Shown piece by piece: positions 1 through 64,000 of a DNA stretch of 64,000 nt (positions are counted from its first letter, which is position 1; each line of letters begins with the position of its first letter). Under the pieces are notes generated by a model. It saw only the letters and a program-made list of their open reading frames with translations, made no database searches and was not told the origin of the DNA. The translations under genes were made by a program, and so were the position numbers. Source of the stretch: a phage; sequence record PZ151149.1. The stretch is one strand, 5' to 3'.

Positions 1-360
1 TTAGTCACGGGAAGACAACCCAGCCATAAAACGGCTTAAAAGCGTGTCACGATAAGCAAAGCATAATTGCTTATCAGGGGCAGTATCACACAGGTTGCGT
101 TTTGTTTTAGCGAAACTGGCAATACTAAGATCCCATGCTCGATTTTTTCGTTTTTCATCTCGGCCTTGTTTATAGGCTTCGTCGAGTTCAAGTGCGATAA
201 AATCGCTACACATGTTATCATCATCACAGAAGGTTTTAATGATCTTTTTGTTGATCTCAAATCCTTTGTATTCGAACTTTGGATAAGGTCGCTCATTACT
301 AGCAAGCGCACCAGCAGAGAACATCATAGCAATCATAGCAATTATTGTCAACTTTTTCAT
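1..360 (-). CDS. hypothetical secreted protein with N-terminal signal peptide (119 aa)
   Basis: ORF with hydrophobic N-terminus MKKLTIIAMIAMMFSAGALA; stop at window position 1-3; directly downstream of the SLT gene. Confidence 0.5.
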   Translation of the reverse strand: MKKLTIIAMIAMMFSAGALASNERPYPKFEYKGFEINKKIIKTFCDDDNMCSDFIALELDEAYKQGRDEKRKNRAWDLSIASFAKTKRNLCDTAPDKQLCFAYRDTLLSRFMAGLSSRD

Positions 361-367
361 ACATTCC

Positions 368-958
368 TCAATAGCGTTTAGTTTTAAGAATGCCTTTACT
401 CTTTAGATGGTTAGCTTTTTTTAGTACGTCATCAGCATAACCTAAACCGGCTTTATAGTTCCACCCTGCATTGTAAGAAGCTAGCGCGAGTCGGATATTA
501 CCGTTTCGAACATCCAGCCAGTATGCTAACTCATCCATCGCGTAGAATGCAGAAACCTCGCGATTCATGATAAAGTTGATAGTCTGGCGATCACTCATTT
601 TAACACCGCGCTTTGCATTTTTCGCTTTCACCGTTTTAAGGTAATTTTGAAATAATCCATAAGCATGATGATTTTTCTTTGGTGATAAGTTTGCACCCGC
701 GCTTGATTCTTGCCATGCGATACCCGCCAAGATGTGACCTAAACCCTTTCCGTTATAGCGAATATTCGGATGGTCCTTTTTCAACTTACCGCTTTTCTCG
801 AATTGCTCGCCGTATTGATAGGCGAAATGTAAATTATCTAGTTGGTGTGCTGTAAAGTTGTCTATCGGCGCTTTTTTGATCGGTGCGCTAGTCGATGCGT
901 GTGTAGCACCAACGGCTAGTGACAGACTCAATACTATCGCTTTTAGAACTTTTAACAT
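368..958 (-). CDS. lytic transglycosylase (SLT-domain) with signal peptide
   Basis: Signal-peptide-like N-terminus; motifs WQESS...YGLFQ...ASYNAG typical of soluble lytic transglycosylase family; RBS AGGAG upstream. Confidence 0.6.
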   Translation of the reverse strand: MLKVLKAIVLSLSLAVGATHASTSAPIKKAPIDNFTAHQLDNLHFAYQYGEQFEKSGKLKKDHPNIRYNGKGLGHILAGIAWQESSAGANLSPKKNHHAYGLFQNYLKTVKAKNAKRGVKMSDRQTINFIMNREVSAFYAMDELAYWLDVRNGNIRLALASYNAGWNYKAGLGYADDVLKKANHLKSKGILKTKRY

Positions 959-992
959 TAATTTCTCCTGTTTGGCTTAACTTTCTGATTCC

Positions 993-1021
993 ATAATATA
1001 GCCCTATCACCAGAAAGTCAA
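993..1021 (-). promoter_or_regulatory. sigma70-like promoter (TTGACT-N17-TATTAT) upstream of the lytic transglycosylase gene
   Basis: Hexamers read on minus strand with 17-nt spacer. Confidence 0.4.
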
Positions 1022-1043
1022 GCATTAATTTAACAAATTTCCA

Positions 1044-1466
1044 TTATTGGTCTACCCTCAAAACAACAGCCGACATTTTACCCGCAAGTCGTTTTGGATT
1101 CTCTATAATCATTCGGCAGCATAGACCGTGATACGGTTTACCCTCTTCGATTAGATCTACTGTCATTCCGATCCACATGTTACCGTCAGTAATTTCTAAT
1201 CGATTAGGTCGGTCTTCCATTTTCAGGAAGTCGAAGATCTCCGGCAAACGAGTTTCTACCTTATTGAATAGTTCCATTGTCTTATGTTCATCGATATGAC
1301 GATCGGTTAATCTGTCGATCATATGTGGACTAAAGCGAATGAAAATATACTCGCCGTAACCATCATTCAAGCACTTTTCTTTGATCTGCGCATTGGTTTT
1401 GCGCATTTCGGTTTCGAAGAATCTGCGCAGCTTACTACGGCGAACATGTACGTTAATTGTTTCCAT
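1044..1466 (-). CDS. hypothetical protein (140 aa)
   Basis: ORF from ATG at 1466 with AGGAG RBS; track ORF extends upstream without RBS. Confidence 0.5.
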   Translation of the reverse strand: METINVHVRRSKLRRFFETEMRKTNAQIKEKCLNDGYGEYIFIRFSPHMIDRLTDRHIDEHKTMELFNKVETRLPEIFDFLKMEDRPNRLEITDGNMWIGMTVDLIEEGKPYHGLCCRMIIENPKRLAGKMSAVVLRVDQ

Positions 1467-1467
1467 T

Positions 1468-1806
1468 TTATTCTCCTTTCTTGAACAAATTGCGAAGCCA
1501 GTATACAAACGGGATTTCTTTAAACTTGAATTTCTCTATAGTTAATTCTTTAGTAGCAAGATGAATACCATAAGAATCATGTGTCACGATATGCCATTTT
1601 CTATAGTCCAAATGTGAACAACCATTTGAATCTAGGTTAATAATAGTTTCTCGCTCACTAGGATTGTTTTTCCACGATTTTGTAATCGGATCGCACATAA
1701 TTCGACCTAGCGTACCATGAATAATCTCGCATTTGTAAACCTTTCCGGCAGTGATATAAGCGCAACCGTCATAGTCGGTATAAACAAACACTTCTTTAAC
1801 ACTCAT
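1468..1806 (-). CDS. hypothetical protein (112 aa), member of small tandem paralog group
   Basis: ATG at 1806 with AGGAG RBS, preceded by conserved promoter-leader module; shares CSHLD..W motif with next two ORFs. Confidence 0.5.
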   Translation of the reverse strand: MSVKEVFVYTDYDGCAYITAGKVYKCEIIHGTLGRIMCDPITKSWKNNPSERETIINLDSNGCSHLDYRKWHIVTHDSYGIHLATKELTIEKFKFKEIPFVYWLRNLFKKGE

Positions 1807-1837
1807 TTTAATACTCCTTTGTAGTTTCGATGGGGGT

Positions 1838-1866
1838 ATATTACTACCCCCGTTTTGACGTGTCAA
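1838..1866 (-). promoter_or_regulatory. early promoter-leader module copy 1 (TTGACA-N17-TAATAT)
   Basis: Consensus hexamers, 17-nt spacer, leader ACCCCCATCGAAAC then AGGAG. Confidence 0.6.
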
Positions 1867-2112
1867 CTACTTTTTCAAGAATTTTTTGAGTACATTCCAA
1901 AGACCTTTATTCTCGGCTTGTTTTGGTTCTTCGATCAGTGTCCATGTTCGACCGTCTAAGTGTGCACAATTTTTAAGGCAAATAAAAATCTGGTGTCCCT
2001 TATCATCACGGATATAACCACTATTCGCAAATCTTTCATGTGGTGTATATTCATACAGTGTATTCGGTGTAATATACTTGCGGTTACTATAAGGTGTCGT
2101 TACATATTTCAT
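1867..2112 (-). CDS. hypothetical protein (81 aa), tandem paralog
   Basis: ORF; motif Y.TP...GYI.DD.G..I...L..C.HLDG..W shared with 2109..2303. Confidence 0.45.
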   Translation of the reverse strand: MKYVTTPYSNRKYITPNTLYEYTPHERFANSGYIRDDKGHQIFICLKNCAHLDGRTWTLIEEPKQAENKGLWNVLKKFLKK

Positions 2113-2303
2113 GGTACTAACTCCCAACGATCACCGCGAAGATGAGAACATCCACCATCAAGAAGGATCGTAATACGAAACCCCGCATCATCTTCAATAT
2201 ACCCGATAGTCGGTGGATGTTCGTCGTCTCGTGTCGGGGTAAAATCATACATCTTTCCCGGTGTGATATCATTGCCTTTATTGCTATTGGTATAAACTTG
2301 CAT
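2109..2303 (-). CDS. hypothetical protein (64 aa), tandem paralog
   Basis: ORF; same motif as neighbour; stop overlaps next start (ATGA). Confidence 0.45.
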   Translation of the reverse strand: MQVYTNSNKGNDITPGKMYDFTPTRDDEHPPTIGYIEDDAGFRITILLDGGCSHLRGDRWELVP

Positions 2304-2324
2304 TTTCTTAATCTCCTACATTAA

Positions 2325-3023
2325 CTAACCACGGGTATAGTGTTCCAGAACAACGGTCAGATGAATATATTCTAATAAATCTTTCCAAAAGTCAACATCT
2401 GGTTCTTCCGGCATACCGTTTTTCTTTGCCTCTTCACGCGCGAGTTTAACACGCTCGTAGAGATCTTTCAATTCTTCCCGCACATTATCAAAGGTTCTTT
2501 CTCCTAACTTACACGCTAAAATAGAAGAACGTCGCGCGAGAGGGAATTGTAGATCACCAGTCTGATAGATTTCAAGTAGCTGATAACCAACACGCAGAGC
2601 ATGAGAAAGGTCTTTCCAGTTACTGAAATACTTTTCAGATTTGGCTACCTGCTTTTTGAGATAACCGGAGCACCCCCACATACCAACATGATAGAATTTA
2701 TCGCGATGTGTTCGGATGTATTCCCATTCTCTGGAGGATTCAATCAACATGTTACTAGGCGCGTGCACCATGTCAATAGCGCCGATATCACCTTTACATG
2801 CCAGATTGATAAACCGTTTTAGACTGAACATATTAACGTCAATATCGTCTTTGGTGTTCTTGATACCTTGACCGCTAGTGCTTTGGTCATAGTGTTCTTT
2901 CATCGATCCTAAGATAATTTCTTTCGCAGTCGGAACAAAGATACCACGATAATCTTTATCGGAATTTTCAGTATCAAGGCCGTATAAGTGAGATCCGAAG
3001 ACCATTTTAACCATTGTATGCAT
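2325..3023 (-). CDS. nucleotidyltransferase-like protein (Pol-beta-type NTase fold)
   Basis: N-terminal GSHLYGLDTENSDKDYRG motif (GS..YG...SD.D) typical of predicted nucleotidyltransferases; start may be one of three nearby Met codons. Confidence 0.5.
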   Translation of the reverse strand: MHTMVKMVFGSHLYGLDTENSDKDYRGIFVPTAKEIILGSMKEHYDQSTSGQGIKNTKDDIDVNMFSLKRFINLACKGDIGAIDMVHAPSNMLIESSREWEYIRTHRDKFYHVGMWGCSGYLKKQVAKSEKYFSNWKDLSHALRVGYQLLEIYQTGDLQFPLARRSSILACKLGERTFDNVREELKDLYERVKLAREEAKKNGMPEEPDVDFWKDLLEYIHLTVVLEHYTRG

Positions 3024-3036
3024 AATTAAACCCTCA

Positions 3037-3567
3037 TTAGTATTTTACGTTACGTCGAACGCCTTTTCGAATCTGACAAATAGCAGACGGTGAAACATTA
3101 TATTTTCTTGCAAGTTCTACACCCTTCATATGGGGAGAAGATAAAATCTCTTCCACTTGGTCGTCGGTAAGTTTTGCGTTTCCGTGGTTCTCTCCCCAAT
3201 TGTTGTTTAATCCTTCTTCCTTCGCATGAACAAGATTTCGGGTATCTGTCGTCCATTCAAGATTATAAAGGTCATAGTTTTGTTTGTTTCCATCCTTATG
3301 ATTAACTACACGGTAGTTATTTGGATTCGGAATAAACGCAACCGCCATAGCTTTATGCATGTTCACGGTTTTTCTAAATCCATCCGGCTTATAACATACT
3401 GTAAATTTAGAATAACCAGTTTTACCATAAACACTAATATAATTTCCGGTCTCTGTATTTCTAACCCTACCATGAGAGCTAATCTCAAATTGAGTGTAGG
3501 GCAACAGCGCATCAATCACTTTCCATTCTTCGACAGGATGGTCATCACAATATCTTTTAATCATCAT
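3037..3567 (-). CDS. HNH homing endonuclease (NUMOD4-like N-terminus)
   Basis: Motif VNHKDGNKQNYDLYNLEW (HNH) and N-terminal W..I....YEIS..GRVRN pattern; sits after a terminator between conserved genes. Confidence 0.65.
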   Translation of the reverse strand: MMIKRYCDDHPVEEWKVIDALLPYTQFEISSHGRVRNTETGNYISVYGKTGYSKFTVCYKPDGFRKTVNMHKAMAVAFIPNPNNYRVVNHKDGNKQNYDLYNLEWTTDTRNLVHAKEEGLNNNWGENHGNAKLTDDQVEEILSSPHMKGVELARKYNVSPSAICQIRKGVRRNVKY

Positions 3568-3575
3568 ATCACCTC

Positions 3576-3607
3576 ATAAAAATAAAGCCAACCCTTTCGG
3601 ATTGGCT
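3576..3607 (-). terminator. rho-independent terminator after the GrcA-like gene
   Basis: Hairpin GCCAATCC-GAAA-GGGTTGGC followed by T-run on minus strand. Confidence 0.5.
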
Positions 3608-3614
3608 TAAAAAA

Positions 3615-4031
3615 TTACATTGCTTCCGTAAAGGTGCGCGAAATAACGTCACGTTGTTGGTCTGGAGTCAGACTATTGAATCTTACGGCATATCCGCTAA
3701 CGCGAATGGTTAGTTGCGGATACTTATCAGGATTAGCAACCGCATCAAGAAGAAGATCGCGACTCATCACATTGATATTCGCGTGCTGACCACCTTCGAC
3801 AACCGGAGCGCCATTATCTACAACAACCGGACGGAAGCTAGTTGTGTGCAGTGCCAGCGAATCGACGTCTTCGGCGGTGATCACATGTTCTTCTGCGAAA
3901 GTTTTACTAACAATTACTTTAGCGCCGATCAGTGCTTTCGGTTCGGATACCAGAATCATAGGCGCGAAGTGTCCACCGATAATAGTACCTTTATGCTCAC
4001 CTTTCATGATTTGAATTGCTTTAAATTCCAT
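3615..4031 (-). CDS. grcA: autonomous glycyl radical cofactor (GrcA/YfiD-like)
   Basis: C-terminal glycyl-radical fingerprint [13 protein letters not shown] identical in type to pyruvate formate-lyase/GrcA; T4 is known to encode a YfiD homolog. Confidence 0.75.
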
Positions 4032-4166
4032 AATTCACCTCTTATAGATCAGGACGTTCGTCATTAACTTTTCCAACCAAAACCCCATAGAGCCTATCAG
4101 GTTGGACTTTACGATTCTTTTTAATTGTAGCACGAAATCGACGAGCTACGCTATCTTTATTTTTCA

Positions 4167-4652
4167 TCAGTTGATACCTAAGCCAATGAAAATAGGTTGG
4201 TCTTCTACATTACCCATCCCAACACTAAGTCGATTTACTTCTAAAAACTGCAATACGCTGTCAGTAAATCCTCGCATGGTAGTATCTAGGATAAAGATTG
4301 TTTTGTCAAGACTACGACCTCGCCAAGTGATCGGATTCAGGAAAGTTCGGATCGAAGTGCAATCTACATTTGAAATGTTGATATTTTCACCGCGACCGCG
4401 TTCTCGGATCGTTTTGGCATGTTCCCGCGTTGTTGAAACGATAAAAACACTATATCCTTTTCGCGTATAATGGTCATATAACTTGATTGTAGCGTCTGTA
4501 TGCCCTGTTTGACGGCCTAAATTGATTGAGACGATGGAATCTAGGTCATCAGCAAAATTACGTCGCTTACGGCGTTCTATGATGCCATCTACGGCAGATA
4601 CACACGCAGCATAAATCAAATCTTTACTTTCTAATTTTACATCAATATTCAT
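4167..4652 (-). CDS. hypothetical protein (161 aa)
   Basis: ORF with ATG start; no recognisable motif. Confidence 0.5.
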   Translation of the reverse strand: MNIDVKLESKDLIYAACVSAVDGIIERRKRRNFADDLDSIVSINLGRQTGHTDATIKLYDHYTRKGYSVFIVSTTREHAKTIRERGRGENINISNVDCTSIRTFLNPITWRGRSLDKTIFILDTTMRGFTDSVLQFLEVNRLSVGMGNVEDQPIFIGLGIN

Positions 4653-4714
4653 GGTAAAGTCTCCAGTGAACGGGGAGAGATCCTTAGATTGTCTCCCCGT
4701 TGATGGTTAATATT

Positions 4715-5104
4715 TTATTTTGGATCTGGGTATTTGCTGTGTGGCAATTGTAGATGAGGACCATCTTTGAAACTAGACCAATCCCCACCCCATTCAACAG
4801 GAACACCCAATTCTCGACCAGCTTGTTTAAATGCATCAGCGATCATGCGGTAATATTTCATGTTCCATGTATCCTTATCTTTAGGATACGCTACAACGTC
4901 AACCGCGAAACCGTGAAGATGACGAGATTTCATAGTCTTAGATTTACCTTCCGCAACATATTTCTTTTGCGTTTCTAGACTACGCACACCTTCCGTAATA
5001 CCAAAATCGACCGGAGTCAGTTCTAATGCACGATGAACGACTTTTACCAGGTCTGGATGTACACCAACAAGCCGATCTTTGCTTCTTTGAGATAATTTAA
5101 ACAT
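4715..5104 (-). CDS. L-alanyl-D-glutamate peptidase endolysin (peptidase M15, T5 Lys-like)
   Basis: Close resemblance to remembered phage T5 endolysin N-terminus (V.P.L.KV..RALEL.P.DF.I..G.R) and SRHLHGFAVDV zinc-binding motif. Confidence 0.7.
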   Translation of the reverse strand: MFKLSQRSKDRLVGVHPDLVKVVHRALELTPVDFGITEGVRSLETQKKYVAEGKSKTMKSRHLHGFAVDVVAYPKDKDTWNMKYYRMIADAFKQAGRELGVPVEWGGDWSSFKDGPHLQLPHSKYPDPK

Positions 5105-5132
5105 TATTCACCCCCTTTGTGAGTGATAATAT

Positions 5133-5324
5133 TTAGATTCCTGTGATCCTGCATAGAGTTCTTGTATTAGCACCAATCAGGATCGCATTAACGGCAACCA
5201 TTCCCCAATCAACCCACGGATTATTATAAATGCTAAATCCGTTTGCTAGGCCAAATACAAGCATTCCGGTACACATACTCAGAGCAATAATCAACATCAC
5301 GGTAAAACCAAATGCAAATCTCAT
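5133..5324 (-). CDS. small membrane protein (63 aa)
   Basis: ORF, two hydrophobic segments. Confidence 0.4.
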   Translation of the reverse strand: MRFAFGFTVMLIIALSMCTGMLVFGLANGFSIYNNPWVDWGMVAVNAILIGANTRTLCRITGI

Positions 5325-5325
5325 A

Positions 5326-5541
5326 TTATTTTCCTTTTCTCTGTTTACGTTTATAAAAGTAATACATTACCTCATCGCGTCCGGTGATCCAACATGCTAG
5401 GGCGGTAAACAGGTTTACAATTCCCAACACACCTACGGATGCGGCGCTGTCAACAGACATAGGAACAGTAAAGGCCATAACTAACATAGCAACGCCACAA
5501 ATGACATTAAGCACCATTATAATAAGACCGAAGAAAACCAT
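5326..5541 (-). CDS. holin-like small membrane protein (71 aa from internal ATG; long form starts 5592)
   Basis: Two hydrophobic helices followed by basic tail YKRKQRKGK; ATG at 5541 lies 3 nt after upstream stop. Confidence 0.4.
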   Translation of the reverse strand: MVFFGLIIMVLNVICGVAMLVMAFTVPMSVDSAASVGVLGIVNLFTALACWITGRDEVMYYFYKRKQRKGK

Positions 5542-5543
5542 TG

Positions 5544-5723
5544 TCAATCCTCCGACACAAGAAAACCAACAATCACGCCAGTGATAAGACATGATGCACC
5601 GCTAATAAGACAACCCGCGCCAAGTGATTCCCACCATATAAGGGAAGCGACGATAACACAGAGTCCCCAGACTACAGCAATCACAACATAGGCAATGGTC
5701 GCCCAAAACATATATTTGTTCAT
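5544..5723 (-). CDS. small membrane protein (59 aa)
   Basis: ORF; ATGA start-stop overlap with upstream gene. Confidence 0.4.
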   Translation of the reverse strand: MNKYMFWATIAYVVIAVVWGLCVIVASLIWWESLGAGCLISGASCLITGVIVGFLVSED

Positions 5724-5908
5724 AATAAATCCCATTCACCAAACAAATAAGAAAAAAGCCATATCAACAGAAACGAGGCGATTGATCCAGCAAGCAAAAT
5801 GATATTAGAGAATCCGCCGTCTATCCAGCCAATCAAACAGAATACGCCAGTATAGAAGCACAACCCCAGCACAAAGCATACTATAATCAACCATAGATAA
5901 AACGCCAT
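5720..5908 (-). CDS. small membrane protein (62 aa)
   Basis: ORF, strongly hydrophobic. Confidence 0.4.
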   Translation of the reverse strand: MAFYLWLIIVCFVLGLCFYTGVFCLIGWIDGGFSNIILLAGSIASFLLIWLFSYLFGEWDLL

Positions 5909-5969
5909 AGAAAGCCCTCCAGTTAGCTAATTTAGTGCGGGTAGTACATTCCCCTACCCGCTTTGTTAA

Positions 5970-6128
5970 TCAACGTAGAGCTTGTTCTAAAGCGATTCCA
6001 AACCATCCGCAAACAACACCCATACAGACAGCGACAAGAAGACTCATTCTCTCTTTAGGGATCATTGCAATCATAACAACAACCATACAGAAAGCCATTA
6101 CCATTGCAGTTAACATTTGTTCAATCAT
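5970..6128 (-). CDS. small membrane protein (52 aa)
   Basis: Minus-strand ORF MIEQMLTAMVMAFCMVVVMIAMIP...; below the ORF-track size cutoff; track shows only an antisense ORF here. Confidence 0.35.
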   Translation of the reverse strand: MIEQMLTAMVMAFCMVVVMIAMIPKERMSLLVAVCMGVVCGWFGIALEQALR

Positions 6129-6130
6129 TA

Positions 6131-6445
6131 TCACACCTTCAAAGTCATAGACGCATAGACATTAATACCAGGCCAGTTAGGATCGCAATTATACTCAACA
6201 TCCCATAGATAAAGCGGTTTAGATGTATCAGCCAGGTTTTTAAAATCTTCTACCCACATTTCAAGGCTATATGAAGGATAAACTAGGCTATCATACCCTC
6301 CGTAACGTTGGCCTACTGGTCGGTCAGTAAAGACTACCTCAAGATCCGGTAATTCTTTTTCTAGGATAACCGCCAGCGCATAAATCAGGCGGTCTTCCTT
6401 GTTACGCTGCCGTAGGACCGTTGTCAGTTGGTTCGTCTGGTTCAC
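6131..6445 (-). CDS. hypothetical protein (about 104 aa)
   Basis: ORF; likely GTG start at 6445 with GGAGG RBS 9 nt upstream; overlaps 3' end of upstream gene. Confidence 0.4.
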   Translation of the reverse strand: MNQTNQLTTVLRQRNKEDRLIYALAVILEKELPDLEVVFTDRPVGQRYGGYDSLVYPSYSLEMWVEDFKNLADTSKPLYLWDVEYNCDPNWPGINVYASMTLKV

Positions 6446-6722
6446 TAGCAACTACCTCCACATTTTCACAGAATGAAATTTTCACAGACACAATTTTACC
6501 ATAAGTGAAGAATGAATATACATTATCGAGATATTCAACGTCACCTACAATCACATCAAACTGCGGATCAGCAACTGCCGCAACATATTCTACCAGTTCA
6601 TCAAGAGAATGCAACTTAATTTCATCAATTCGGCTGTATTTGGTTGCATCTTTGATCTTAAAACCACGTTCTTTCAGTTTATCGATCAGAATTTCGCGCG
6701 GAGTTTCAAACAGTTTACTCAT
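6402..6722 (-). CDS. hypothetical protein (106 aa)
   Basis: ORF with ATG start. Confidence 0.5.
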   Translation of the reverse strand: MSKLFETPREILIDKLKERGFKIKDATKYSRIDEIKLHSLDELVEYVAAVADPQFDVIVGDVEYLDNVYSFFTYGKIVSVKISFCENVEVVASEPDEPTDNGPTAA

Positions 6723-6740
6723 AATATAATCCTCACACAG

Positions 6741-6941
6741 TTAATCAGTATAGTCAATAATCTTGCACATTACAATTGAAAGAACAAAGACCGCAACCCA
6801 CATATAGATCCCAGCAATCAATGCTACTTCAATATCACAATATCCAAGAAGTACAACAGGAATAAAAACAAACATACAGACCAGCGCAATGAAACTAGCA
6901 TATACGCTCGAAAATATGATGGCACTATTATTAATTTTCAT
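6741..6941 (-). CDS. small membrane protein (66 aa)
   Basis: ORF, hydrophobic. Confidence 0.4.
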   Translation of the reverse strand: MKINNSAIIFSSVYASFIALVCMFVFIPVVLLGYCDIEVALIAGIYMWVAVFVLSIVMCKIIDYTD

Positions 6942-6942
6942 A

Positions 6943-7125
6943 TTAACAATCCTCGCGGTTTAAGTCAACTATAATTGCATACAGCATAATGAAAACACTA
7001 GCAGATCCTAGAATCAATGCACCGTCACATTTTGAAACGCGCTCATCAAAATGTAACATTATCCATCCGAGGATGTTAAAGGCGCAGACCGCGCCTATGT
7101 TCGCTAACCAATTAATCTTTTTCAT
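6943..7125 (-). CDS. small membrane protein (60 aa)
   Basis: ORF, hydrophobic. Confidence 0.4.
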   Translation of the reverse strand: MKKINWLANIGAVCAFNILGWIMLHFDERVSKCDGALILGSASVFIMLYAIIVDLNREDC

Positions 7126-7133
7126 AATATACC

Positions 7134-7460
7134 TTAGAAAGAAACAGTTTTCAAGAAATCCAGATTTTCAGTACCGAAAACAGAAAAGTAGTGTTTTCCT
7201 TTTTCGGTTTTAGAGAAAGCGATTGTCTTCTCTACATGGTGACGGAAGCCAGACAGACGATCACCCAGGTCAAGGCGGCAAGCGTAAGTAGTGCCGTTTT
7301 CGAAAGTAACCTCGATTTGAGTTTTGTCATATTCGCTTTCATAGGCTTTTGCTGCCGCGTCCTGTGCTTTACGCTCGAAGTCTTCGAAGTGGAATACTTC
7401 GTTTGCGTTAGCGAATACAGAAGATTCAGAGAAGATAACTTTAACAGATACTGGTTTCAT
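7134..7460 (-). CDS. hypothetical protein (108 aa)
   Basis: ORF preceded by conserved promoter-leader module and AGGAG RBS. Confidence 0.55.
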   Translation of the reverse strand: MKPVSVKVIFSESSVFANANEVFHFEDFERKAQDAAAKAYESEYDKTQIEVTFENGTTYACRLDLGDRLSGFRHHVEKTIAFSKTEKGKHYFSVFGTENLDFLKTVSF

Positions 7461-7502
7461 TTTGATACTCCTTAGTAGTTCGTGTTTCGTTTCGATGGGT
7501 GT

Positions 7503-7531
7503 ATTATGATATACACCCTATCGTGTGTCAA
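7503..7531 (-). promoter_or_regulatory. early promoter-leader module copy 2 (TTGACA-N17-CATAAT)
   Basis: Consensus hexamers plus leader ACACCCATCGAAACGAAACAC. Confidence 0.6.
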
Positions 7532-7539
7532 CAACTTTT

Positions 7540-7728
7540 TTAGTCTTTTTTCATAATTTCTAGGGCAGTTTCTACCGCACCTTTCCAACCTTCCCACATA
7601 ATGGACATAGTGATGAAGGTAAAGCACCCGCAGGAATCAGCCTTTTTAGAAATAAACCATTCTACAAACTCTTCGCTCATACCATGCTCTTTAGCGGATT
7701 CGCGTAATTGTTCAATTTTGTCTTCCAT
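7540..7728 (-). CDS. hypothetical protein (62 aa)
   Basis: ORF. Confidence 0.4.
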   Translation of the reverse strand: MEDKIEQLRESAKEHGMSEEFVEWFISKKADSCGCFTFITMSIMWEGWKGAVETALEIMKKD

Positions 7729-7737
7729 AGTATCACC

Positions 7738-7926
7738 TCAACACTTAACGTTATTCAATCGATTTTGAAAGTACATATAACAAGCATAGTTCTGTTTTGG
7801 TTGTACCGTATCAGATAGACACGCTTTTACAGCCTCGCGGTCCGATGGATCTACACCCTCAGCTTTAAGTAATGCTAAAATCTGGTTATAGCGTACTCTT
7901 AGTTGTACTAATGGTTTCTCCCCCAT
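7738..7926 (-). CDS. hypothetical protein (62 aa)
   Basis: ORF. Confidence 0.4.
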   Translation of the reverse strand: MGEKPLVQLRVRYNQILALLKAEGVDPSDREAVKACLSDTVQPKQNYACYMYFQNRLNNVKC

Positions 7927-7937
7927 AATATACCCTC

Positions 7938-8165
7938 TTACAGTTGATCAGCAATGTATGCGGTGCATTTGCGGAGTTTAGCCATAGCACCACCTTTCAT
8001 GTCGCTTGCGCCTACAATGTTCATGATCTCTAAGCGATCAGCCGGATTCAGTCTAGTAGCCCAGATCTGGTTAGCCAGTTCCATTTTACCCATCTGCGGT
8101 TCCATCTCAAACAGTTCACGCTCAAAGTCGATAATTTCTTTTGCTGCGTCTTTAAAGTTAATCAT
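7938..8165 (-). CDS. hypothetical protein (75 aa)
   Basis: ORF preceded by promoter-leader module. Confidence 0.5.
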   Translation of the reverse strand: MINFKDAAKEIIDFERELFEMEPQMGKMELANQIWATRLNPADRLEIMNIVGASDMKGGAMAKLRKCTAYIADQL

Positions 8166-8194
8166 TTTGATTCTCCCGTTTCGTTGATGGTTGT

Positions 8195-8223
8195 ATTGTA
8201 GGGGAGTTATCCTCCCCTGTCAA
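8195..8223 (-). promoter_or_regulatory. early promoter-leader module copy 3 (TTGACA-N17-TACAAT)
   Basis: Consensus hexamers plus leader ATCAACGAAACGGGAG. Confidence 0.6.
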
Positions 8224-8231
8224 CACTTTTA

Positions 8232-8417
8232 TCAGAAATATGCAATATAGTTTGCCAGTCCTACAGAGTCATCATTCGGCATTGCTTTTACTGCCAGTTC
8301 AAACCCTGCTTCAACTTTCTGTTTAGCGGATTCTTCGTTATAACCCCAAATTACCAGAATAGCTACTACGTTTTCTTTGCTTACTGCTTTCAGTGCTTTA
8401 GTGATGCGACGTGCCAT
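8232..8417 (-). CDS. hypothetical protein (61 aa)
   Basis: ORF preceded by promoter-leader module. Confidence 0.5.
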   Translation of the reverse strand: MARRITKALKAVSKENVVAILVIWGYNEESAKQKVEAGFELAVKAMPNDDSVGLANYIAYF

Positions 8418-8463
8418 AATTTGATTCTCCGTTTAAGAAAGTGTGTTTCGTTTCGATGGGTGT

Positions 8464-8492
8464 ATTATGCTATAGGCGGGGTCTGGTGTCAA
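8464..8492 (-). promoter_or_regulatory. early promoter-leader module copy 4 (TTGACA-N17-CATAAT)
   Basis: Consensus hexamers plus leader ACACCCATCGAAACGAAACACAC. Confidence 0.6.
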
Positions 8493-8520
8493 CAACTTTT
8501 TTCAAAAAAATTTAGGCAAT

Positions 8521-8548
8521 AAAAAAGCCACTCCGAAGAGTGGCTTAT
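8521..8548 (-). terminator. rho-independent terminator
   Basis: Hairpin AGCCACTC-TTCG-GAGTGGCT then TTTTTT on minus strand. Confidence 0.65.
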
Positions 8549-8695
8549 AGGGGAAGGTAGCGAATCTTCCTTGTCTCCAACCTGCTAGCGGCCTAGCAAG
8601 TGAATGCTTTAGCGTACCGGATCACCCCATACGCTGCAATAAATGCGGCTAGGTGACGTCCAAATCATTCTAACCGCGCTGTCTTTAGTTCACTA

Positions 8696-8914
8696 TTATT
8701 TATATCGCTTTCTCTCGCGACGTTTTTGATCTTCTTCCTTGATAGAGTTAAATGCATCAAAAAGACACATGACACTGATCAGGAACATAACCGTATTTTC
8801 TACGATATCCCACGGCTTCGCATCAGTACAGATCCCCCAAACGGTAAGAAATGCAAATAGTGCAGAAGAGATCACAAGCATGATACTTGCTAAGATATAA
8901 AAAGTCATCTTCAT
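8696..8914 (-). CDS. small membrane protein (72 aa)
   Basis: ORF, hydrophobic with basic C-terminus. Confidence 0.4.
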   Translation of the reverse strand: MKMTFYILASIMLVISSALFAFLTVWGICTDAKPWDIVENTVMFLISVMCLFDAFNSIKEEDQKRRERKRYK

Positions 8915-9093
8915 GGTTTTACCTCAATTCTTCGATATTCATCACACATCCACGCAGTAAGCAAGAATCCCAACACATAAGCAACAAAATACGTTAATGC
9001 TTCTTCTGGTTCCGTGCTATGTGTCATCAGTAAACCAGCGAGAACAGTCTTAATAATTACATTTAAAATAATTAGCCACGCAAATAGTTTCAT
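8911..9093 (-). CDS. small membrane protein (60 aa)
   Basis: ORF, hydrophobic. Confidence 0.4.
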   Translation of the reverse strand: MKLFAWLIILNVIIKTVLAGLLMTHSTEPEEALTYFVAYVLGFLLTAWMCDEYRRIEVKP

Positions 9094-9329
9094 CGTTTGC
9101 CCAATTTCGGCCGAGTCTTTTCAAACTTATACATTCCGTAACAATCTCGAATCATCCACGTAACAAGAGCACCAGTCAACACCGACAACACACAGAAGAA
9201 GTAAAACGGTCCGGTTGCATTATCAACATGAGCAAGCCATGTAAAGAAAACACATGCTAAGAATGTAAAGAACATCATAAAGCACAAGAAAGCGAAATAT
9301 TTTATACTACTCATAGAGCCACCATACAA
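9090..9329 (-). CDS. small membrane protein (79 aa)
   Basis: ORF, hydrophobic. Confidence 0.4.
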   Translation of the reverse strand: MYGGSMSSIKYFAFLCFMMFFTFLACVFFTWLAHVDNATGPFYFFCVLSVLTGALVTWMIRDCYGMYKFEKTRPKLGKR

Positions 9330-9417
9330 CAGATCATAAGAAAACCCAACGCAATAAGAATTGCATCAAATTTAGTGAACTCAGGTCCACCTATCAACAT
9401 CATTCGTTCCTGTTCAG

Positions 9418-9615
9418 TCATAGATCACAGATCCATCTAACAACACCACATACAGCGATCAGGAGTGTAGGACCACTTGAGAAGAAAACCAATGTACAAA
9501 AATCATCTAGTGTAATACCGGAATAACTACCGACTGCAATCACACCGATGATCAGACACAGAAAGAAAACAAATGCAATCAGAAACAAAGTATTACTAAA
9601 CAGTTTAGTGATCAT
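9418..9615 (-). CDS. small membrane protein (65 aa from ATG at 9615)
   Basis: ORF, hydrophobic. Confidence 0.4.
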   Translation of the reverse strand: MITKLFSNTLFLIAFVFFLCLIIGVIAVGSYSGITLDDFCTLVFFSSGPTLLIAVCGVVRWICDL

Positions 9616-9808
9616 TAGACACCCCACGACGGTCAATTTCAAAAACTTTCTTATCACCAACGAAGCATGTCACAACTGCCTCGTTGACTTCCGCAAATTG
9701 TTGTGTTACCCACTTAAGGTCAGATCGAAACAATGTTTTGTTAATAACAAATGTTTTACCGATCTTATCCTTACCCATAAATTTTGCGTTAACCATATCC
9801 AATTCCAT
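9605..9808 (-). CDS. hypothetical protein (67 aa)
   Basis: ORF. Confidence 0.4.
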   Translation of the reverse strand: MELDMVNAKFMGKDKIGKTFVINKTLFRSDLKWVTQQFAEVNEAVVTCFVGDKKVFEIDRRGVSNDH

Positions 9809-9817
9809 ATTATAGCC

Positions 9818-9976
9818 TTATTTGCTAATCGCTAAACCTAATCCGAAGAGAGCACCCGACGCTACAGTATACCCGAAAGTTTCAAATGCAGTAAAGATAT
9901 CTAAGCCACCAGCTAACAGAGTTGCAGTAAACAGAGTACCAGCTACGAACATAAAAGTTTTACCGATAAATTTCAT
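9818..9976 (-). CDS. small membrane protein (52 aa)
   Basis: Minus-strand ORF MKFIGKTFMFVAGTLF... with GGAG RBS and promoter-leader module; below track size cutoff. Confidence 0.4.
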   Translation of the reverse strand: MKFIGKTFMFVAGTLFTATLLAGGLDIFTAFETFGYTVASGALFGLGLAISK

Positions 9977-10007
9977 CTTGATTCTCCTTTCGTTTGTTTG
10001 TGGGGGT

Positions 10008-10036
10008 ATCTTACTACCCCCGTTTCATGTTGTCAA
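10008..10036 (-). promoter_or_regulatory. early promoter-leader module copy 5 (TTGACA-N17-TAAGAT)
   Basis: Consensus hexamers plus leader ACCCCCACAAACAAACGAAAGGAG. Confidence 0.55.
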
Positions 10037-10042
10037 CTGTTT

Positions 10043-10420
10043 TTAAGAAAATTTTACTTCGTCTACAATGTCTTTCATGACATTGATTTCCATTCCGGTC
10101 AGAACACGTTGGAACATGTGCTGCACATACGCTTTCAGGTATTCATTTGATGGCTTACTATCGAAAGTCTTTTTAGTGTAGTAGTCATCACCGAAAGCTA
10201 CTGTAATTACATTTTCGTCGTCGTTCCAAGCGATATAAGCAAATTTGCCGTTATCCCAGAAGCGAGCACTAATTGCTACTTTTGTTGAATCGAATCCTAC
10301 TTCGCTGTGAGATTCAAGAACTACTTGCGTACCAGTTTCTTTATGAATGTAGTAGCGGGATACTAAGTCAAAGTTACGGGTGTAGTGACATTCGAATTTA
10401 TCTTTAAACATCATCATCAT
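10043..10420 (-). CDS. hypothetical protein (125 aa)
   Basis: ORF from ATG at 10420 with GGAG RBS downstream of promoter module; track ORF start lies inside the promoter. Confidence 0.5.
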   Translation of the reverse strand: MMMMFKDKFECHYTRNFDLVSRYYIHKETGTQVVLESHSEVGFDSTKVAISARFWDNGKFAYIAWNDDENVITVAFGDDYYTKKTFDSKPSNEYLKAYVQHMFQRVLTGMEINVMKDIVDEVKFS

Positions 10421-10457
10421 TTTGATTCTCCTAAGTGTGTTTCGTTTCGATATGTGC

Positions 10458-10486
10458 ATTATGCTATAGTCGTTTATGGTTGTCAA
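10458..10486 (-). promoter_or_regulatory. early promoter-leader module copy 6 (TTGACA-N17-CATAAT)
   Basis: Consensus hexamers plus leader ATCGAAACGAAACACAC. Confidence 0.6.
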
Positions 10487-10488
10487 CA

Positions 10489-10521
10489 ACTAAAAACAAA
10501 AAACCCCGAAAAATTTTCGGG
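10489..10521 (-). terminator. rho-independent terminator after the 57B-position gene
   Basis: Hairpin CCCCGAAAA-TTTTCGGGG followed by TTTTTTGTTTTT on minus strand. Confidence 0.6.
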
Positions 10522-10529
10522 GTATAAAA

Positions 10530-10994
10530 TTACAGTTTGGTCGTCCACTCCAGGTCTAGATCTTCGACATACTCATGAGATCGGACAATCTCTAAATCGA
10601 ACTCTAGGTCAGTGCCAAATTTACGCGCACCAACATCATAAGAAAGCGTGATATGCGGTACATATTCAGGATAATCCCACGTCGCACCTAAAGCAGTGCC
10701 GATATCGTGTCTGAATTGCATGTAGTCGCTTTCAAATGCCAACACAAGTGCATTAGTACCGGATTGAGTTTCAAACACTTTCAAATGGCATAGAGAGCCT
10801 AAGAACTTCTCCCCTTCTTCTGGGATAAACGGAACATAAACACGAGAATATAAGATAGTGCTATGCAGTTTATCACGAGTAACGGCATTAGGCAGATCGT
10901 AGAACTCCTGCAATTTTTCAATGCGGTCTAGTGTATCCTCAGTGAATTTAACCGCCGCATATGTACCTTTAACGGATTCTCGAAACGGGGTCAT
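10530..10994 (-). CDS. hypothetical protein at the T4 gene 57B position (154 aa)
   Basis: ORF with GGAGG RBS; position immediately downstream of 57A as in T4; sequence identity to 57B not verified. Confidence 0.5.
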   Translation of the reverse strand: MTPFRESVKGTYAAVKFTEDTLDRIEKLQEFYDLPNAVTRDKLHSTILYSRVYVPFIPEEGEKFLGSLCHLKVFETQSGTNALVLAFESDYMQFRHDIGTALGATWDYPEYVPHITLSYDVGARKFGTDLEFDLEIVRSHEYVEDLDLEWTTKL

Positions 10995-10996
10995 AA

Positions 10997-11257
10997 TCAA
11001 GCCTCCGTGATCAGTTCTACTTCCTCTTTAGCGTCTTCTGCTGCTTCGTCTTTAGGGAGAAGTTCTTTTACTTCTTCGACAATAGCATCAAGGGAAACAG
11101 TGCCATTTTCATCTGGCTGAATACCCAGAATGCGTACCAGTTCCATCAAGACACGCTCACGATCTTTCAGTTGGCCTTCTAAGAATGCGGCTTTTTCTTG
11201 AGTGTCGAACAGACGTACTTTCAGGACATTAATCATTTGTTCATGCTGATTGGACAT
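10997..11257 (-). CDS. 57A: tail fiber assembly chaperone gp57A
   Basis: Size and pattern (..DTQ..AA.L...GI..D....EEIVE.VK.L) match remembered T4 gp57A; synteny next to gene 1. Confidence 0.7.
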   Translation of the reverse strand: MSNQHEQMINVLKVRLFDTQEKAAFLEGQLKDRERVLMELVRILGIQPDENGTVSLDAIVEEVKELLPKDEAAEDAKEEVELITEA

Positions 11258-11289
11258 ATTCACATCTCCTACTTGTTGATAACTTTTTA

Positions 11290-11946
11290 TTAAATGTTCG
11301 CGAGAATCGCGCTTTCAAATTCTTCTAATGTACCATTATTTATGATAATGGTTTCACCGTCAATAGGCAAAATTCCTTTTTCGGTGGAGTGAGTCGATAC
11401 AATACCGGTATCACGCTGAATATGCAACACCTTAGCACGCATAGCACGCATGAGAGCAATTTCAATAGGCTGACGCACATCAACTACTACAAAATACCCT
11501 TCTTCACTTTTGCGCTTCATAAACTCATTCACGAAGAGATTACACCAATAAAGCGGATTAATCAAGTTAACCATTATCTCAGTACCGAGAGTGGTTAACA
11601 TAAGACGAATAGACCAGACGTTATTATGTTTTTCGCCGATCTCATTAACGACCTTGTAAATCTCAGCCAGACTATCACAAGTAAAGGAACTACCGCCATA
11701 CTTCGAATCTAGCATAAGCAGACACTGAATAAACCACTTATGCGCGGTATAGGTATCAATACCTAGATCGGCTTCTCTGTCACGCCCCAACCCGTCAAAG
11801 TCAAGATAAGTCAGACCTAAGTCTGGTTGGCATTCGCATAAGATTTCTTTGATCGGTGCTGCCAGTTGATAACTGTGTCCATCAATGATTAACGCGGCAG
11901 TGTCTTTTCCTACGCGCTTTTTACCACAAAGTGCAATCAATTTCAT
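11290..11946 (-). CDS. 1: deoxynucleoside monophosphate kinase gp1
   Basis: N-terminus MKLIALCGKKRVGKDT matches T4 gp1 MKLIFLSGVKRSGKDT P-loop; synteny. Confidence 0.9.
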   Translation of the reverse strand: MKLIALCGKKRVGKDTAALIIDGHSYQLAAPIKEILCECQPDLGLTYLDFDGLGRDREADLGIDTYTAHKWFIQCLLMLDSKYGGSSFTCDSLAEIYKVVNEIGEKHNNVWSIRLMLTTLGTEIMVNLINPLYWCNLFVNEFMKRKSEEGYFVVVDVRQPIEIALMRAMRAKVLHIQRDTGIVSTHSTEKGILPIDGETIIINNGTLEEFESAILANI

Positions 11947-11961
11947 AATATAAGCCTCTTG

Positions 11962-12552
11962 TTACTTTCTAAATGCAGGGTGCATAGCTTTAATACCTTC
12001 CACTCGCTGACGATCCGCCGCCTGAATTGCTGGGCGAGGAACGATCAGTTGACCATCACGTTCAATGCTCATTGTTTTAAATGGAAGAATTGCAGTACAC
12101 ACCAGAGATTCATGCATGTCATCGGTGTATGTTAACTCAAGTTCCCCCAATTGTGAACACCAACAACCATAAAAGTTAAAGGTGCATACAATGTTACGGC
12201 GTTCATTGTCCAGCATGTGAACTTGAACGGCTTCCGGCATTGAATCCTTCCACGCGGTGGAGTTACCGTTATTGTAGTCTACTATAGAAAGCATCCATGT
12301 GTAAAGGTTTAGATAGCTTTCCAAATGCTCATCGACAATAAACCGGACTACCAACGGGTCAAACTCTACATGACTGGAAGGATAATCAGCGACCGCCAAA
12401 CCATATTGACCAGCAACTTGTTTAGTCGGTGGAATGGTTATAGCCGGAAGTGTAACACCTTGACAGTTTAAAGTAAAGCCTTTTGTTAGTTGACCATCTG
12501 GAATGGCAATCTGCCAGTTGCTAGGGTTAGCATAGTTAAAGAGATTGGACAT
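11962..12552 (-). CDS. 3: tail completion / sheath stabilizer protein gp3-like
   Basis: Position between genes 1 and 2 as in T4; size close to gp3; identity not checked residue by residue. Confidence 0.6.
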   Translation of the reverse strand: MSNLFNYANPSNWQIAIPDGQLTKGFTLNCQGVTLPAITIPPTKQVAGQYGLAVADYPSSHVEFDPLVVRFIVDEHLESYLNLYTWMLSIVDYNNGNSTAWKDSMPEAVQVHMLDNERRNIVCTFNFYGCWCSQLGELELTYTDDMHESLVCTAILPFKTMSIERDGQLIVPRPAIQAADRQRVEGIKAMHPAFRK

Positions 12553-12582
12553 TACGATTCCTTAAATGAAAATATTTATCAA

Positions 12583-13116
12583 CTAAAAATTTAAACTAGC
12601 ATAATCTCCAAAATGTTCCTTTGCTGCTTCGTCATAAGCCTTTGCAGCATCAACTTCGTCAAGAAAGACGCCCAAATGGACCTTTCTACGATTGATTGAT
12701 ATCTGAGCACACCATTTGTTATTCTGTGTTCTAATCACTCCTTTATACTTACTCTTACAACCATCAAGTTTTCCGCGATTGAATGCATTTTCCTGAGAAG
12801 TGGATTCTCTCAAGTTATCCGGTGCATTATTTTCTCGGTTTCTATCTATATGGTCGATCATTTTAACTTGCGTACCATGTTCAAGATACCAAACAACCCT
12901 ATGAACTTTAATGACCAAAGAATAGCCATCACTGCGCCAAAACTTAAAACATAGATAACCTCGACTATTTTTATAAACTTTAACCGGGTCTCCTGCCTTA
13001 TACCATCGACCATTCTTTCCACTATCTTTCAAATGGTACAATATACCATTAACGTGTTTATACTTATCTCTAATTTCTTTTTGTGTAAAATCATCCCACA
13101 TCTTAAACCCAGACAT
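12583..13116 (-). CDS. HNH homing endonuclease with C-terminal AP2 DNA-binding domain
   Basis: HNH motif IDHIDRNRENNAPDNLRESTSQENAFN; AP2-like YKGVIRTQNNKWCAQISINRRKVHLGVFLDEVDAAKAYDEAA; inserted between genes 3 and 2. Confidence 0.7.
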   Translation of the reverse strand: MSGFKMWDDFTQKEIRDKYKHVNGILYHLKDSGKNGRWYKAGDPVKVYKNSRGYLCFKFWRSDGYSLVIKVHRVVWYLEHGTQVKMIDHIDRNRENNAPDNLRESTSQENAFNRGKLDGCKSKYKGVIRTQNNKWCAQISINRRKVHLGVFLDEVDAAKAYDEAAKEHFGDYASLNF

Positions 13117-13152
13117 ACATTTTCTCCTGATAATATTATTAATAACAACATC

Positions 13153-13182
13153 AATCTAACATATCTAGTATATAATGTCAAT
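13153..13182 (-). promoter_or_regulatory. possible sigma70-like promoter (TTGACA-N18-TAGATT) for the AP2-HNH gene
   Basis: Hexamers on minus strand; 18-nt spacer. Confidence 0.35.
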
Positions 13183-13232
13183 TGTCGCTTTGCGACGTGC
13201 CGTAGGCACTGACTACTTTTTAACCGAAACAA

Positions 13233-13267
13233 ATTTTCTATATTCTAAAGATCTTTCTTCGTTTTGG
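13233..13267. repeat. intergenic repeat copy A (ATTTTCTATATTCTAAAGATCTTTCTTCGTTTTGG)
   Basis: About 33 of 35 nt identical to 50186..50220; contains palindrome AAAGATCTTT. Confidence 0.6.
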
Positions 13268-13336
13268 TTATGTTTTAACCAATAACTATATTTTTATACA
13301 GTAATAAATAAAACTGGTACTATACGAGGACTTCTT

Positions 13337-13591
13337 ATGACAGAAGACATTTTGTTAAAACTCTATGATCGTTTGGATAACGAATTAGCAACATTGCGGG
13401 GTGAAGTTCTCTATTTGTCTAAATGCAATACAGATCTGATTAAGCAGATTGCCGAAAGGGATGACCAAATAAAATCCCTTTCAGGCGCATTACGTGATCG
13501 CGACAAGGCATTAGAGATTTTACAGCGTGTAACCAATAAAGAAGAGTTGAAAGACTTTCTACATGGTTATGCTCACGCCATCGATCTATAA
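13337..13591 (+). CDS. hypothetical coiled-coil protein (84 aa)
   Basis: ORF with GAGGA RBS; heptad-like charged sequence; followed by strong terminator. Confidence 0.5.
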   Translation: MTEDILLKLYDRLDNELATLRGEVLYLSKCNTDLIKQIAERDDQIKSLSGALRDRDKALEILQRVTNKEELKDFLHGYAHAIDL

Positions 13592-13592
13592 T

Positions 13593-13622
13593 AAAAAGCC
13601 CGTCAATGACGGGCTTAATTTT
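13593..13622. terminator. bidirectional rho-independent terminator
   Basis: Hairpin AGCCCGTC-AATG-ACGGGCT flanked by A-run and T-rich run; convergent genes on both sides. Confidence 0.6.
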
Positions 13623-14649
13623 AATATGTATCAGCTAATTTAATTATGTTATCAAGTTCCGTGATTGGTAAAGTTTCTGTGTATCCATCTTTCAACATGG
13701 ATTTATCAACAACGCCACAATGATAAGTTCTCTTTATTTCCTTTTCAAGTTCCCACGGAATCCAGCCATCAACACTTTGTTTGACGTAAACAAGTTTGTG
13801 AACAAACTTAGATTTCTGCATATGTTGTTTCATTCTGGTTTCCGGTAATTCATTGGTTACACCAAACTTTATAAATTTATCATCTAACGTCTGGATATAA
13901 AAATATCCCATCTCAGATGGACGATAGCCAGAAGAACTACATTTCGGACACCCTTTAGCATTTCTGTTGAACGTACAATATCTTACAGAAAATTCGGCGT
14001 CATGTTTTGTACATTTAAGTTTTATCCATGAATTTGCAGTACCTATCCATTCACCATCGACACCTATATATTCATACCCTAACTTTTTACATTTATCTTC
14101 TATTCTAGATAGTGCATCTTCCACGGGAACGACATATTCCGTCTTAAATTGTTCAGCCGCACATTTCTTACAACCACATGTACCATGATTTTTAAAATCA
14201 AAGAACTTTGTATTCTTCCAAATATGGTCATGTTTCTTGCATCTAAGAATCATCTTAGTAATTTGTGATTTCCAGCCACCAACAAATCCCAAAAATTCAT
14301 AATCAAGATCTTTACATTTTTCTTCAATGAATTTGGTTGCTTCATCTTCTGTCATAACTCCCCTACATTGAGGGCAACCAACAATAACCTTTTTAGCATA
14401 GAAACTATTACTGGAAACATCATAGACAGTTCCATGCTTATTGCATTGGATAACAGATCTAGTCAATTTTCCTTTCCATTCTCCAGTAAATCCTAAGAAT
14501 GTATGGTCGACAAGTTTACATCTTTCAATAACTTTATCTGCAAACTCTCTAGGAGATTTTGTTACCTTGTTTACTCTGTATTCTATTTCTTCCGGTTGAC
14601 GAAGATCATAAACGTGGGGATTTCTCCCCACGGAATTAATATTAAGCAT
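13621..14649 (-). CDS. putative endonuclease-like protein: three tandem Cys-containing repeats plus C-terminal GIY-YIG-like (T5orf172-like) motif
   Basis: Three roughly 85-aa repeats each with FLGF.GEWKG...C.KH...W...GC..C pattern; C-terminal GYFYIQ...KFGVT...R..H resembles a GIY-YIG core; ATG at 14649 just after gene 2 stop. Confidence 0.5.
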   Translation of the reverse strand: MLNINSVGRNPHVYDLRQPEEIEYRVNKVTKSPREFADKVIERCKLVDHTFLGFTGEWKGKLTRSVIQCNKHGTVYDVSSNSFYAKKVIVGCPQCRGVMTEDEATKFIEEKCKDLDYEFLGFVGGWKSQITKMILRCKKHDHIWKNTKFFDFKNHGTCGCKKCAAEQFKTEYVVPVEDALSRIEDKCKKLGYEYIGVDGEWIGTANSWIKLKCTKHDAEFSVRYCTFNRNAKGCPKCSSSGYRPSEMGYFYIQTLDDKFIKFGVTNELPETRMKQHMQKSKFVHKLVYVKQSVDGWIPWELEKEIKRTYHCGVVDKSMLKDGYTETLPITELDNIIKLADTY

Positions 14650-15463
14650 CTTTCCACACCTTCCTTGCATCATAGTTTTTACCTTTAGAAACAAATTTAT
14701 ATGTGTTAAGGTAGATAATATTGCTCCAGTCTTTCGGGCTAATCTCAACAAGTTTTGTTTTAATGTGTCCCGGTAGATATGCTTTGATCATGTGGTCACT
14801 ACCACGCATACCTTTTACATCACTCCATTTAATCTTCAAGCGTGTTTTATTGCTCAAGGTAGGAGTAGATGCATATTGCTTTAAAAGTGCTTCCAGAAAC
14901 TGCTGACGGGCTTTAGGCGTTACATAGTGTAAGTTAAGACCCAGCATTACAGTATTACCCGCCTTTGTCTTAGAATCACCCAGACAAATGATCAGCGGGA
15001 AAACATCCCAATATGGCAAAGTATCTTTATACTTCGCATCATACATAAAGGTATAGATTCGCCCTACTTGCGGTTTTACAATCTGGTGTCCCTTTATTCC
15101 AGCTTTTATTGTTTTAGTAAACCACTCCTGTGATTTTTCTTTAGGACGACTCTTTGATACAGCACGCATAGACGCACGAAAATCATTAATCATCATCATT
15201 GCGCGTTGCTGCTTATTGAGACCCTTTGCACCTTTCCCTTTTAGTTTTTCAACTTCTATTGCTGTTTTAATTTCGCTGGCATAACGAGACATACTTTTAG
15301 TGAAAGTCGCATAGGCTATTCCCTTAGAATCTGCAAATGCTTTAGCTGTCATTCCTTTGGCTTTTGCTTTCGCAAATTCTACACCCAATTCGACCCACTG
15401 TTTAGACTTTCGCTTTTGGGGAGACGGCTTTTCGTCTTCTGTGATTATTTCAAATACGCTCAT
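14642..15463 (-). CDS. 2: DNA end protector protein gp2
   Basis: 273 aa from ATG at 15463 (T4 gp2 is 274 aa); basic N-terminus; position between gene 3 side and gene 4 as in T4. Confidence 0.7.
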   Translation of the reverse strand: MSVFEIITEDEKPSPQKRKSKQWVELGVEFAKAKAKGMTAKAFADSKGIAYATFTKSMSRYASEIKTAIEVEKLKGKGAKGLNKQQRAMMMINDFRASMRAVSKSRPKEKSQEWFTKTIKAGIKGHQIVKPQVGRIYTFMYDAKYKDTLPYWDVFPLIICLGDSKTKAGNTVMLGLNLHYVTPKARQQFLEALLKQYASTPTLSNKTRLKIKWSDVKGMRGSDHMIKAYLPGHIKTKLVEISPKDWSNIIYLNTYKFVSKGKNYDARKVWKDA

Positions 15464-15497
15464 AATATTGTCCTCTATGTTTATGTTTGTTACACAC

Positions 15498-15526
15498 TTG
15501 ACAATCCTCTTTGCTATTGCTAAAAT
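15498..15526 (+). promoter_or_regulatory. sigma70-like promoter (TTGACA-N17-TAAAAT) for the HNH-NUMOD3 gene
   Basis: Hexamers with 17-nt spacer about 65 nt upstream of ATG. Confidence 0.5.
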
Positions 15527-15589
15527 GCAGACGAAAATAAACAGCGATACTTGTTGATAAATATCATTATAACACAGGAGGAACATTAG

Positions 15590-16612
15590 ATGCAAGATAT
15601 TAAGAACAAAATTTTGATGCAGTTTCCGAATGCAGATATCAAGTATTTAGAAAAGTATCTAGAAATTTGTGCAAACCCAGATAAGGATGGGGAATTAGAG
15701 AGGCATCATATTCTACCAAAATCAATTTGGAAGGAATATGAAGACCTTAAAATTCATGATTTTAATGCTGTTCACTTGAACACCGTTCGTCATATGATGG
15801 CACACTACTATTTCAGTAAAGCAACAAATTCCATTTGGAAGTCTGTTGTTATGATGTTTAATACCAGAATTGATATTATGAAGGAATTGCCAGAAGATAT
15901 TGTGTTGAAACTTGCTGGTATATCAGAAGAGGCAAAGCGAAAACATGTATACACGGAAGAATCTAGACTGAAAATGTCGGAATCACAAAAACGTTTCATG
16001 GCTTCTCTTGATGAAGAAGAATTAAAACGTCGCCATAAGAAAAGAACTGATTCCGTTAAAGAACATTTTAGAAACTTGAGCGATGAAGAACGAGAAAGAA
16101 AGTATAAAGAACGTGGCAAGAAAATATCAAAGGCGTTAAGTAATAGATCAGAGGAAAAACTTAAATTACGAAGAGAAAGGCTTCTACAAACTATAAACTC
16201 AAAGTCAGACGAAGAAAAACAAAGAATCGCCAAACTACTTTCAGATTCACAAAAACCGAAAGAAACATGGGGAAAATTTGATGAGTTATATGCATTATGG
16301 ATTGATCTGAATATGCCGGGTCAATATGTATTCAAGCGCGAGGCCATTAAACGTGGATACCCAGATAGGTCATATGATTACATCGTTAAAGAAATGAAAA
16401 ATAAGTACATAAAGGAGAATGGAAACGACATAATAAAATTAAATCCCAGAAAAAATTCTGGTGTCTGGGTATATTATGACGAAATATATAAGCTGTGGAA
16501 AGAAAATGGTATGCCTAGCGATAGAAAAACAAGAAAAATAGCGGTCGAGAATGGTTATCCCGACCAATGCTATCAAACTATAGTAAAAGACTTTAAGAAC
16601 TCACTTATTTAA
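15590..16612 (+). CDS. HNH homing endonuclease with NUMOD3-like repeats
   Basis: HNH motif ERHHILPKS...N.V.L....H..H; several S/T-EE-x-[RK]-x-K-x-S repeats resembling NUMOD3; opposite strand to flanking genes 2 and 4; own sigma70-like promoter and AGGAGG RBS. Confidence 0.7.
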   Translation: MQDIKNKILMQFPNADIKYLEKYLEICANPDKDGELERHHILPKSIWKEYEDLKIHDFNAVHLNTVRHMMAHYYFSKATNSIWKSVVMMFNTRIDIMKELPEDIVLKLAGISEEAKRKHVYTEESRLKMSESQKRFMASLDEEELKRRHKKRTDSVKEHFRNLSDEERERKYKERGKKISKALSNRSEEKLKLRRERLLQTINSKSDEEKQRIAKLLSDSQKPKETWGKFDELYALWIDLNMPGQYVFKREAIKRGYPDRSYDYIVKEMKNKYIKENGNDIIKLNPRKNSGVWVYYDEIYKLWKENGMPSDRKTRKIAVENGYPDQCYQTIVKDFKNSLI

Positions 16613-17074
16613 ACCTTTAAAACCGAACACCTTTTTTAATGTGTGTTCGGTTATGATTTTAAATTCCATATTATGTTTTTTACACAATGCTACTGCCGCT
16701 GCCCACTTTTCGGTATTTTTCGTCCACGTCCAAGCCTCCATCATATAACGCTGCTTTGTTTTAGTCGTTAATCGCTTTGGCTTTTCTGGTGGTCTAGTCT
16801 CTTTGGCTGGCTTAATTTCCCATAAATGCTCTTTTCCATCATCAAACTTAACATAAACATCAACAAAATATCTGTGACGCTTACCGTCTGTTGATGAATT
16901 GTAAGGAATTACAACGGTCTCAGATCCCCATTTAACCACATGAGGATTACGGTCACACCATTTAAAAACATGCAATTCCCAGCTTGAACGGTATGTGATT
17001 TTCCGTATATCCCCTTTATACTTTTCCTTATTCTCAGGAACATACTTGCCCTTATAAGTGTTAGATCCTCCCAT
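16601..17074 (-). CDS. 4: head completion protein gp4
   Basis: Size (157 aa) and divergent position next to gene 53 as in T4. Confidence 0.75.
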   Translation of the reverse strand: MGGSNTYKGKYVPENKEKYKGDIRKITYRSSWELHVFKWCDRNPHVVKWGSETVVIPYNSSTDGKRHRYFVDVYVKFDDGKEHLWEIKPAKETRPPEKPKRLTTKTKQRYMMEAWTWTKNTEKWAAAVALCKKHNMEFKIITEHTLKKVFGFKGLNK

Positions 17075-17089
17075 TTTAGCACCCTTTAT

Positions 17090-17097
17090 TATAAATA
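17090..17097 (+). promoter_or_regulatory. T4-type late promoter TATAAATA upstream of gene 53
   Basis: Exact TATAAATA 33 nt before ATG. Confidence 0.6.
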
Positions 17098-17129
17098 CAT
17101 AATACTATTTATCAATTGAGGGTGCTAAA

Positions 17130-17684
17130 ATGCTCTTTTCTTTCTTCCCTGCCATTGAATACAACGGCAAGATGATTACTGACATTGTGCGCAATTACCG
17201 CGCATATTTCAATGCAATAATTTCTGATTATAACATACAAACATATTACATTCAAGGTAGTCCACGACCGGAACAGGTTGCATATGAAGTATACGGAAAC
17301 CAGCAACTTTATTGGATCTTGCTGATGCTTAATGACGTATACGATCCGTTTCATGACTGGATCACCGATCAAGAGACAGCATACGAATCAGCCGAACAAC
17401 GATATGCAAACGTAGGAGGAAATCAAGTATTATACCACGTTGATATTGACGGAAACAAGTATTGGAATCTTACCGAATATCCGAAAGGATCAAGCAATTG
17501 GTATGATAAAGGGGATATTCATCATCGTCATTTGCAGTTTCATGGTGCACTGTCGGCGGTAGACACACTGGAAGATGCGATCCTCCGCAACGAGGAACGA
17601 CGCAAGATCAAGATCATAGATCCTACACAAATTAAACAATTTATTAACGCATTCATTCGAGAAATGGAAAAGGCTGATGTGTAA
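17130..17684 (+). CDS. 53: baseplate wedge protein gp53
   Basis: Synteny and size (184 aa vs 196 in T4). Confidence 0.8.
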   Translation: MLFSFFPAIEYNGKMITDIVRNYRAYFNAIISDYNIQTYYIQGSPRPEQVAYEVYGNQQLYWILLMLNDVYDPFHDWITDQETAYESAEQRYANVGGNQVLYHVDIDGNKYWNLTEYPKGSSNWYDKGDIHHRHLQFHGALSAVDTLEDAILRNEERRKIKIIDPTQIKQFINAFIREMEKADV

Positions 17685-17695
17685 GGTGATTAATT

Positions 17696-19495
17696 ATGCT
17701 AATGTTTAATAACTCCGTTAAATGGTTTACCGGAATTGTAGAAAACAGGGAAGATCCATTAATGCTGGGGCGCGTTCAGGTTAGGATTCATGGTATACAT
17801 CCTTCGCTATCCGCACACGGTGACATTCAAGGTCTCCCAACCGAAGATCTATTATGGATTACGCCAGTACAAGACATTACAAGCGCGGCGATCTCCGGTA
17901 TAGGTCAAAGTCCTACTGGTATTGTTGAAGGTTCAATGGTATTTGGATTGGCTTTAGATGAACGTTATTTAAACTGCGTTATTCTGGGTACTATTGCCGG
18001 ACAATATACAGAGAAACCACTCACTACAGAAGGTTTTTGTGACCCTTCGGGTGCATATCCTCGTTATATTGGTAATGATGTTAATATTCTTGCCCGTGGC
18101 GGTATTAACCCAGAAACCGGACAAACAACAAAACCTGATAGTGTCTATATTCGAGATGAAAACACTGGAGTTGCAGTAAATCCAGACGACGAGCCATTAG
18201 ATCAAATTCCGGTTGATGATAATCCTGATTTTACAATAGAAAAAATGCTTCGTGGCGATGAGGGATATCGTGAGAAATGGTATCTTGATTCAGAAGGATA
18301 TCCGACAATAGGCATCGGGCATTTGATCATTTATAAGAAAACCAGTGATCTGGGTATTATCAATAATGAACTTTCTAAGCTGGTAGGGCGTGAAGTTACA
18401 AACGGAAGACTTACCGCCGAAGAAGTTAGTAAAGTATTTGCCGACGATATAGAAAAGACCCGTCGTGATATGCGCAAACATCCACGAATTGCACCTGTCT
18501 ATAATAAATGTAATGCTTCTCGTCGTATGGCATTAGAAAATATGGCGTTTCAAATGGGCGTTGGTGGATTGGGTAAATTTAAGAATAGCCTTGCTGCAAT
18601 GCTAGCAGAAGAATGGAAACAAGCCTATGATGGATTACGTCAATCGGTATGGGCTAACCAAACTCCAGGACGCGCCAACCGTGTTTCTAAAATTATTCTT
18701 ACTGGTAACTTAGAATCATATGGCGTAATTGCTCCTAAGAAAGAGGAATCAATTTCTGATGATCCGAGAGCACGTTTGAGAAAAACCCGTATTGCTGCAT
18801 ATAAGACGCAGAGAGCAGAAGAAGACCCAGAAGCACCGTTTACCCCACAAGATACACGAATCATGTTTAAAGAGCCTAAGAGTTCGTATTCTGCAAGGTA
18901 TCCATATAACCATGTGTACGAGTCAGAGAGCGGTCATATTATCGAGATTGATGATACTCCTTCTCATGAGCGATATCATCGTAAACATCCTTCTGGTACA
19001 TTTGAAGAAACCAGACCGGACGGAACGAGGGTAGAAAAGATTGAAGGTGATGATTATCTGATCGTTAAACAAGGCCGGAAAGTAAACGTTAAGGGTAATT
19101 TGCAAGTTGTTGTTGAAGGTGACGCGCAAGTTTATTATATGGGTAATGTGATGCAAACCGTTGATGGTAACGTCACGGAATTTATTCGTGGTAATGTTAA
19201 TCAGACCGTTGAGGGTACAGCTAATATGCATGTTGTAGGTGATGTTACCGCTCAGCTTGACGCTAATTTAACGGCTAATGTCAAGGGTAATGCTGAATTA
19301 ATGATCGAGGGTAACACTACCGAAACAATTAAAGGTAACTATGATTTAACCGTTGAGGGTAATTTTAATATGACCGTCAATGGCACTAAATCAGATCAGG
19401 TTAATGGTGACTGGTCCCGTAATTGTGGTGCAAGCGTTAAAGATATTGCATCGGGTACAGTTAAAATTGATGGTAGCCGTATTGATCTTGGGTGA
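17696..19495 (+). CDS. 5: baseplate hub / tail lysozyme gp5
   Basis: Lysozyme core YLDSEGYPTIGIGHLI; C-terminal V.G repeats of a beta-helix; size 599 aa. Confidence 0.9.
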   Translation: MLMFNNSVKWFTGIVENREDPLMLGRVQVRIHGIHPSLSAHGDIQGLPTEDLLWITPVQDITSAAISGIGQSPTGIVEGSMVFGLALDERYLNCVILGTIAGQYTEKPLTTEGFCDPSGAYPRYIGNDVNILARGGINPETGQTTKPDSVYIRDENTGVAVNPDDEPLDQIPVDDNPDFTIEKMLRGDEGYREKWYLDSEGYPTIGIGHLIIYKKTSDLGIINNELSKLVGREVTNGRLTAEEVSKVFADDIEKTRRDMRKHPRIAPVYNKCNASRRMALENMAFQMGVGGLGKFKNSLAAMLAEEWKQAYDGLRQSVWANQTPGRANRVSKIILTGNLESYGVIAPKKEESISDDPRARLRKTRIAAYKTQRAEEDPEAPFTPQDTRIMFKEPKSSYSARYPYNHVYESESGHIIEIDDTPSHERYHRKHPSGTFEETRPDGTRVEKIEGDDYLIVKQGRKVNVKGNLQVVVEGDAQVYYMGNVMQTVDGNVTEFIRGNVNQTVEGTANMHVVGDVTAQLDANLTANVKGNAELMIEGNTTETIKGNYDLTVEGNFNMTVNGTKSDQVNGDWSRNCGASVKDIASGTVKIDGSRIDLG

Positions 19496-19500
19496 GGTAA

Positions 19501-20070
19501 TTGATGGTTGAAATTCTTCCTATGAGTTCAAAATTGGAGGATATCAGCGAGCGAGAAATCTTTGAGGTGGTGTTCTCTTATAAAGCAACGCCACCGGATG
19601 CAAATACCACATACACGATTAAAGAGTTTAAGATCAGCGAGTATCGCCCTAATAAGGGCGTTACCGTTGAAGAAACTAAAATATCTGGTGAGTATCGGGA
19701 TAGTTTTTCGCTTGGCGCGGATTCTCTTAAATATATAACGAAAGATAGAATTAAAAAATCTGCCGGAAGTTTTGACGATTTACCAGATCCAACTACAGCA
19801 GATCTATATTATTTTAACGCTCCTACACGTCTACAGGAGGTTTATACTTATAAAGTAACCCTAACCTATATCCAATCTGTTTCAGAGTCTTCTGGCGGTT
19901 CTGGTGAAGGAAATAGTGGTGGTTCCAATAGCCGAGAGGGTGCTGGTGAAACTAATACTCCTCCGGTAGTAACCGAGCACACAATAGAGAAAGTTTATAC
20001 TCAAACCGTTTTTGGAAATTGGGATGTGTGGGCGCAACAACTAAGAGATTATGTACATAGGGGTGTTTAA
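19501..20070 (+). CDS. 5.1: gp5.1-like protein
   Basis: Position between 5 and 5.4. Confidence 0.6.
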
Positions 20071-20363
20071 TGGCTGGATTATCCTACGATAAAGCTAAAA
20101 CTACAGGGCATGGTAATTACGGTCCTACGGTAATTAATGCAACTCAATCTAAGGTATTTGTTGAGGGTATCCCTGTATTAGTCGAAGGAGACCCAATTAC
20201 ACCACACACAAAAACAACAAAGCCTTATGATACACACGGGGGAACTACGGTCGCCAGTACCCCGAAAGTATTTGTTACCGGAAAGAAAGCAATTCAAATG
20301 GCAGATCGTATTAGCTGTGGCGATACCGTCGCTATGGCATCACCGAAGGTATTCATAAAATGA
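20070..20363 (+). CDS. 5.4: PAAR-repeat spike tip protein gp5.4
   Basis: 97 aa exactly as T4 gp5.4; Gly/Pro/His-rich PAAR-like sequence. Confidence 0.8.
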
Positions 20364-22264
20364 CAAAGCAAAAGATTACACAAATTCCTGATATTTTTAA
20401 TGCTGCTACATTCGATGAAATTAAAAGCGCATTAACAGACTGGATGAGAAACCAGGAAGAATTTAAAGATTTTGATTTTAATGGTGCTGGTATTAACGTA
20501 TTGATGGACTTGCTCGCATATAACACTCTGTATATTCAGCAATTCGCTAACGCCGCGCTATATGAATCTTTTATCAGAACGGCAATTAAGCGTAGTTCAG
20601 TTGTTCAAGCCGCGCAAGATTTAGGATATTTGCCAGCGAGTAAAACTAGTGCATCAACTACTATTATGTTGCACGTATCACATCCACGAAATCCGGCAAG
20701 TATTCGAATCCCACGAGGAACTAAATTTATTGCAAGTGTGGATCGCCAGACGTCTTACCCGTTTGTGACTACAGAAGACGTCGTGAGTGTTTTAGGTTCA
20801 AATGGTTTATATACGCCTATGCTTAAAGTCGCACAAGGTCGTATTGTTCGTACAGAAATGTTATTTGATCCGAAGAAACAAATTCTGATCCGCGATCCTG
20901 ATATTGACCGCGCTCAGGTTAAGTTGTGGGTAGACGGTGCTGAATGGAAAGACTGGACACGAGAAAGTATTGTTAATGCAACTGGTGCAAGCAATATTTT
21001 CTATATGCGTGAAACCGTAGACGGTCATACAGAAATCTTCTTTGGTGAAGGTGAATCAACTTTATCTGCTGCTGGCGGTGCACTGGAAGCAAATTATATT
21101 GGTGGACTTAAGCCGTCAACTGGTGCTAATATTGTTATCGAATATATCAGCACTAAAGGCGCGGAAGCAAACGGTTCAGTTAATTTCACATACGCGGATA
21201 CCCTTGCATCTATCTCTATTGTTACAATTATTGAGAATCCGACAAATGACCGTGATTATGTCGGTGCAGATGGTGGCGGTGATCCTGAATCAATCGAACG
21301 TATCCGTGAACTTGCTCCGGTAATGCGTGAATCTCAGCGTCGTTGTGTTACTGCTTCCGACTATGAGGCTTTTGTGTCTAGCCGTTTTGGTAGTATTGTT
21401 CAGGCGGTACAATGTTTCACCGACCGAGAAAAACCGGGTTATGCTTTTGTTGCTGTTAAGCCGAAATCTGGCTTGCGCTTGACAACTGTTCAAAAAGAAG
21501 ATATGCGTGATTATCTGGCAAAATATAACCTTGCCCCTATCACACCGAGCATCATTGACCCCAGCTATCTGTATATTAAACAGAATATTAAAGTTTCCTA
21601 TTCGATCAATGACTTATCAGAATCAGAGCAGTGGTTGCGCGGTGCGGTTATTGATCAGATTGACGCATATTATACCGACGAAGTGGAAATTTTTAACCAG
21701 ACCTTTAGTAAGTCTAAAATGCTTGCGCGTATTGACAAAGCTGATGTATCGGTGATAGGTTCTAGTGCAGAGATCGAGATGGTGCGAGAGATCGACAACT
21801 TCTATAAAGCGCCTATGGCTGGAATCAAGTTTTTAAACCAGTATAAGAGCGGAATCAAGTCTAGTTCATTCAACTTCGAAAAGGACGACAAGCAATATCC
21901 GATCCATTATGTAAGTACAGAAATGAACAAAGAATCCGGTTTAGCTAAATTGCTGGTTGGACCTTTCCCTGTTGGTTCTGTAATCGCTTTACCGCACTAT
22001 TCCGGCACTGATTTTGATAAAGAGGTTATCGACGGTGCGGACCTATACTTTGAGGTTGGAGAGGTTCAGCATTATGAAGACCTTATTTCATGGGATCTGG
22101 GTAAACTGAATATCAATAGCGATCGCTTTACTGGTTCATATATTGAGTTGACAGCTAAACCGATTGCTGATAACATCTTTACTAAAGACGGTTCTTTGAT
22201 CGTGTTTGAAAACGATCTCCGTCCTCAGTACACAACTATTAGTCTGGAGGCAATTGCTCAATGA
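20360..22264 (+). CDS. 6: baseplate wedge protein gp6
   Basis: Synteny, size 634 aa. Confidence 0.85.
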
Positions 22265-25200
22265 TTAAAGCGCCTAGTGTAACTAGCTTGACAATAGAAA
22301 AATTGTCTGCTAATCAGGCGTATATCACATGGGATGACGTAGGTGAAAACTTCTTTTATTTTGTGGAGTTAGCCGAAACCAGAACACGAGACGGGGAGAT
22401 CATCCCCGTCGATGAGTTAAGCTGGGTAAACCTGGGATATACTGCCGAACAAAACTGGTTTGAGGATAAAAACCTTTTTCCAGAATATTATTACAAGTTT
22501 CGTGTAGCAGTAGCCGCAGAAGGATTTGAACAAAGTAAATGGGTTGAGACAGAAGAGTTTCAGACATTTAAAACAAACGCATATAATTTTTCTATGATGC
22601 GAGAGTTCAACCTTGCAAACGAGTTTATAAAGGAAAAATTTACATACGATAATCGAGAGTATGTCAAGTTTAATACCGACCTTATTCAAGCATCATTGAT
22701 GAAGGAAGATTTTGTCTTTAGTCCTGAATATGCAAACATGACAAATATCTCAAACTACATTGTAGTTGATGAGAACTTTCATGAAATACAGGACCACATA
22801 GAAAAAGTTTGTACCGATATAAACCGCACCATGTTAGCGGAAATGAACGGTGTTTTGTACCTTTTCGAAAGGTTTCAGCCGATCGTGAAAGTATCAAACG
22901 ATAAAGGTCAATCATGGAAAGCATACAAGGCTTTTAATGACCGTGTAGGCAATCCGGTTTCCAGTACATGCGTTTATCAGTCTAAGACTACTACTTACGT
23001 TTTAGGTTATGACCGAATCTTTTACGGACGACAAGCGAGCGATACCCGATGGAGTGCGGACGATGTTCGATTTAGTGATGATACGATCACTTTTGCAAAG
23101 GTTGGTGACGAAAACGACTTAGGGTTTGATGTTGAGGTCTTTGGTGTATTTTCCAGATTAACAGGTGATACCACAAAATACGCCGAAGCTATGGCGTGTA
23201 GTGACGATTATTTGTGGGTTGGTGCTAAAGATGTTATTCGCCGGATTCGTCTTAAGAATACTCCTGTTGATACCGTACAGGGTTCGCCTACGTTTGGAGA
23301 AAAAATATTCGATCCTGATGTTATCCGAGTAACAGGAAATGATAAAGCTGTCATTCAGAAAATGGATGTGATCGACGGTAAATTGCTTGTATTTGTTACT
23401 GGTGAAGTTAAACAGCGTTATCAAGATCCAACTAAACCAGAAAACGTTGTTCCGTCAGATGATGCGGGTGTATACTTAATCGAGAGTGATGGTCTGTCTT
23501 TTCAGAGAGTATTTGGCAACACTCCGCAGGAAAGGGAATATATTCAGCATGGGTTCAGTAATATGTCAACCAATGGTGATGAGGTGTTCATAAGCCATTA
23601 TAATCATCACTTCGAAAGCATTTTACCTGATCCAGAAACTGCCGCGAAATATGAATTAAGCGAAGCTGTAAAATATTCTCAGGAGCCAACTTATCTAACT
23701 GATAAGAAAATACATCAAACTACTTTCAGGGCAAGTTATGATGATTTGCGTATCTGGGAGTTAGGACCGCAAGCGTATTATAATGAGGCCGATTATACAT
23801 GGATGCGTCGAAACGGTGTCCGTGTGTGGATCACAAATGATAATCGCCCGTTGGTTGTTTATCCAGAGGTTATCTATACTCAAGAAGTTGATACGTCTGG
23901 CATTCTTGACCAAAATAGGGTTAACCGAGAAGTTTATGATAAAGGGACCGTGACCTGTTATCTGAACAATGTTAAATTTGAAGGATTCAAACAATATGCA
24001 TCCGGCGTAATGTTCCATAAAAACACGGGAGAGATCATAGGATTCTATCAATTTAATTACCGTGTTCGTGATCAAGTTGGTGTATATTGGAAGCCAACAA
24101 ATGTAGCATTTGTTGCAGAACTGCAAAATCAGGTTCGGGAGGTTCCCTGGGTTCCGGTTCACTACGATCAAGAGCAAGTTCCAGATTTACGGCCTTTATT
24201 GAATAAAATGACGCCGGACAGCTTTTTGCTTGAAAATGAAAATTTCAGAAAATTCTCTGAATATTATCTGCAATTCTTAAGTGATGGTTCAGGAACATAT
24301 TATAATAAACTAAAAAATCTGATTAAAAACAAATACCCACGCGAGCAAGATGCATATGAGTATCTTTGGTCAGAGATGAACAAACGAAACATCTATGCAG
24401 ATAAAAACAAGCGAGATGCGGTAGTAAGATTCTTTGAATCCCGCAAATCAGATTTTTATTCCACTAAGGGCGTGGAGGCTTCTTATAAGTTCTTGTTTAA
24501 GTTACTTTATAATGAAGATGTGGAAATTGAGGTTGAATCACAAGCCGGACTAGAGTATGATATTGTTGTTAGTTCAACGAACATTGACGAGGATATCGTA
24601 GGTCGCACTATTTATACTCCAACCGGACGGGCTAACGTGACGTATCTTGAAAGGGAATATGAAGGTGGTCGCCTACGCTGGCGAGTAACCATTCATAACC
24701 TGATCGGGCGGTTTGAAGAAGGTCAAGTGATCAAATCAGAGAAAACAGCGTTTGAGGGGATGATCCTTGTTGGTGTACGTGGTAAAGAGTTGTTGAGTAG
24801 TTCAATCGACTATATCAACCGCTCACGAAGCCAATACACCATGAAGATTAAAAGTGCATTGCCAGTTTCTCGCTATGCAAATGATGTAATGCGATTCGTT
24901 CATCCTGTCGGCTTTGGGTTTATCGGTGTTACCCTGCTTACGATGTTCATTAACAGCGGGTTAAGCATGAAACACACAGAGACGATAATTCAATCTCTAA
25001 AAAATTATAAGTTTGACAGCGGATTGCCTAGCGTGTATCCTGATCGGGTGGCAGACCTTGACGTTGACGGAAACATTAAGAAAGACCCGCTTACCGGAAA
25101 AGCATTATATTTGACTTCACCTTTAATTGGTGAAGAATTTCCGGTTCCCCCTGAATATGATCAGGAGAACAGCGAATTGTTCCACGGACTTAAAGCAAGC

Positions 25201-25347
25201 GAACGAAGATTTGCAATGAGTCCACTGTTTGACCAGTCGGCGGTAACATTCTCTATGTTCCGTGAACTTGTAGATAAACGGTTGAAGGATAATATAGGGA
25301 ATCCACGCGATCCGAAGAATCCGACACAGAGGAAAATTAATGGCTAA
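22261..25347 (+). CDS. 7: baseplate wedge protein gp7
   Basis: Synteny, size 1028 aa (T4 1032). Confidence 0.85.
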   Translation: MIKAPSVTSLTIEKLSANQAYITWDDVGENFFYFVELAETRTRDGEIIPVDELSWVNLGYTAEQNWFEDKNLFPEYYYKFRVAVAAEGFEQSKWVETEEFQTFKTNAYNFSMMREFNLANEFIKEKFTYDNREYVKFNTDLIQASLMKEDFVFSPEYANMTNISNYIVVDENFHEIQDHIEKVCTDINRTMLAEMNGVLYLFERFQPIVKVSNDKGQSWKAYKAFNDRVGNPVSSTCVYQSKTTTYVLGYDRIFYGRQASDTRWSADDVRFSDDTITFAKVGDENDLGFDVEVFGVFSRLTGDTTKYAEAMACSDDYLWVGAKDVIRRIRLKNTPVDTVQGSPTFGEKIFDPDVIRVTGNDKAVIQKMDVIDGKLLVFVTGEVKQRYQDPTKPENVVPSDDAGVYLIESDGLSFQRVFGNTPQEREYIQHGFSNMSTNGDEVFISHYNHHFESILPDPETAAKYELSEAVKYSQEPTYLTDKKIHQTTFRASYDDLRIWELGPQAYYNEADYTWMRRNGVRVWITNDNRPLVVYPEVIYTQEVDTSGILDQNRVNREVYDKGTVTCYLNNVKFEGFKQYASGVMFHKNTGEIIGFYQFNYRVRDQVGVYWKPTNVAFVAELQNQVREVPWVPVHYDQEQVPDLRPLLNKMTPDSFLLENENFRKFSEYYLQFLSDGSGTYYNKLKNLIKNKYPREQDAYEYLWSEMNKRNIYADKNKRDAVVRFFESRKSDFYSTKGVEASYKFLFKLLYNEDVEIEVESQAGLEYDIVVSSTNIDEDIVGRTIYTPTGRANVTYLEREYEGGRLRWRVTIHNLIGRFEEGQVIKSEKTAFEGMILVGVRGKELLSSSIDYINRSRSQYTMKIKSALPVSRYANDVMRFVHPVGFGFIGVTLLTMFINSGLSMKHTETIIQSLKNYKFDSGLPSVYPDRVADLDVDGNIKKDPLTGKALYLTSPLIGEEFPVPPEYDQENSELFHGLKASERRFAMSPLFDQSAVTFSMFRELVDKRLKDNIGNPRDPKNPTQRKING

Positions 25348-26335
25348 TGAAAATAGTGTGATCTATCGCTCAATCATTACTAGTAAATTCAGAACGGAAA
25401 AACTTCTGAATTTCTATAATTCTGTAGGCGATGGAGCAAATCAAATTACAATTTATGGAACGTTTGGACGTTCGGAGCCGTGGTCAGAAAACGAAAAAGA
25501 GGTGGGCTTTGCCCCACCTTATCCGACCGATTCAACGGCTGGCGTTGTTGATATGTGGACCCATATGATGGGTGCGGTTAAGATTAACAAATCACTTCTT
25601 GATGCGGTCATCCCCCGTAAAGATTGGGGTGATACCGGACAGGATAACCCGCGCACGTTCTTTATCAATGACATTGTTGTTGTAAACTCAGCACCATATA
25701 ACCGTACAGATGTTGGTAGCGGCTGGATGGTGTATCGCGTAACCGATGTTCCTGATCGCGGTTACTGCTCGATTTCAAGCATTGATGCTAAAGTAGAGTG
25801 TTTGAAGTTGGGCGGAAAGTGGACCCCAACTCATGAATCAATTGCGCCACCTGTAGGAAAGGGCGATTCTATTGATATGGGTGATGGGTATCGTTGGGAA
25901 TATCTGTACACAATTCCACCTGATGCGGCGATCAACCGTTGCACCAATGAACATATTGTTGTACCGTTCCCCGATGAACTGCGACAAGATCCGGCGCGTT
26001 GGGGCTATGACAATGTGATCACCTGGTATAATGACTATAATCTGCTTTATCGGCTGAAAGTAGTAACTTTGCGTTTTCAGGCTTATATGGACTCTGCGCA
26101 ATTCCCAACTACCGCGTTAGTGGGTAATACTGGTTTCCGTCAGTTAAGCATTATCCTTAACCCATTGGAAAAGAAAGCACGCCCTAGCGATCCAGACGTT
26201 AAAGCGGTTAACGATAAGTACCGACCGCAAGACTTAGAGCCACACTCAGGAGAAATGATCTACATGGAAAACCGACAACCTATCGTTCGTTCACTGGATC
26301 AAACAGAACTTGTTTCTGTATTATTTGAGTTCTAA
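25340..26335 (+). CDS. 8: baseplate wedge protein gp8
   Basis: Synteny, size 331 aa (T4 334). Confidence 0.85.
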   Translation: MANENSVIYRSIITSKFRTEKLLNFYNSVGDGANQITIYGTFGRSEPWSENEKEVGFAPPYPTDSTAGVVDMWTHMMGAVKINKSLLDAVIPRKDWGDTGQDNPRTFFINDIVVVNSAPYNRTDVGSGWMVYRVTDVPDRGYCSISSIDAKVECLKLGGKWTPTHESIAPPVGKGDSIDMGDGYRWEYLYTIPPDAAINRCTNEHIVVPFPDELRQDPARWGYDNVITWYNDYNLLYRLKVVTLRFQAYMDSAQFPTTALVGNTGFRQLSIILNPLEKKARPSDPDVKAVNDKYRPQDLEPHSGEMIYMENRQPIVRSLDQTELVSVLFEF

Positions 26336-26348
26336 GTATATGATTTTA

Positions 26349-26376
26349 AAGCCAATTCGTGAGAATTGGCTTTTTC
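26349..26376 (+). terminator. rho-independent terminator after gene 8
   Basis: Hairpin AGCCAATTC-GTGA-GAATTGGCT then TTTTTC. Confidence 0.65.
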
Positions 26377-26387
26377 TATTTTGGGTG

Positions 26388-26415
26388 TTGACAATCTTGT
26401 CTGGTGAGGTATAAT
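26388..26415 (+). promoter_or_regulatory. sigma70-like promoter (TTGACA-N16-TATAAT) for the methyltransferase cassette
   Basis: Consensus hexamers just downstream of the gene 8 terminator. Confidence 0.55.
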
Positions 26416-26444
26416 GCTCACATCTAAACAACGGAGGATAAATT

Positions 26445-26702
26445 ATGGCACGTCGTAAATTTACAGATAATTGTGAAGCAATTCAGGTATCCCCTTGCGG
26501 TTGGGATGTGATTGCGAACGGTGAAAAGATCGGAGAGATCATCGATCATACTCATTCATCATTAGCTGATTACACCGATGAACTGTGGGAAGGTATCAAC
26601 TTCATGAATGACACTAAGCGATTCAAGACTATTGACGAAGCTATCTATTTTGTATACAATCCAACTTTCGGTATGTGGAGTGATAGAAAATGGCACGCGT
26701 AA
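26445..26702 (+). CDS. hypothetical protein (85 aa), first gene of inserted cassette
   Basis: ORF downstream of sigma70-like promoter. Confidence 0.5.
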   Translation: MARRKFTDNCEAIQVSPCGWDVIANGEKIGEIIDHTHSSLADYTDELWEGINFMNDTKRFKTIDEAIYFVYNPTFGMWSDRKWHA

Positions 26703-27022
26703 ATATTAAATTGCATTACACAATGAATAAAGCTAAGTTCCCAATGCAAAAGCATTACTATGGTCTACGTGCACAAGATCCTAAACTCTATGGTACTCAT
26801 TGGTTTTGTAAACATGATAACCAATGGCACACATACGAAGAAATGCACGAGATGATGAAACAGGGTATTGAATTTAGTTATTCTAATTATGACCATCGTA
26901 TAACTTGCATTCGAAAATTGAAACGATGGATTCGTAAGAATCCGCAATTTAAAAACTATGTGTTCTTTATGTCTCATACTTATCTGGGGCATAGCGTTAC
27001 CGTAACAGCAAAGGTTAAATAA
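26690..27022 (+). CDS. hypothetical protein (110 aa)
   Basis: ORF, His/Cys-containing; overlaps neighbours. Confidence 0.5.
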   Translation: MARVNIKLHYTMNKAKFPMQKHYYGLRAQDPKLYGTHWFCKHDNQWHTYEEMHEMMKQGIEFSYSNYDHRITCIRKLKRWIRKNPQFKNYVFFMSHTYLGHSVTVTAKVK

Positions 27023-27861
27023 TGGCACGACTTTCTAAACAAGAACAAAAATTACACGACCGAGCAATGGAGTTGATTAATTCAGATCGTCCATTGACAT
27101 TTGAAGAAAAAGAATTTTGCTATAATAACTATCATGGCGATGGGCTAGGTGGTTCCGGTGCATTCTTTACCCCAGAATGGCTTGCCTGGGATTTTACCAT
27201 TGACGCACACTGCACAGGAAAAGTATTGGACCTTTGTGCTGGGATCGGTCGTTTATCTTTTTGTATGTTGCATCGTTGTAAGCCAGAAAAGATCGTATGC
27301 GTCGAACTCAATCCAGAATTTGCGCGGATTGGCAAGCGACTATTACCGGAGGCAGAATGGATCACCAGCGATGTATTCGAATTTGAGTCAAACGAGAAAT
27401 TCGATGTTGTAATTAGCAATCCACCTTTCGGGAAAATCAATACTACCAACACAAAGGATGTATTTGAATATACTGGCGGTGAGTTTGAATTTAAGGTTAT
27501 GACGTTAGGCCAGAAGTTTGCCGATGTAGGTTACTTTATTGTTCCTTCTAGTTCCGCTGGTTTTGCCTATTCCGGCAGACCTTATTATGATGAATCAGTG
27601 AAGTCTAATAAATATCTAAAATGGAGCAAACAAACTGGTTTGGTGACTTATGCCGGATGTGGGATCGATACATCAGTCTATCGCGATGAATGGCATAATA
27701 CCAACGTTTTAACAGAAGTGGTTGAGGTTCGGTATTACGAGAAAGAAGCCGTAGAAGCGCCTAAATCGCGTCCTAACGAACAAATAGAAGAAAGTAAGGA
27801 GATTACCTTACCGAAACAGGAAAGCGAGTCTGGGACGCTCTCAGATTTGTTTGACATTTAA
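27022..27861 (+). CDS. SAM-dependent methyltransferase, probable N6-adenine DNA methyltransferase (gamma-class motif order)
   Basis: Motif X-like FFTPEW, motif I VLDLCAGIGRLS, motif IV VISNPPFGK in that order. Confidence 0.65.
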   Translation: MARLSKQEQKLHDRAMELINSDRPLTFEEKEFCYNNYHGDGLGGSGAFFTPEWLAWDFTIDAHCTGKVLDLCAGIGRLSFCMLHRCKPEKIVCVELNPEFARIGKRLLPEAEWITSDVFEFESNEKFDVVISNPPFGKINTTNTKDVFEYTGGEFEFKVMTLGQKFADVGYFIVPSSSAGFAYSGRPYYDESVKSNKYLKWSKQTGLVTYAGCGIDTSVYRDEWHNTNVLTEVVEVRYYEKEAVEAPKSRPNEQIEESKEITLPKQESESGTLSDLFDI

Positions 27862-27865
27862 TTAT

Positions 27866-27893
27866 AAGCCGTCCTTGTGGGCGGCTTTTTTGT
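27866..27893 (+). terminator. rho-independent terminator after the methyltransferase gene
   Basis: Hairpin AGCCGTCC-TTGT-GGGCGGCT then TTTTTTGT. Confidence 0.65.
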
Positions 27894-27901
27894 ATGTATT
27901 T

Positions 27902-27909
27902 TATAAATA
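27902..27909 (+). promoter_or_regulatory. T4-type late promoter TATAAATA upstream of gene 9
   Basis: Exact TATAAATA 28 nt before ATG. Confidence 0.6.
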
Positions 27910-27936
27910 ATACATCATAACATGAGGAATTAAACA

Positions 27937-28791
27937 ATGGCACAAGTTCCAAAGAAAAGAATAGACACAGGTACGGTCGGCAATCCATCGACTGGCGATA
28001 TCTTATATGATGGCGGTAATAAAATTAACGATAACTTTGATTCAATATATGACGCATTTGCTGATCAACGGTTTAAAGACGTAGACCACGGCGTAGGAAG
28101 AATGGTTATTCATGCAACCGGATACTATCAGAAGCATCCACGTCAAAGCTACTCGGGTTCCGCTGTTGAGATTGGGAGTCTACACGATATCGATACAACT
28201 CAAGGCGCACTTATTGCTATTCTACCTAAAGCAAAGGTCGGAGAGGGTGTTGTATTCATAAATAGTAACGGTAGCCTTTCAACGACGACACCGCTCAATA
28301 TTCGAACTCAAGCAGGTGATTCTATTAGCGGTTATTCCGGTGATGCTACAATAACACAACCATTTTCAAAAGTCACTGTTTGGTGTACTGCCGTTGAAGG
28401 TAGTCGCGTAACATGGCGATTGGGTATCGAAAGTATGTTTACCGATACAACAACGCCAGTAGATAAAACTGTTAACGTAACTGGAGTAGCAACAAACGTT
28501 GCTATTGCCGCAAAAACAGAATATGTTTCCATCAAATTATTAACTACCGCTAGCAATACATCCGGTTCAAAAATGCGTTCAAGTGAAACGCTACTGATGA
28601 TTGATTCTAAAGCCGGAAAAGTTTATGCGACGGAATATGCAGTTTTGCAGAAGACAGAAGATGAACTATACACGGTTCGTTATTTCATCGGTTCCGGCGA
28701 TAAAGTATATGCAGAGTATAAGGCTACTGGCGAAAATATTCGTTTAGCAGTTAAAGCCGTAGACACTATTAAAATCGGGGTTGCTACATGA
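27937..28791 (+). CDS. 9: baseplate wedge tail fiber connector gp9
   Basis: Synteny, size 284 aa (T4 288); late promoter upstream. Confidence 0.85.
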   Translation: MAQVPKKRIDTGTVGNPSTGDILYDGGNKINDNFDSIYDAFADQRFKDVDHGVGRMVIHATGYYQKHPRQSYSGSAVEIGSLHDIDTTQGALIAILPKAKVGEGVVFINSNGSLSTTTPLNIRTQAGDSISGYSGDATITQPFSKVTVWCTAVEGSRVTWRLGIESMFTDTTTPVDKTVNVTGVATNVAIAAKTEYVSIKLLTTASNTSGSKMRSSETLLMIDSKAGKVYATEYAVLQKTEDELYTVRYFIGSGDKVYAEYKATGENIRLAVKAVDTIKIGVAT

Positions 28792-30590
28792 AACAATTAA
28801 TTAATATCGGTAACGTTGTTGATGACGGTACAGGTGATTATCTAAGAAAAGGCGGTCAAAAGATTAATGACAACTTTTCTGAACTTTATACTAAGCTGGG
28901 GGATGGTGATATCCCTCACGCATCCGGTGCATGGAAAACGCACACAGATCCATTATTAAAGCCTAATTTTGGTGATGCGTGGGCGATTAATACAACGAAC
29001 AACGCTGTTTCTGTTGAATTGCCTAAAGGAAGCGCGAGTGATTACAATAAAACAATTAAACTTCGTGATGTTTGGCGCTCATGGGCTGCACATAACGTAA
29101 CATTGAAGCCAGCACAAGGTGATACCATTAAGGGATCTCCAATCGACCGTGAGTTGTATAAAGATTTTATGGATGTTGAACTGGTTTATTGTGCGCCTGG
29201 ACGTTGGGAATATATCGAAAACAAGCGAGTTGACACGATCACCACGTCTGACCTAAGCACAGTTGCTAAGGAAGTTTATATTGCAACCGAAGGACAAACA
29301 GACTTCCCTAATGTATTTGGTTCTAACACATATAACATTCGAAATGTTGAAGTATATTATCGAGGAAACCTTTTATATTATGGCAAGTCTTTTAGTGATG
29401 ACTCTAACTACGGTTCAATTGGCGAGGATGGATCACTTGTTGAACTTGATGGCAAAAGTATAAAACTTCGTTTTCCTTGTTCGGCTGGGGATACCGTTCA
29501 AATCATCACATATATGGATGGAATTGCGTCTTTCCGTTCTAGTTATATCACACACACAATTAGAGTGTATGATACCGGAATGACAGCACTAGAAACTATT
29601 CCGGGTGAAGTGTGGGTAGGTGATTTATCGACGAAAAAAGAATTTACCAATGCTGATTTGGGAGTTAGTAAACGTGATATAATTAACCCAAATTCATTTG
29701 AGTTATTAATAAATGGTACTCAAATGATTAAAGCTGGTGATGCTGATCTTCCTTCGTTTGTTTGTGAAGGTGCTGACGGAGAAACCGAAGAGAGTTGCGC
29801 ACTTGCTGGCGGTCAGTGGGTACAGTCTGGAGAAGATTATTCACTGGTATTTGATGAGAATAGCATTGTAACAGGGATTAAATTAGCTAAAGCGTTGGAC
29901 AATAGAGATACTATAACAATTCGTTGGTTTAATAACGATATCGGAACTCTATTAGAATGGGATGGTGTCGGCGGAATTAAAGAAAAAGCAGACAAGATTT
30001 ATCTCAATAACGAAGACGAAGTTAATTTAACAAAACAAATTGAATATACCGACTTCCAGAATCCTAGCCAGAAAAACACTCGTCCGGCAGAAGAGTATTC
30101 AGGTCGAATTATGGATATATATGCACTGTTTGATATTTTCCATCCAATCGGCACGATATACGAAAACGCACATAACCCAGCTAACCCAGCGACATATATG
30201 GGTATTGGTATCTGGGTTCGGTATGCGGAAGGAGAATTTCTTGCTGGTTGGTCTTCCGATGCCAGCGACCAGAATTTTGCATTAAACAATAACGATCTTG
30301 ATATTCATGGACAACCTACACACACCGCTGGTGGTACTGGTGGTGAAGTTGCCTATCAAATCAAGAAAGATATGATTCCTGAATTACAATCCAGCGATCG
30401 TGTTTTGGTGAAAGACGATACAGGGTCAATTATCATTGGTGGCTGTCAAGTTGATCCTGATGCGGCAGGTCCAGCGTTTACGAAATATAGAGAGGATATC
30501 GTAAAAGTTAATTCTGGAAATGCTGATCCATCAATGATGGGTATTCTTCCTCCATATCGCACCGTTCATCGCTGGTTAAGGGTAGGTTAA
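28788..30590 (+). CDS. 10: baseplate wedge protein gp10
   Basis: Synteny, size 600 aa (T4 602). Confidence 0.85.
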   Translation: MKQLINIGNVVDDGTGDYLRKGGQKINDNFSELYTKLGDGDIPHASGAWKTHTDPLLKPNFGDAWAINTTNNAVSVELPKGSASDYNKTIKLRDVWRSWAAHNVTLKPAQGDTIKGSPIDRELYKDFMDVELVYCAPGRWEYIENKRVDTITTSDLSTVAKEVYIATEGQTDFPNVFGSNTYNIRNVEVYYRGNLLYYGKSFSDDSNYGSIGEDGSLVELDGKSIKLRFPCSAGDTVQIITYMDGIASFRSSYITHTIRVYDTGMTALETIPGEVWVGDLSTKKEFTNADLGVSKRDIINPNSFELLINGTQMIKAGDADLPSFVCEGADGETEESCALAGGQWVQSGEDYSLVFDENSIVTGIKLAKALDNRDTITIRWFNNDIGTLLEWDGVGGIKEKADKIYLNNEDEVNLTKQIEYTDFQNPSQKNTRPAEEYSGRIMDIYALFDIFHPIGTIYENAHNPANPATYMGIGIWVRYAEGEFLAGWSSDASDQNFALNNNDLDIHGQPTHTAGGTGGEVAYQIKKDMIPELQSSDRVLVKDDTGSIIIGGCQVDPDAAGPAFTKYREDIVKVNSGNADPSMMGILPPYRTVHRWLRVG

Positions 30591-30591
30591 T

Positions 30592-31236
30592 ATGATTTCT
30601 AAAACACGTTCTAAAGCAAGCGTATTTTCTAGCGACGCAGCATTCATTTCATACGATCCGGGGTCTAAAGACCCCGTTATTGGCGACATTCGCCCAATTG
30701 GTGGATTAAACGTAGACCAATCTCGCAAAGGTTCTTTTATTAACAACGTACAATCAGCCATTGATGATTTGTATAGCATTTCTATGCTTAATGTCGGTGA
30801 TGTATTGGTAACTACAAATTCAACTCCACCGGAAGCGGCGGGACAAATAGAAACTCTTTCTTTCACTGGAACGGTAACAAATAAACACGATCCAGCCGCG
30901 ACAAAAGTTGTAATTGAAGTTTTGGGTTATCCATTTGTTGTTAATGTTGGAACATCGAATGTTGCATTATGCGAAATGGTCACAACAAAATTTACTGAAT
31001 TGAAAGACAAAAGTATTCTGTTCTCTAAAGTTGAGAGGAAAGGTACTGGCAACGATCAAATAGAGATTCAGTATATTGATTCAAACGCACACGAAGCAAC
31101 GGTCGTAGAAAAATATGGTATTAGCGTTCGTGGGGAAATAAATTCCCCTGCTCGTTATGGTTATGGTGCATGGTCCAGATTGGGAACGGAAGAAAAATTT
31201 GATTCAACACTATTTTATTTTAAGCGTATTGCGTAA
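30592..31236 (+). CDS. 11: baseplate wedge protein gp11
   Basis: Synteny, size 214 aa. Confidence 0.85.
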   Translation: MISKTRSKASVFSSDAAFISYDPGSKDPVIGDIRPIGGLNVDQSRKGSFINNVQSAIDDLYSISMLNVGDVLVTTNSTPPEAAGQIETLSFTGTVTNKHDPAATKVVIEVLGYPFVVNVGTSNVALCEMVTTKFTELKDKSILFSKVERKGTGNDQIEIQYIDSNAHEATVVEKYGISVRGEINSPARYGYGAWSRLGTEEKFDSTLFYFKRIA

Positions 31237-31247
31237 GGTGTAAAATT

Positions 31248-32651
31248 ATGAATAACACTATTAATCACGTAAAAGACGATGCACAGTATGTTAAGTTTGA
31301 CCCTACCGGAAATTGGCCTAGCAATATAAAAAACGTACAAGCGGCATTAGCCGCTATTCAGGGATTTGCTATTGCAGGTCTTCCAACGGCAACCGAAGAA
31401 ACAGCGGGTATTGCTGAAATTGCTACTCAACAAGAAGTAGATGATGGGTTGGATGGAACTAAAATTGTTACCCCCAAAACATTGGCTGTTAAGCTGTCAA
31501 GACCGGACGCAACAAAACTTGCCAAAGGGATCACTCGCTATGCTAATAACGATGAAGCTATGGGCGATACTCCAAATATTGCAATTGGTCCTGATACATT
31601 AACCCATGTATTCGAGAATAAGAAAGCAACGGAAACCGTACAGGGTACAATTAAAATCTGTTCTATGGATGCTGCAAAAATTGGTAGTGATGACACTATG
31701 GCAGTAACGCCTAAAAAGATGCACGCTGCTATTGCTCAGATTGTTCCTGGGTTGATTCCAGAACAAAACACGGCGACCGAGTCCCGTGAGGGTTTAGTTA
31801 GACTGGCGACAAGCCAACAAACGCTTGCTGGTACTATCAGAGAAGGATTTGCCGTTAGTCCATATGCATTTTCCAACGCAAGAGCCAATGAAAATCAGGC
31901 GGGTACGGTTAAAATTGCCTCATCCCAACAAATGATTGACGGTAATGACAACACAGTAGTAGTATCAGCACAAAAATTTGCGAACACTAAAGCAACCACT
32001 GGACAATTCGGTGTTGTTAAGCTAACAGATAACCCAGGATCAGGCGAGGCAAACGCAGCACTGTCGGCAAATGCTCGTGTATTGCCTCTAAGTGGTGGTG
32101 TCGTTACTGGCGATGTGTATCGTCATAGTGGAGGCGACGGAAACCAGTTTATCATTAAAAATGAACTGGATGGTCTTTGTATGCCTATTGGTGGCATCAT
32201 TCTTACAGCATTTAACAGTTTCGACCACGCACAATTCAAAATCTGCAACGGTCAATGGTTAAATAAACACCAATATCCAGTATTATTTTCACGAATCGGT
32301 TTCACTTACGGCGGAGATGGCGGAGACAACTTTGCTCTACCAGATATGCGAGGGCTTGTTGCTAGAGGATGCGACCACGGTCGAGGACTAGACCCAGGTC
32401 GCGGATTTGGTACTTATCAAGACGACACCATGCAACATATGACAGGTAACTTCCCTGTAGCTAACCGTTGGCGCGGTTGGACTGGTGGTGTATTTGCCAT
32501 CACAGGCGGTCAATGGAGCACGAACTATAAAAACGGTGGTGGTGATGATTGGGGTAGTATTGTTAACTTTGACAGCGCAAGACAGGTTAGAACGTCTGGC
32601 GAAACTCGCGTTAAAAGCCTTGCATTAAACTACATGATAAGGGTACAATAA
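31248..32651 (+). CDS. 12: short tail fiber protein gp12
   Basis: Synteny; C-terminal collar/receptor-binding-like region with FALPDMRG motif. Confidence 0.85.
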   Translation: MNNTINHVKDDAQYVKFDPTGNWPSNIKNVQAALAAIQGFAIAGLPTATEETAGIAEIATQQEVDDGLDGTKIVTPKTLAVKLSRPDATKLAKGITRYANNDEAMGDTPNIAIGPDTLTHVFENKKATETVQGTIKICSMDAAKIGSDDTMAVTPKKMHAAIAQIVPGLIPEQNTATESREGLVRLATSQQTLAGTIREGFAVSPYAFSNARANENQAGTVKIASSQQMIDGNDNTVVVSAQKFANTKATTGQFGVVKLTDNPGSGEANAALSANARVLPLSGGVVTGDVYRHSGGDGNQFIIKNELDGLCMPIGGIILTAFNSFDHAQFKICNGQWLNKHQYPVLFSRIGFTYGGDGGDNFALPDMRGLVARGCDHGRGLDPGRGFGTYQDDTMQHMTGNFPVANRWRGWTGGVFAITGGQWSTNYKNGGGDDWGSIVNFDSARQVRTSGETRVKSLALNYMIRVQ

Positions 32652-34420
32652 TGATCGAACAGTTAAACATTCGAAAGATCCCTAACGTCGATGGTGTCCC
32701 TGGAGAGGGACAGCATTCTATTAGCTGGATTAAAAATGGTGAATGTCTAAGCGCAGCAACCACAGAAACAGGACACGAGGGGACGCTTAACCGCGCCCCT
32801 TATGCTATTCAAGAAAATATTGTTCGTCTGGATGAAAATTCTAAGACAACGGTAACAAAAGTTAACGAAGTTGTTACCGCAGTTAATGATATTAAAACTA
32901 CTTTAGGCGCGGTTTCTGATGGTAGTATTATTGATATTGTCAATCAAACTATTGCAAAGGTTGAGTCTGTAGAAGAAAATTTAGGAGAAACTTCAAGGAC
33001 ATTACAAACCACAGTAGATGAACTGGCGGAGACAGGAAAGAAAATTGGTGTTCGTCCGGCAGCAGATCCGAGTACACGAACAATATATGATGATATTTCT
33101 TTCATCAAACAAGAATTGGGCGCTTTCCCTAACTTCAATATCAACGGTTATCCAGATCCAGGTAGTTCCGGTTCCGGTATCAAATATCGAGTTATCCAGA
33201 ATACGGAAGCATTAAACAACCACGGTCAGCGAATCCTCCAACTAGAAAACGACTGGCAAGATTCTGACGTTGGAGAGCTAACAAAACAAGTTAACAAAAT
33301 GCGAAGCGAGCTAGGCGATACATCACTAGCAACACAGGACAATGTTTATCTTCGTCTTCGCACAAATACTCGCAATATCGCTAGTATATCAAACGAAGTT
33401 CAGGAAGTAAAGAAAGCGATTCTATTTGAATCAATTCCTGATATCGGGACTAAAGTAACTAAGCTACAATCTGATTATACACAGCTTAATGATGAAGTCA
33501 ACGGCGTTGACGCTGGTATCCGTCCTCGTTTAACTCTTCTGGAAAATACGATTGGCAGTCCTCAAGCCGCTGGAAGTATTGATTATCGATTGACTAATCA
33601 AGAACGGGAATTTGTAGATCTTAAATCTATTGTCGGTGTTAGTGGTGCTGATGGTCTACGTGGTGAGGTTGCACGAATCTCTAACACAGTTGGTACTGAT
33701 AGTGAGCGTCATACTATCGCAGGTCGTCTAAAAATTGTAGAAAACACACAGGGACGACTAGAAGCTAGCGTACAGGATATCGAGCAAATGATCGGCGATC
33801 GAGATTCCGGTCTAACCGCTGGGGTTATTAAGCTGTCAAGCGACATGTACGGCAATCCAGAAGGAAGCACGCAGCTTGAACAAGATGGGATCGTGAAAAC
33901 TGTTAAGGAATTGAGCACATCAAATGCAAGCAAGGTAACAGACGTTCCTGATGATGGTTTCCATTATCTACGTAAGCACGGGGAATGGGTTCAGGTCGCA
34001 TGGGCGGCTGGTGCATTTAAAAACACCGCTCAGATTGATATTACTCTCGACGGACAAGATCAATACAAAGGAATCCCGCTAAACGATATGACCGAAGAAG
34101 TTCCTGCGCGTGGAATGGTTAAGAGCGAATCTCTTGTTACGGTTAACGACAAAGGCTTATTCCGTTGTGATTTCCGTTGTTCTGTAAATGCGGCACATAA
34201 CGCTACTTTCGTAGTCGGTATTGCTAAAAATGGTCTGATTGTACATGAGGTACGAAATGGTCATTATGGACCTGATGATTTAATTAGCTATTCTACCAGT
34301 GCTTTCCTAAATATTGAAAAGGGCGACCGGATCGATATTCGCATTAAGGGCGTATCCGAAGAAGCATTAGCGCAACAGCTACAAATTAAAGAGTTCCTCT
34401 TTGGAATTTCTCCGGTATAA
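32651..34420 (+). CDS. wac: fibritin (whisker) Wac with foldon and extra C-terminal domain
   Basis: N-terminus VDGVPGEGQHSISWIKNGE matches T4 Wac; foldon-like YLRKHGEWVQV near residue 440; about 138 further residues follow. Confidence 0.85.
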   Translation: MIEQLNIRKIPNVDGVPGEGQHSISWIKNGECLSAATTETGHEGTLNRAPYAIQENIVRLDENSKTTVTKVNEVVTAVNDIKTTLGAVSDGSIIDIVNQTIAKVESVEENLGETSRTLQTTVDELAETGKKIGVRPAADPSTRTIYDDISFIKQELGAFPNFNINGYPDPGSSGSGIKYRVIQNTEALNNHGQRILQLENDWQDSDVGELTKQVNKMRSELGDTSLATQDNVYLRLRTNTRNIASISNEVQEVKKAILFESIPDIGTKVTKLQSDYTQLNDEVNGVDAGIRPRLTLLENTIGSPQAAGSIDYRLTNQEREFVDLKSIVGVSGADGLRGEVARISNTVGTDSERHTIAGRLKIVENTQGRLEASVQDIEQMIGDRDSGLTAGVIKLSSDMYGNPEGSTQLEQDGIVKTVKELSTSNASKVTDVPDDGFHYLRKHGEWVQVAWAAGAFKNTAQIDITLDGQDQYKGIPLNDMTEEVPARGMVKSESLVTVNDKGLFRCDFRCSVNAAHNATFVVGIAKNGLIVHEVRNGHYGPDDLISYSTSAFLNIEKGDRIDIRIKGVSEEALAQQLQIKEFLFGISPV

Positions 34421-34426
34421 GAAATT

Positions 34427-34450
34427 AAAGGGGCGTTAAGCCCCTTTTCC
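34427..34450 (+). terminator. rho-independent terminator after wac
   Basis: Hairpin AGGGGC-GTTA-AGCCCCT then TTTCC. Confidence 0.5.
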
Positions 34451-34466
34451 GTTTATAGGTGATATT

Positions 34467-35399
34467 ATGTCAGGATATGTAACCAATAACCCAAGAGAAT
34501 TAAAAGACGCTATTCTGCGTCGTTTAGGCGCACCAGTAATTAACGTAGAAGTCACAGAAGACCAGATTTACGATTGTATTCAGAGAGCACTAGAACTCTA
34601 TGGGGAATATCATTTCGATGGTGTGAATAAAGGATATAAAGTATTTCGTGTTAGTGCAGAGCAAGCTCAACACGGGGTATTCGATTTAAGCGATTCTGGT
34701 GTATTCGCAGTAACTAAAATAATTCGAACAAACGTAGGTAGCGCGGCTACGATGGATGGCACTGCCGTTTATCCGTGGTTTACTGACTTTCTGTTGGGTT
34801 TAGCGGGTGTAAATGGCGGTTTAGGATCTGGCTGTAGTAAATTTTATGGTCCAAATGCAATGGGCGGTGATCTGGGATATTTCGAACAGCTTATGAGCTA
34901 TCGCGCAACTATGCAAAATATGCTCAATCCGCTTCCAGATTATTGGTATAATAGCGCAAACGGACAACTTAAGATTACAGGAAACTTCCGAGAAGGTGAT
35001 CTCATTGTTGTTGAATTATATGTTAAAAGCTATATAGACGTTCCTGATATGATCGGTGCGGTTGCTGGTTATGCTCATGCGGGAGGATGTTCTACCGCTG
35101 GCGGGATTAGCGCCGTTTATGATAACCCAACTGCTGGTTTAAGCGGGATTGTTGCTGGCATGGGACCGATCCGTGATAACAAGCAGGGCGCATATAATAA
35201 CCGTTGGGTTAAAGACTGCGCGACCGCGTTTACTCGTGAGCTATGGGGGCAGATCTTAGCTAAACATCAAGGGTTGCAATTACCAGGTGGTGTAACAGTT
35301 GATGGTGTCAGAATCATCGAAGAAGCACGCGCCGACATTGAGAAATTGCGACAAGAACTACTTGACTTAGATCCACCATTTGGTATACTAATGATTTGA
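34467..35399 (+). CDS. 13: neck protein gp13
   Basis: Synteny, size 310 aa (T4 309). Confidence 0.85.
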
Positions 35400-35436
35400 T
35401 TTATTGGGGGGAGTATTCCCCCATTTGGAGTAACAT

Positions 35437-36177
35437 ATGTTTAACAACACTCTTTTTGCTCGCCTTGAATCGCAAAAGGATTATGAGAATACACGACAAA
35501 CCGAGATTCTTAATCCTTACGTGAACTTTCACAAATATACAAATACTCAGACGTTAGCCGACGTTATGGTCGCCGAAGCTATTCAGATGCGAGGTGTAGA
35601 ATTATATTACATCCCTCGTGAATTTGTCAAACCAGACATGATCTTTGGTGAGGATGTTCAGAGCAAATTTACTAAAGCATGGAAATTTGCGGCCTATATT
35701 AATTCATTTGATGGTTATGAAGGTGTTGGTAATTTCTTCTCTAGTTTCGGTTATCAAGCCAATGATGAACTAACTTTTACGGTTAACCCCAACCTATTCA
35801 AGCATCAAGTAGATGGAAACGAGCCGAAAGCGGGTGATTTGATTTATATTCCTATGAGTAATGATTTATTTGAAATCAATTACTTAGAGCCATATCAGCC
35901 GTTTTTTCAGGCTGGCAAAAATGCCATGCGTAAAATCATTGCAGAGAAATTCGTGTATAGCGGTGAGGAATTGCGACCAGAATTACAACGCAACGAGGGA
36001 ATCAACGTTGATGAGTTCGCGGATCTGGATCTTGCACCGATCACTAATCTGGACGGGTTAACAGATATCAACTTAGATCAGTACAAAGAAGATAAGCAAT
36101 TCAGAAGCGAAGGACAAGATTTTATTGACCCGTTTGATCCTATTAATGGCAAGGGTTCACCTTTCGCCGATTTTTGA
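35437..36177 (+). CDS. 14: neck protein gp14
   Basis: Synteny, size 246 aa. Confidence 0.85.
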
Positions 36178-36203
36178 TAAATACTCATAAACAAGGGGGT
36201 CAA

Positions 36204-37037
36204 ATGTTCGGTTGGCACTATAATTCGTCAATTAGAAGGTATATTGTATTGCTGGGTAATTTATTCTCCGGCGTACAAATTAAAAGGGTGCGTAGTGACG
36301 GTGAGCGTTATATTAAAGTTCCAATTACCTACGCAAAGAAAGAAAAATTCATGATGAGTCTGGACAAATATAACAATATCTCCAGTGAGGAAGACGTAGC
36401 AAAGGTAGAAACTATTTTACCGCGCATGTGTCTTTCTTTGATTGATATGACATACGCCCAGAACTTTAAAACAAATATTGCAAATAAGACAGTACCAAAA
36501 TATACGGCTGATGGAATCAGGAGTGTGACACAATATAATCCTGTACCATATAAGTTTACTTTCGAGTTAGGGATTTATACGCGTAACGAAGATGATATGT
36601 TTCAGATAATTGAACAGATTCTTCCTTACTTCCAGCCTCATTTTAACTGTAAGATTAAAGAACTACACGGTAATGATGTATGGATTGATCGAGATATTCA
36701 GGTCACAATTAGTTCTATTACTCCAGATGAACAGGTAGGCGAAGATAAGTTTTCTCGTCGTCGTCTTGAGTGGACCATTATGTTTGAGTTCATCGGGTTT
36801 ATCTATCCTCCAGCTACCGACGTTAAGGGGGAAATTAGAACGATTTATCTTGATTTTCATGCCAATTCTCGTGAATTGAATCCTAGCGGTAATTTTGAAT
36901 CTGTGGATCACGAGGTCGTTAAACGTGACGTCGAGCAAGAAGAATGGGACGGAACTATCAAAGAATCATATTCTAGTGATATTCCAATACCAGTTGCACC
37001 GACTCCACCAGGTCCACGTATTGTAAGAGAATTTTAA
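36204..37037 (+). CDS. 15: tail sheath stabilizer gp15
   Basis: Start MFGWHYNSSIRRY matches T4 gp15 MFGYFYNSSFRRY; RBS AAGGGGG. Confidence 0.9.
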   Translation: MFGWHYNSSIRRYIVLLGNLFSGVQIKRVRSDGERYIKVPITYAKKEKFMMSLDKYNNISSEEDVAKVETILPRMCLSLIDMTYAQNFKTNIANKTVPKYTADGIRSVTQYNPVPYKFTFELGIYTRNEDDMFQIIEQILPYFQPHFNCKIKELHGNDVWIDRDIQVTISSITPDEQVGEDKFSRRRLEWTIMFEFIGFIYPPATDVKGEIRTIYLDFHANSRELNPSGNFESVDHEVVKRDVEQEEWDGTIKESYSSDIPIPVAPTPPGPRIVREF

Positions 37038-37050
37038 GAGGTAATTTATT

Positions 37051-39371
<2,321 letters not shown>

Positions 39372-39402
39372 CGATAATGCATAAAAAGATGAGGAAATTC
39401 TA

Positions 39403-41406
39403 ATGACTCTATTATCACCGGGTTTCGAAACGAAAGAAACTACTCTCTCCACTACCATTGTGCAATCTGCGACTGGTCGCGCGGCGCTGGTAGGTAAATT
39501 TCAATGGGGTCCAGCTTTCCAGATTGTTCAAGTAACTAATGAAGTTGAATTAGTTAATAAATTTGGTCAGCCGGATAATAACACCGCAGACTATTTCATG
39601 AGCGGGGCTAACTTCCTCCAGTATGGCAATGACCTGCGTGTTGTTCGTGTACTCAATAAAGAAAAAGCAAAAAACGCAACTGCCCTAGCTGGTAACGTCG
39701 AGTTTGAAATCACAAACGAAGGTTCAAACTATGAAGTAGGCGATACCATCAAGATTAAACATAACCGTCAAGATATTGAAACGGCAGGTAAAGTAACTAA
39801 AGTTGATGGTGATGGTAAAGTTAAGGGAGTATTTATCCCAACTGGTAAAATTATCGCTCACGCTAAAGCAATTGGTGTTTATCCAGAACTTGATGGCGGT
39901 TGGACGGCAGAGTTCACTTCTTCGTCAGGTAACGGTAGTGCGGCGCTGTCAGTAACTAAAATTGTTACTGATTCCGGTCTTCTGTTAACGGATCTGGAAA
40001 CTTCCCGAGCCAATATCACAAATCAAACTTTCTTGACTAAACTCCAGAAGTATGATATGCCAGCGGTAAGCGCGATCTATGCTGGTGAGATTGGCAACTC
40101 GCTGGAAGTTGAAATTCTGGCACGTAGCTCGTTCAGTGGCGCGGTAGCACCTGAATTAACTATGTATCCGTTCGGCGGAACTCGTGCCGCAGCACGCAAC
40201 CTAATTCCATATGCACCGCAGAATGATAATCAATATGCGTTTATTGTTCGTCGAGATGGTGTTGTGGTAGAATCCTATGTACTGTCTACTCTGAAAGGGG
40301 ATAAAGACGTATACGGCAATTCTATCTACATGGACGACTTCTTTGCTCGTGGTTCTAGCCAGTACATCTATGCAACCGCTCAGGGCTGGGTCGATGGTTT
40401 CAGTGGCGTTATCTCTCTTGCTGGTGGCGTTTCTGCTAACGAAGCAACGACTGGTGGAGTTGGTGCTGATCCGTTCATCGGTGCGATGATGCAAGGTTGG
40501 GATCTGTTTGCTGAACGTGAATCTATTCACGTAAACCTGTTGATCGCTGGTGCATGTGCTGGCGAAGGCGATGCGTTCTCTACCGTACAGAAACATGCTG
40601 TTTCCATCGGTGATGAGCGTCAGGATTGCTTAGTAATGGTTTCTCCGCCGCGTAGCACTGTTGTTAATATTCCGGTGACTACTGCAATTGATAACCTGAT
40701 TGCATGGCGCGAAGGTTCAGGAAACTATAATGAAAACAACATGAACATTAATACCACTTACGCGGTTATTGATGGTAACTACAAATATCAGTATGACAAA
40801 TACAACGACGTAAACCGTTGGGTTCCGTTGGCTGCTGATATTGCTGGTTTGTGCGCTCGTACTGATGCTGTATCCCAGCCGTGGATGAGTCCGGCAGGTT
40901 ATAACCGTGGTCAGATCATGAACGTGGTTAAACTGGCAATTGAGCCTCGCAAGGCGCACCGCGATCGTCTGTATCAGGCCGCAATTAACCCGGTGATCGG
41001 TGCTGGTGGTGAAGGGTTTATCCTGATGGGTGATAAAACAGCTACGACTGTTCCTAGCCCGTTTGACCGCATTAACGTTCGTCGTCTATTTAACATGCTG
41101 AAAAAGAATATCGGCGATTCAAGCAAATACAAACTGTTTGAAAACAACGATAACTTTACTCGCGCTTCCTTCCGTATGGAGGTTTCGCAATATCTCAGCA
41201 CGATTCGCTCTCTGGGTGGCATTTATGACTTCCGAGTACAATGCGACACCACGAACAACACGCCGGATGTAATTGATCGTAATGAATTTGTTGCTAGTAT
41301 GTTCATCAAACCAGCAAAATCGATCAACTATATCATGCTCAATTTCACTGCTGTTGCAACTGGTGCTGATTTTGACGAAATTATCGGTCCAGCTAACCAG
41401 GCATAA
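39403..41406 (+). CDS. 18: tail sheath protein gp18
   Basis: Synteny, size 667 aa, late promoter upstream. Confidence 0.9.
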   Translation: MTLLSPGFETKETTLSTTIVQSATGRAALVGKFQWGPAFQIVQVTNEVELVNKFGQPDNNTADYFMSGANFLQYGNDLRVVRVLNKEKAKNATALAGNVEFEITNEGSNYEVGDTIKIKHNRQDIETAGKVTKVDGDGKVKGVFIPTGKIIAHAKAIGVYPELDGGWTAEFTSSSGNGSAALSVTKIVTDSGLLLTDLETSRANITNQTFLTKLQKYDMPAVSAIYAGEIGNSLEVEILARSSFSGAVAPELTMYPFGGTRAAARNLIPYAPQNDNQYAFIVRRDGVVVESYVLSTLKGDKDVYGNSIYMDDFFARGSSQYIYATAQGWVDGFSGVISLAGGVSANEATTGGVGADPFIGAMMQGWDLFAERESIHVNLLIAGACAGEGDAFSTVQKHAVSIGDERQDCLVMVSPPRSTVVNIPVTTAIDNLIAWREGSGNYNENNMNINTTYAVIDGNYKYQYDKYNDVNRWVPLAADIAGLCARTDAVSQPWMSPAGYNRGQIMNVVKLAIEPRKAHRDRLYQAAINPVIGAGGEGFILMGDKTATTVPSPFDRINVRRLFNMLKKNIGDSSKYKLFENNDNFTRASFRMEVSQYLSTIRSLGGIYDFRVQCDTTNNTPDVIDRNEFVASMFIKPAKSINYIMLNFTAVATGADFDEIIGPANQA

Positions 41407-41479
41407 TCAGTAAATTAGCATAGATTAAAAGTTAAATCAAGCGGGGATTTTCTCCCCGCTCTATTAAGGAATATCAATT

Positions 41480-41974
41480 ATGGCACTCGATTTGAATGAT
41501 ATTACACGCGGTTTCGAGTCTGGCGATTTTGCTCGTCCTAACCTGTTTGAAGTTGAGATCCCGTATCTGGGGCAAAACTTTAAGCTGATGTGTAAGGCTG
41601 CGACTGTCCCGGCTGCAACCGTAGAAAAAATTGCTGTAGGCTATCAAAACCGTAAAATTAACATCGCTGGCGACCGTGTATACGACGACTGGACCATCAC
41701 TGTATTCAACGATGACGCACACAAGATCCGTGATGCTATCGTTGCATGGAGCGATCAGACACACGGCACTGGTTCGGCGATCACTGGTGCAACTCCTGCA
41801 CAATATAAGAAACAAGCTATTGTTCGTCAACTTAACCGTAACACCGAATCAACTAGCGAAAAAACATTGTACGGTATTTTCCCGACCAACGTTGGTGAAG
41901 TAACCCTCGATTGGGAACAAAACAACGAAGTTGAAACGTTTGAAGTTACTTTTGCTATCGATTGGGTAGAATAA
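41480..41974 (+). CDS. 19: tail tube protein gp19
   Basis: Strong match to T4 gp19 (TRGFESGDFARPNLF, KINIAGDR). Confidence 0.95.
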   Translation: MALDLNDITRGFESGDFARPNLFEVEIPYLGQNFKLMCKAATVPAATVEKIAVGYQNRKINIAGDRVYDDWTITVFNDDAHKIRDAIVAWSDQTHGTGSAITGATPAQYKKQAIVRQLNRNTESTSEKTLYGIFPTNVGEVTLDWEQNNEVETFEVTFAIDWVE

Positions 41975-42032
41975 ATATATTATCATGCGGGGAGAAGTTC
42001 CCCGCTTAATTTCTCCCAATTCGAGGTGAATA

Positions 42033-43598
42033 ATGTTTAGTAGATTAAAAATGCTTGCGCGTTGGGCTGATTTTGACAACGACAAATACGAAGAACAAAT
42101 TAAAGATAAAGCAGAGTCTATCGCCGCACCTAAAAACAATGATGGTGCTACGGAAGTAGAAATTAATGATAATTTACCTGCTAGCTCGTGGAACTCTCTT
42201 ACCCAGCAATTTTACAGCACCGACCAGAAAATCAGCACAACTAAGCAATTAGTTAACACATATCGCGGTTTGATGAATAACCATGAAGTCGAAAACGCTG
42301 TACAAAATATAGTTAACGATGCGATTGTATTTGAAGAAGGTCATGAAGTTGTTTCATTAAATCTTGAGGCGACTGGCTTTAGTGAATCTGTAAAAGAGCG
42401 CATTCATGAAGAATTTAAAGATCTTTTAAACACTATCCAGTTTGATAAGCGTGGTCAGGATATGTTCCGTCGCTGGTATGTCGATTCTCGTATTTTCTTC
42501 CATAAAATCATCGGCAAAAATCCAAAAGATGGTATCATAGAATTACGCCAGCTTGACCCACGTAATCTTGAATACGTTCGAGAGATCATTACAGAAGACA
42601 CACCGGAAGGTAAAATTTATAAAGCAACGAAAGAATATTTCATTTACACTGTAGGCAATAGCTCTTATTGCGCAGGTGGTCAAGTATTCTCTCCTAATAG
42701 TCGCGTTAAAATCCCGCGTAGTGCTATTACATACGCTCACAGCGGCTTGATGGATTGTGATGATAAATATATCATTGGTTATTTGCATCGGGCTGTTAAG
42801 CCAGCAAACCAGCTTAAATTGTTGGAAGACGCAATGGTCGTTTATCGTATCACGCGTGCACCGGAACGCCGAGTGTTCTTTATTGATACCGGAAACATGA
42901 ACAACCGCAAGGCTGCACAGCACATGAACTCAGTGGCACAGTCTTTTAAAAACCGCGTTGTTTATGATGCATCGACTGGTAAACTTAAAAACCAGCAAGC
43001 AAATCTATCAATGACAGAGGACTACTGGTTACAGCGTCGAGATGGTAAAGCAATCACCGACGTTACTACTTTACCGGGTGCATCCGGTATGAGTGATATC
43101 GATGATATTCGCTACTTTAACCGTAAATTGTATGAAGCGTTGCGTGTGCCATTGTCACGCAGCAATCTCTCCGATGCTAATATGGTGATCGGTGGTGACG
43201 GTTCAGAAATTACTCGCGATGAGTTGGAATTTTCGAAATTCATTAGAACTCTGCAATCACAGTTTTCGGAAGTATTGCGCGATCCGCTTAAATACAATCT
43301 GATTCTCAAAAATGTAATTACGGAAGACGATTGGGATCGTGAAATAAATAATATCAAGGTGGTTTTCCATCGGGACTCTTACTATACAGAAGTTAAAGAC
43401 GCGGAAATTTTAGAGCGTCGAATCGGTCTAATCGAACGTATTACACCTTACATTGGTAAATATTTCTCTAACCAGACAGTGATGCGTGACATTCTGAAAT
43501 ATACCGATGACCAGATGGACACCGAGAAGAAACAGATCGAAGAAGAAGCGAACGATCCGCGCTTTAAACAAACTCCCGATGAAATAGAGGATTTTTAA
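42033..43598 (+). CDS. 20: portal vertex protein gp20
   Basis: Strong match to T4 gp20 (HFRRWYVDSRIFFHKII, YLHRAVKPANQLKLLED). Confidence 0.95.
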   Translation: MFSRLKMLARWADFDNDKYEEQIKDKAESIAAPKNNDGATEVEINDNLPASSWNSLTQQFYSTDQKISTTKQLVNTYRGLMNNHEVENAVQNIVNDAIVFEEGHEVVSLNLEATGFSESVKERIHEEFKDLLNTIQFDKRGQDMFRRWYVDSRIFFHKIIGKNPKDGIIELRQLDPRNLEYVREIITEDTPEGKIYKATKEYFIYTVGNSSYCAGGQVFSPNSRVKIPRSAITYAHSGLMDCDDKYIIGYLHRAVKPANQLKLLEDAMVVYRITRAPERRVFFIDTGNMNNRKAAQHMNSVAQSFKNRVVYDASTGKLKNQQANLSMTEDYWLQRRDGKAITDVTTLPGASGMSDIDDIRYFNRKLYEALRVPLSRSNLSDANMVIGGDGSEITRDELEFSKFIRTLQSQFSEVLRDPLKYNLILKNVITEDDWDREINNIKVVFHRDSYYTEVKDAEILERRIGLIERITPYIGKYFSNQTVMRDILKYTDDQMDTEKKQIEEEANDPRFKQTPDEIEDF

Positions 43599-43841
43599 AT
43601 GAAACAATTTATCGAAGCAATTAAAACTCGCGATCTAACGCTGATCGAAAAAGAATTTGATAAGATCATGGAGGCTAAAAAAGCCCAGATCATCGAATCC
43701 CAGCGTGTCGAAATCGCATCCAGTATCATGATCGAAGGTGAAGAAGAAAAAGACCGCGATGATGAAGAAGATATGGAAGATGAGGACGACGAAGACGAAG
43801 ATCGCAAAGACGATAAAAAAGACAAAGAAGACGACGAATGA
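43599..43841 (+). CDS. 67: prohead core protein gp67
   Basis: 80 aa as in T4 gp67; acidic C-terminal tail; synteny. Confidence 0.8.
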   Translation: MKQFIEAIKTRDLTLIEKEFDKIMEAKKAQIIESQRVEIASSIMIEGEEEKDRDDEEDMEDEDDEDEDRKDDKKDKEDDE

Positions 43842-43853
43842 TAGGAAGCCAAC

Positions 43854-44261
43854 ATGATTAAAGATTTTACTCCTAAAGCTGACTTAGAAACTTTTCTGCC
43901 GGAAGCACAGGAAAAATTAGACATGTTGGCTATGTTTGAGTCAGAAGAACTATTGAAAATCGTTGAAGGTATCTCCGAGGATGAGCCGGAACTGGCGGTA
44001 GCAATGCTGTCTATCATCGACGGAATTACTGTAAATGAAGCAATGGTTAAACATGTAAACGCACGCGGGGAAGTTGCACGTAAGAAAGATCGCAAAACCC
44101 GTGAGCGTAATGCTTACATGACTACTGGCCTAAGCAAAGCTAAACGCCGTCAAATTGCCCGTCGTGCTGCAAAAACCAAACGTGCAAATCCATCTATCGA
44201 ACGTCATGCGGAACGTAAGCGCAAAAAAGCAATGCGTAAACGTAAGGCGTTAGGATTATAA
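43854..44261 (+). CDS. 68: prohead core protein gp68
   Basis: Synteny, size 135 aa, basic C-terminus. Confidence 0.8.
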   Translation: MIKDFTPKADLETFLPEAQEKLDMLAMFESEELLKIVEGISEDEPELAVAMLSIIDGITVNEAMVKHVNARGEVARKKDRKTRERNAYMTTGLSKAKRRQIARRAAKTKRANPSIERHAERKRKKAMRKRKALGL

Positions 44262-44272
44262 CAGGAAACAAC

Positions 44273-44968
44273 ATGGAAAAGAACGAATTACTGATCGAAC
44301 AATGGGGCGTTCCTTGTGCTCGCGGTAGTTCGTCATTGCTTGAATCATTTGATGATAAGGCTACAGGAAATCTCTATATTCAAGGGATTTTCCTGCAAGC
44401 CGAAACGGTAAACCGCAATAAACGCTGGTATCCTCGCAGTGTTCTAGAAAATGCGGTTACTAAATACATACATGAACAAGTTGAGACACATCAAGCTCTA
44501 GGCGAACTTAATCACCCAGCAAGAGCAATGCCAGATCCATCTAATGCTTGCATCATAATTGAAAAATTATGGTGGGAAGGTAATAACGTGATGGGTAAAG
44601 CCCGTGTTATTGAAGGGGATAAAGGCGCAGGTGATAAACTTGCTGCACTGATTCGCGCTGGCTGGATTCCTGGCGTTTCCTCCCGTGGGTTGGGTCGGTT
44701 GAAAGACTCTGGTCGCGGATACAATATTGTACAGGAAGGTTTTGTGTTGACGGTTGGTGTTGATGTTGTTTGGGGTCCGAGCGCACCAGATGCGTGGGTA
44801 ACTCCGGTGGTTGAGTCAACGGATAGCGATTCTAGCGCGTCAGACGCACCAGAAAGCGATAAAACCGAAAAAGTGACTAACCCTACAGCCTCACAACAAA
44901 ACATCGTAGAATCGAATAATAGCGCGTTTATGGCGCTCGCAGAAGCGTTATCTAAACGCTATAAATAA
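44273..44968 (+). CDS. 21: prohead core protein and protease gp21
   Basis: Strong match to T4 gp21 (ALGELNHP, AGWIPGVSSRGLG, WGPSAPDAWVTP). Confidence 0.95.
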   Translation: MEKNELLIEQWGVPCARGSSSLLESFDDKATGNLYIQGIFLQAETVNRNKRWYPRSVLENAVTKYIHEQVETHQALGELNHPARAMPDPSNACIIIEKLWWEGNNVMGKARVIEGDKGAGDKLAALIRAGWIPGVSSRGLGRLKDSGRGYNIVQEGFVLTVGVDVVWGPSAPDAWVTPVVESTDSDSSASDAPESDKTEKVTNPTASQQNIVESNNSAFMALAEALSKRYK

Positions 44969-44999
44969 TAACGTCGTTATCAACAAGAAGGTTATAACC

Positions 45000-45794
45000 A
45001 TGCTTAAAGAAATGCTGCTCGAAGAAGCAAAACAGATCACCGTAGACGTTGCTCTCGATGACCTGTTTGAATCCGTCGAACTGTCGCCGGAAGTAAAAGA
45101 AAATTTTGGTGCTATCTACGCTCAGGCGGTAAAAGCTAATGCTGTTGCACTGGCAGAAAGCCACATTGAAAAAATCGCCGCTAAAGCCGATGAACTGGTA
45201 GAATCAAAGGTCGAAGAAGCACGCACCGAGATTGAAACCAAACTGTACGAAGATGCAGATAAATTCCTGAATCACTTAGGCGCTAAATGGCTGGCAGAAA
45301 ATAAAGAAGCCGTCACCCGTAATATTAAAGCGGATCTGTGCGAATCCCTGATTGGTTCTCTGAAAGATGTTTTCGTTACTCACAATGTTGTAGTACCGGA
45401 AGAATCTGTAGACGTTGTTGCTGAACTTGACGAAGCACTCAAAGAAGAAAAAGAAAAAACCTCTGAACTCTTTGATGCCAAACTGCAACTTGAAAGCGAA
45501 ATTCGTGGCATGAAGCGCGAACAAGCGATCAATGAAAGCACTCGTGATCTTTCCGATACTCAGAAAGAAAAAGTAACCGCGCTGATTGAAGGTCTGGAAT
45601 ATAGCGAAACTTTCGATAAGAAATTAACTGCAATTGTCGAAATGGTTGCTAAGAAAGAAGACAAACCAGCGAAGATTGAAGAATCACTAAATACTGATGC
45701 TGACAAGCTGAATGTTATTGCAGAAGCTGTCGAAAAATCAGATAAAAAGGCAACTGTAGATTCCGGCGTATCCCGCTACCTGAATTTCATCTAA
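45000..45794 (+). CDS. 22: prohead core scaffold protein gp22
   Basis: Synteny, size 264 aa, acidic coiled-coil composition. Confidence 0.85.
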   Translation: MLKEMLLEEAKQITVDVALDDLFESVELSPEVKENFGAIYAQAVKANAVALAESHIEKIAAKADELVESKVEEARTEIETKLYEDADKFLNHLGAKWLAENKEAVTRNIKADLCESLIGSLKDVFVTHNVVVPEESVDVVAELDEALKEEKEKTSELFDAKLQLESEIRGMKREQAINESTRDLSDTQKEKVTALIEGLEYSETFDKKLTAIVEMVAKKEDKPAKIEESLNTDADKLNVIAEAVEKSDKKATVDSGVSRYLNFI

Positions 45795-45812
45795 TGTAAT
45801 TCAAATCTACTT

Positions 45813-45820
45813 TATAAATA
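45813..45820 (+). promoter_or_regulatory. T4-type late promoter TATAAATA upstream of gene 23
   Basis: Exact TATAAATA 34 nt before ATG. Confidence 0.65.
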
Positions 45821-45853
45821 CTTTAGGTTAACAACAAACAAGGTTTAAAGAAC

Positions 45854-47440
45854 ATGAAAACTACCAAAGAACTGATGGAAAAATGGTCCCCGCTGCTGGA
45901 GAACGAAAAACTGCCGGAAATCGCAACTGCGTCTAAGCAGAAACTGGTTGCTAAAATTCTGGAATCTCAGGAAGCGGACTTTGCTGTAGACCCGATCTAT
46001 AAGGATGAAAAAGTTGTTGAAGCATTCGGTGGCTTTATCGCAGAAGCCGAAGTTGCTGGCGACCACGGTTATGATGCATCTCAGATCGCGGCTGGTCAGA
46101 CTACTGGTGCAATCACCAACGTAGGTCCGGCTGTTATCGGTATGGTTCGCCGTGCTATCCCTAACCTGATCGCATTTGATATTTGTGGCGTTCAGCCGAT
46201 GAGCACCCCGACTAGCCAGATCTTTGCAATCCGTTCTGTATACGGTCCTAACCCGCTGGCATCTCAGGCTAAAGAAGCATTCCATCCGATGTATGCTCCT
46301 GATGTGTTCCATAGCTCTCTGGCTGCTAAAGGTGCAACCACTGGTTCCCCGACTGGTACTCCGTTTGCTAAACTGGCAATCGGTACTCAGATTGCAGCGG
46401 GTGATATTGTTCACCACACCTTCGCAGAAACTGGTATTGCATATCTGCAAAACGTTACCGCAGACGCAGTAACCCCTACCAAAGCAGGTCAAGAAACCGC
46501 AGACGAAACTGTTATGAAGCTGATGGAAGAAGGTAAGCTGGCTGAAATCGCTTATGGTATGGCTACTTCCATCGCGGAAATTCAGGAAGGCTTTAACGGT
46601 TCTCAGAATAACCCGTGGGCTGAAATGTCAATGCGTATTGACAAACAGGTTGTTGAAGCGAAATCTCGCCAACTGAAAGCCCGTTACTCTATCGAAGTTG
46701 CACAGGATCTGCGTGCTGTACATGGTATGGACGCTGACGCTGAACTGAATGCGATCCTGGCTAACGAAGTTCTGCTGGAAATCAACCGTGAAATCGTTGA
46801 TGTAATCAACTTTACCGCTCAGGTTGGTAAAACTGGTATGACTCAGACCGTTGGTTCTAAAGCTGGTGTATTTGACCTGCAAGACCCGATCGATACTCGC
46901 GGTGCTCGTTGGGCTGGTGAATCCTTCAAATCTCTGATCTACCAGATCGACAAAGAAGCTGCTGAAATCGCTCGTCAGACTGGTCGCGGTGCTGGTAACT
47001 TTGTTATCGCTTCCCGTAACGTTGTAAACATTCTGGCTTCTGCTGATCAGGGTATCAGTCTTGCTATGCAGGGTGCTGCAAAAGGTCTGAATACCGACAC
47101 CACTAAAGCTGTTTTCGCTGGTGTTCTGGCTGGTAAGTACAAAGTATTCATCGACCAGTATGCTCGTCAGGACTACTTCACCGTAGGTTACAAAGGCGAC
47201 AACGAAATGGATGCTGGTATCTACTATGCTCCGTATGTTGCTCTGACTCCGCTGCGTGCAACTGATCCGCAGTCTTTCCACCCGGTTCTGGGCTTCAAGA
47301 CTCGCTACGGCATCGGTATTAACCCGTTTGCAGACAGCAAATCCCAGGCACCGTCCGCTCGCATCACCTCCGGTATGTTGAGCAAAGACAGCGTAGGTAA
47401 AAACGCATACTTCCGTCGTGTATGGGTTAAAGGTTGCTAA
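45854..47440 (+). CDS. 23: major capsid protein gp23
   Basis: Strong match to T4 gp23 throughout (GMVRRAIPNLIAFDICGVQPM, YYAPYVALTPLR); late promoter TATAAATA upstream. Confidence 0.97.
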   Translation: MKTTKELMEKWSPLLENEKLPEIATASKQKLVAKILESQEADFAVDPIYKDEKVVEAFGGFIAEAEVAGDHGYDASQIAAGQTTGAITNVGPAVIGMVRRAIPNLIAFDICGVQPMSTPTSQIFAIRSVYGPNPLASQAKEAFHPMYAPDVFHSSLAAKGATTGSPTGTPFAKLAIGTQIAAGDIVHHTFAETGIAYLQNVTADAVTPTKAGQETADETVMKLMEEGKLAEIAYGMATSIAEIQEGFNGSQNNPWAEMSMRIDKQVVEAKSRQLKARYSIEVAQDLRAVHGMDADAELNAILANEVLLEINREIVDVINFTAQVGKTGMTQTVGSKAGVFDLQDPIDTRGARWAGESFKSLIYQIDKEAAEIARQTGRGAGNFVIASRNVVNILASADQGISLAMQGAAKGLNTDTTKAVFAGVLAGKYKVFIDQYARQDYFTVGYKGDNEMDAGIYYAPYVALTPLRATDPQSFHPVLGFKTRYGIGINPFADSKSQAPSARITSGMLSKDSVGKNAYFRRVWVKGC

Positions 47441-47524
47441 TATAAGCCATTCCTGAAAACTCCTGTCGGGTGCAATGCCCGACTTATCATAAACCTTATG
47501 ACAGTGTAAAGTGTTAATTCCAAA

Positions 47525-47555
47525 GGGAAGACTCGAAAGGGTCTTCCCTTTTTGC
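47525..47555 (+). terminator. rho-independent terminator after gene 23
   Basis: Hairpin GGGAAGAC-TCGAAAG-GGTCTTCCC then TTTTT. Confidence 0.7.
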
Positions 47556-47569
47556 GTATCATACCCCGT

Positions 47570-47577
47570 TATAAATA
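47570..47577 (+). promoter_or_regulatory. T4-type late promoter TATAAATA after the gene 23 terminator
   Basis: Exact TATAAATA; long leader to gene 24. Confidence 0.5.
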
Positions 47578-47842
47578 AGGTTGCAAGCCTATATTCTATT
47601 GGGAGCGAAAATAGATACACACAACAAACAATTCCACCAATTTTCGTAGTAACTGCATGGCAAAGGGACCAATGAATGAAATGAGCGTTCATGTTGATAT
47701 TGGGTCGGATAGATTTGGTAGATATACAAATCTGGTGTATGCCGACCTTGTTATGACACTCCAGCGTGACGCTAGCGGTAATTTTTGGTTTTGGTACGCT
47801 GTTCCCTGAATTAACCACAAATTCTCCATAAGGAGGAAATGC

Positions 47843-47995
47843 ATGAGTAAGAAAGAAAACAGCTATGTTATGACTCGTAAGGAATACAACGAATTGATGT
47901 TAGCATTAGCTTATGCAATTATTCGTTCTGATCATGCAATTAATCTGGTAAACAAAGTTAACCGTAGCGTTGATAATGTTTCTAGGAAGAAGTAA
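47843..47995 (+). CDS. hypothetical small protein (50 aa)
   Basis: ORF MSKKENSYVMTRKEYNELMLALAYAIIRSDHAINLVNKVNRSVDNVSRKK with strong AAGGAGG RBS 6-8 nt upstream; below track size cutoff. Confidence 0.45.
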   Translation: MSKKENSYVMTRKEYNELMLALAYAIIRSDHAINLVNKVNRSVDNVSRKK

Positions 47996-48078
47996 GTTTA
48001 TTTTGGAATCCTTCGGATTCCTTTTTCTTTTTGTATAAATATGATATATCCATTAAGGCAAATACAGGATTCATAAAC

Positions 48079-49320
48079 ATGACTCATATTTTTACTGAAC
48101 TGTTGCGGGAATCTACTTCCTCAGTAGCTAACCAGACAGCGCGACCGCAACTATTATCATTAACTCGCGCGGTAAACAACCTGATTTTCTCTGATCTGGT
48201 AGCAATCCAGCCAACGGATCAACCAGTATCTGCATTGTACGGCCTACGTTATCTTAACCGTGATGGTCAGATGACTTTCCGAACTGCTACAACCTATGGT
48301 GGCGCGGCTGGTGATCGCACAGAGATTGAAGAGTTTTCAAAAGAAAAATCTTATAACGAAGGCGCACTATTCAAATCAGACGATGTTGTATACGAAGTTG
48401 TGACCGCTGGTACAGTCGGTGAAGATGCCGAAACTCCAGAAGCTGCAATCTTTAAAGGCATAATGACAAACAAAATTCGTTTCTATAGCGATTGTGCATC
48501 GGTAGAATACTTTGAAGATAAAAACACCGAAATTTCGTCTACCTCTATGCAGTTTGATAAATGGCAGGTTAATGTAGGTTCTCGTAAACTGAAAACCTCA
48601 TTCACGACCGAATTGATGCAGGATCTTGAGGCAAGCCAAATCAACTCTGAAAACTCTGTAATTGATCTTCTGGCTACTGTTGCTTCCGAAGAGATCAACA
48701 AAGATATTATTCAGAAGTTGATCACTGTATCATCTCGCTATAAAATTAAAGGGATCACCCCTGATGGCGTACTTTCTCTCGTTAGCGTTCAGGATGCACC
48801 AACACAAGCGCGTGAACTTTACCGCTATGCTTGCGAAATGAGCAATCAAATGTTGCGGACTTCCTCCTTTGCTGGTACATACGTTTTGGCGTCTTCTCGC
48901 GTGGTTGGCCTCCTGCAATCTACCGGATGGATGGAAGAAACCGACAATGCTCTAAGCGAAGGTCGTCTACGTTGCGGTCTGGAAGTGTACGCAGACACGA
49001 CAACACCTTTCGATTATATGCTCGTTGGTTGTAAGCACATGATCGGTGATATGGAGAGTGTAGGTTCTCTGTTCTACTCCCCATATACAGAAGCCGACGG
49101 CGCTGGCGCGTATAAGAGTGTAATTGACCCTAATAGCTTCCAGCATCATGTAGCTATTATGAATCGTTATTCACTCTCTGTCAACCCATATACATCAAAA
49201 GTTGATCAGGAAGAACACCAGGTCATCAAGGGTGACGATTGGGGTAAAATGGCTGGACGTTCAGAAATGTCCTACATTTTAGGAATCGAACTGCCACCGC
49301 TTGAGATTGACAACGCTTAA
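48079..49320 (+). CDS. 24: capsid vertex protein gp24
   Basis: Match to T4 gp24 from ELLREST onward; start at ATG 48079 rather than track start 48031. Confidence 0.9.
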   Translation: MTHIFTELLRESTSSVANQTARPQLLSLTRAVNNLIFSDLVAIQPTDQPVSALYGLRYLNRDGQMTFRTATTYGGAAGDRTEIEEFSKEKSYNEGALFKSDDVVYEVVTAGTVGEDAETPEAAIFKGIMTNKIRFYSDCASVEYFEDKNTEISSTSMQFDKWQVNVGSRKLKTSFTTELMQDLEASQINSENSVIDLLATVASEEINKDIIQKLITVSSRYKIKGITPDGVLSLVSVQDAPTQARELYRYACEMSNQMLRTSSFAGTYVLASSRVVGLLQSTGWMEETDNALSEGRLRCGLEVYADTTTPFDYMLVGCKHMIGDMESVGSLFYSPYTEADGAGAYKSVIDPNSFQHHVAIMNRYSLSVNPYTSKVDQEEHQVIKGDDWGKMAGRSEMSYILGIELPPLEIDNA

Positions 49321-49907
49321 CTAAATATCTAACCAAGACAAGTCAGATCCGCCCAAGATTTTTTCGACGGCGGATCTATTTTCTTGATGATATAAGTTAA
49401 AACATGGTATCCCATGTCTACGGGCAACATAAACAGCAATTCTAGTTCCTCCCGAAACGATTCCATTAACTTCTTTCGCCCAAAATAACACACAATCTAC
49501 AGGATCATCAAGTGTCTCACCTAAGACTTGAGCAACATTTCTAGAAAACAGATTTTGCATGTATAACGGTATAGAACGAGGATTATCATAAACGTGTTCT
49601 AATTCATCCATCGCCAGATTTTTTGTTCTAAGGTTTGCCATGCAATAACATCATGACCGTTATGCTTGTGGTCATAAAACTTCCAATTTGGAATGAAAAT
49701 TTTTCTATAATCTGGATCGTAATACTTCATGAAAGCATTGTCCATACCGTAAGCCCCTCCAGAATGCGCTACAACGCGATTTTCTGACAATACCCTCCCA
49801 ATGGTACTAGCCATTATCAAAATGTCGCTAGGCGCTTTTCTAGAGCCTATTAAAGCACATCTACGAAGTGGTTTTACTCCAAATAGATCTTGTAACTGGT
49901 CAAACAT
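49321..49907 (-). CDS. DprA/Smf-like Rossmann-fold protein, split into two overlapping reading frames at an A6 run (frameshifted, possibly pseudogene)
   Basis: N half ALIGSRKAPSDI...AHSGGAYGMDNAF and C half IVSGGTRIAVYVARRHGIPCFNL together resemble one DprA/Smf-type domain; track ORFs 49599..49907 and 49321..49641 overlap around AACAAAAAATC. Confidence 0.45.
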
Positions 49908-50044
49908 AATATTTCCTCCATAGAAAGCAATATCATACTACAAGTTAATAACAAATACAAGTATCCGCGTAGCGGAAGCGAGCACAGCGAGCAATAAAAC
50001 ACTTCCAGTAATTGATTAATAAATGTTCGAAACAAATTTTTATT

Positions 50045-50100
50045 ATTCTATAAGATAAGTCTTCGTTTTGATCATAATTTAATCATACATGTAAAAACTA
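50045..50100. repeat. intergenic repeat copy C (core CTTCGTTTTGATCATAATTTAATCA)
   Basis: 25-nt core identical to 50210..50234; 149 bp spacing. Confidence 0.6.
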
Positions 50101-50185
50101 CACAAAAGGATATCGCTTCGCGAACTCCTACGGAGTATAACATTTGTGTTACAATATGTAGTGAGTAATAATTAACCAAAGATAC

Positions 50186-50245
50186 ATTTTCTATGTTCTA
50201 AAGATCTTTCTTCGTTTTGATCATAATTTAATCAAACAGTATTAA
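50186..50245. repeat. intergenic repeat copy B (ATTTTCTATGTTCTAAAGATCTTTCTTCGTTTTGATCATAATTTAATCA)
   Basis: Combines the copy A segment and the copy C core. Confidence 0.6.
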
Positions 50246-50286
50246 TATTGTGCACATGTAAACTAAAATTATGTTAATAACATATA

Positions 50287-50313
50287 CAAAAAAGCCGCCC
50301 AGAAGGACGGCTA
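50287..50313 (-). terminator. rho-independent terminator after 50321..50758
   Basis: Hairpin AGCCGTCC-TTCT-GGGCGGCT then TTTTTT on minus strand. Confidence 0.6.
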
Positions 50314-50320
50314 ATGTTAA

Positions 50321-50758
50321 TTATTTGTTGATAACGATCTGATTTCGGCGAATGGTAACATTACTCTTAGAGATGATCAGATCATCCGGCACGACGTTAG
50401 TTTTGTATGGTTGGAAGCGAACAAGCATCTGATTGCGTTTAGACCCTTCCTTAATCTTGATCTCCATCTGGATATTGTTGCCTACGTGAGCAACCGCAAT
50501 TTCACCTTTATTCTCATAGACCCACTTGATGGTAACGTCTCCAGCAAAAGCCTTAATAACTTGCAATGCTTCGTCGTATGCGGTAGAGCTGTGAACTTTC
50601 AGAAGTCCAGCCGTAGCAAGACGGGAGCAGGTGATCGCCGGAGATTGCCAAACATCAACATTAATTTGCTCAATCAGAGTAACACCGCCCTGATCAACTG
50701 CTTTGAATGCTTCGAACATTGCCTTTTTCATTGCTACGTGGTTTTTACGGAATTTCAT
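50321..50758 (-). CDS. hypothetical protein (145 aa)
   Basis: ORF; followed by rho-independent terminator. Confidence 0.5.
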   Translation of the reverse strand: MKFRKNHVAMKKAMFEAFKAVDQGGVTLIEQINVDVWQSPAITCSRLATAGLLKVHSSTAYDEALQVIKAFAGDVTIKWVYENKGEIAVAHVGNNIQMEIKIKEGSKRNQMLVRFQPYKTNVVPDDLIISKSNVTIRRNQIVINK

Positions 50759-50804
50759 AATTAGTCACCTCTATTGATTAGTTATTCAGAATATTAATTA
50801 CAAA

Positions 50805-51080
50805 TCAGGACATTGCCCGTTTGAATGCGTCCATTATAACAGTGTTATTTGGCTTGTCAACACGTTTTTGAACTTTATTTTTAAATTTTTTGTTGATGTG
50901 GTGTTTACGATAAACAACCTTTTCACGGCTGGCGTAAGCCTCGCGTGCATCTTTTACCATCAACCATGCCTTAGCCGCATCTTGTCCGCTGATCCCGCCA
51001 ATCTTTTTAGCAATATCAACAAAATTAAGACCGTGGTCTTCGCGTAGCATGTAAACCATTAACGCTGTTTTCTTGTCCAT
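50805..51080 (-). CDS. small basic protein with helix-turn-helix-like segment (91 aa; long form would start at 51188)
   Basis: LNFVDIAKKIGGISGQDAAKAW resembles an HTH; Lys-rich C-terminus; start ambiguous. Confidence 0.4.
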   Translation of the reverse strand: MDKKTALMVYMLREDHGLNFVDIAKKIGGISGQDAAKAWLMVKDAREAYASREKVVYRKHHINKKFKNKVQKRVDKPNNTVIMDAFKRAMS

Positions 51081-51277
51081 CACTTCGCCCCATTGACGAT
51101 TAACAGGATAGTGATCAGTACCGGAAACTGGATCATGACAGTACCAAAAAACCGGATAAACGCATTTTCTGATTTCCATACATGACATGCGACTAGCTGA
51201 TAGACCATTGTTGCAACCAAAGCCAGAAAATACATCTCGATTGGTGTTTCTTTGATCAATCGTACAATCTCATTCAT
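51080..51277 (-). CDS. small membrane protein (65 aa)
   Basis: ORF with GAGGTGA RBS, downstream of sigma70-like promoter; hydrophobic. Confidence 0.45.
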   Translation of the reverse strand: MNEIVRLIKETPIEMYFLALVATMVYQLVACHVWKSENAFIRFFGTVMIQFPVLITILLIVNGAK

Positions 51278-51403
51278 ACTTCACCTCATACATTCATAAA
51301 CACAACAACGAATAATACAGTAACAGTTATCAACGCCATTTTCAACCCCACATTCATAATATTTTCTTCGCCTCACTATGACAGTAGCATGTCGATGCGT
51401 GCC

Positions 51404-51431
51404 ATTATAGGCATCTAAATAGCTCTGTCAA
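51404..51431 (-). promoter_or_regulatory. sigma70-like promoter (TTGACA-N16-TATAAT) for the module downstream of hoc
   Basis: Consensus hexamers on minus strand right after the hoc terminator. Confidence 0.55.
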
Positions 51432-51451
51432 GCACTAAAAACAAAAAAGCC

Positions 51452-51476
51452 ACCCCGAAGGATGGCTGATAGATTT
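51452..51476 (-). terminator. rho-independent terminator after hoc
   Basis: Hairpin AGCCATCC-TTCG-GGGTGGCT then TTTTTTGTTTTT on minus strand. Confidence 0.65.
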
Positions 51477-51478
51477 CA

Positions 51479-52693
51479 TTAAGCAGGATGCGTTTCACGA
51501 ATGCATAGAACTCGCTCTAACGTATCTCGGTCCAGTTTATGTAAATCTTTGGAATGATACATGAAACCATTGCGAGATTCCATGCAAGTGCAATCACTAT
51601 ATTTTTCTTCCGCTGCCGCGATTGTCTCCAGATCTTTGGCGTACTTGCTGGTAGAATAAACTTCTCGGTCACGCCACTCTAACCCAGCCTCATTGAATTT
51701 AACAATCTCGTCAAATACCCACCATCCAATGTAGATAAATGAAGTTTTGCGCCACGGGATCGGGTGTACGTAACGAAACATTTTAACAACTTCAATGGAA
51801 CATTTTCTGCTTGTACTTGCTGCAACTTCTACTGTTTCATTTTCGATCTGTTGATATAGTTTAGCAACACACCAGAATTTGGCTGTGTCATCGTAAGTAG
51901 CACTCTCTTTGAACAGATGACCGTCTGGAGTGATAGAAAATCCTTCCAGTTCTTCGCCGTCCTCACTACCGATTAGAGTCGGTGACAGTTGCCCTTCGCG
52001 CTGCAAATACCAGTTATGTTTGATCGTCAATTCAGGCATACCGCTAGAATCGCCTACAATGTCCTCTGACACAACATAATTAAGTAAGATCTCATTACCT
52101 AGTGCCACGGTCTTTGATTCCACCACATCCTGATCTACGTTCATTGTTGCCAGCATGATTTTAGTCGATGCGCTATTGGCTGAATTTTCCGACTCACCCC
52201 ACACTTTTACAGTATACACGCCGTTTTTATCTGCTGTAAATTTTTGGATTGTAGTATTCTGTTTTGTGTCTATAACTTCTTCGCCCTTACTCCAACTATA
52301 ATGTAGTTCATAGTTGTCTGCTGGAGTCTTCCCACCCGAAAATTTTACTGTTGCATGTAATTCTACGTCTTTTTGTGATGATACGTAGAAATGCGGCGGT
52401 TCGGTGATATTTACGATTAATTCCGCTTCTTCCATGAGGAAAACTTCAGATTCTACTGATTCCGTCGTATCGGTATCTTGTACCGTTACTTTATAGCTAC
52501 CCGCATTTTCACTTGTTGCGCCTTCTACAGTTAGCGTAGCTGTGCTATTTTCATGCGGTTTGTCGTCTTTTGTCCATGTATATGTCAAATTGCTGGGTAA
52601 TGGTTCGTCACCCTCTACAGTCGCCGTTAAGGTGAAACCATCGCCAGCAAGAAAACATCTTTTGTCAGATTTAATTGATACTGTGAAAGCCAT
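51479..52693 (-). CDS. hoc: Hoc-like outer capsid decoration protein with Ig-like domains
   Basis: Repeated Ig-like segments (YTWTKDDKP...ATLTVEGATSENAGSYKVTV); position after gene 24 as in T4; terminator immediately downstream. Confidence 0.65.
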   Translation of the reverse strand: MAFTVSIKSDKRCFLAGDGFTLTATVEGDEPLPSNLTYTWTKDDKPHENSTATLTVEGATSENAGSYKVTVQDTDTTESVESEVFLMEEAELIVNITEPPHFYVSSQKDVELHATVKFSGGKTPADNYELHYSWSKGEEVIDTKQNTTIQKFTADKNGVYTVKVWGESENSANSASTKIMLATMNVDQDVVESKTVALGNEILLNYVVSEDIVGDSSGMPELTIKHNWYLQREGQLSPTLIGSEDGEELEGFSITPDGHLFKESATYDDTAKFWCVAKLYQQIENETVEVAASTSRKCSIEVVKMFRYVHPIPWRKTSFIYIGWWVFDEIVKFNEAGLEWRDREVYSTSKYAKDLETIAAAEEKYSDCTCMESRNGFMYHSKDLHKLDRDTLERVLCIRETHPA

Positions 52694-52788
52694 ATAAAGC
52701 CACTCCCATAGAAAATCCGAATTTAATTAATTGAAATAGTTGATTGCCATCAACCAGATAACCATTGCGAGATTCTAATACATGAGTA

Positions 52789-52953
52789 TTAGAATAGTGA
52801 TGCAACGAGGCCGAAATAGTATCGATCTCGTCTGGGTATTTGTTCTGCTATAAAGTCTGCTGTACTCACAACAATCTTTAACAGAAGTGGATGACCAACG
52901 GAGCCATAAACCGGACCTTCTGTTTGATGCAATACATTGATTTTGTTAGACAT
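52789..52953 (-). CDS. hypothetical protein (54 aa)
   Basis: ORF with GAGGA RBS. Confidence 0.35.
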   Translation of the reverse strand: MSNKINVLHQTEGPVYGSVGHPLLLKIVVSTADFIAEQIPRRDRYYFGLVASLF

Positions 52954-53032
52954 GTAGTATCCTCTTTTTAATTGCATAACGGAACTACAATTAAAATTAT
53001 AACAAATATTTCACAACTTTTATCACCCAAAA

Positions 53033-53758
53033 TTACTTGAGTGTGTGGAATTGGCTATGTTTAGTCTCTCGCACCTTGACAGACCCATCGCGTTTGATAT
53101 AATAGATCAGTGACTTGAGGGTGTCGTGTACATACGCGTGCGGGAAACGCTCTGGATACTTCTTCCAATCTGGAGTATTAACGATCCAGTCGAAGATCCA
53201 CCACGGGCAGGAGTAGTAACCACGACCGCCACCGATCAAGCAAATGGTCGGACGGAAGCCAGTAAGATCGCAAAATGAATCAGTGTCATGTGCGGGGGGA
53301 CGATGTTCTGCTTCGTCAGAGAAAATGTTTGCTACCGGAGATTCCACTTTAACTTCCGGTGCTTCTTCAACATCTGACTTAACTTCTTCAACCACTGGTT
53401 CAACTGTTGGAGATTCTTCTTTTGTTTCTTCAATGACGATCTCAGGTTCTTTCATTGCTTCAACCAGAGACGGGTCAACTTCGTCGAATACCACTTTATC
53501 ATCTGCGGTGTCTGTTGCCAGAATAAGATCGTTAATACTGGTTCCTTCTGCCGGAGTTTCTTCTTCCATTTCGGAAGCCAGTTTAGTTAATTCGGTTTCT
53601 ACGAACTCGATCATGTTCTCTAGTGATAAAGTCTTTTTGACCTTAATATCAAATTGTTTTGCGTAGTCCGCTAATTCTGTTTTAGCTGTTTTCTGTGCTT
53701 CTTTGTCGTCGGACGCCGCAATAGCGCGGAGTTCTTCGAAATATTCTTTATCAAACAT
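53033..53758 (-). CDS. hypothetical acidic protein (241 aa), at the T4 inh position
   Basis: ORF, Glu-rich central region, Trp-rich C-terminal domain; homology to Inh not verified. Confidence 0.5.
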   Translation of the reverse strand: MFDKEYFEELRAIAASDDKEAQKTAKTELADYAKQFDIKVKKTLSLENMIEFVETELTKLASEMEEETPAEGTSINDLILATDTADDKVVFDEVDPSLVEAMKEPEIVIEETKEESPTVEPVVEEVKSDVEEAPEVKVESPVANIFSDEAEHRPPAHDTDSFCDLTGFRPTICLIGGGRGYYSCPWWIFDWIVNTPDWKKYPERFPHAYVHDTLKSLIYYIKRDGSVKVRETKHSQFHTLK

Positions 53759-53784
53759 GTTATTCTCCTGATTGGGGGTGTTTG

Positions 53785-53792
53785 TATAAATA
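53785..53792 (+). promoter_or_regulatory. T4-type late promoter TATAAATA upstream of uvsW
   Basis: Exact TATAAATA 37 nt before ATG. Confidence 0.55.
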
Positions 53793-53828
53793 TTTGTATA
53801 CTGTATTTATTGAGTGAGGCTATTCGCT

Positions 53829-55331
53829 ATGCAAGATATTAAAATTCACTTTCTGAACTATTCCCATGTTCAAATTGAATGTAGCGATTCAATTTTATTA
53901 GAAATGCGAGATTATTTTAGTTTTGAAGTCGAGGGAGCAAGATTTCAAAAACGAGTAAAATACGGCGGCTGGGATGGGCGTATTCGTCTTTTAGACTACA
54001 ACGGAAAGTTGCCAATCGGCCTAACTAAAACCGTTGGCATCTTCGCTAAAAATATGGGTTATTCTGTATGGGTAGATCCTCGCTTATTCGAAAAAGAACA
54101 GGTTACAGAAGAAGAGATCACAAAATGGTGTAACGACTTGGAATTATATTCCGGTGCTAACAGGATCACCCCGCACTGGTATCAATCAAAGGCTGTCTTT
54201 GAAGGTATTCATCATAAACGCCGTATGTTAGTTTTGCCTACGTCCGCTGGTAAATCTGCAATTGCTTGTATGTTGTCTCGCTGGTACTTAGAGAACTACG
54301 AAGGGAAAGTGCTGATCATCGTTCCTACCACGTCGCTAGTGCTGCAAATGCGTGATGATTTTGTTGATTATCGCCAGTTTCCGTATGAAGCAATTCATAC
54401 TATCATGAGCGGTACTAGTAAACACGTAGGTGATCGCCTGATCGTTGTTAGTACGTGGCAATCAGCATGTAAACAGCCGAGTGAATGGTTCCAGCAATTT
54501 GGGATGGTTATTGTTGATGAATGTCACAAGGCCACTGCTAAAAACCTGCTAAACATCGTTACTGATATGGATCATTGCCAGTTTAAGATCGGTATGACTG
54601 GTTCCCCTCGTGACGGGAAAGCTAACATGATGCAGTATGTCGGTCTTTTCGGTGATATTTCTAAGATCGTGAGTATTGACCGCCTGATGGAAGAAGGTCA
54701 AGTGACGAAACTGAAAATCAACTGTCTTTTCCTTCGTTATACCGATGAGGAATGTAGCTCGGTTAAGGGTAAAGAATATGCGGAAGAGATCAAGTATATT
54801 ACGTCTAACCCACGACGTAATAAGTTTGCTTGTAATTTGGCGCTAAAACTCGCTAAGAAGGGCGAAAACGTATTCCTGATGTTCCGCAATACTAAGCACG
54901 GAAAACTTATGTATGACGCGTTACAGAAGGTACACGACAAGGTTTATTATATTGACGGTGGAGTTAAGACAGAAGAACGTGATGAATTTAAGAAATTAGC
55001 GGAAGGGGAAACAGGGATCATTTGCGTTGCATCCTATGGTGTGTTCTCTACTGGTGTTTCAATTAAGAATTTGCACCATGTTATTTTCGGTCATCCAGTG
55101 AAGGAATCAACTATCGTTCGTCAGAGTATCGGTCGTGCATTGCGTAAACATGGTTCTAAGGATATTGCAACGGTCTGGGATCTTATCGATCATTTGGCGG
55201 TTAAGACAAAGAGCAAGAATGCTAAGAAACAGTTTAGCCACCTTAATTATGCTCTTAAACATGCCCTTGAAAGAATAAAAATTTACAACACAGATCGATT
55301 CGAATATGTCACGAAAACAATCGAGATTTAA
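53829..55331 (+). CDS. uvsW: UvsW DNA/RNA helicase
   Basis: Strong match to T4 UvsW (MQDIKIHF, PTSAGKS, IVDECHKA, IATVWDLID); late promoter upstream. Confidence 0.95.
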   Translation: MQDIKIHFLNYSHVQIECSDSILLEMRDYFSFEVEGARFQKRVKYGGWDGRIRLLDYNGKLPIGLTKTVGIFAKNMGYSVWVDPRLFEKEQVTEEEITKWCNDLELYSGANRITPHWYQSKAVFEGIHHKRRMLVLPTSAGKSAIACMLSRWYLENYEGKVLIIVPTTSLVLQMRDDFVDYRQFPYEAIHTIMSGTSKHVGDRLIVVSTWQSACKQPSEWFQQFGMVIVDECHKATAKNLLNIVTDMDHCQFKIGMTGSPRDGKANMMQYVGLFGDISKIVSIDRLMEEGQVTKLKINCLFLRYTDEECSSVKGKEYAEEIKYITSNPRRNKFACNLALKLAKKGENVFLMFRNTKHGKLMYDALQKVHDKVYYIDGGVKTEERDEFKKLAEGETGIICVASYGVFSTGVSIKNLHHVIFGHPVKESTIVRQSIGRALRKHGSKDIATVWDLIDHLAVKTKSKNAKKQFSHLNYALKHALERIKIYNTDRFEYVTKTIEI

Positions 55332-55333
55332 TA

Positions 55334-55360
55334 AATAGGGGCTTTAATGCCCCTTTATTC
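55334..55360 (+). terminator. rho-independent terminator after uvsW
   Basis: Hairpin AGGGGC-TTTAAT-GCCCCT then TTATTCT. Confidence 0.5.
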
Positions 55361-55374
55361 TACGGAGATTAAAA

Positions 55375-55611
55375 ATGATTAGCTTTAAACGTTTTTTGGT
55401 TGAGGCCGCTATTGACGGTTTTATGAGTAAGATTTATTCTTGTAATACTATCGAGGGATTAAATGAACTTGAGGCATATTATGAGAAGCGCAAGAAAGAA
55501 ACAGAATTGAAACCTGCTGATGATATTTCGATCCGTGATGCCATCGCTGGACGCCGTAAGCAACTGGAAGCGGACAACGAGCCAGAAGAGGAGCCGGAAG
55601 AGGATTTTTAA
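55375..55611 (+). CDS. uvsW.1: UvsW.1-like protein
   Basis: 78 aa ORF directly after uvsW as in T4 (UvsW.1 is 76 aa). Confidence 0.75.
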   Translation: MISFKRFLVEAAIDGFMSKIYSCNTIEGLNELEAYYEKRKKETELKPADDISIRDAIAGRRKQLEADNEPEEEPEEDF

Positions 55612-55616
55612 GATAT

Positions 55617-55645
55617 AAAAAAGCCCCATCAATGATGGGGCAAAA
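55617..55645 (-). terminator. rho-independent terminator at the convergence of uvsW.1 and the uvsY operon
   Basis: Hairpin GCCCCATC-AATG-ATGGGGC; T-run on the minus strand. Confidence 0.55.
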
Positions 55646-55679
55646 TAAACCAATTAAAATCGGTTATCAACAAATTACA

Positions 55680-55851
55680 TTAACAGCATTGTTTGCTCTA
55701 CGAGTTGTTCTTGTTCTTCGCCGTTCGCATCTTCACTAATCGAACGTTCTGTTACTAGCTGTAAGCAGTAGCCAGTGTGAACAACGCCGTTTTCTGTCTG
55801 GACGGCTAACGCATCCTCGACAGGTTGTTTACAACAAATACAGATTTTCAT
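55680..55851 (-). CDS. small Cys-rich protein (57 aa)
   Basis: Minus-strand ORF MKICICCKQPVEDALAVQTENGVVHTGYCLQ...; C..CC...HTGYC suggests metal binding; below track size cutoff. Confidence 0.4.
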
Positions 55852-55872
55852 AAAAATTCCTCCTGCATGTAT

Positions 55873-56280
55873 TTAGCGACCAGATTCCAGCATACGCAAT
55901 TCTATAGCATTCTTGATCGCAAAGCCACGAGATTTAACGATATCAAGTGCGCGACCAGCAAAGTCCATTACCATCTGGTAATATGCAATTTTCGTATCAA
56001 GCGGTAAGATCTCGTCGTCTGCTGCCATGACAACTTTCAATTCTGATTTCTCATATTCAGCGCGACACCAGTCATCACTACGGTTAGTGTAAAAGTCAAG
56101 ACGATTTTTCATAGCCTTTTTCTTTTTAGCCTCAAGAGCAATCGTCTCTCTTTTCGCCTCGCTGTAAATCCTTAACCACTTTGAGTATACTACCGGATTA
56201 TTCAGCGCCTCCCATTGCAACTTAGTTGCATCGATCTTCATGTCAGCTTCTAATTGTTCTTTCAAATCGTTTAGGTCCAT
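55873..56280 (-). CDS. uvsY: recombination mediator UvsY
   Basis: Match to T4 UvsY along the length (KSRGFAIK, YSKWL). Confidence 0.9.
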   Translation of the reverse strand: MDLNDLKEQLEADMKIDATKLQWEALNNPVVYSKWLRIYSEAKRETIALEAKKKKAMKNRLDFYTNRSDDWCRAEYEKSELKVVMAADDEILPLDTKIAYYQMVMDFAGRALDIVKSRGFAIKNAIELRMLESGR

Positions 56281-56327
56281 AATATCCCCTTATTCACACT
56301 AAGACCTATATCATATCACACACAAAA

Positions 56328-56714
56328 TCACTTTGCAAGTCTTATGCGTAGTTGTTCAAGATCATCTGGGTTATCTATTACTGAAAAGTAGATTGATACT
56401 ATGATTGAGTTATCGTCGTACTGCGGAGTTACTTCTACTGTCAGGTTTCGGACCCGTGGTTCATAGTTTCGGATCGCCTCATTAATGTTTTTTGATAAGG
56501 TATCCACTGTCAGTGGGTTCATGTTCTCAAACAGTGATTTATTGAGATCGCATCCAAACAGTGGATCAAATGGACGAGATCCCTTGCGAGTAGTCACGAT
56601 CAGTAGAATAGAATCCTTAACCGCTTTAATACCTATGTTCTTTTTAACGTCGTTATTCCACGATCTGGATATATTGAGATCCAAATCAGTATACATCTGA
56701 TTAATAGTTGCCAT
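56328..56714 (-). CDS. 25: baseplate wedge protein gp25
   Basis: Near-identical motifs to T4 gp25 (TTRKGSRPFDP.FGCDL, IRNYEPR, FSVIDNPDD); ATG at 56714. Confidence 0.95.
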   Translation of the reverse strand: MATINQMYTDLDLNISRSWNNDVKKNIGIKAVKDSILLIVTTRKGSRPFDPLFGCDLNKSLFENMNPLTVDTLSKNINEAIRNYEPRVRNLTVEVTPQYDDNSIIVSIYFSVIDNPDDLEQLRIRLAK

Positions 56715-56722
56715 GTTATACC

Positions 56723-57352
56723 TCAAAGAATTTTAAGGAAACTGGATAGACCTGATAATGAATATACACCAGATTCCCCGCATTCGCACTTGATCGGTAC
56801 TGCCAGCGTGATTTGATTTCTTGTTAGCTCGTCGATCACTTCTTCCACTTTATCCGTGGTAAGCATATCCAGCACGCGGTCAAAGTCCTGTGCGTTCAGG
56901 TCGTCTATATTGAATTGCTGATCGCCGATCACGATATATTCGATACATGCAATTACCATCTGCATAATATCAACATCTTCTGTAAACTTAGGTTGACGAA
57001 ATTTGATTTTTACTTGTCCTAAGTCCAGAATATACGGTTCAACTTCTGGTATCTGTGTGCGTGAAACATCAAGAGAGTATACTTTCTCTTTATTGCATAC
57101 ACCACACACCCAAGTAGCATCAATTTTCATCTTATTGAGGCTGTGACACCATAAGAGAAGAAAAATATATTCTGCTTCGCATTTCTCTAGCTCTAATGCA
57201 TTGATCCCCGTACATTCATGTATGATCTTTATAACAACCTCTGACAGCTTGCCAGTCTCTTTTGCTGCTACCAGTTTTTGAAATTCGCCGAAGGTGAAAG
57301 CACGGGCGTGTATCAACTTTTCGCCTAATTGGATCTTGAAAAAGTATTGCAT
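56723..57352 (-). CDS. 26: baseplate hub protein gp26
   Basis: Synteny, 209 aa (T4 208). Confidence 0.85.
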   Translation of the reverse strand: MQYFFKIQLGEKLIHARAFTFGEFQKLVAAKETGKLSEVVIKIIHECTGINALELEKCEAEYIFLLLWCHSLNKMKIDATWVCGVCNKEKVYSLDVSRTQIPEVEPYILDLGQVKIKFRQPKFTEDVDIMQMVIACIEYIVIGDQQFNIDDLNAQDFDRVLDMLTTDKVEEVIDELTRNQITLAVPIKCECGESGVYSLSGLSSFLKIL

Positions 57353-57394
57353 AATAAAACACCCTTTATAAACACATAGAATTATTTAGTATTT

Positions 57395-57402
57395 TATAAA
57401 TA
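57395..57402 (+). promoter_or_regulatory. T4-type late promoter TATAAATA upstream of gene 51
   Basis: Exact TATAAATA 21 nt before ATG. Confidence 0.55.
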
Positions 57403-57422
57403 CCCGAAAGGGGGATTATACC

Positions 57423-58193
57423 ATGAATATTATCCGAATAAAACTACCGGAAGGTGTGCAGAGATTTAAACCATTCACGGTAAAAGATTATAGAGATTTC
57501 CTTCTGGTGTCAACTGAAATTAAGATGAATCCAGAAGAAGAACAAACGATTCTGGATGAGCTATTAGAAGAAATATATCCAGACGTAGATCCGGCATTTC
57601 GTGAATATATTTTCCTGAATGTCTTTACTAGTTCAATTGGTAAAACTAAGATACCGCTTTGTTTTACTTGCCCGACTTGCAACAAAGAAAGAAAAATGTT
57701 GCTTAACTTACAGGTTGAAGCACTAAAACCAATCGTTCTAGAGGCCGCAGGGCTTAAAATAACTTTCCGGTATGTTAAACCATCAACCGACTATGCAAAA
57801 ACGTTTCTGGATGCGATAGAGCGTGTATCTGATGGTGTTAATGATTATCTATGGACTGAATTACCGGAAGAAGTTAGAGAACAGGTTATAGATTCAATCT
57901 CATTTGCTGAATTTGAAGAAGTTGTTAAGCAGATGCACACAATCAAGATCGAACAAAAGATATCTTGTTGTGAAAGTCATGACCTGAAATACATAGGTCT
58001 TCTTCCATTATTCAAATTGTTGTTGAATCCAGATGAGTTATTCATCTTTTATCGAATAAACCATCTATTGGCAAAATCAAATTATTCTATCAGTGATCTT
58101 ATGGACATGTTACCCGTCGAGAGAAACATTGCACTGACACTGGTCGAGAAAGACGTAAAAGAGGCAAACAATGCAAAGAACGGGGTTTCCTAA
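57423..58193 (+). CDS. 51: baseplate hub assembly protein gp51
   Basis: Synteny, size 256 aa, late promoter upstream. Confidence 0.8.
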   Translation: MNIIRIKLPEGVQRFKPFTVKDYRDFLLVSTEIKMNPEEEQTILDELLEEIYPDVDPAFREYIFLNVFTSSIGKTKIPLCFTCPTCNKERKMLLNLQVEALKPIVLEAAGLKITFRYVKPSTDYAKTFLDAIERVSDGVNDYLWTELPEEVREQVIDSISFAEFEEVVKQMHTIKIEQKISCCESHDLKYIGLLPLFKLLLNPDELFIFYRINHLLAKSNYSISDLMDMLPVERNIALTLVEKDVKEANNAKNGVS

Positions 58194-59280
58194 TGTCTCA
58201 ATAAAACTTTATCAGGATTATGAGGCATTTCTAAATCATCGCTTTATAGAATTGGGTGCTACCTTTGTTACAATGACTCTGCGTGATTCGATTCGTGGGG
58301 TGAACGAAGGATTGTTGCAATTCTATGATAATAAGGCGATGCATACAAAATTAAATGGACGAGAGATCATTCAGATTTCGCTATCCACTGCTAATACAGA
58401 TGAAGTGTTTAACCGAATCTATGGGATCTCTCATAGTAATGTAACGATTGACCAAAAATCTGACAACATTTTAACATTCCAGTTAAAGAGCTATCACGAA
58501 ACACTAAACCTTAAATTTTCTCGCTCATTAACAAATAACGCTGTTAATAACGTAACTAGCATGATCGATGCCATCTATAAGGAAGTTCCTTTATGGAAAC
58601 CTACTATAAAGGGTGATAACGTTGTTATTCCTCGTTGTCCGTGGGTTAGTACCATAAATGACTATATGGATTTTGTTAGGGCATACGGGCAAAGCGTAGA
58701 AACCGAGTCTTTCGTGTATTGCTGGGAAGATTTTGATGGTATAACGATCGCTGGACACGATACAATATTAAAAAATGAGCCAATACCAGCTATAATCTGT
58801 GAGCCTAGACTCATGGGGCAATTTATTGATATGTCGCCTAATCTGATGGTTTTTAATTTCGAGTGGCAGACTAAGAGCAATGCTAAAGTTAAAAATTCAT
58901 TTAGCAATGTGACATACACAACTATTGATTTTGTTACTAAGCAGTATAATAAAATTGTTGTTGGTAATGGGGATAATATTGCACACTTTGCTCATGGTGG
59001 CGCTTATGGTAATTTAACTTATAAGAATGCGTTTTTGGAAGGTTCTAAACTTGCCACAATAGAACAATATGATTCATATGCTACCGCAGTGTGTCACGGT
59101 AATTTTTCGTTGCGACCCGGTATTGTTATTCGATTCTTTGATGAGAAGCAACAAGCACGCAATGATTTTATTGTTGACGAAGTGGTGCATGAAATTAGCC
59201 GAGAGCAATCATTAACTCACCTGTATATGATCGGTAACAGCGAAGAATTACAGGAAGTCAAATTTGAAGGTAAGATATAA
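58171..59280 (+). CDS. 27: baseplate hub protein gp27
   Basis: Synteny, size 369 aa. Confidence 0.85.
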   Translation: MQRTGFPNVSIKLYQDYEAFLNHRFIELGATFVTMTLRDSIRGVNEGLLQFYDNKAMHTKLNGREIIQISLSTANTDEVFNRIYGISHSNVTIDQKSDNILTFQLKSYHETLNLKFSRSLTNNAVNNVTSMIDAIYKEVPLWKPTIKGDNVVIPRCPWVSTINDYMDFVRAYGQSVETESFVYCWEDFDGITIAGHDTILKNEPIPAIICEPRLMGQFIDMSPNLMVFNFEWQTKSNAKVKNSFSNVTYTTIDFVTKQYNKIVVGNGDNIAHFAHGGAYGNLTYKNAFLEGSKLATIEQYDSYATAVCHGNFSLRPGIVIRFFDEKQQARNDFIVDEVVHEISREQSLTHLYMIGNSEELQEVKFEGKI

Positions 59281-59798
59281 TGACAGAAACTAAACCTATG
59301 TTAAAATTTGTTGTTCCTGTAAAAAAATTAGAGATAAACGGGAAACATATCAAGATCCCAAAAATGGGGATTAAGCAACATCGATTATTAAAAGATGTTC
59401 GTAGCTGTGATGAAACATTAAAGATTCTTCTTGATTCAATCTGTCCTGGGTTAAACGCTGCCGAGTCTGAATTGGTTATGCTTAACCTTTGTGCGTTTAA
59501 TGGTAAGTGTCTGGAAGAAAAAGATGGTCTTAAGCTGTCTGATGTGTATATTTGTACAGAGACTGAATTTACTTTAAATGGTAAAGTCTTTAAATTTAAA
59601 AATCCAATGTATACTTCTGACCCCATTATCGATGACGCTGATTTCTTGAGTCATCATTATCACGGTCCTAGCGTAGACTTCCATGATTTCCCAGCTTTTA
59701 TTATGGATTGGGCTACAGGATTAAGAAAAACTATTGCACTGGATACACCGGAAGGTACTATCTATGGTGGAATTAACATATTGGATCGCCTATCATGA
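59280..59798 (+). CDS. 28: baseplate hub distal protein gp28
   Basis: Synteny, size 172 aa (T4 177). Confidence 0.8.
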   Translation: MTETKPMLKFVVPVKKLEINGKHIKIPKMGIKQHRLLKDVRSCDETLKILLDSICPGLNAAESELVMLNLCAFNGKCLEEKDGLKLSDVYICTETEFTLNGKVFKFKNPMYTSDPIIDDADFLSHHYHGPSVDFHDFPAFIMDWATGLRKTIALDTPEGTIYGGINILDRLS

Positions 59799-61528
59799 AT
59801 GACGCATTAACATCATTTCGCGGGATGCGCAAGGAAGCGGAAGAAAACCCGATTGATAAACTTAACAAATTAGATAAACTTGATTCTATTGATAATTTGC
59901 AAGCCGCTACCGAATTGGTAGCGGAGACAGTAGAACAAAAATCTAATGAAGTTGTTGGAGCGGTAGAGGATAACACCGCAGCCAATGAATTGACGGCAGA
60001 AAATACACAATCTACCGCTGGCAATACCCAAAAAACTTATGAAGAATTGCAAAAACTCAATAATTTCTCTTCTCAGATGAATGAGAAATTACGTGGTTTT
60101 GGTGTTATGATGGAACGTAGATTTGGTGTTGTCAGTAAAATGGCTAGCGGTATTGGTGCGATTGAAGAAGCACTGAAAAAACCGGAACAACCGCAAACAA
60201 TGCCATCACCTCAGCCAGTTTTGCCTACTGTACCGGAACAGCCTAATAATGACAACTATCAAGGTCTTCCAAAGAAAAAACCAGATGTTGATGACCGAAA
60301 GAAAAAGAACGCCACAGATAAGCGTAATGCGGATTCTATGGAAAATCTTCTTAAAGTTGTTCGTGGAGGATTTAAAGAAACCATAAGTATCTCTAATAAG
60401 GTCTTAGGGATGTTATTTAAGATCACTTTGACCGCTATGGCAGAAGCCGCAAAATGGGGTGCTATTTTGATGGGTATTGTTTTTGTCATTGATACCCTGA
60501 TGGTTCATTTCAGATATTGGAGTGATTTATTCGAAACAAAATTCAATGAATTTATGGATAAGGCTGGAGGATGGGCTGGTCCTATTAGCGATATTTTAAC
60601 TACTGTTCGTCAGGTTCGAGATTATTGGTCTAAAGGCGAATATGGAGAGTTAATTAAATCTCTTGTTATGGGTATTGGTGATGCATTCTATAAAACCTTT
60701 ATCCAACTTGATCGAATTATCACTACGGGTATTGCTAAAATTCTTCGTATGATCCCTGGTATGGGTGATTATGCCGATAAGTTAGAATATGGTGCTTTAA
60801 AATCTGCTGTCGCTCAAGGCTATACGCCAAATGAAAGAGAACTCGAATTAATGGATAAGGTCGAGTCTGAACACGAAGAAGACAAATATGGAGAGCGTAC
60901 TGGTTGGACCGGAAAAGCCCGTGATATTGGCGAAGCTATTGGGGATTCTATTAAGGATAAAGTTAACGAAGGTCTTGTTAGTCTGGGTTGGCGAGATCAA
61001 AAGGATGTTGACGCAGAGAAACGACAAGAAGAATTAAAACGCGGGGAATACAAGTCTGTTTCTGCTGAACAACGATCTGCTAGTCGTAAACTTAGAATTA
61101 AAAGCGAGGGCGCGATCAATAATATTAATGAAGTTATGGAGAATTTGAGCGGTGACTATGACAAAGAAAGAATGGGAGAGTTGAAAAAGGATATTGATGT
61201 TTACCGTGAGCAAGTTCAAGATCCTACATTAGTTGAAAGTGATCGTTCTCAGTTAGAGCGTCTTATTGAAAAATTTGATGAGATGTATGCTGATAAAACT
61301 AAGGGTGTTGTGCAAACACAGCCGGTTCCTGCAACTGAAACGGAAACAGCAAAACAAGCGGAACGTACTGAACAAATGCAGAAACAAGCTGCAATCCAGC
61401 AACAAACGACAAATCAGACCTCAAACGTAAATAATACACAAATTGTAACAAACAATAGAACTATTAAACAGGGTGCACCAACAACTAGAATTGATGCCCC
61501 AGGTACAATTAATATGGGGAACTTTTAA
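59795..61528 (+). CDS. 29: tail length tape-measure / baseplate hub protein gp29
   Basis: Synteny, size 577 aa (T4 590). Confidence 0.85.
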   Translation: MNDALTSFRGMRKEAEENPIDKLNKLDKLDSIDNLQAATELVAETVEQKSNEVVGAVEDNTAANELTAENTQSTAGNTQKTYEELQKLNNFSSQMNEKLRGFGVMMERRFGVVSKMASGIGAIEEALKKPEQPQTMPSPQPVLPTVPEQPNNDNYQGLPKKKPDVDDRKKKNATDKRNADSMENLLKVVRGGFKETISISNKVLGMLFKITLTAMAEAAKWGAILMGIVFVIDTLMVHFRYWSDLFETKFNEFMDKAGGWAGPISDILTTVRQVRDYWSKGEYGELIKSLVMGIGDAFYKTFIQLDRIITTGIAKILRMIPGMGDYADKLEYGALKSAVAQGYTPNERELELMDKVESEHEEDKYGERTGWTGKARDIGEAIGDSIKDKVNEGLVSLGWRDQKDVDAEKRQEELKRGEYKSVSAEQRSASRKLRIKSEGAINNINEVMENLSGDYDKERMGELKKDIDVYREQVQDPTLVESDRSQLERLIEKFDEMYADKTKGVVQTQPVPATETETAKQAERTEQMQKQAAIQQQTTNQTSNVNNTQIVTNNRTIKQGAPTTRIDAPGTINMGNF

Positions 61529-62586
61529 TGAAAATTAGTGTTATCAATGATGCCGTTGATAGCTTTAAAGCGGGGGTTAAAACCTCCGCTGGTTTTACCT
61601 CAAAAAATAAAGGGAAAACATTAACCGCTCAATTCCCCGCTGAACGTGCTAGCGGTAATGATGCTAGCGGTTATTATATCAACGACTTATATAATAATGG
61701 TCTGTTATTCACTGCATACGATTACACATCTCGTACTACTGGATCGTTGCGTGATTTCAGGAAAAAGAAAAATGTTGCTAGCGGTTTTGGCGGTAGCGTT
61801 AATATCGCTGGTTTTGATTTAAATTTGGGTGGGAGAAATGCTGCATTTGACCGAGAGGCAATTGCTAATATTCTTCTTCCTCGTAGTCAATCTGACGTTG
61901 ACGCTGCCAGCCATAAGTTTAATGATGTTGGTGAATCTGTTATTTCTCGCGGCGGTGGTACTTTAGGCGGTGCTCTTTCTAATATGGCATCTACTGCCGT
62001 TTTTGGTGGTATCGAAAGTATTACTGGTGGATACCTTGCCGATCACGGTGAACAGATTTATAATACGGCGCGAAGCATGTATGCGGGTGCTGACGCACGA
62101 ACGAAAAACTACGTATGGCATCTAACCCCACGTAGTATTGAAGACCTTCGCAATATTCTGATCATATACGAAACGTTTTTAGAGTTGTCTTATGGTTCTA
62201 GTGGTATTTCCAGCACCGCAAAAGAATTAAAAGCGGAAGTTGATGCGTGGTATAAAAATACACTATTGAGCAAATCCACTCCAGCCGAGGCAAAGAGAAA
62301 TGATACGCTGTTTGAAGGGATCACCGATTTTCTATCAAACGTAATTACTGTATCTAACCCGACAATATGGATGATCTCTAACTTCGGTAAGCGTACATCA
62401 TTTGAAGGGCGTAGCGATGCATTTGGTCCCGCTCAGATCTCAAGTGTACGTCTGGACAAGTCGCCTGATGGTAAGTTTAATGGTCTTGCTATTTCTCCTA
62501 ACTTGCCTAGTACATTTGTTCTGGAAGTATCATTTAGAGAGATCTTGACACTTTCCCGTGGTACTATATTTGGGAGTGCGGCATAA
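61528..62586 (+). CDS. 48: baseplate tail-tube junction protein gp48
   Basis: Synteny, size 352 aa. Confidence 0.85.
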   Translation: MKISVINDAVDSFKAGVKTSAGFTSKNKGKTLTAQFPAERASGNDASGYYINDLYNNGLLFTAYDYTSRTTGSLRDFRKKKNVASGFGGSVNIAGFDLNLGGRNAAFDREAIANILLPRSQSDVDAASHKFNDVGESVISRGGGTLGGALSNMASTAVFGGIESITGGYLADHGEQIYNTARSMYAGADARTKNYVWHLTPRSIEDLRNILIIYETFLELSYGSSGISSTAKELKAEVDAWYKNTLLSKSTPAEAKRNDTLFEGITDFLSNVITVSNPTIWMISNFGKRTSFEGRSDAFGPAQISSVRLDKSPDGKFNGLAISPNLPSTFVLEVSFREILTLSRGTIFGSAA

Positions 62587-63518
62587 TGTTTGATTTAAAT
62601 GATTTTAACGAACAAGCCGCTAACCTTGACTTTCAGCGATCTAACTTATTCAGCGTGGCATTTGCCACCACTCCAAGTAATAAGACACAAGCGATCCTAG
62701 AAAGTATGGGTGGTGCGGTATATGATATTATACCAAATGCATTAAATGACTATTTCGGGATTACTCGTGGTGATTATACTGACGCATTAACAAATCTTGC
62801 TGTACAGGGTGTTAGGCGTGCTGTTGATTCATCCGGTGTCAAAAAGTATCTTTTAGGTGCAATGTCATCCCGTGTAGTTCAATCTCTTCTGGGGCAATTT
62901 GATGTTGGTACATATGCGCTTGACTGGTTCAATATGGCATATAAGACAAGCGGTCTTCTGGTGTATGCTGTTAAGGTTCCAGAAAACAGATTGAATTATG
63001 AAATGGACCGTAACCACAATGCGCCAAACATTCGAATTACCGGACGTGATTTTGATCCGCTTGTATTGAGCTTTAGAATGGACTCTAGCGCATCAAACTA
63101 TAGAGCAATGCAGGATTGGGTTAACTCAGTAGAAGACCCCGTTACAGGGCTTCGTGCGCTTCCTGTTGACGTTGAAGCAGATATTCAGGTTAACTTACAT
63201 AACCGAATGGGAGTTCCTCACACGATCATGATGTTTAATGGTTGTGTTCCTGTTGGTGTGAGTGCACCGGAATTAAACTATGAAAACAACAACGAAATCA
63301 CAACATTCGATGTTACTTTCGCATATCGTTCTATGCAAACTGGTGCTGTAGGAGAGCAAGCCGCGCGAGAATGGATTGAGGATAAGGCAATAAACGCAAT
63401 AACAAACACTTTCGGCAATAATTTACTTGATAGTGGGTTATCTGCTGCTGGTAATGCTTTATCGCGTCTAAATGGCGTTGGTGGGCGTGTGGTGAATACT
63501 GTCACTAACTGGTTCTGA
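62586..63518 (+). CDS. 54: baseplate tail-tube initiator gp54
   Basis: Synteny, size 310 aa (T4 320). Confidence 0.85.
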   Translation: MFDLNDFNEQAANLDFQRSNLFSVAFATTPSNKTQAILESMGGAVYDIIPNALNDYFGITRGDYTDALTNLAVQGVRRAVDSSGVKKYLLGAMSSRVVQSLLGQFDVGTYALDWFNMAYKTSGLLVYAVKVPENRLNYEMDRNHNAPNIRITGRDFDPLVLSFRMDSSASNYRAMQDWVNSVEDPVTGLRALPVDVEADIQVNLHNRMGVPHTIMMFNGCVPVGVSAPELNYENNNEITTFDVTFAYRSMQTGAVGEQAAREWIEDKAINAITNTFGNNLLDSGLSAAGNALSRLNGVGGRVVNTVTNWF

Positions 63519-63523
63519 TAATC

Positions 63524-63555
63524 GAAAGGCGGGGATAATCCCCGCCTTTTTATTT
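63524..63555 (+). terminator. rho-independent terminator after gene 54
   Basis: Hairpin GGCGGGGAT-AA-TCCCCGCC then TTTTTATTT. Confidence 0.65.
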
Positions 63556-64000
63556 GATTAAATCATCACATTGTTTGCGTAGTTTATAGCGATACTGTTT
63601 TGATTGTAGCAATTGAAGTTTTTCATAATCCCCTTCCTCATATGCAGCCGAAAGATCATCTTGATACGCTGCCTCCGTACCAATCACACATATACCAAAT
63701 TGGCGACGTTTACGCGCGTCTTCTTCTGCTTTACGGTTCATTTCTTCAATTGAATTTTCATGGCCATAATAATATTCGTAAATGCGTTTCTTCTCTGCTT
63801 CTTTATCTGCCTTAATCTTTGCGATCTGTTCTGCTGATTCCGGTTGACGACCTAAACGCTGTAATGAGGCGTCTTTCTTTTCAAGGTAGTCAATCACGCA
63901 ATCTTCAACGCTATTAAATGGAAAACGTGACTCTTTCTGCCATCGTTCACATGACCGTACAAACTCGTGTGTATTCTTAGATGCCAGTGTCAGATCATGC
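63550..64000 (-). CDS. hypothetical protein, partial (5' end beyond window)
   Basis: Minus-strand frame open to the window edge; Glu/Lys-rich. Confidence 0.45.
   Translation of the reverse strand, partial: HDLTLASKNTHEFVRSCERWQKESRFPFNSVEDCVIDYLEKKDASLQRLGRQPESAEQIAKIKADKEAEKKRIYEYYYGHENSIEEMNRKAEEDARKRRQFGICVIGTEAAYQDDLSAAYEEGDYEKLQLLQSKQYRYKLRKQCDDLIK

Follow-up and report, generated by a model that had tools for sequence, protein, structure and literature searches.

The window, i.e., the whole stretch of 64,000 nucleotides that was analysed, belongs to a Krischvirus, an RB49/JSE-like T4-type coliphage: megablast of positions 48000-52000 retrieved 59 phage records, every one of them Krischvirus (RB49, JSE, phi1 and their relatives), at 94-99% identity. 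The repeat pair considered here lies in the spacer between a DprA-like gene and the ORF of a 145-aa protein (Table 1), a protein confined to the same 59 records. An "empty site" was sought in more distant relatives and none was found, the 145-aa protein being absent outside the 59 Krischvirus records. A coding role of the spacer was rejected, its ORFs being limited to 23-53 aa and having poor starts. The DprA-like gene is preceded by a promoter-like site of its own, which the strict consensus scan does not flag and which the published list of RB49 early promoters does not contain; the left member of a direct repeat that brackets the array described below coincides with the first 17 nt of this site (49960-49944, TTGTATTTGTTATTAAC). 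No transcriptome literature was found for the genus Krischvirus.

Table 1. Features of the repeat-bearing spacer, of the other copies of the unit and of the promoter geometry on the + strand. Positions are those of the window.
Feature	Position	Strand	Sequence or size	Remark
Spacer holding the repeat pair	49908-50320		413 bp	between the 145-aa ORF and the DprA-like gene
DprA-like gene	start 49907	-		one border of the spacer; directly after gene 24
145-aa ORF	50321-50758	-		other border of the spacer
Promoter-like site of the DprA-like gene	49932-49960	-	TTGTAT (49960-49955), 17-nt spacer, TATGAT (49937-49932)	read from the sequence
Bracketing direct repeat, left member	49944-49960		16/17 identical to right member (94%)	repeat encloses the whole B-C array; missed by the original prediction
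Bracketing direct repeat, right member	50273-50289		TTGTATATGTTATTAAC on the - strand	directly after the terminator of the 145-aa gene
Triloop hairpin	49964-49976	-	TCCGCTACGCGGA	GC-rich, T-rich tail, terminator-like; left end of unit B
Unit B	50010-50100	+	core 50061-50085
Unit B, Fis-consensus sites	L 50014-50028; R 50070-50084
Unit B, ATTCTA	50045-50050		TAGAAT on the - strand
Unit B, TTGATC	50068-50073		17 nt further GTAAAA (50091-50096)
Two adjacent triloop hairpins	50113-50123; 50124-50136		TCGCTTCGCGA; ACTCCTACGGAGT	between the copies; missed by the original prediction
Unit C	50160-50250	+	core 50210-50234
Unit C, Fis-consensus sites	L 50163-50177; R 50219-50233
Unit C, GTTCTA	50195-50200		TAGAAC on the - strand
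Unit C, TTGATC	50217-50222		after 17 nt TATTAA (50240-50245)
Intrinsic terminator of the 145-aa gene	50293-50312	-	AGCCGTCCTTCTGGGCGGCT, then T-run
Copy A	13205-13290	+		13184-13292 with hairpins and -10; between gene 3 and the 84-aa ORF
Copy A, hairpins	13184-13196; 13197-13209		GTCGCTTTGCGAC; GTGCCGTAGGCAC
Copy A, ATTCTA	13242-13247			followed by AAAGATCTTT (13247-13256) and CTTCGTTTTG (13257-13266)
Copy A, promoter geometry	13264-13269; 13287-13292		TTGGTT, 17 nt, TATATT	45 nt upstream of the 84-aa ORF
84-aa ORF	13337-13591			downstream of copy A
Bidirectional terminator	13596-13616			past the 84-aa ORF
Copy D		opposite strand		between gp35 and gp36, outside the window
Geometry, unit B		+	TTGATC, 17 nt, GTAAAA
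Geometry, unit C		+	TTGATC, 17 nt, TATTAA
Geometry, copy D		+	TTGGTT, 16 nt, TATAAA
Geometry, prophage copy		+	TTGATG, 17 nt, TATGAA
Geometry, contig L172 unit 1		+	TTGCTT, 16 nt, TATAAT
Geometry, contig L172 unit 2		+	TTGATT, 16 nt, TATAAT	scored 10/12

A 25-nt core had been described as occurring twice, 149 bp apart, and this is exact: CTTCGTTTTGATCATAATTTAATCA is found on the + strand from 50061 and from 50210 (149 bp start to start) and only there, far above chance, since no third match exists in the 64 kb with up to 3 mismatches allowed and 0.01 would be expected. The ungapped repeat covers 38 nt at 89% identity (50052-50089 and 50201-50238), and a gapped alignment stretches it to ~90 nt (nhmmer E 1e-18 to 1e-21), each core being the centre of a ~90-nt unit, B or C. 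The two copies are dispersed direct repeats and not head-to-tail tandem ones. The segment announced after each core is present in both cases, i.e., ACATGTAAA at 50087 and at 50254 (3 occurrences in the window vs. 0.6 expected), but its offset from the core differs (2 nt vs. 20 nt). The palindrome AAAGATCTTT had been attributed to copy B; it is in fact located in the second copy, that with the core at 50210 (50200-50209), and in copy A (13247-13256), and copy B reads TAAGATAAGT at the corresponding place. Judged from its letters, unit B is partly decayed, AAAGATCTTT and the -10 hexamer being gone.

Terminator hairpins had been placed on both sides of the pair and are indeed present: the hairpins 49964-49976 and 50293-50312 are terminator-like, both scored on the - strand. 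The second one is annotated as a terminator in several relatives and corresponds to the RB49 TransTerm site 97821-97838; it is potentially bidirectional, owing to the A-run on its other side. In all hairpins with a terminator-like score, the T-run is located on the gene-sense strand, i.e., opposite to the + promoter geometry. The two hairpins located between the copies read C-GAA-G and C-GTA-G on the - strand and are followed by TATCCTTTTGTG; the fold of 50095-50165 on that strand reaches -19.9 kcal/mol (z = -3.76; z = -1.67 for the + strand). On the - strand, three successive hairpins separate units B and C. In general, a unit has on one side a GC-rich triloop hairpin, or two of them. The other side carries a further hairpin or a terminator, except in copy A, right after which none occurs. 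The repeat that brackets the array reads TTGTAT(T/A)TGTTATTAAC on the - strand and is directly 3' of a hairpin both times; according to our own estimate, ~0.002 such 16/17 matches are expected within 430 bp. The junction sequence (hairpin plus TTGTATnTGTTATTAAC) is present on both sides of the B-C array.

A profile built from the three copies of the window finds no further match in it. The whole RB49 genome contains exactly four copies of ~100 nt, all intergenic, at three loci (A, B plus C, and D), and the three loci belong to virion-gene modules: gene 3/2 near gene 5, gene 24/hoc at ~5 kb from uvsY, and genes 35/36, adjoining gene 34. Copy A and the 84-aa ORF are inserted between genes 3 and 2, and an insertion carrying an HNH-AP2 homing endonuclease has its end exactly at the copy A hairpins. 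Unit D of RB49 is flanked by two terminator-like hairpins of the same direction (L162, 64-86 and 188-200) with no ORF between them. Units B, C and D have no ORF, each of them faces the 3' end of the neighbouring gene, and they are antisense to the surrounding co-directional genes; copy A is directed at the 84-aa ORF. A repeat with a regulatory role for the DprA-like gene had been suggested. The element in the spacer is real, conserved and regulatory-looking, but it is not specific to that gene, since it recurs as copy A ahead of the 84-aa ORF, as copy D between gp35 and gp36, and also in an E. coli prophage. Moreover, the best promoter geometry in the units is directed away from the DprA-like gene, which has its own, nearer, promoter-like site.

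Beyond Krischvirus, an exact-pattern scan of IMG/VR retrieved, in addition to the Krischvirus copies, about 25 contigs of ~35 kb that share a core of 60-75 nt with the phage units. The contigs represent a prophage of E. coli, which 56-58 of 5426 complete genomes contain; in ETEC1703 it is inserted in ycdX and carries, besides lambda-like head genes, a large serine recombinase. Between phage units and prophage, identity over the 75-nt core is 75-86%. In the prophage, the motif is located 118 nt before a 150-aa ORF, in a non-coding region of 1.4 kb whose bordering genes are divergent, and this region contains also seven evenly spaced iterons (ATTTTTGCCCCTGAAA, about 21-nt spacing) and other repeats. 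The motif is flanked by an inverted pair of TGAAAGGnATT sites; the hypothesis that this pair (TGAAAGGTATTGGTAT / ATACCAATTCCTTTCA) represents the ends of a MITE was rejected because the same motif also forms direct repeats nearby. Krischvirus and the prophage share one gene only, RB49p262 (387 nt at 96%), at 4-8 kb from the prophage motif, and an identical terminator hairpin of 26 nt. A shared trans-acting protein was considered and discarded, as the prophage ORFs beside the motif have no RB49 homologue; comparison of the neighbouring prophage and phage proteins with Pfam, PHROGs, NCBIfam and PDB gave nothing useful.

The prophage exists also in alleles (EC416, STEC1575) in which the flanks are kept and most of the core is replaced. 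A search with the DprA-like protein led to L172, a divergent Krischvirus-like IMG/VR contig of 10.7 kb whose DprA-like protein is 87% identical. L172 has a two-unit array between the same genes with a different core, for which the STEC1575-type prophage allele is the only match among the alleles (85% identity over 67 nt). Each of the two core alleles is thus common to one lytic and one prophage lineage. The motif was not found beyond Krischvirus and one prophage family in the IMG/VR pattern scans, in plasmids, in GenBank phages beyond the 59 Krischvirus records, or outside that prophage in the 5426 E. coli genomes.

On the + strand, the same geometry is found at the same place in every version of the unit: TTGnnn, 16-17 nt, then a -10 position (Table 1). 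The latter is TA.... except in B, where GTAAAA stands 17 nt past TTGATC, i.e., the -10 on this strand is lost. B, C, D and the prophage copy lack the final T of the -10 hexamer, a T near-universal in sigma-70 promoters, and only A and L172 look like strong promoters by sequence. An ORF is located just downstream in two copies only (A and the prophage copy), in the + direction both times. It must be noted that the strict promoter consensus scan flags neither B nor C, that none of the 51 predicted RB49 early promoters listed by Nolan et al. 2006 falls in A, B/C or D, and that a profile rebuilt from 51 RB49 early promoters has no match in the four units, on either strand, with E up to 1000.

On the - strand, A, B, D and the prophage copy all share an unchanged -10-like TAGAAT; it becomes TATAAT in the prophage variant L024 and TAGAAC in C. 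It is preceded in A, B and D, at 12-13 nt, by the invariant box CAAAACGAAG, and there is no -35. The L172 allele reads AAACG, 5 nt, TATATT, compared with a spacing of 12 nt between box and -10 here. The combination CAAAACGAAG plus TAnnnT was considered as a new promoter class and rejected, since the four copies alone carry it in RB49. The core contains also an imperfect palindrome, TTGAT-N9-ATCAA, which is TTGGT-N9-ACCAA in A and D, both sides having changed together; the corresponding hairpin is uninformative on the strand, because its pairing is alike on both (84% and 87% paired, with one compensatory event). Overall, transcription in the + direction has about an even chance of taking place; transcription in the - direction, compatible with the former, is conceivable and rather doubtful.

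The imperfect palindrome of the core fits the high-affinity consensus of Fis, GNNYAWWWWWTRNNC (PMC3302801). The window contains 7 matches to this consensus (4.5 expected), of which four are in the spacer (50014, 50070, 50163 and 50219), i.e., two in each of units B and C, 56 bp apart. RB49 contains 12 matches (about 11 expected), half of them in the four units, which represent 0.25% of the genome. For L172, 7 matches are found in 3.6 kb (0.2 expected), six of them in the array, three per unit, and these Fis-type sites differ in sequence. This clustering is a strong lead on putative binding, and only a lead, since the consensus is degenerate and AT-rich, one L172 match is the TATAAT region, and the prophage copies depart from the strict consensus at 1-2 positions.

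The original prediction was to be abandoned if the repeats were missing from relatives and their deletion left expression unchanged; both copies are kept in 59/59 relatives. The whole 431-bp spacer is found in one piece, at 95-99% identity, in all these Krischvirus records, and among the 59 genomes there is neither an indel at B/C nor a copy lost by recombination between the repeats. Variability was counted on an alignment of 11 genomes. The cores and hairpins (50013-50085, 50104-50146 and 50177-50237, blocks chosen post hoc) have 4 variable columns upon 177, i.e., 1, 0/43 and 3/61 for the respective blocks, and the hairpin 49964-49976 has none; the flanking genes have 84/1025 (8%) and the rest of the spacer 22%. 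Third codon positions next door are ~20% variable (48/242) vs. 2% in cores and hairpins. With boundaries fixed a priori, B (50010-50100) has 8/91 and C (50160-50250) 11/91 variable columns, values close to the 8% of the flanking genes. A comparison independent of the choice of blocks is that of the columns invariant in all four paralogs, which vary at 5/94 vs. 23/118 for the others (p = 0.002, 11 genomes). Gene conversion among the four copies, and not selection, could explain part of this conservation; the independent divergence of B and C in phage G2248 argues against ongoing homogenisation.

Mobile promoter/stem-loop cassettes are already known in RB49-type phages. The promoter-early stem-loops (PeSLs) of RB49 and phi1 are cassettes of stem-loop, AT-rich DNA and promoter (Arbiol et al. 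2010, PMC2839356), a class that Comeau et al. 2014 (PMC4122927) widened to further T4-like phages; in one subclass the stem-loop is upstream of the -35, and PeSLs were proposed to be mobile and to mediate modular shuffling (PMC2839356). The units come from the same phage group and have the same components: an intergenic motif of ~100 bp that is repeated (four copies in RB49, three in the window), GC-rich stem-loops in or beside the promoter (49964-49976, 50113-50136, 13184-13209 and the terminator 50293-50312), AT-rich DNA and a putative sigma-70-type promoter. The proposed mobility of PeSLs also has counterparts here, namely the bracketing repeat, the insertion junction at the copy A hairpins and the exchange with another phage. 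Nevertheless, the hexamers of the units are not the consensus TTGACA/TATAAT that defines PeSLs, to which A and L172 come closer; as they are not canonical early promoters, either by list or by profile, the units fall outside that definition, and the negative profile search led us to reject both a canonical early promoter and a PeSL. Other differences concern the setting: PeSLs are found mainly in hyperplastic regions, directly upstream of an ORFan with Shine-Dalgarno and start codon, whereas the units are in virion-gene modules and three of the four have no ORF. PeSLs mark places where related genomes differ by deletions, insertions or replacements; no indel polymorphism exists at B/C in 59 genomes, and on the other side stand the bracketing repeat, the HNH-AP2 insertion reaching the copy A hairpins and the core replacement of L172. 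Finally, the units form their own four-copy sequence family. What is new here is such a family, non-consensus, located in conserved modules and shared in two alleles with a temperate phage.

The morons of temperate phages are autonomous promoter-ORF-terminator cassettes between phage genes. Copy A resembles them (hairpins, promoter, 84-aa ORF and bidirectional terminator), and the cassette is shared with a temperate phage; on the contrary, B, C and D have no ORF and the phage carrying the units is a strictly lytic T4-type one. As regards structured RNA, this candidate was rejected, since Rfam 15 searched at E up to 10 gives sub-threshold terminator matches only (best 21.6 bits vs. a gathering threshold of 95); ARAGORN finds no tRNA or tmRNA in the window.

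We tentatively favour the interpretation that a promoter/stem-loop cassette, of PeSL-like build but of a separate sequence family, is exchanged horizontally and that B and C are copies of it without an ORF. Such a cassette would consist of (i) one or two GC-rich triloop stem-loops; (ii) ~70 bp of conserved DNA with two Fis-consensus matches and a TTGnnn hexamer resembling a -35; (iii) a -10 position 16-17 nt further, followed either by an ORF or almost at once by a stem-loop or terminator. Complete cassettes would be the prophage copy and copy A, the latter driving the 84-aa ORF, and B, C and D would be empty ones. Two cassettes may have been inserted in tandem, presumably by recombination, into the spacer between the 145-aa ORF and the DprA-like gene, directed away from the latter; the place of insertion would be the junction of terminator and promoter that originally preceded the DprA-like gene, now duplicated on both sides. 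With no -10 in B (GTAAAA) and a weak one in C (TATTAA), RNA polymerase and Fis, if they bind, would yield at most short + transcripts halted by the next hairpin, in the case of C possibly a transcript of ~60 nt ending at the bidirectional terminator. Given their T-rich tails on the gene-sense strand, the hairpins may in addition provide further stops, placed between the promoter of the DprA-like gene and the hoc-side genes.

This interpretation agrees with the family of four copies, the retention of the spacer in 59/59 records, the positionally kept + geometry, the + orientation of the ORFs of A and of the prophage, the PeSL build in the same phage group, the lower variability of the paralog-invariant columns and the clustering of Fis-consensus matches. 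Exchange is evidenced by the core identity with the prophage, the L172/STEC1575 allele, the 387 nt at 96%, the bracketing repeat and the endonuclease junction. The negative early-promoter profile, the absence of the final -10 T in most copies and of an ORF in B, C and D, and the location of the hairpin T-runs and of TAGAAT on the opposite, gene-sense strand speak against it. A plain promoter is in addition disfavoured by the position of the best-conserved block (TTCTAAAGATCTTTCTTCGTTTTG plus hairpins), upstream of the putative -35. If the units are promoter cassettes, they add to the mobile regulatory cassettes of T4-type phages a distinct, non-consensus family in conserved virion modules, and the two matched alleles are direct evidence of a flow of regulatory DNA between lytic phages and resident ones sharing a host.

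The features of the gene-sense strand suggest another interpretation, to which we give a rather low probability: the units would be short - strand transcription units, with TAGAAT as -10 (50050-50045 in B; TAGAAC, 50200-50195, in C), the CAAAACGAAG box at about -22 to -31 and a Fis-type site centred near -38. An AT-rich stretch of 35-75 nt would be transcribed up to the triloop hairpins, giving an untranslated RNA of 55-100 nt or, alternatively, the leader of gene 3, of gene 36 or of the DprA-like gene. The ~70-bp conserved block would then extend from about -47 to +20, i.e., the size of an RNA polymerase footprint, with the variable stretches outside. The invariance of TAGAAT in A, B, D and the prophage (TATAAT in L024), the enclosure of D by two hairpins of the same direction, the three hairpins in a row between B and C, and the position of A, B, C and D each upstream of a gene of the same strand are consistent with it. 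However, the hexamers at the -35 position (TGATCA, TAACCA or TCATCA) are not usable, an extended -10 is lacking, the -10 of C ends in a C, the spacing of the box is lost in L172, box plus -10 occur nowhere else in RB49, the early-promoter profile gives no match, and the nearest gene of the prophage in the - direction is 1.2 kb away. An extension of the same idea, which must be regarded as a long shot, is that the units are R-loop-type replication origins, the counterpart of T4 oriF/oriG in a group devoid of MotA: a special, Fis-assisted promoter would fire into the AT-rich, hairpin-closed unwinding stretch, and the short RNA would prime leading-strand synthesis or open the duplex for replication early on. 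The T4 origins oriF (uvsY) and oriG (gene 34) have ~100 bp, a promoter with an activator box at -30 and a sigma-70-type -10, and an AT-rich unwinding element, and are found within or close to clusters of late genes and strand switches (PMC3016281); RB49 has neither a motA gene nor middle promoters (PMC1524935). The units likewise have ~100 bp and are few (four copies at three loci), all of them within virion-gene modules and within or close to clusters of late genes; on the - strand they may have a -10 with a conserved box in place of the -35 and an AT-rich stretch downstream. The putative promoter sequence is conserved and the part that would be transcribed, AT-rich, is free to vary; the prophage copy stands in the 1.4-kb non-coding region with seven iterons; and a segment of unit B ranks within the lowest 1% of the window by duplex stability (-22.7 kcal/mol per 25 bp). 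But the stretch of unit C is unremarkable, the units have no MotA box and no sequence similarity to the T4 origins, which are not repeats of each other, the nearness to the T4 origin positions is approximate, and the whole depends on the uncertain - strand promoter. If the origin interpretation is true, the same module serves a temperate E. coli phage too, in whose control region it stands beside iterons, and the two matched lytic/temperate alleles represent an exchange of origin specificity; with either short-transcript or origin modules, the start of origin-dependent replication without MotA becomes testable on four targets of ~100 bp.

Two further hypotheses dispense with transcription. The units may be functionless relics, i.e., empty PeSL-type cassettes or a MITE-like insertion left by past recombination, their conservation being only apparent and due to genomes 95-99% identical and to mutual homogenisation of the copies. 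The degenerate state of B (without AAAGATCTTT and -10), the lack of ORF, Rfam match and canonical promoter, the direct repeat bracketing the array, and the 8/91 and 11/91 variable columns near the 8% of the flanking genes point in this direction. It is nevertheless unlikely: a direct repeat at 149 bp should be deleted easily in a highly recombinogenic phage and 0/59 records have lost a copy, the paralog-invariant columns are ~four times less variable than the rest, third codon positions vary at ~20% vs. 2% in cores and hairpins, the Fis-consensus positions are kept despite site sequences differing between copies and alleles, and B and C diverged independently in G2248. Lastly, the units may be sites for an architectural protein, Fis or a similar phage protein, that do not start transcription themselves, but act as a bend or enhancer aiding nearby promoters, recombination or DNA packaging. 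Clusters of Fis sites are known as upstream activating regions of stable-RNA promoters and as enhancers of DNA invertases. The units resemble them by their 2-3 matches to GNNYAWWWWWTRNNC at a fixed spacing beside a promoter-like core (two per unit 56 bp apart, three in L172), and differ by the 56-bp spacing and by the positions relative to either candidate start. The location of half of the RB49 matches in 0.25% of the genome, and the covariation of both sides of the palindrome (TTGAT-N9-ATCAA / TTGGT-N9-ACCAA) in A and D, go in the same sense. On the other hand, the consensus is degenerate and AT-rich, one of the L172 "sites" is the TATAAT region, the prophage copies deviate by 1-2 positions, and the most conserved segment is between the sites and not in them; a purely architectural role is thus very improbable. 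The clustering of Fis-consensus matches nevertheless offers a cheap and concrete test of the use of a host factor by a therapeutic phage genus.

The 26-nt terminator hairpin ATAAAAAAGCCACTCCGAAGAGTGGC is the same, base for base, in the window phage and in the E. coli prophage inserted in ycdX (L035, strain ETEC1703); it is a second regulatory DNA piece common to both phage groups. RB49 has its copy at 58712-58737, and a strong early promoter is predicted directly downstream of it. Coding DNA is also held in common: the RB49p262 segment is 94-97% identical to a gene of some members of the prophage family (L010, L015, L019, L021, L029 and L032), its product having 252 aa and a weak match to the LprI domain. 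This likeness indicates that a gene passed recently between a temperate phage and a lytic phage of the T4 type.

Features considered, with their positions
Feature	Sequence	Coordinates	Strand	Remark
26-nt terminator hairpin	window	8519-8544
26-nt terminator hairpin	L035	11257-11282
HNH_3 + AP2 homing-endonuclease-like gene	window	12583-13116	-
376-aa endonuclease gene	window	13621-14751	-	CapR homology domain, PHROG 681
DprA-like gene	window	49321-49907	-	195 aa
Perfect TTGACA-16-TATAAT	window	50833-50860	-	TG upstream; before 145-aa ORF
RB49p262 segment	RB49 (L162)	158303-158689		387 nt; outside window
Non-coding region	L035	7993-9378		1.4 kb; E. coli ETEC1703 prophage
Two-unit array	L172 (IMG/VR 3300005711_000029)	940-1300		different core allele

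The non-coding region of the prophage contains seven ATTTTTGCCCCTGAAA iterons spaced by about 21 nt plus one inverted copy, as well as ACTAGATGAT repeats and TGAAAGGnATT repeats. Both divergent genes at this region are preceded by an identical 15-nt TATAAATAATAGTGA, in inverted orientation. The region is probably the origin and/or the control region of an uncharacterised serine-recombinase siphophage.

Around copy A (the repeat unit at 13205-13290), the HNH_3 + AP2 gene is carried by an insertion (12584-13178), found neither in RB49 nor in JSE, which separates this unit from gene 3 (11962-12552). Its junction lies within CAATTG, immediately adjoining the hairpins of copy A, and a promoter-like site TTGACA-17-TAGATT (13181 to 13153) arises through the insertion. 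The 376-aa endonuclease gene is located between gene 2 and the 84-aa ORF; it is present in JSE and missing from RB49. Thus, two mobile nuclease genes flank copy A and the 84-aa ORF in the window phage.

The site preceding the 145-aa ORF is the counterpart of Pe:98401, a published early promoter of RB49, and exemplifies the canonical early promoter of the window phage, whereas the nearby repeat units are non-canonical. In L172, a divergent Krischvirus-like contig, the same two-unit array as in the window carries predicted antisense promoters with a consensus TATAAT, its two units are separated by a bidirectional terminator AAAATCCGAAGGATTTTT, and the DprA-like start is set off from the array by about 190 additional bases. 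In the window, the T-run at 49618 of the DprA-like gene is one T shorter than in all ten other Krischvirus genomes compared, so that the 195-aa frame is split in two, with overlapping ORFs at 49321-49641 and 49599-49907; the lost T is either a homopolymer sequencing error or a genuine frameshift.
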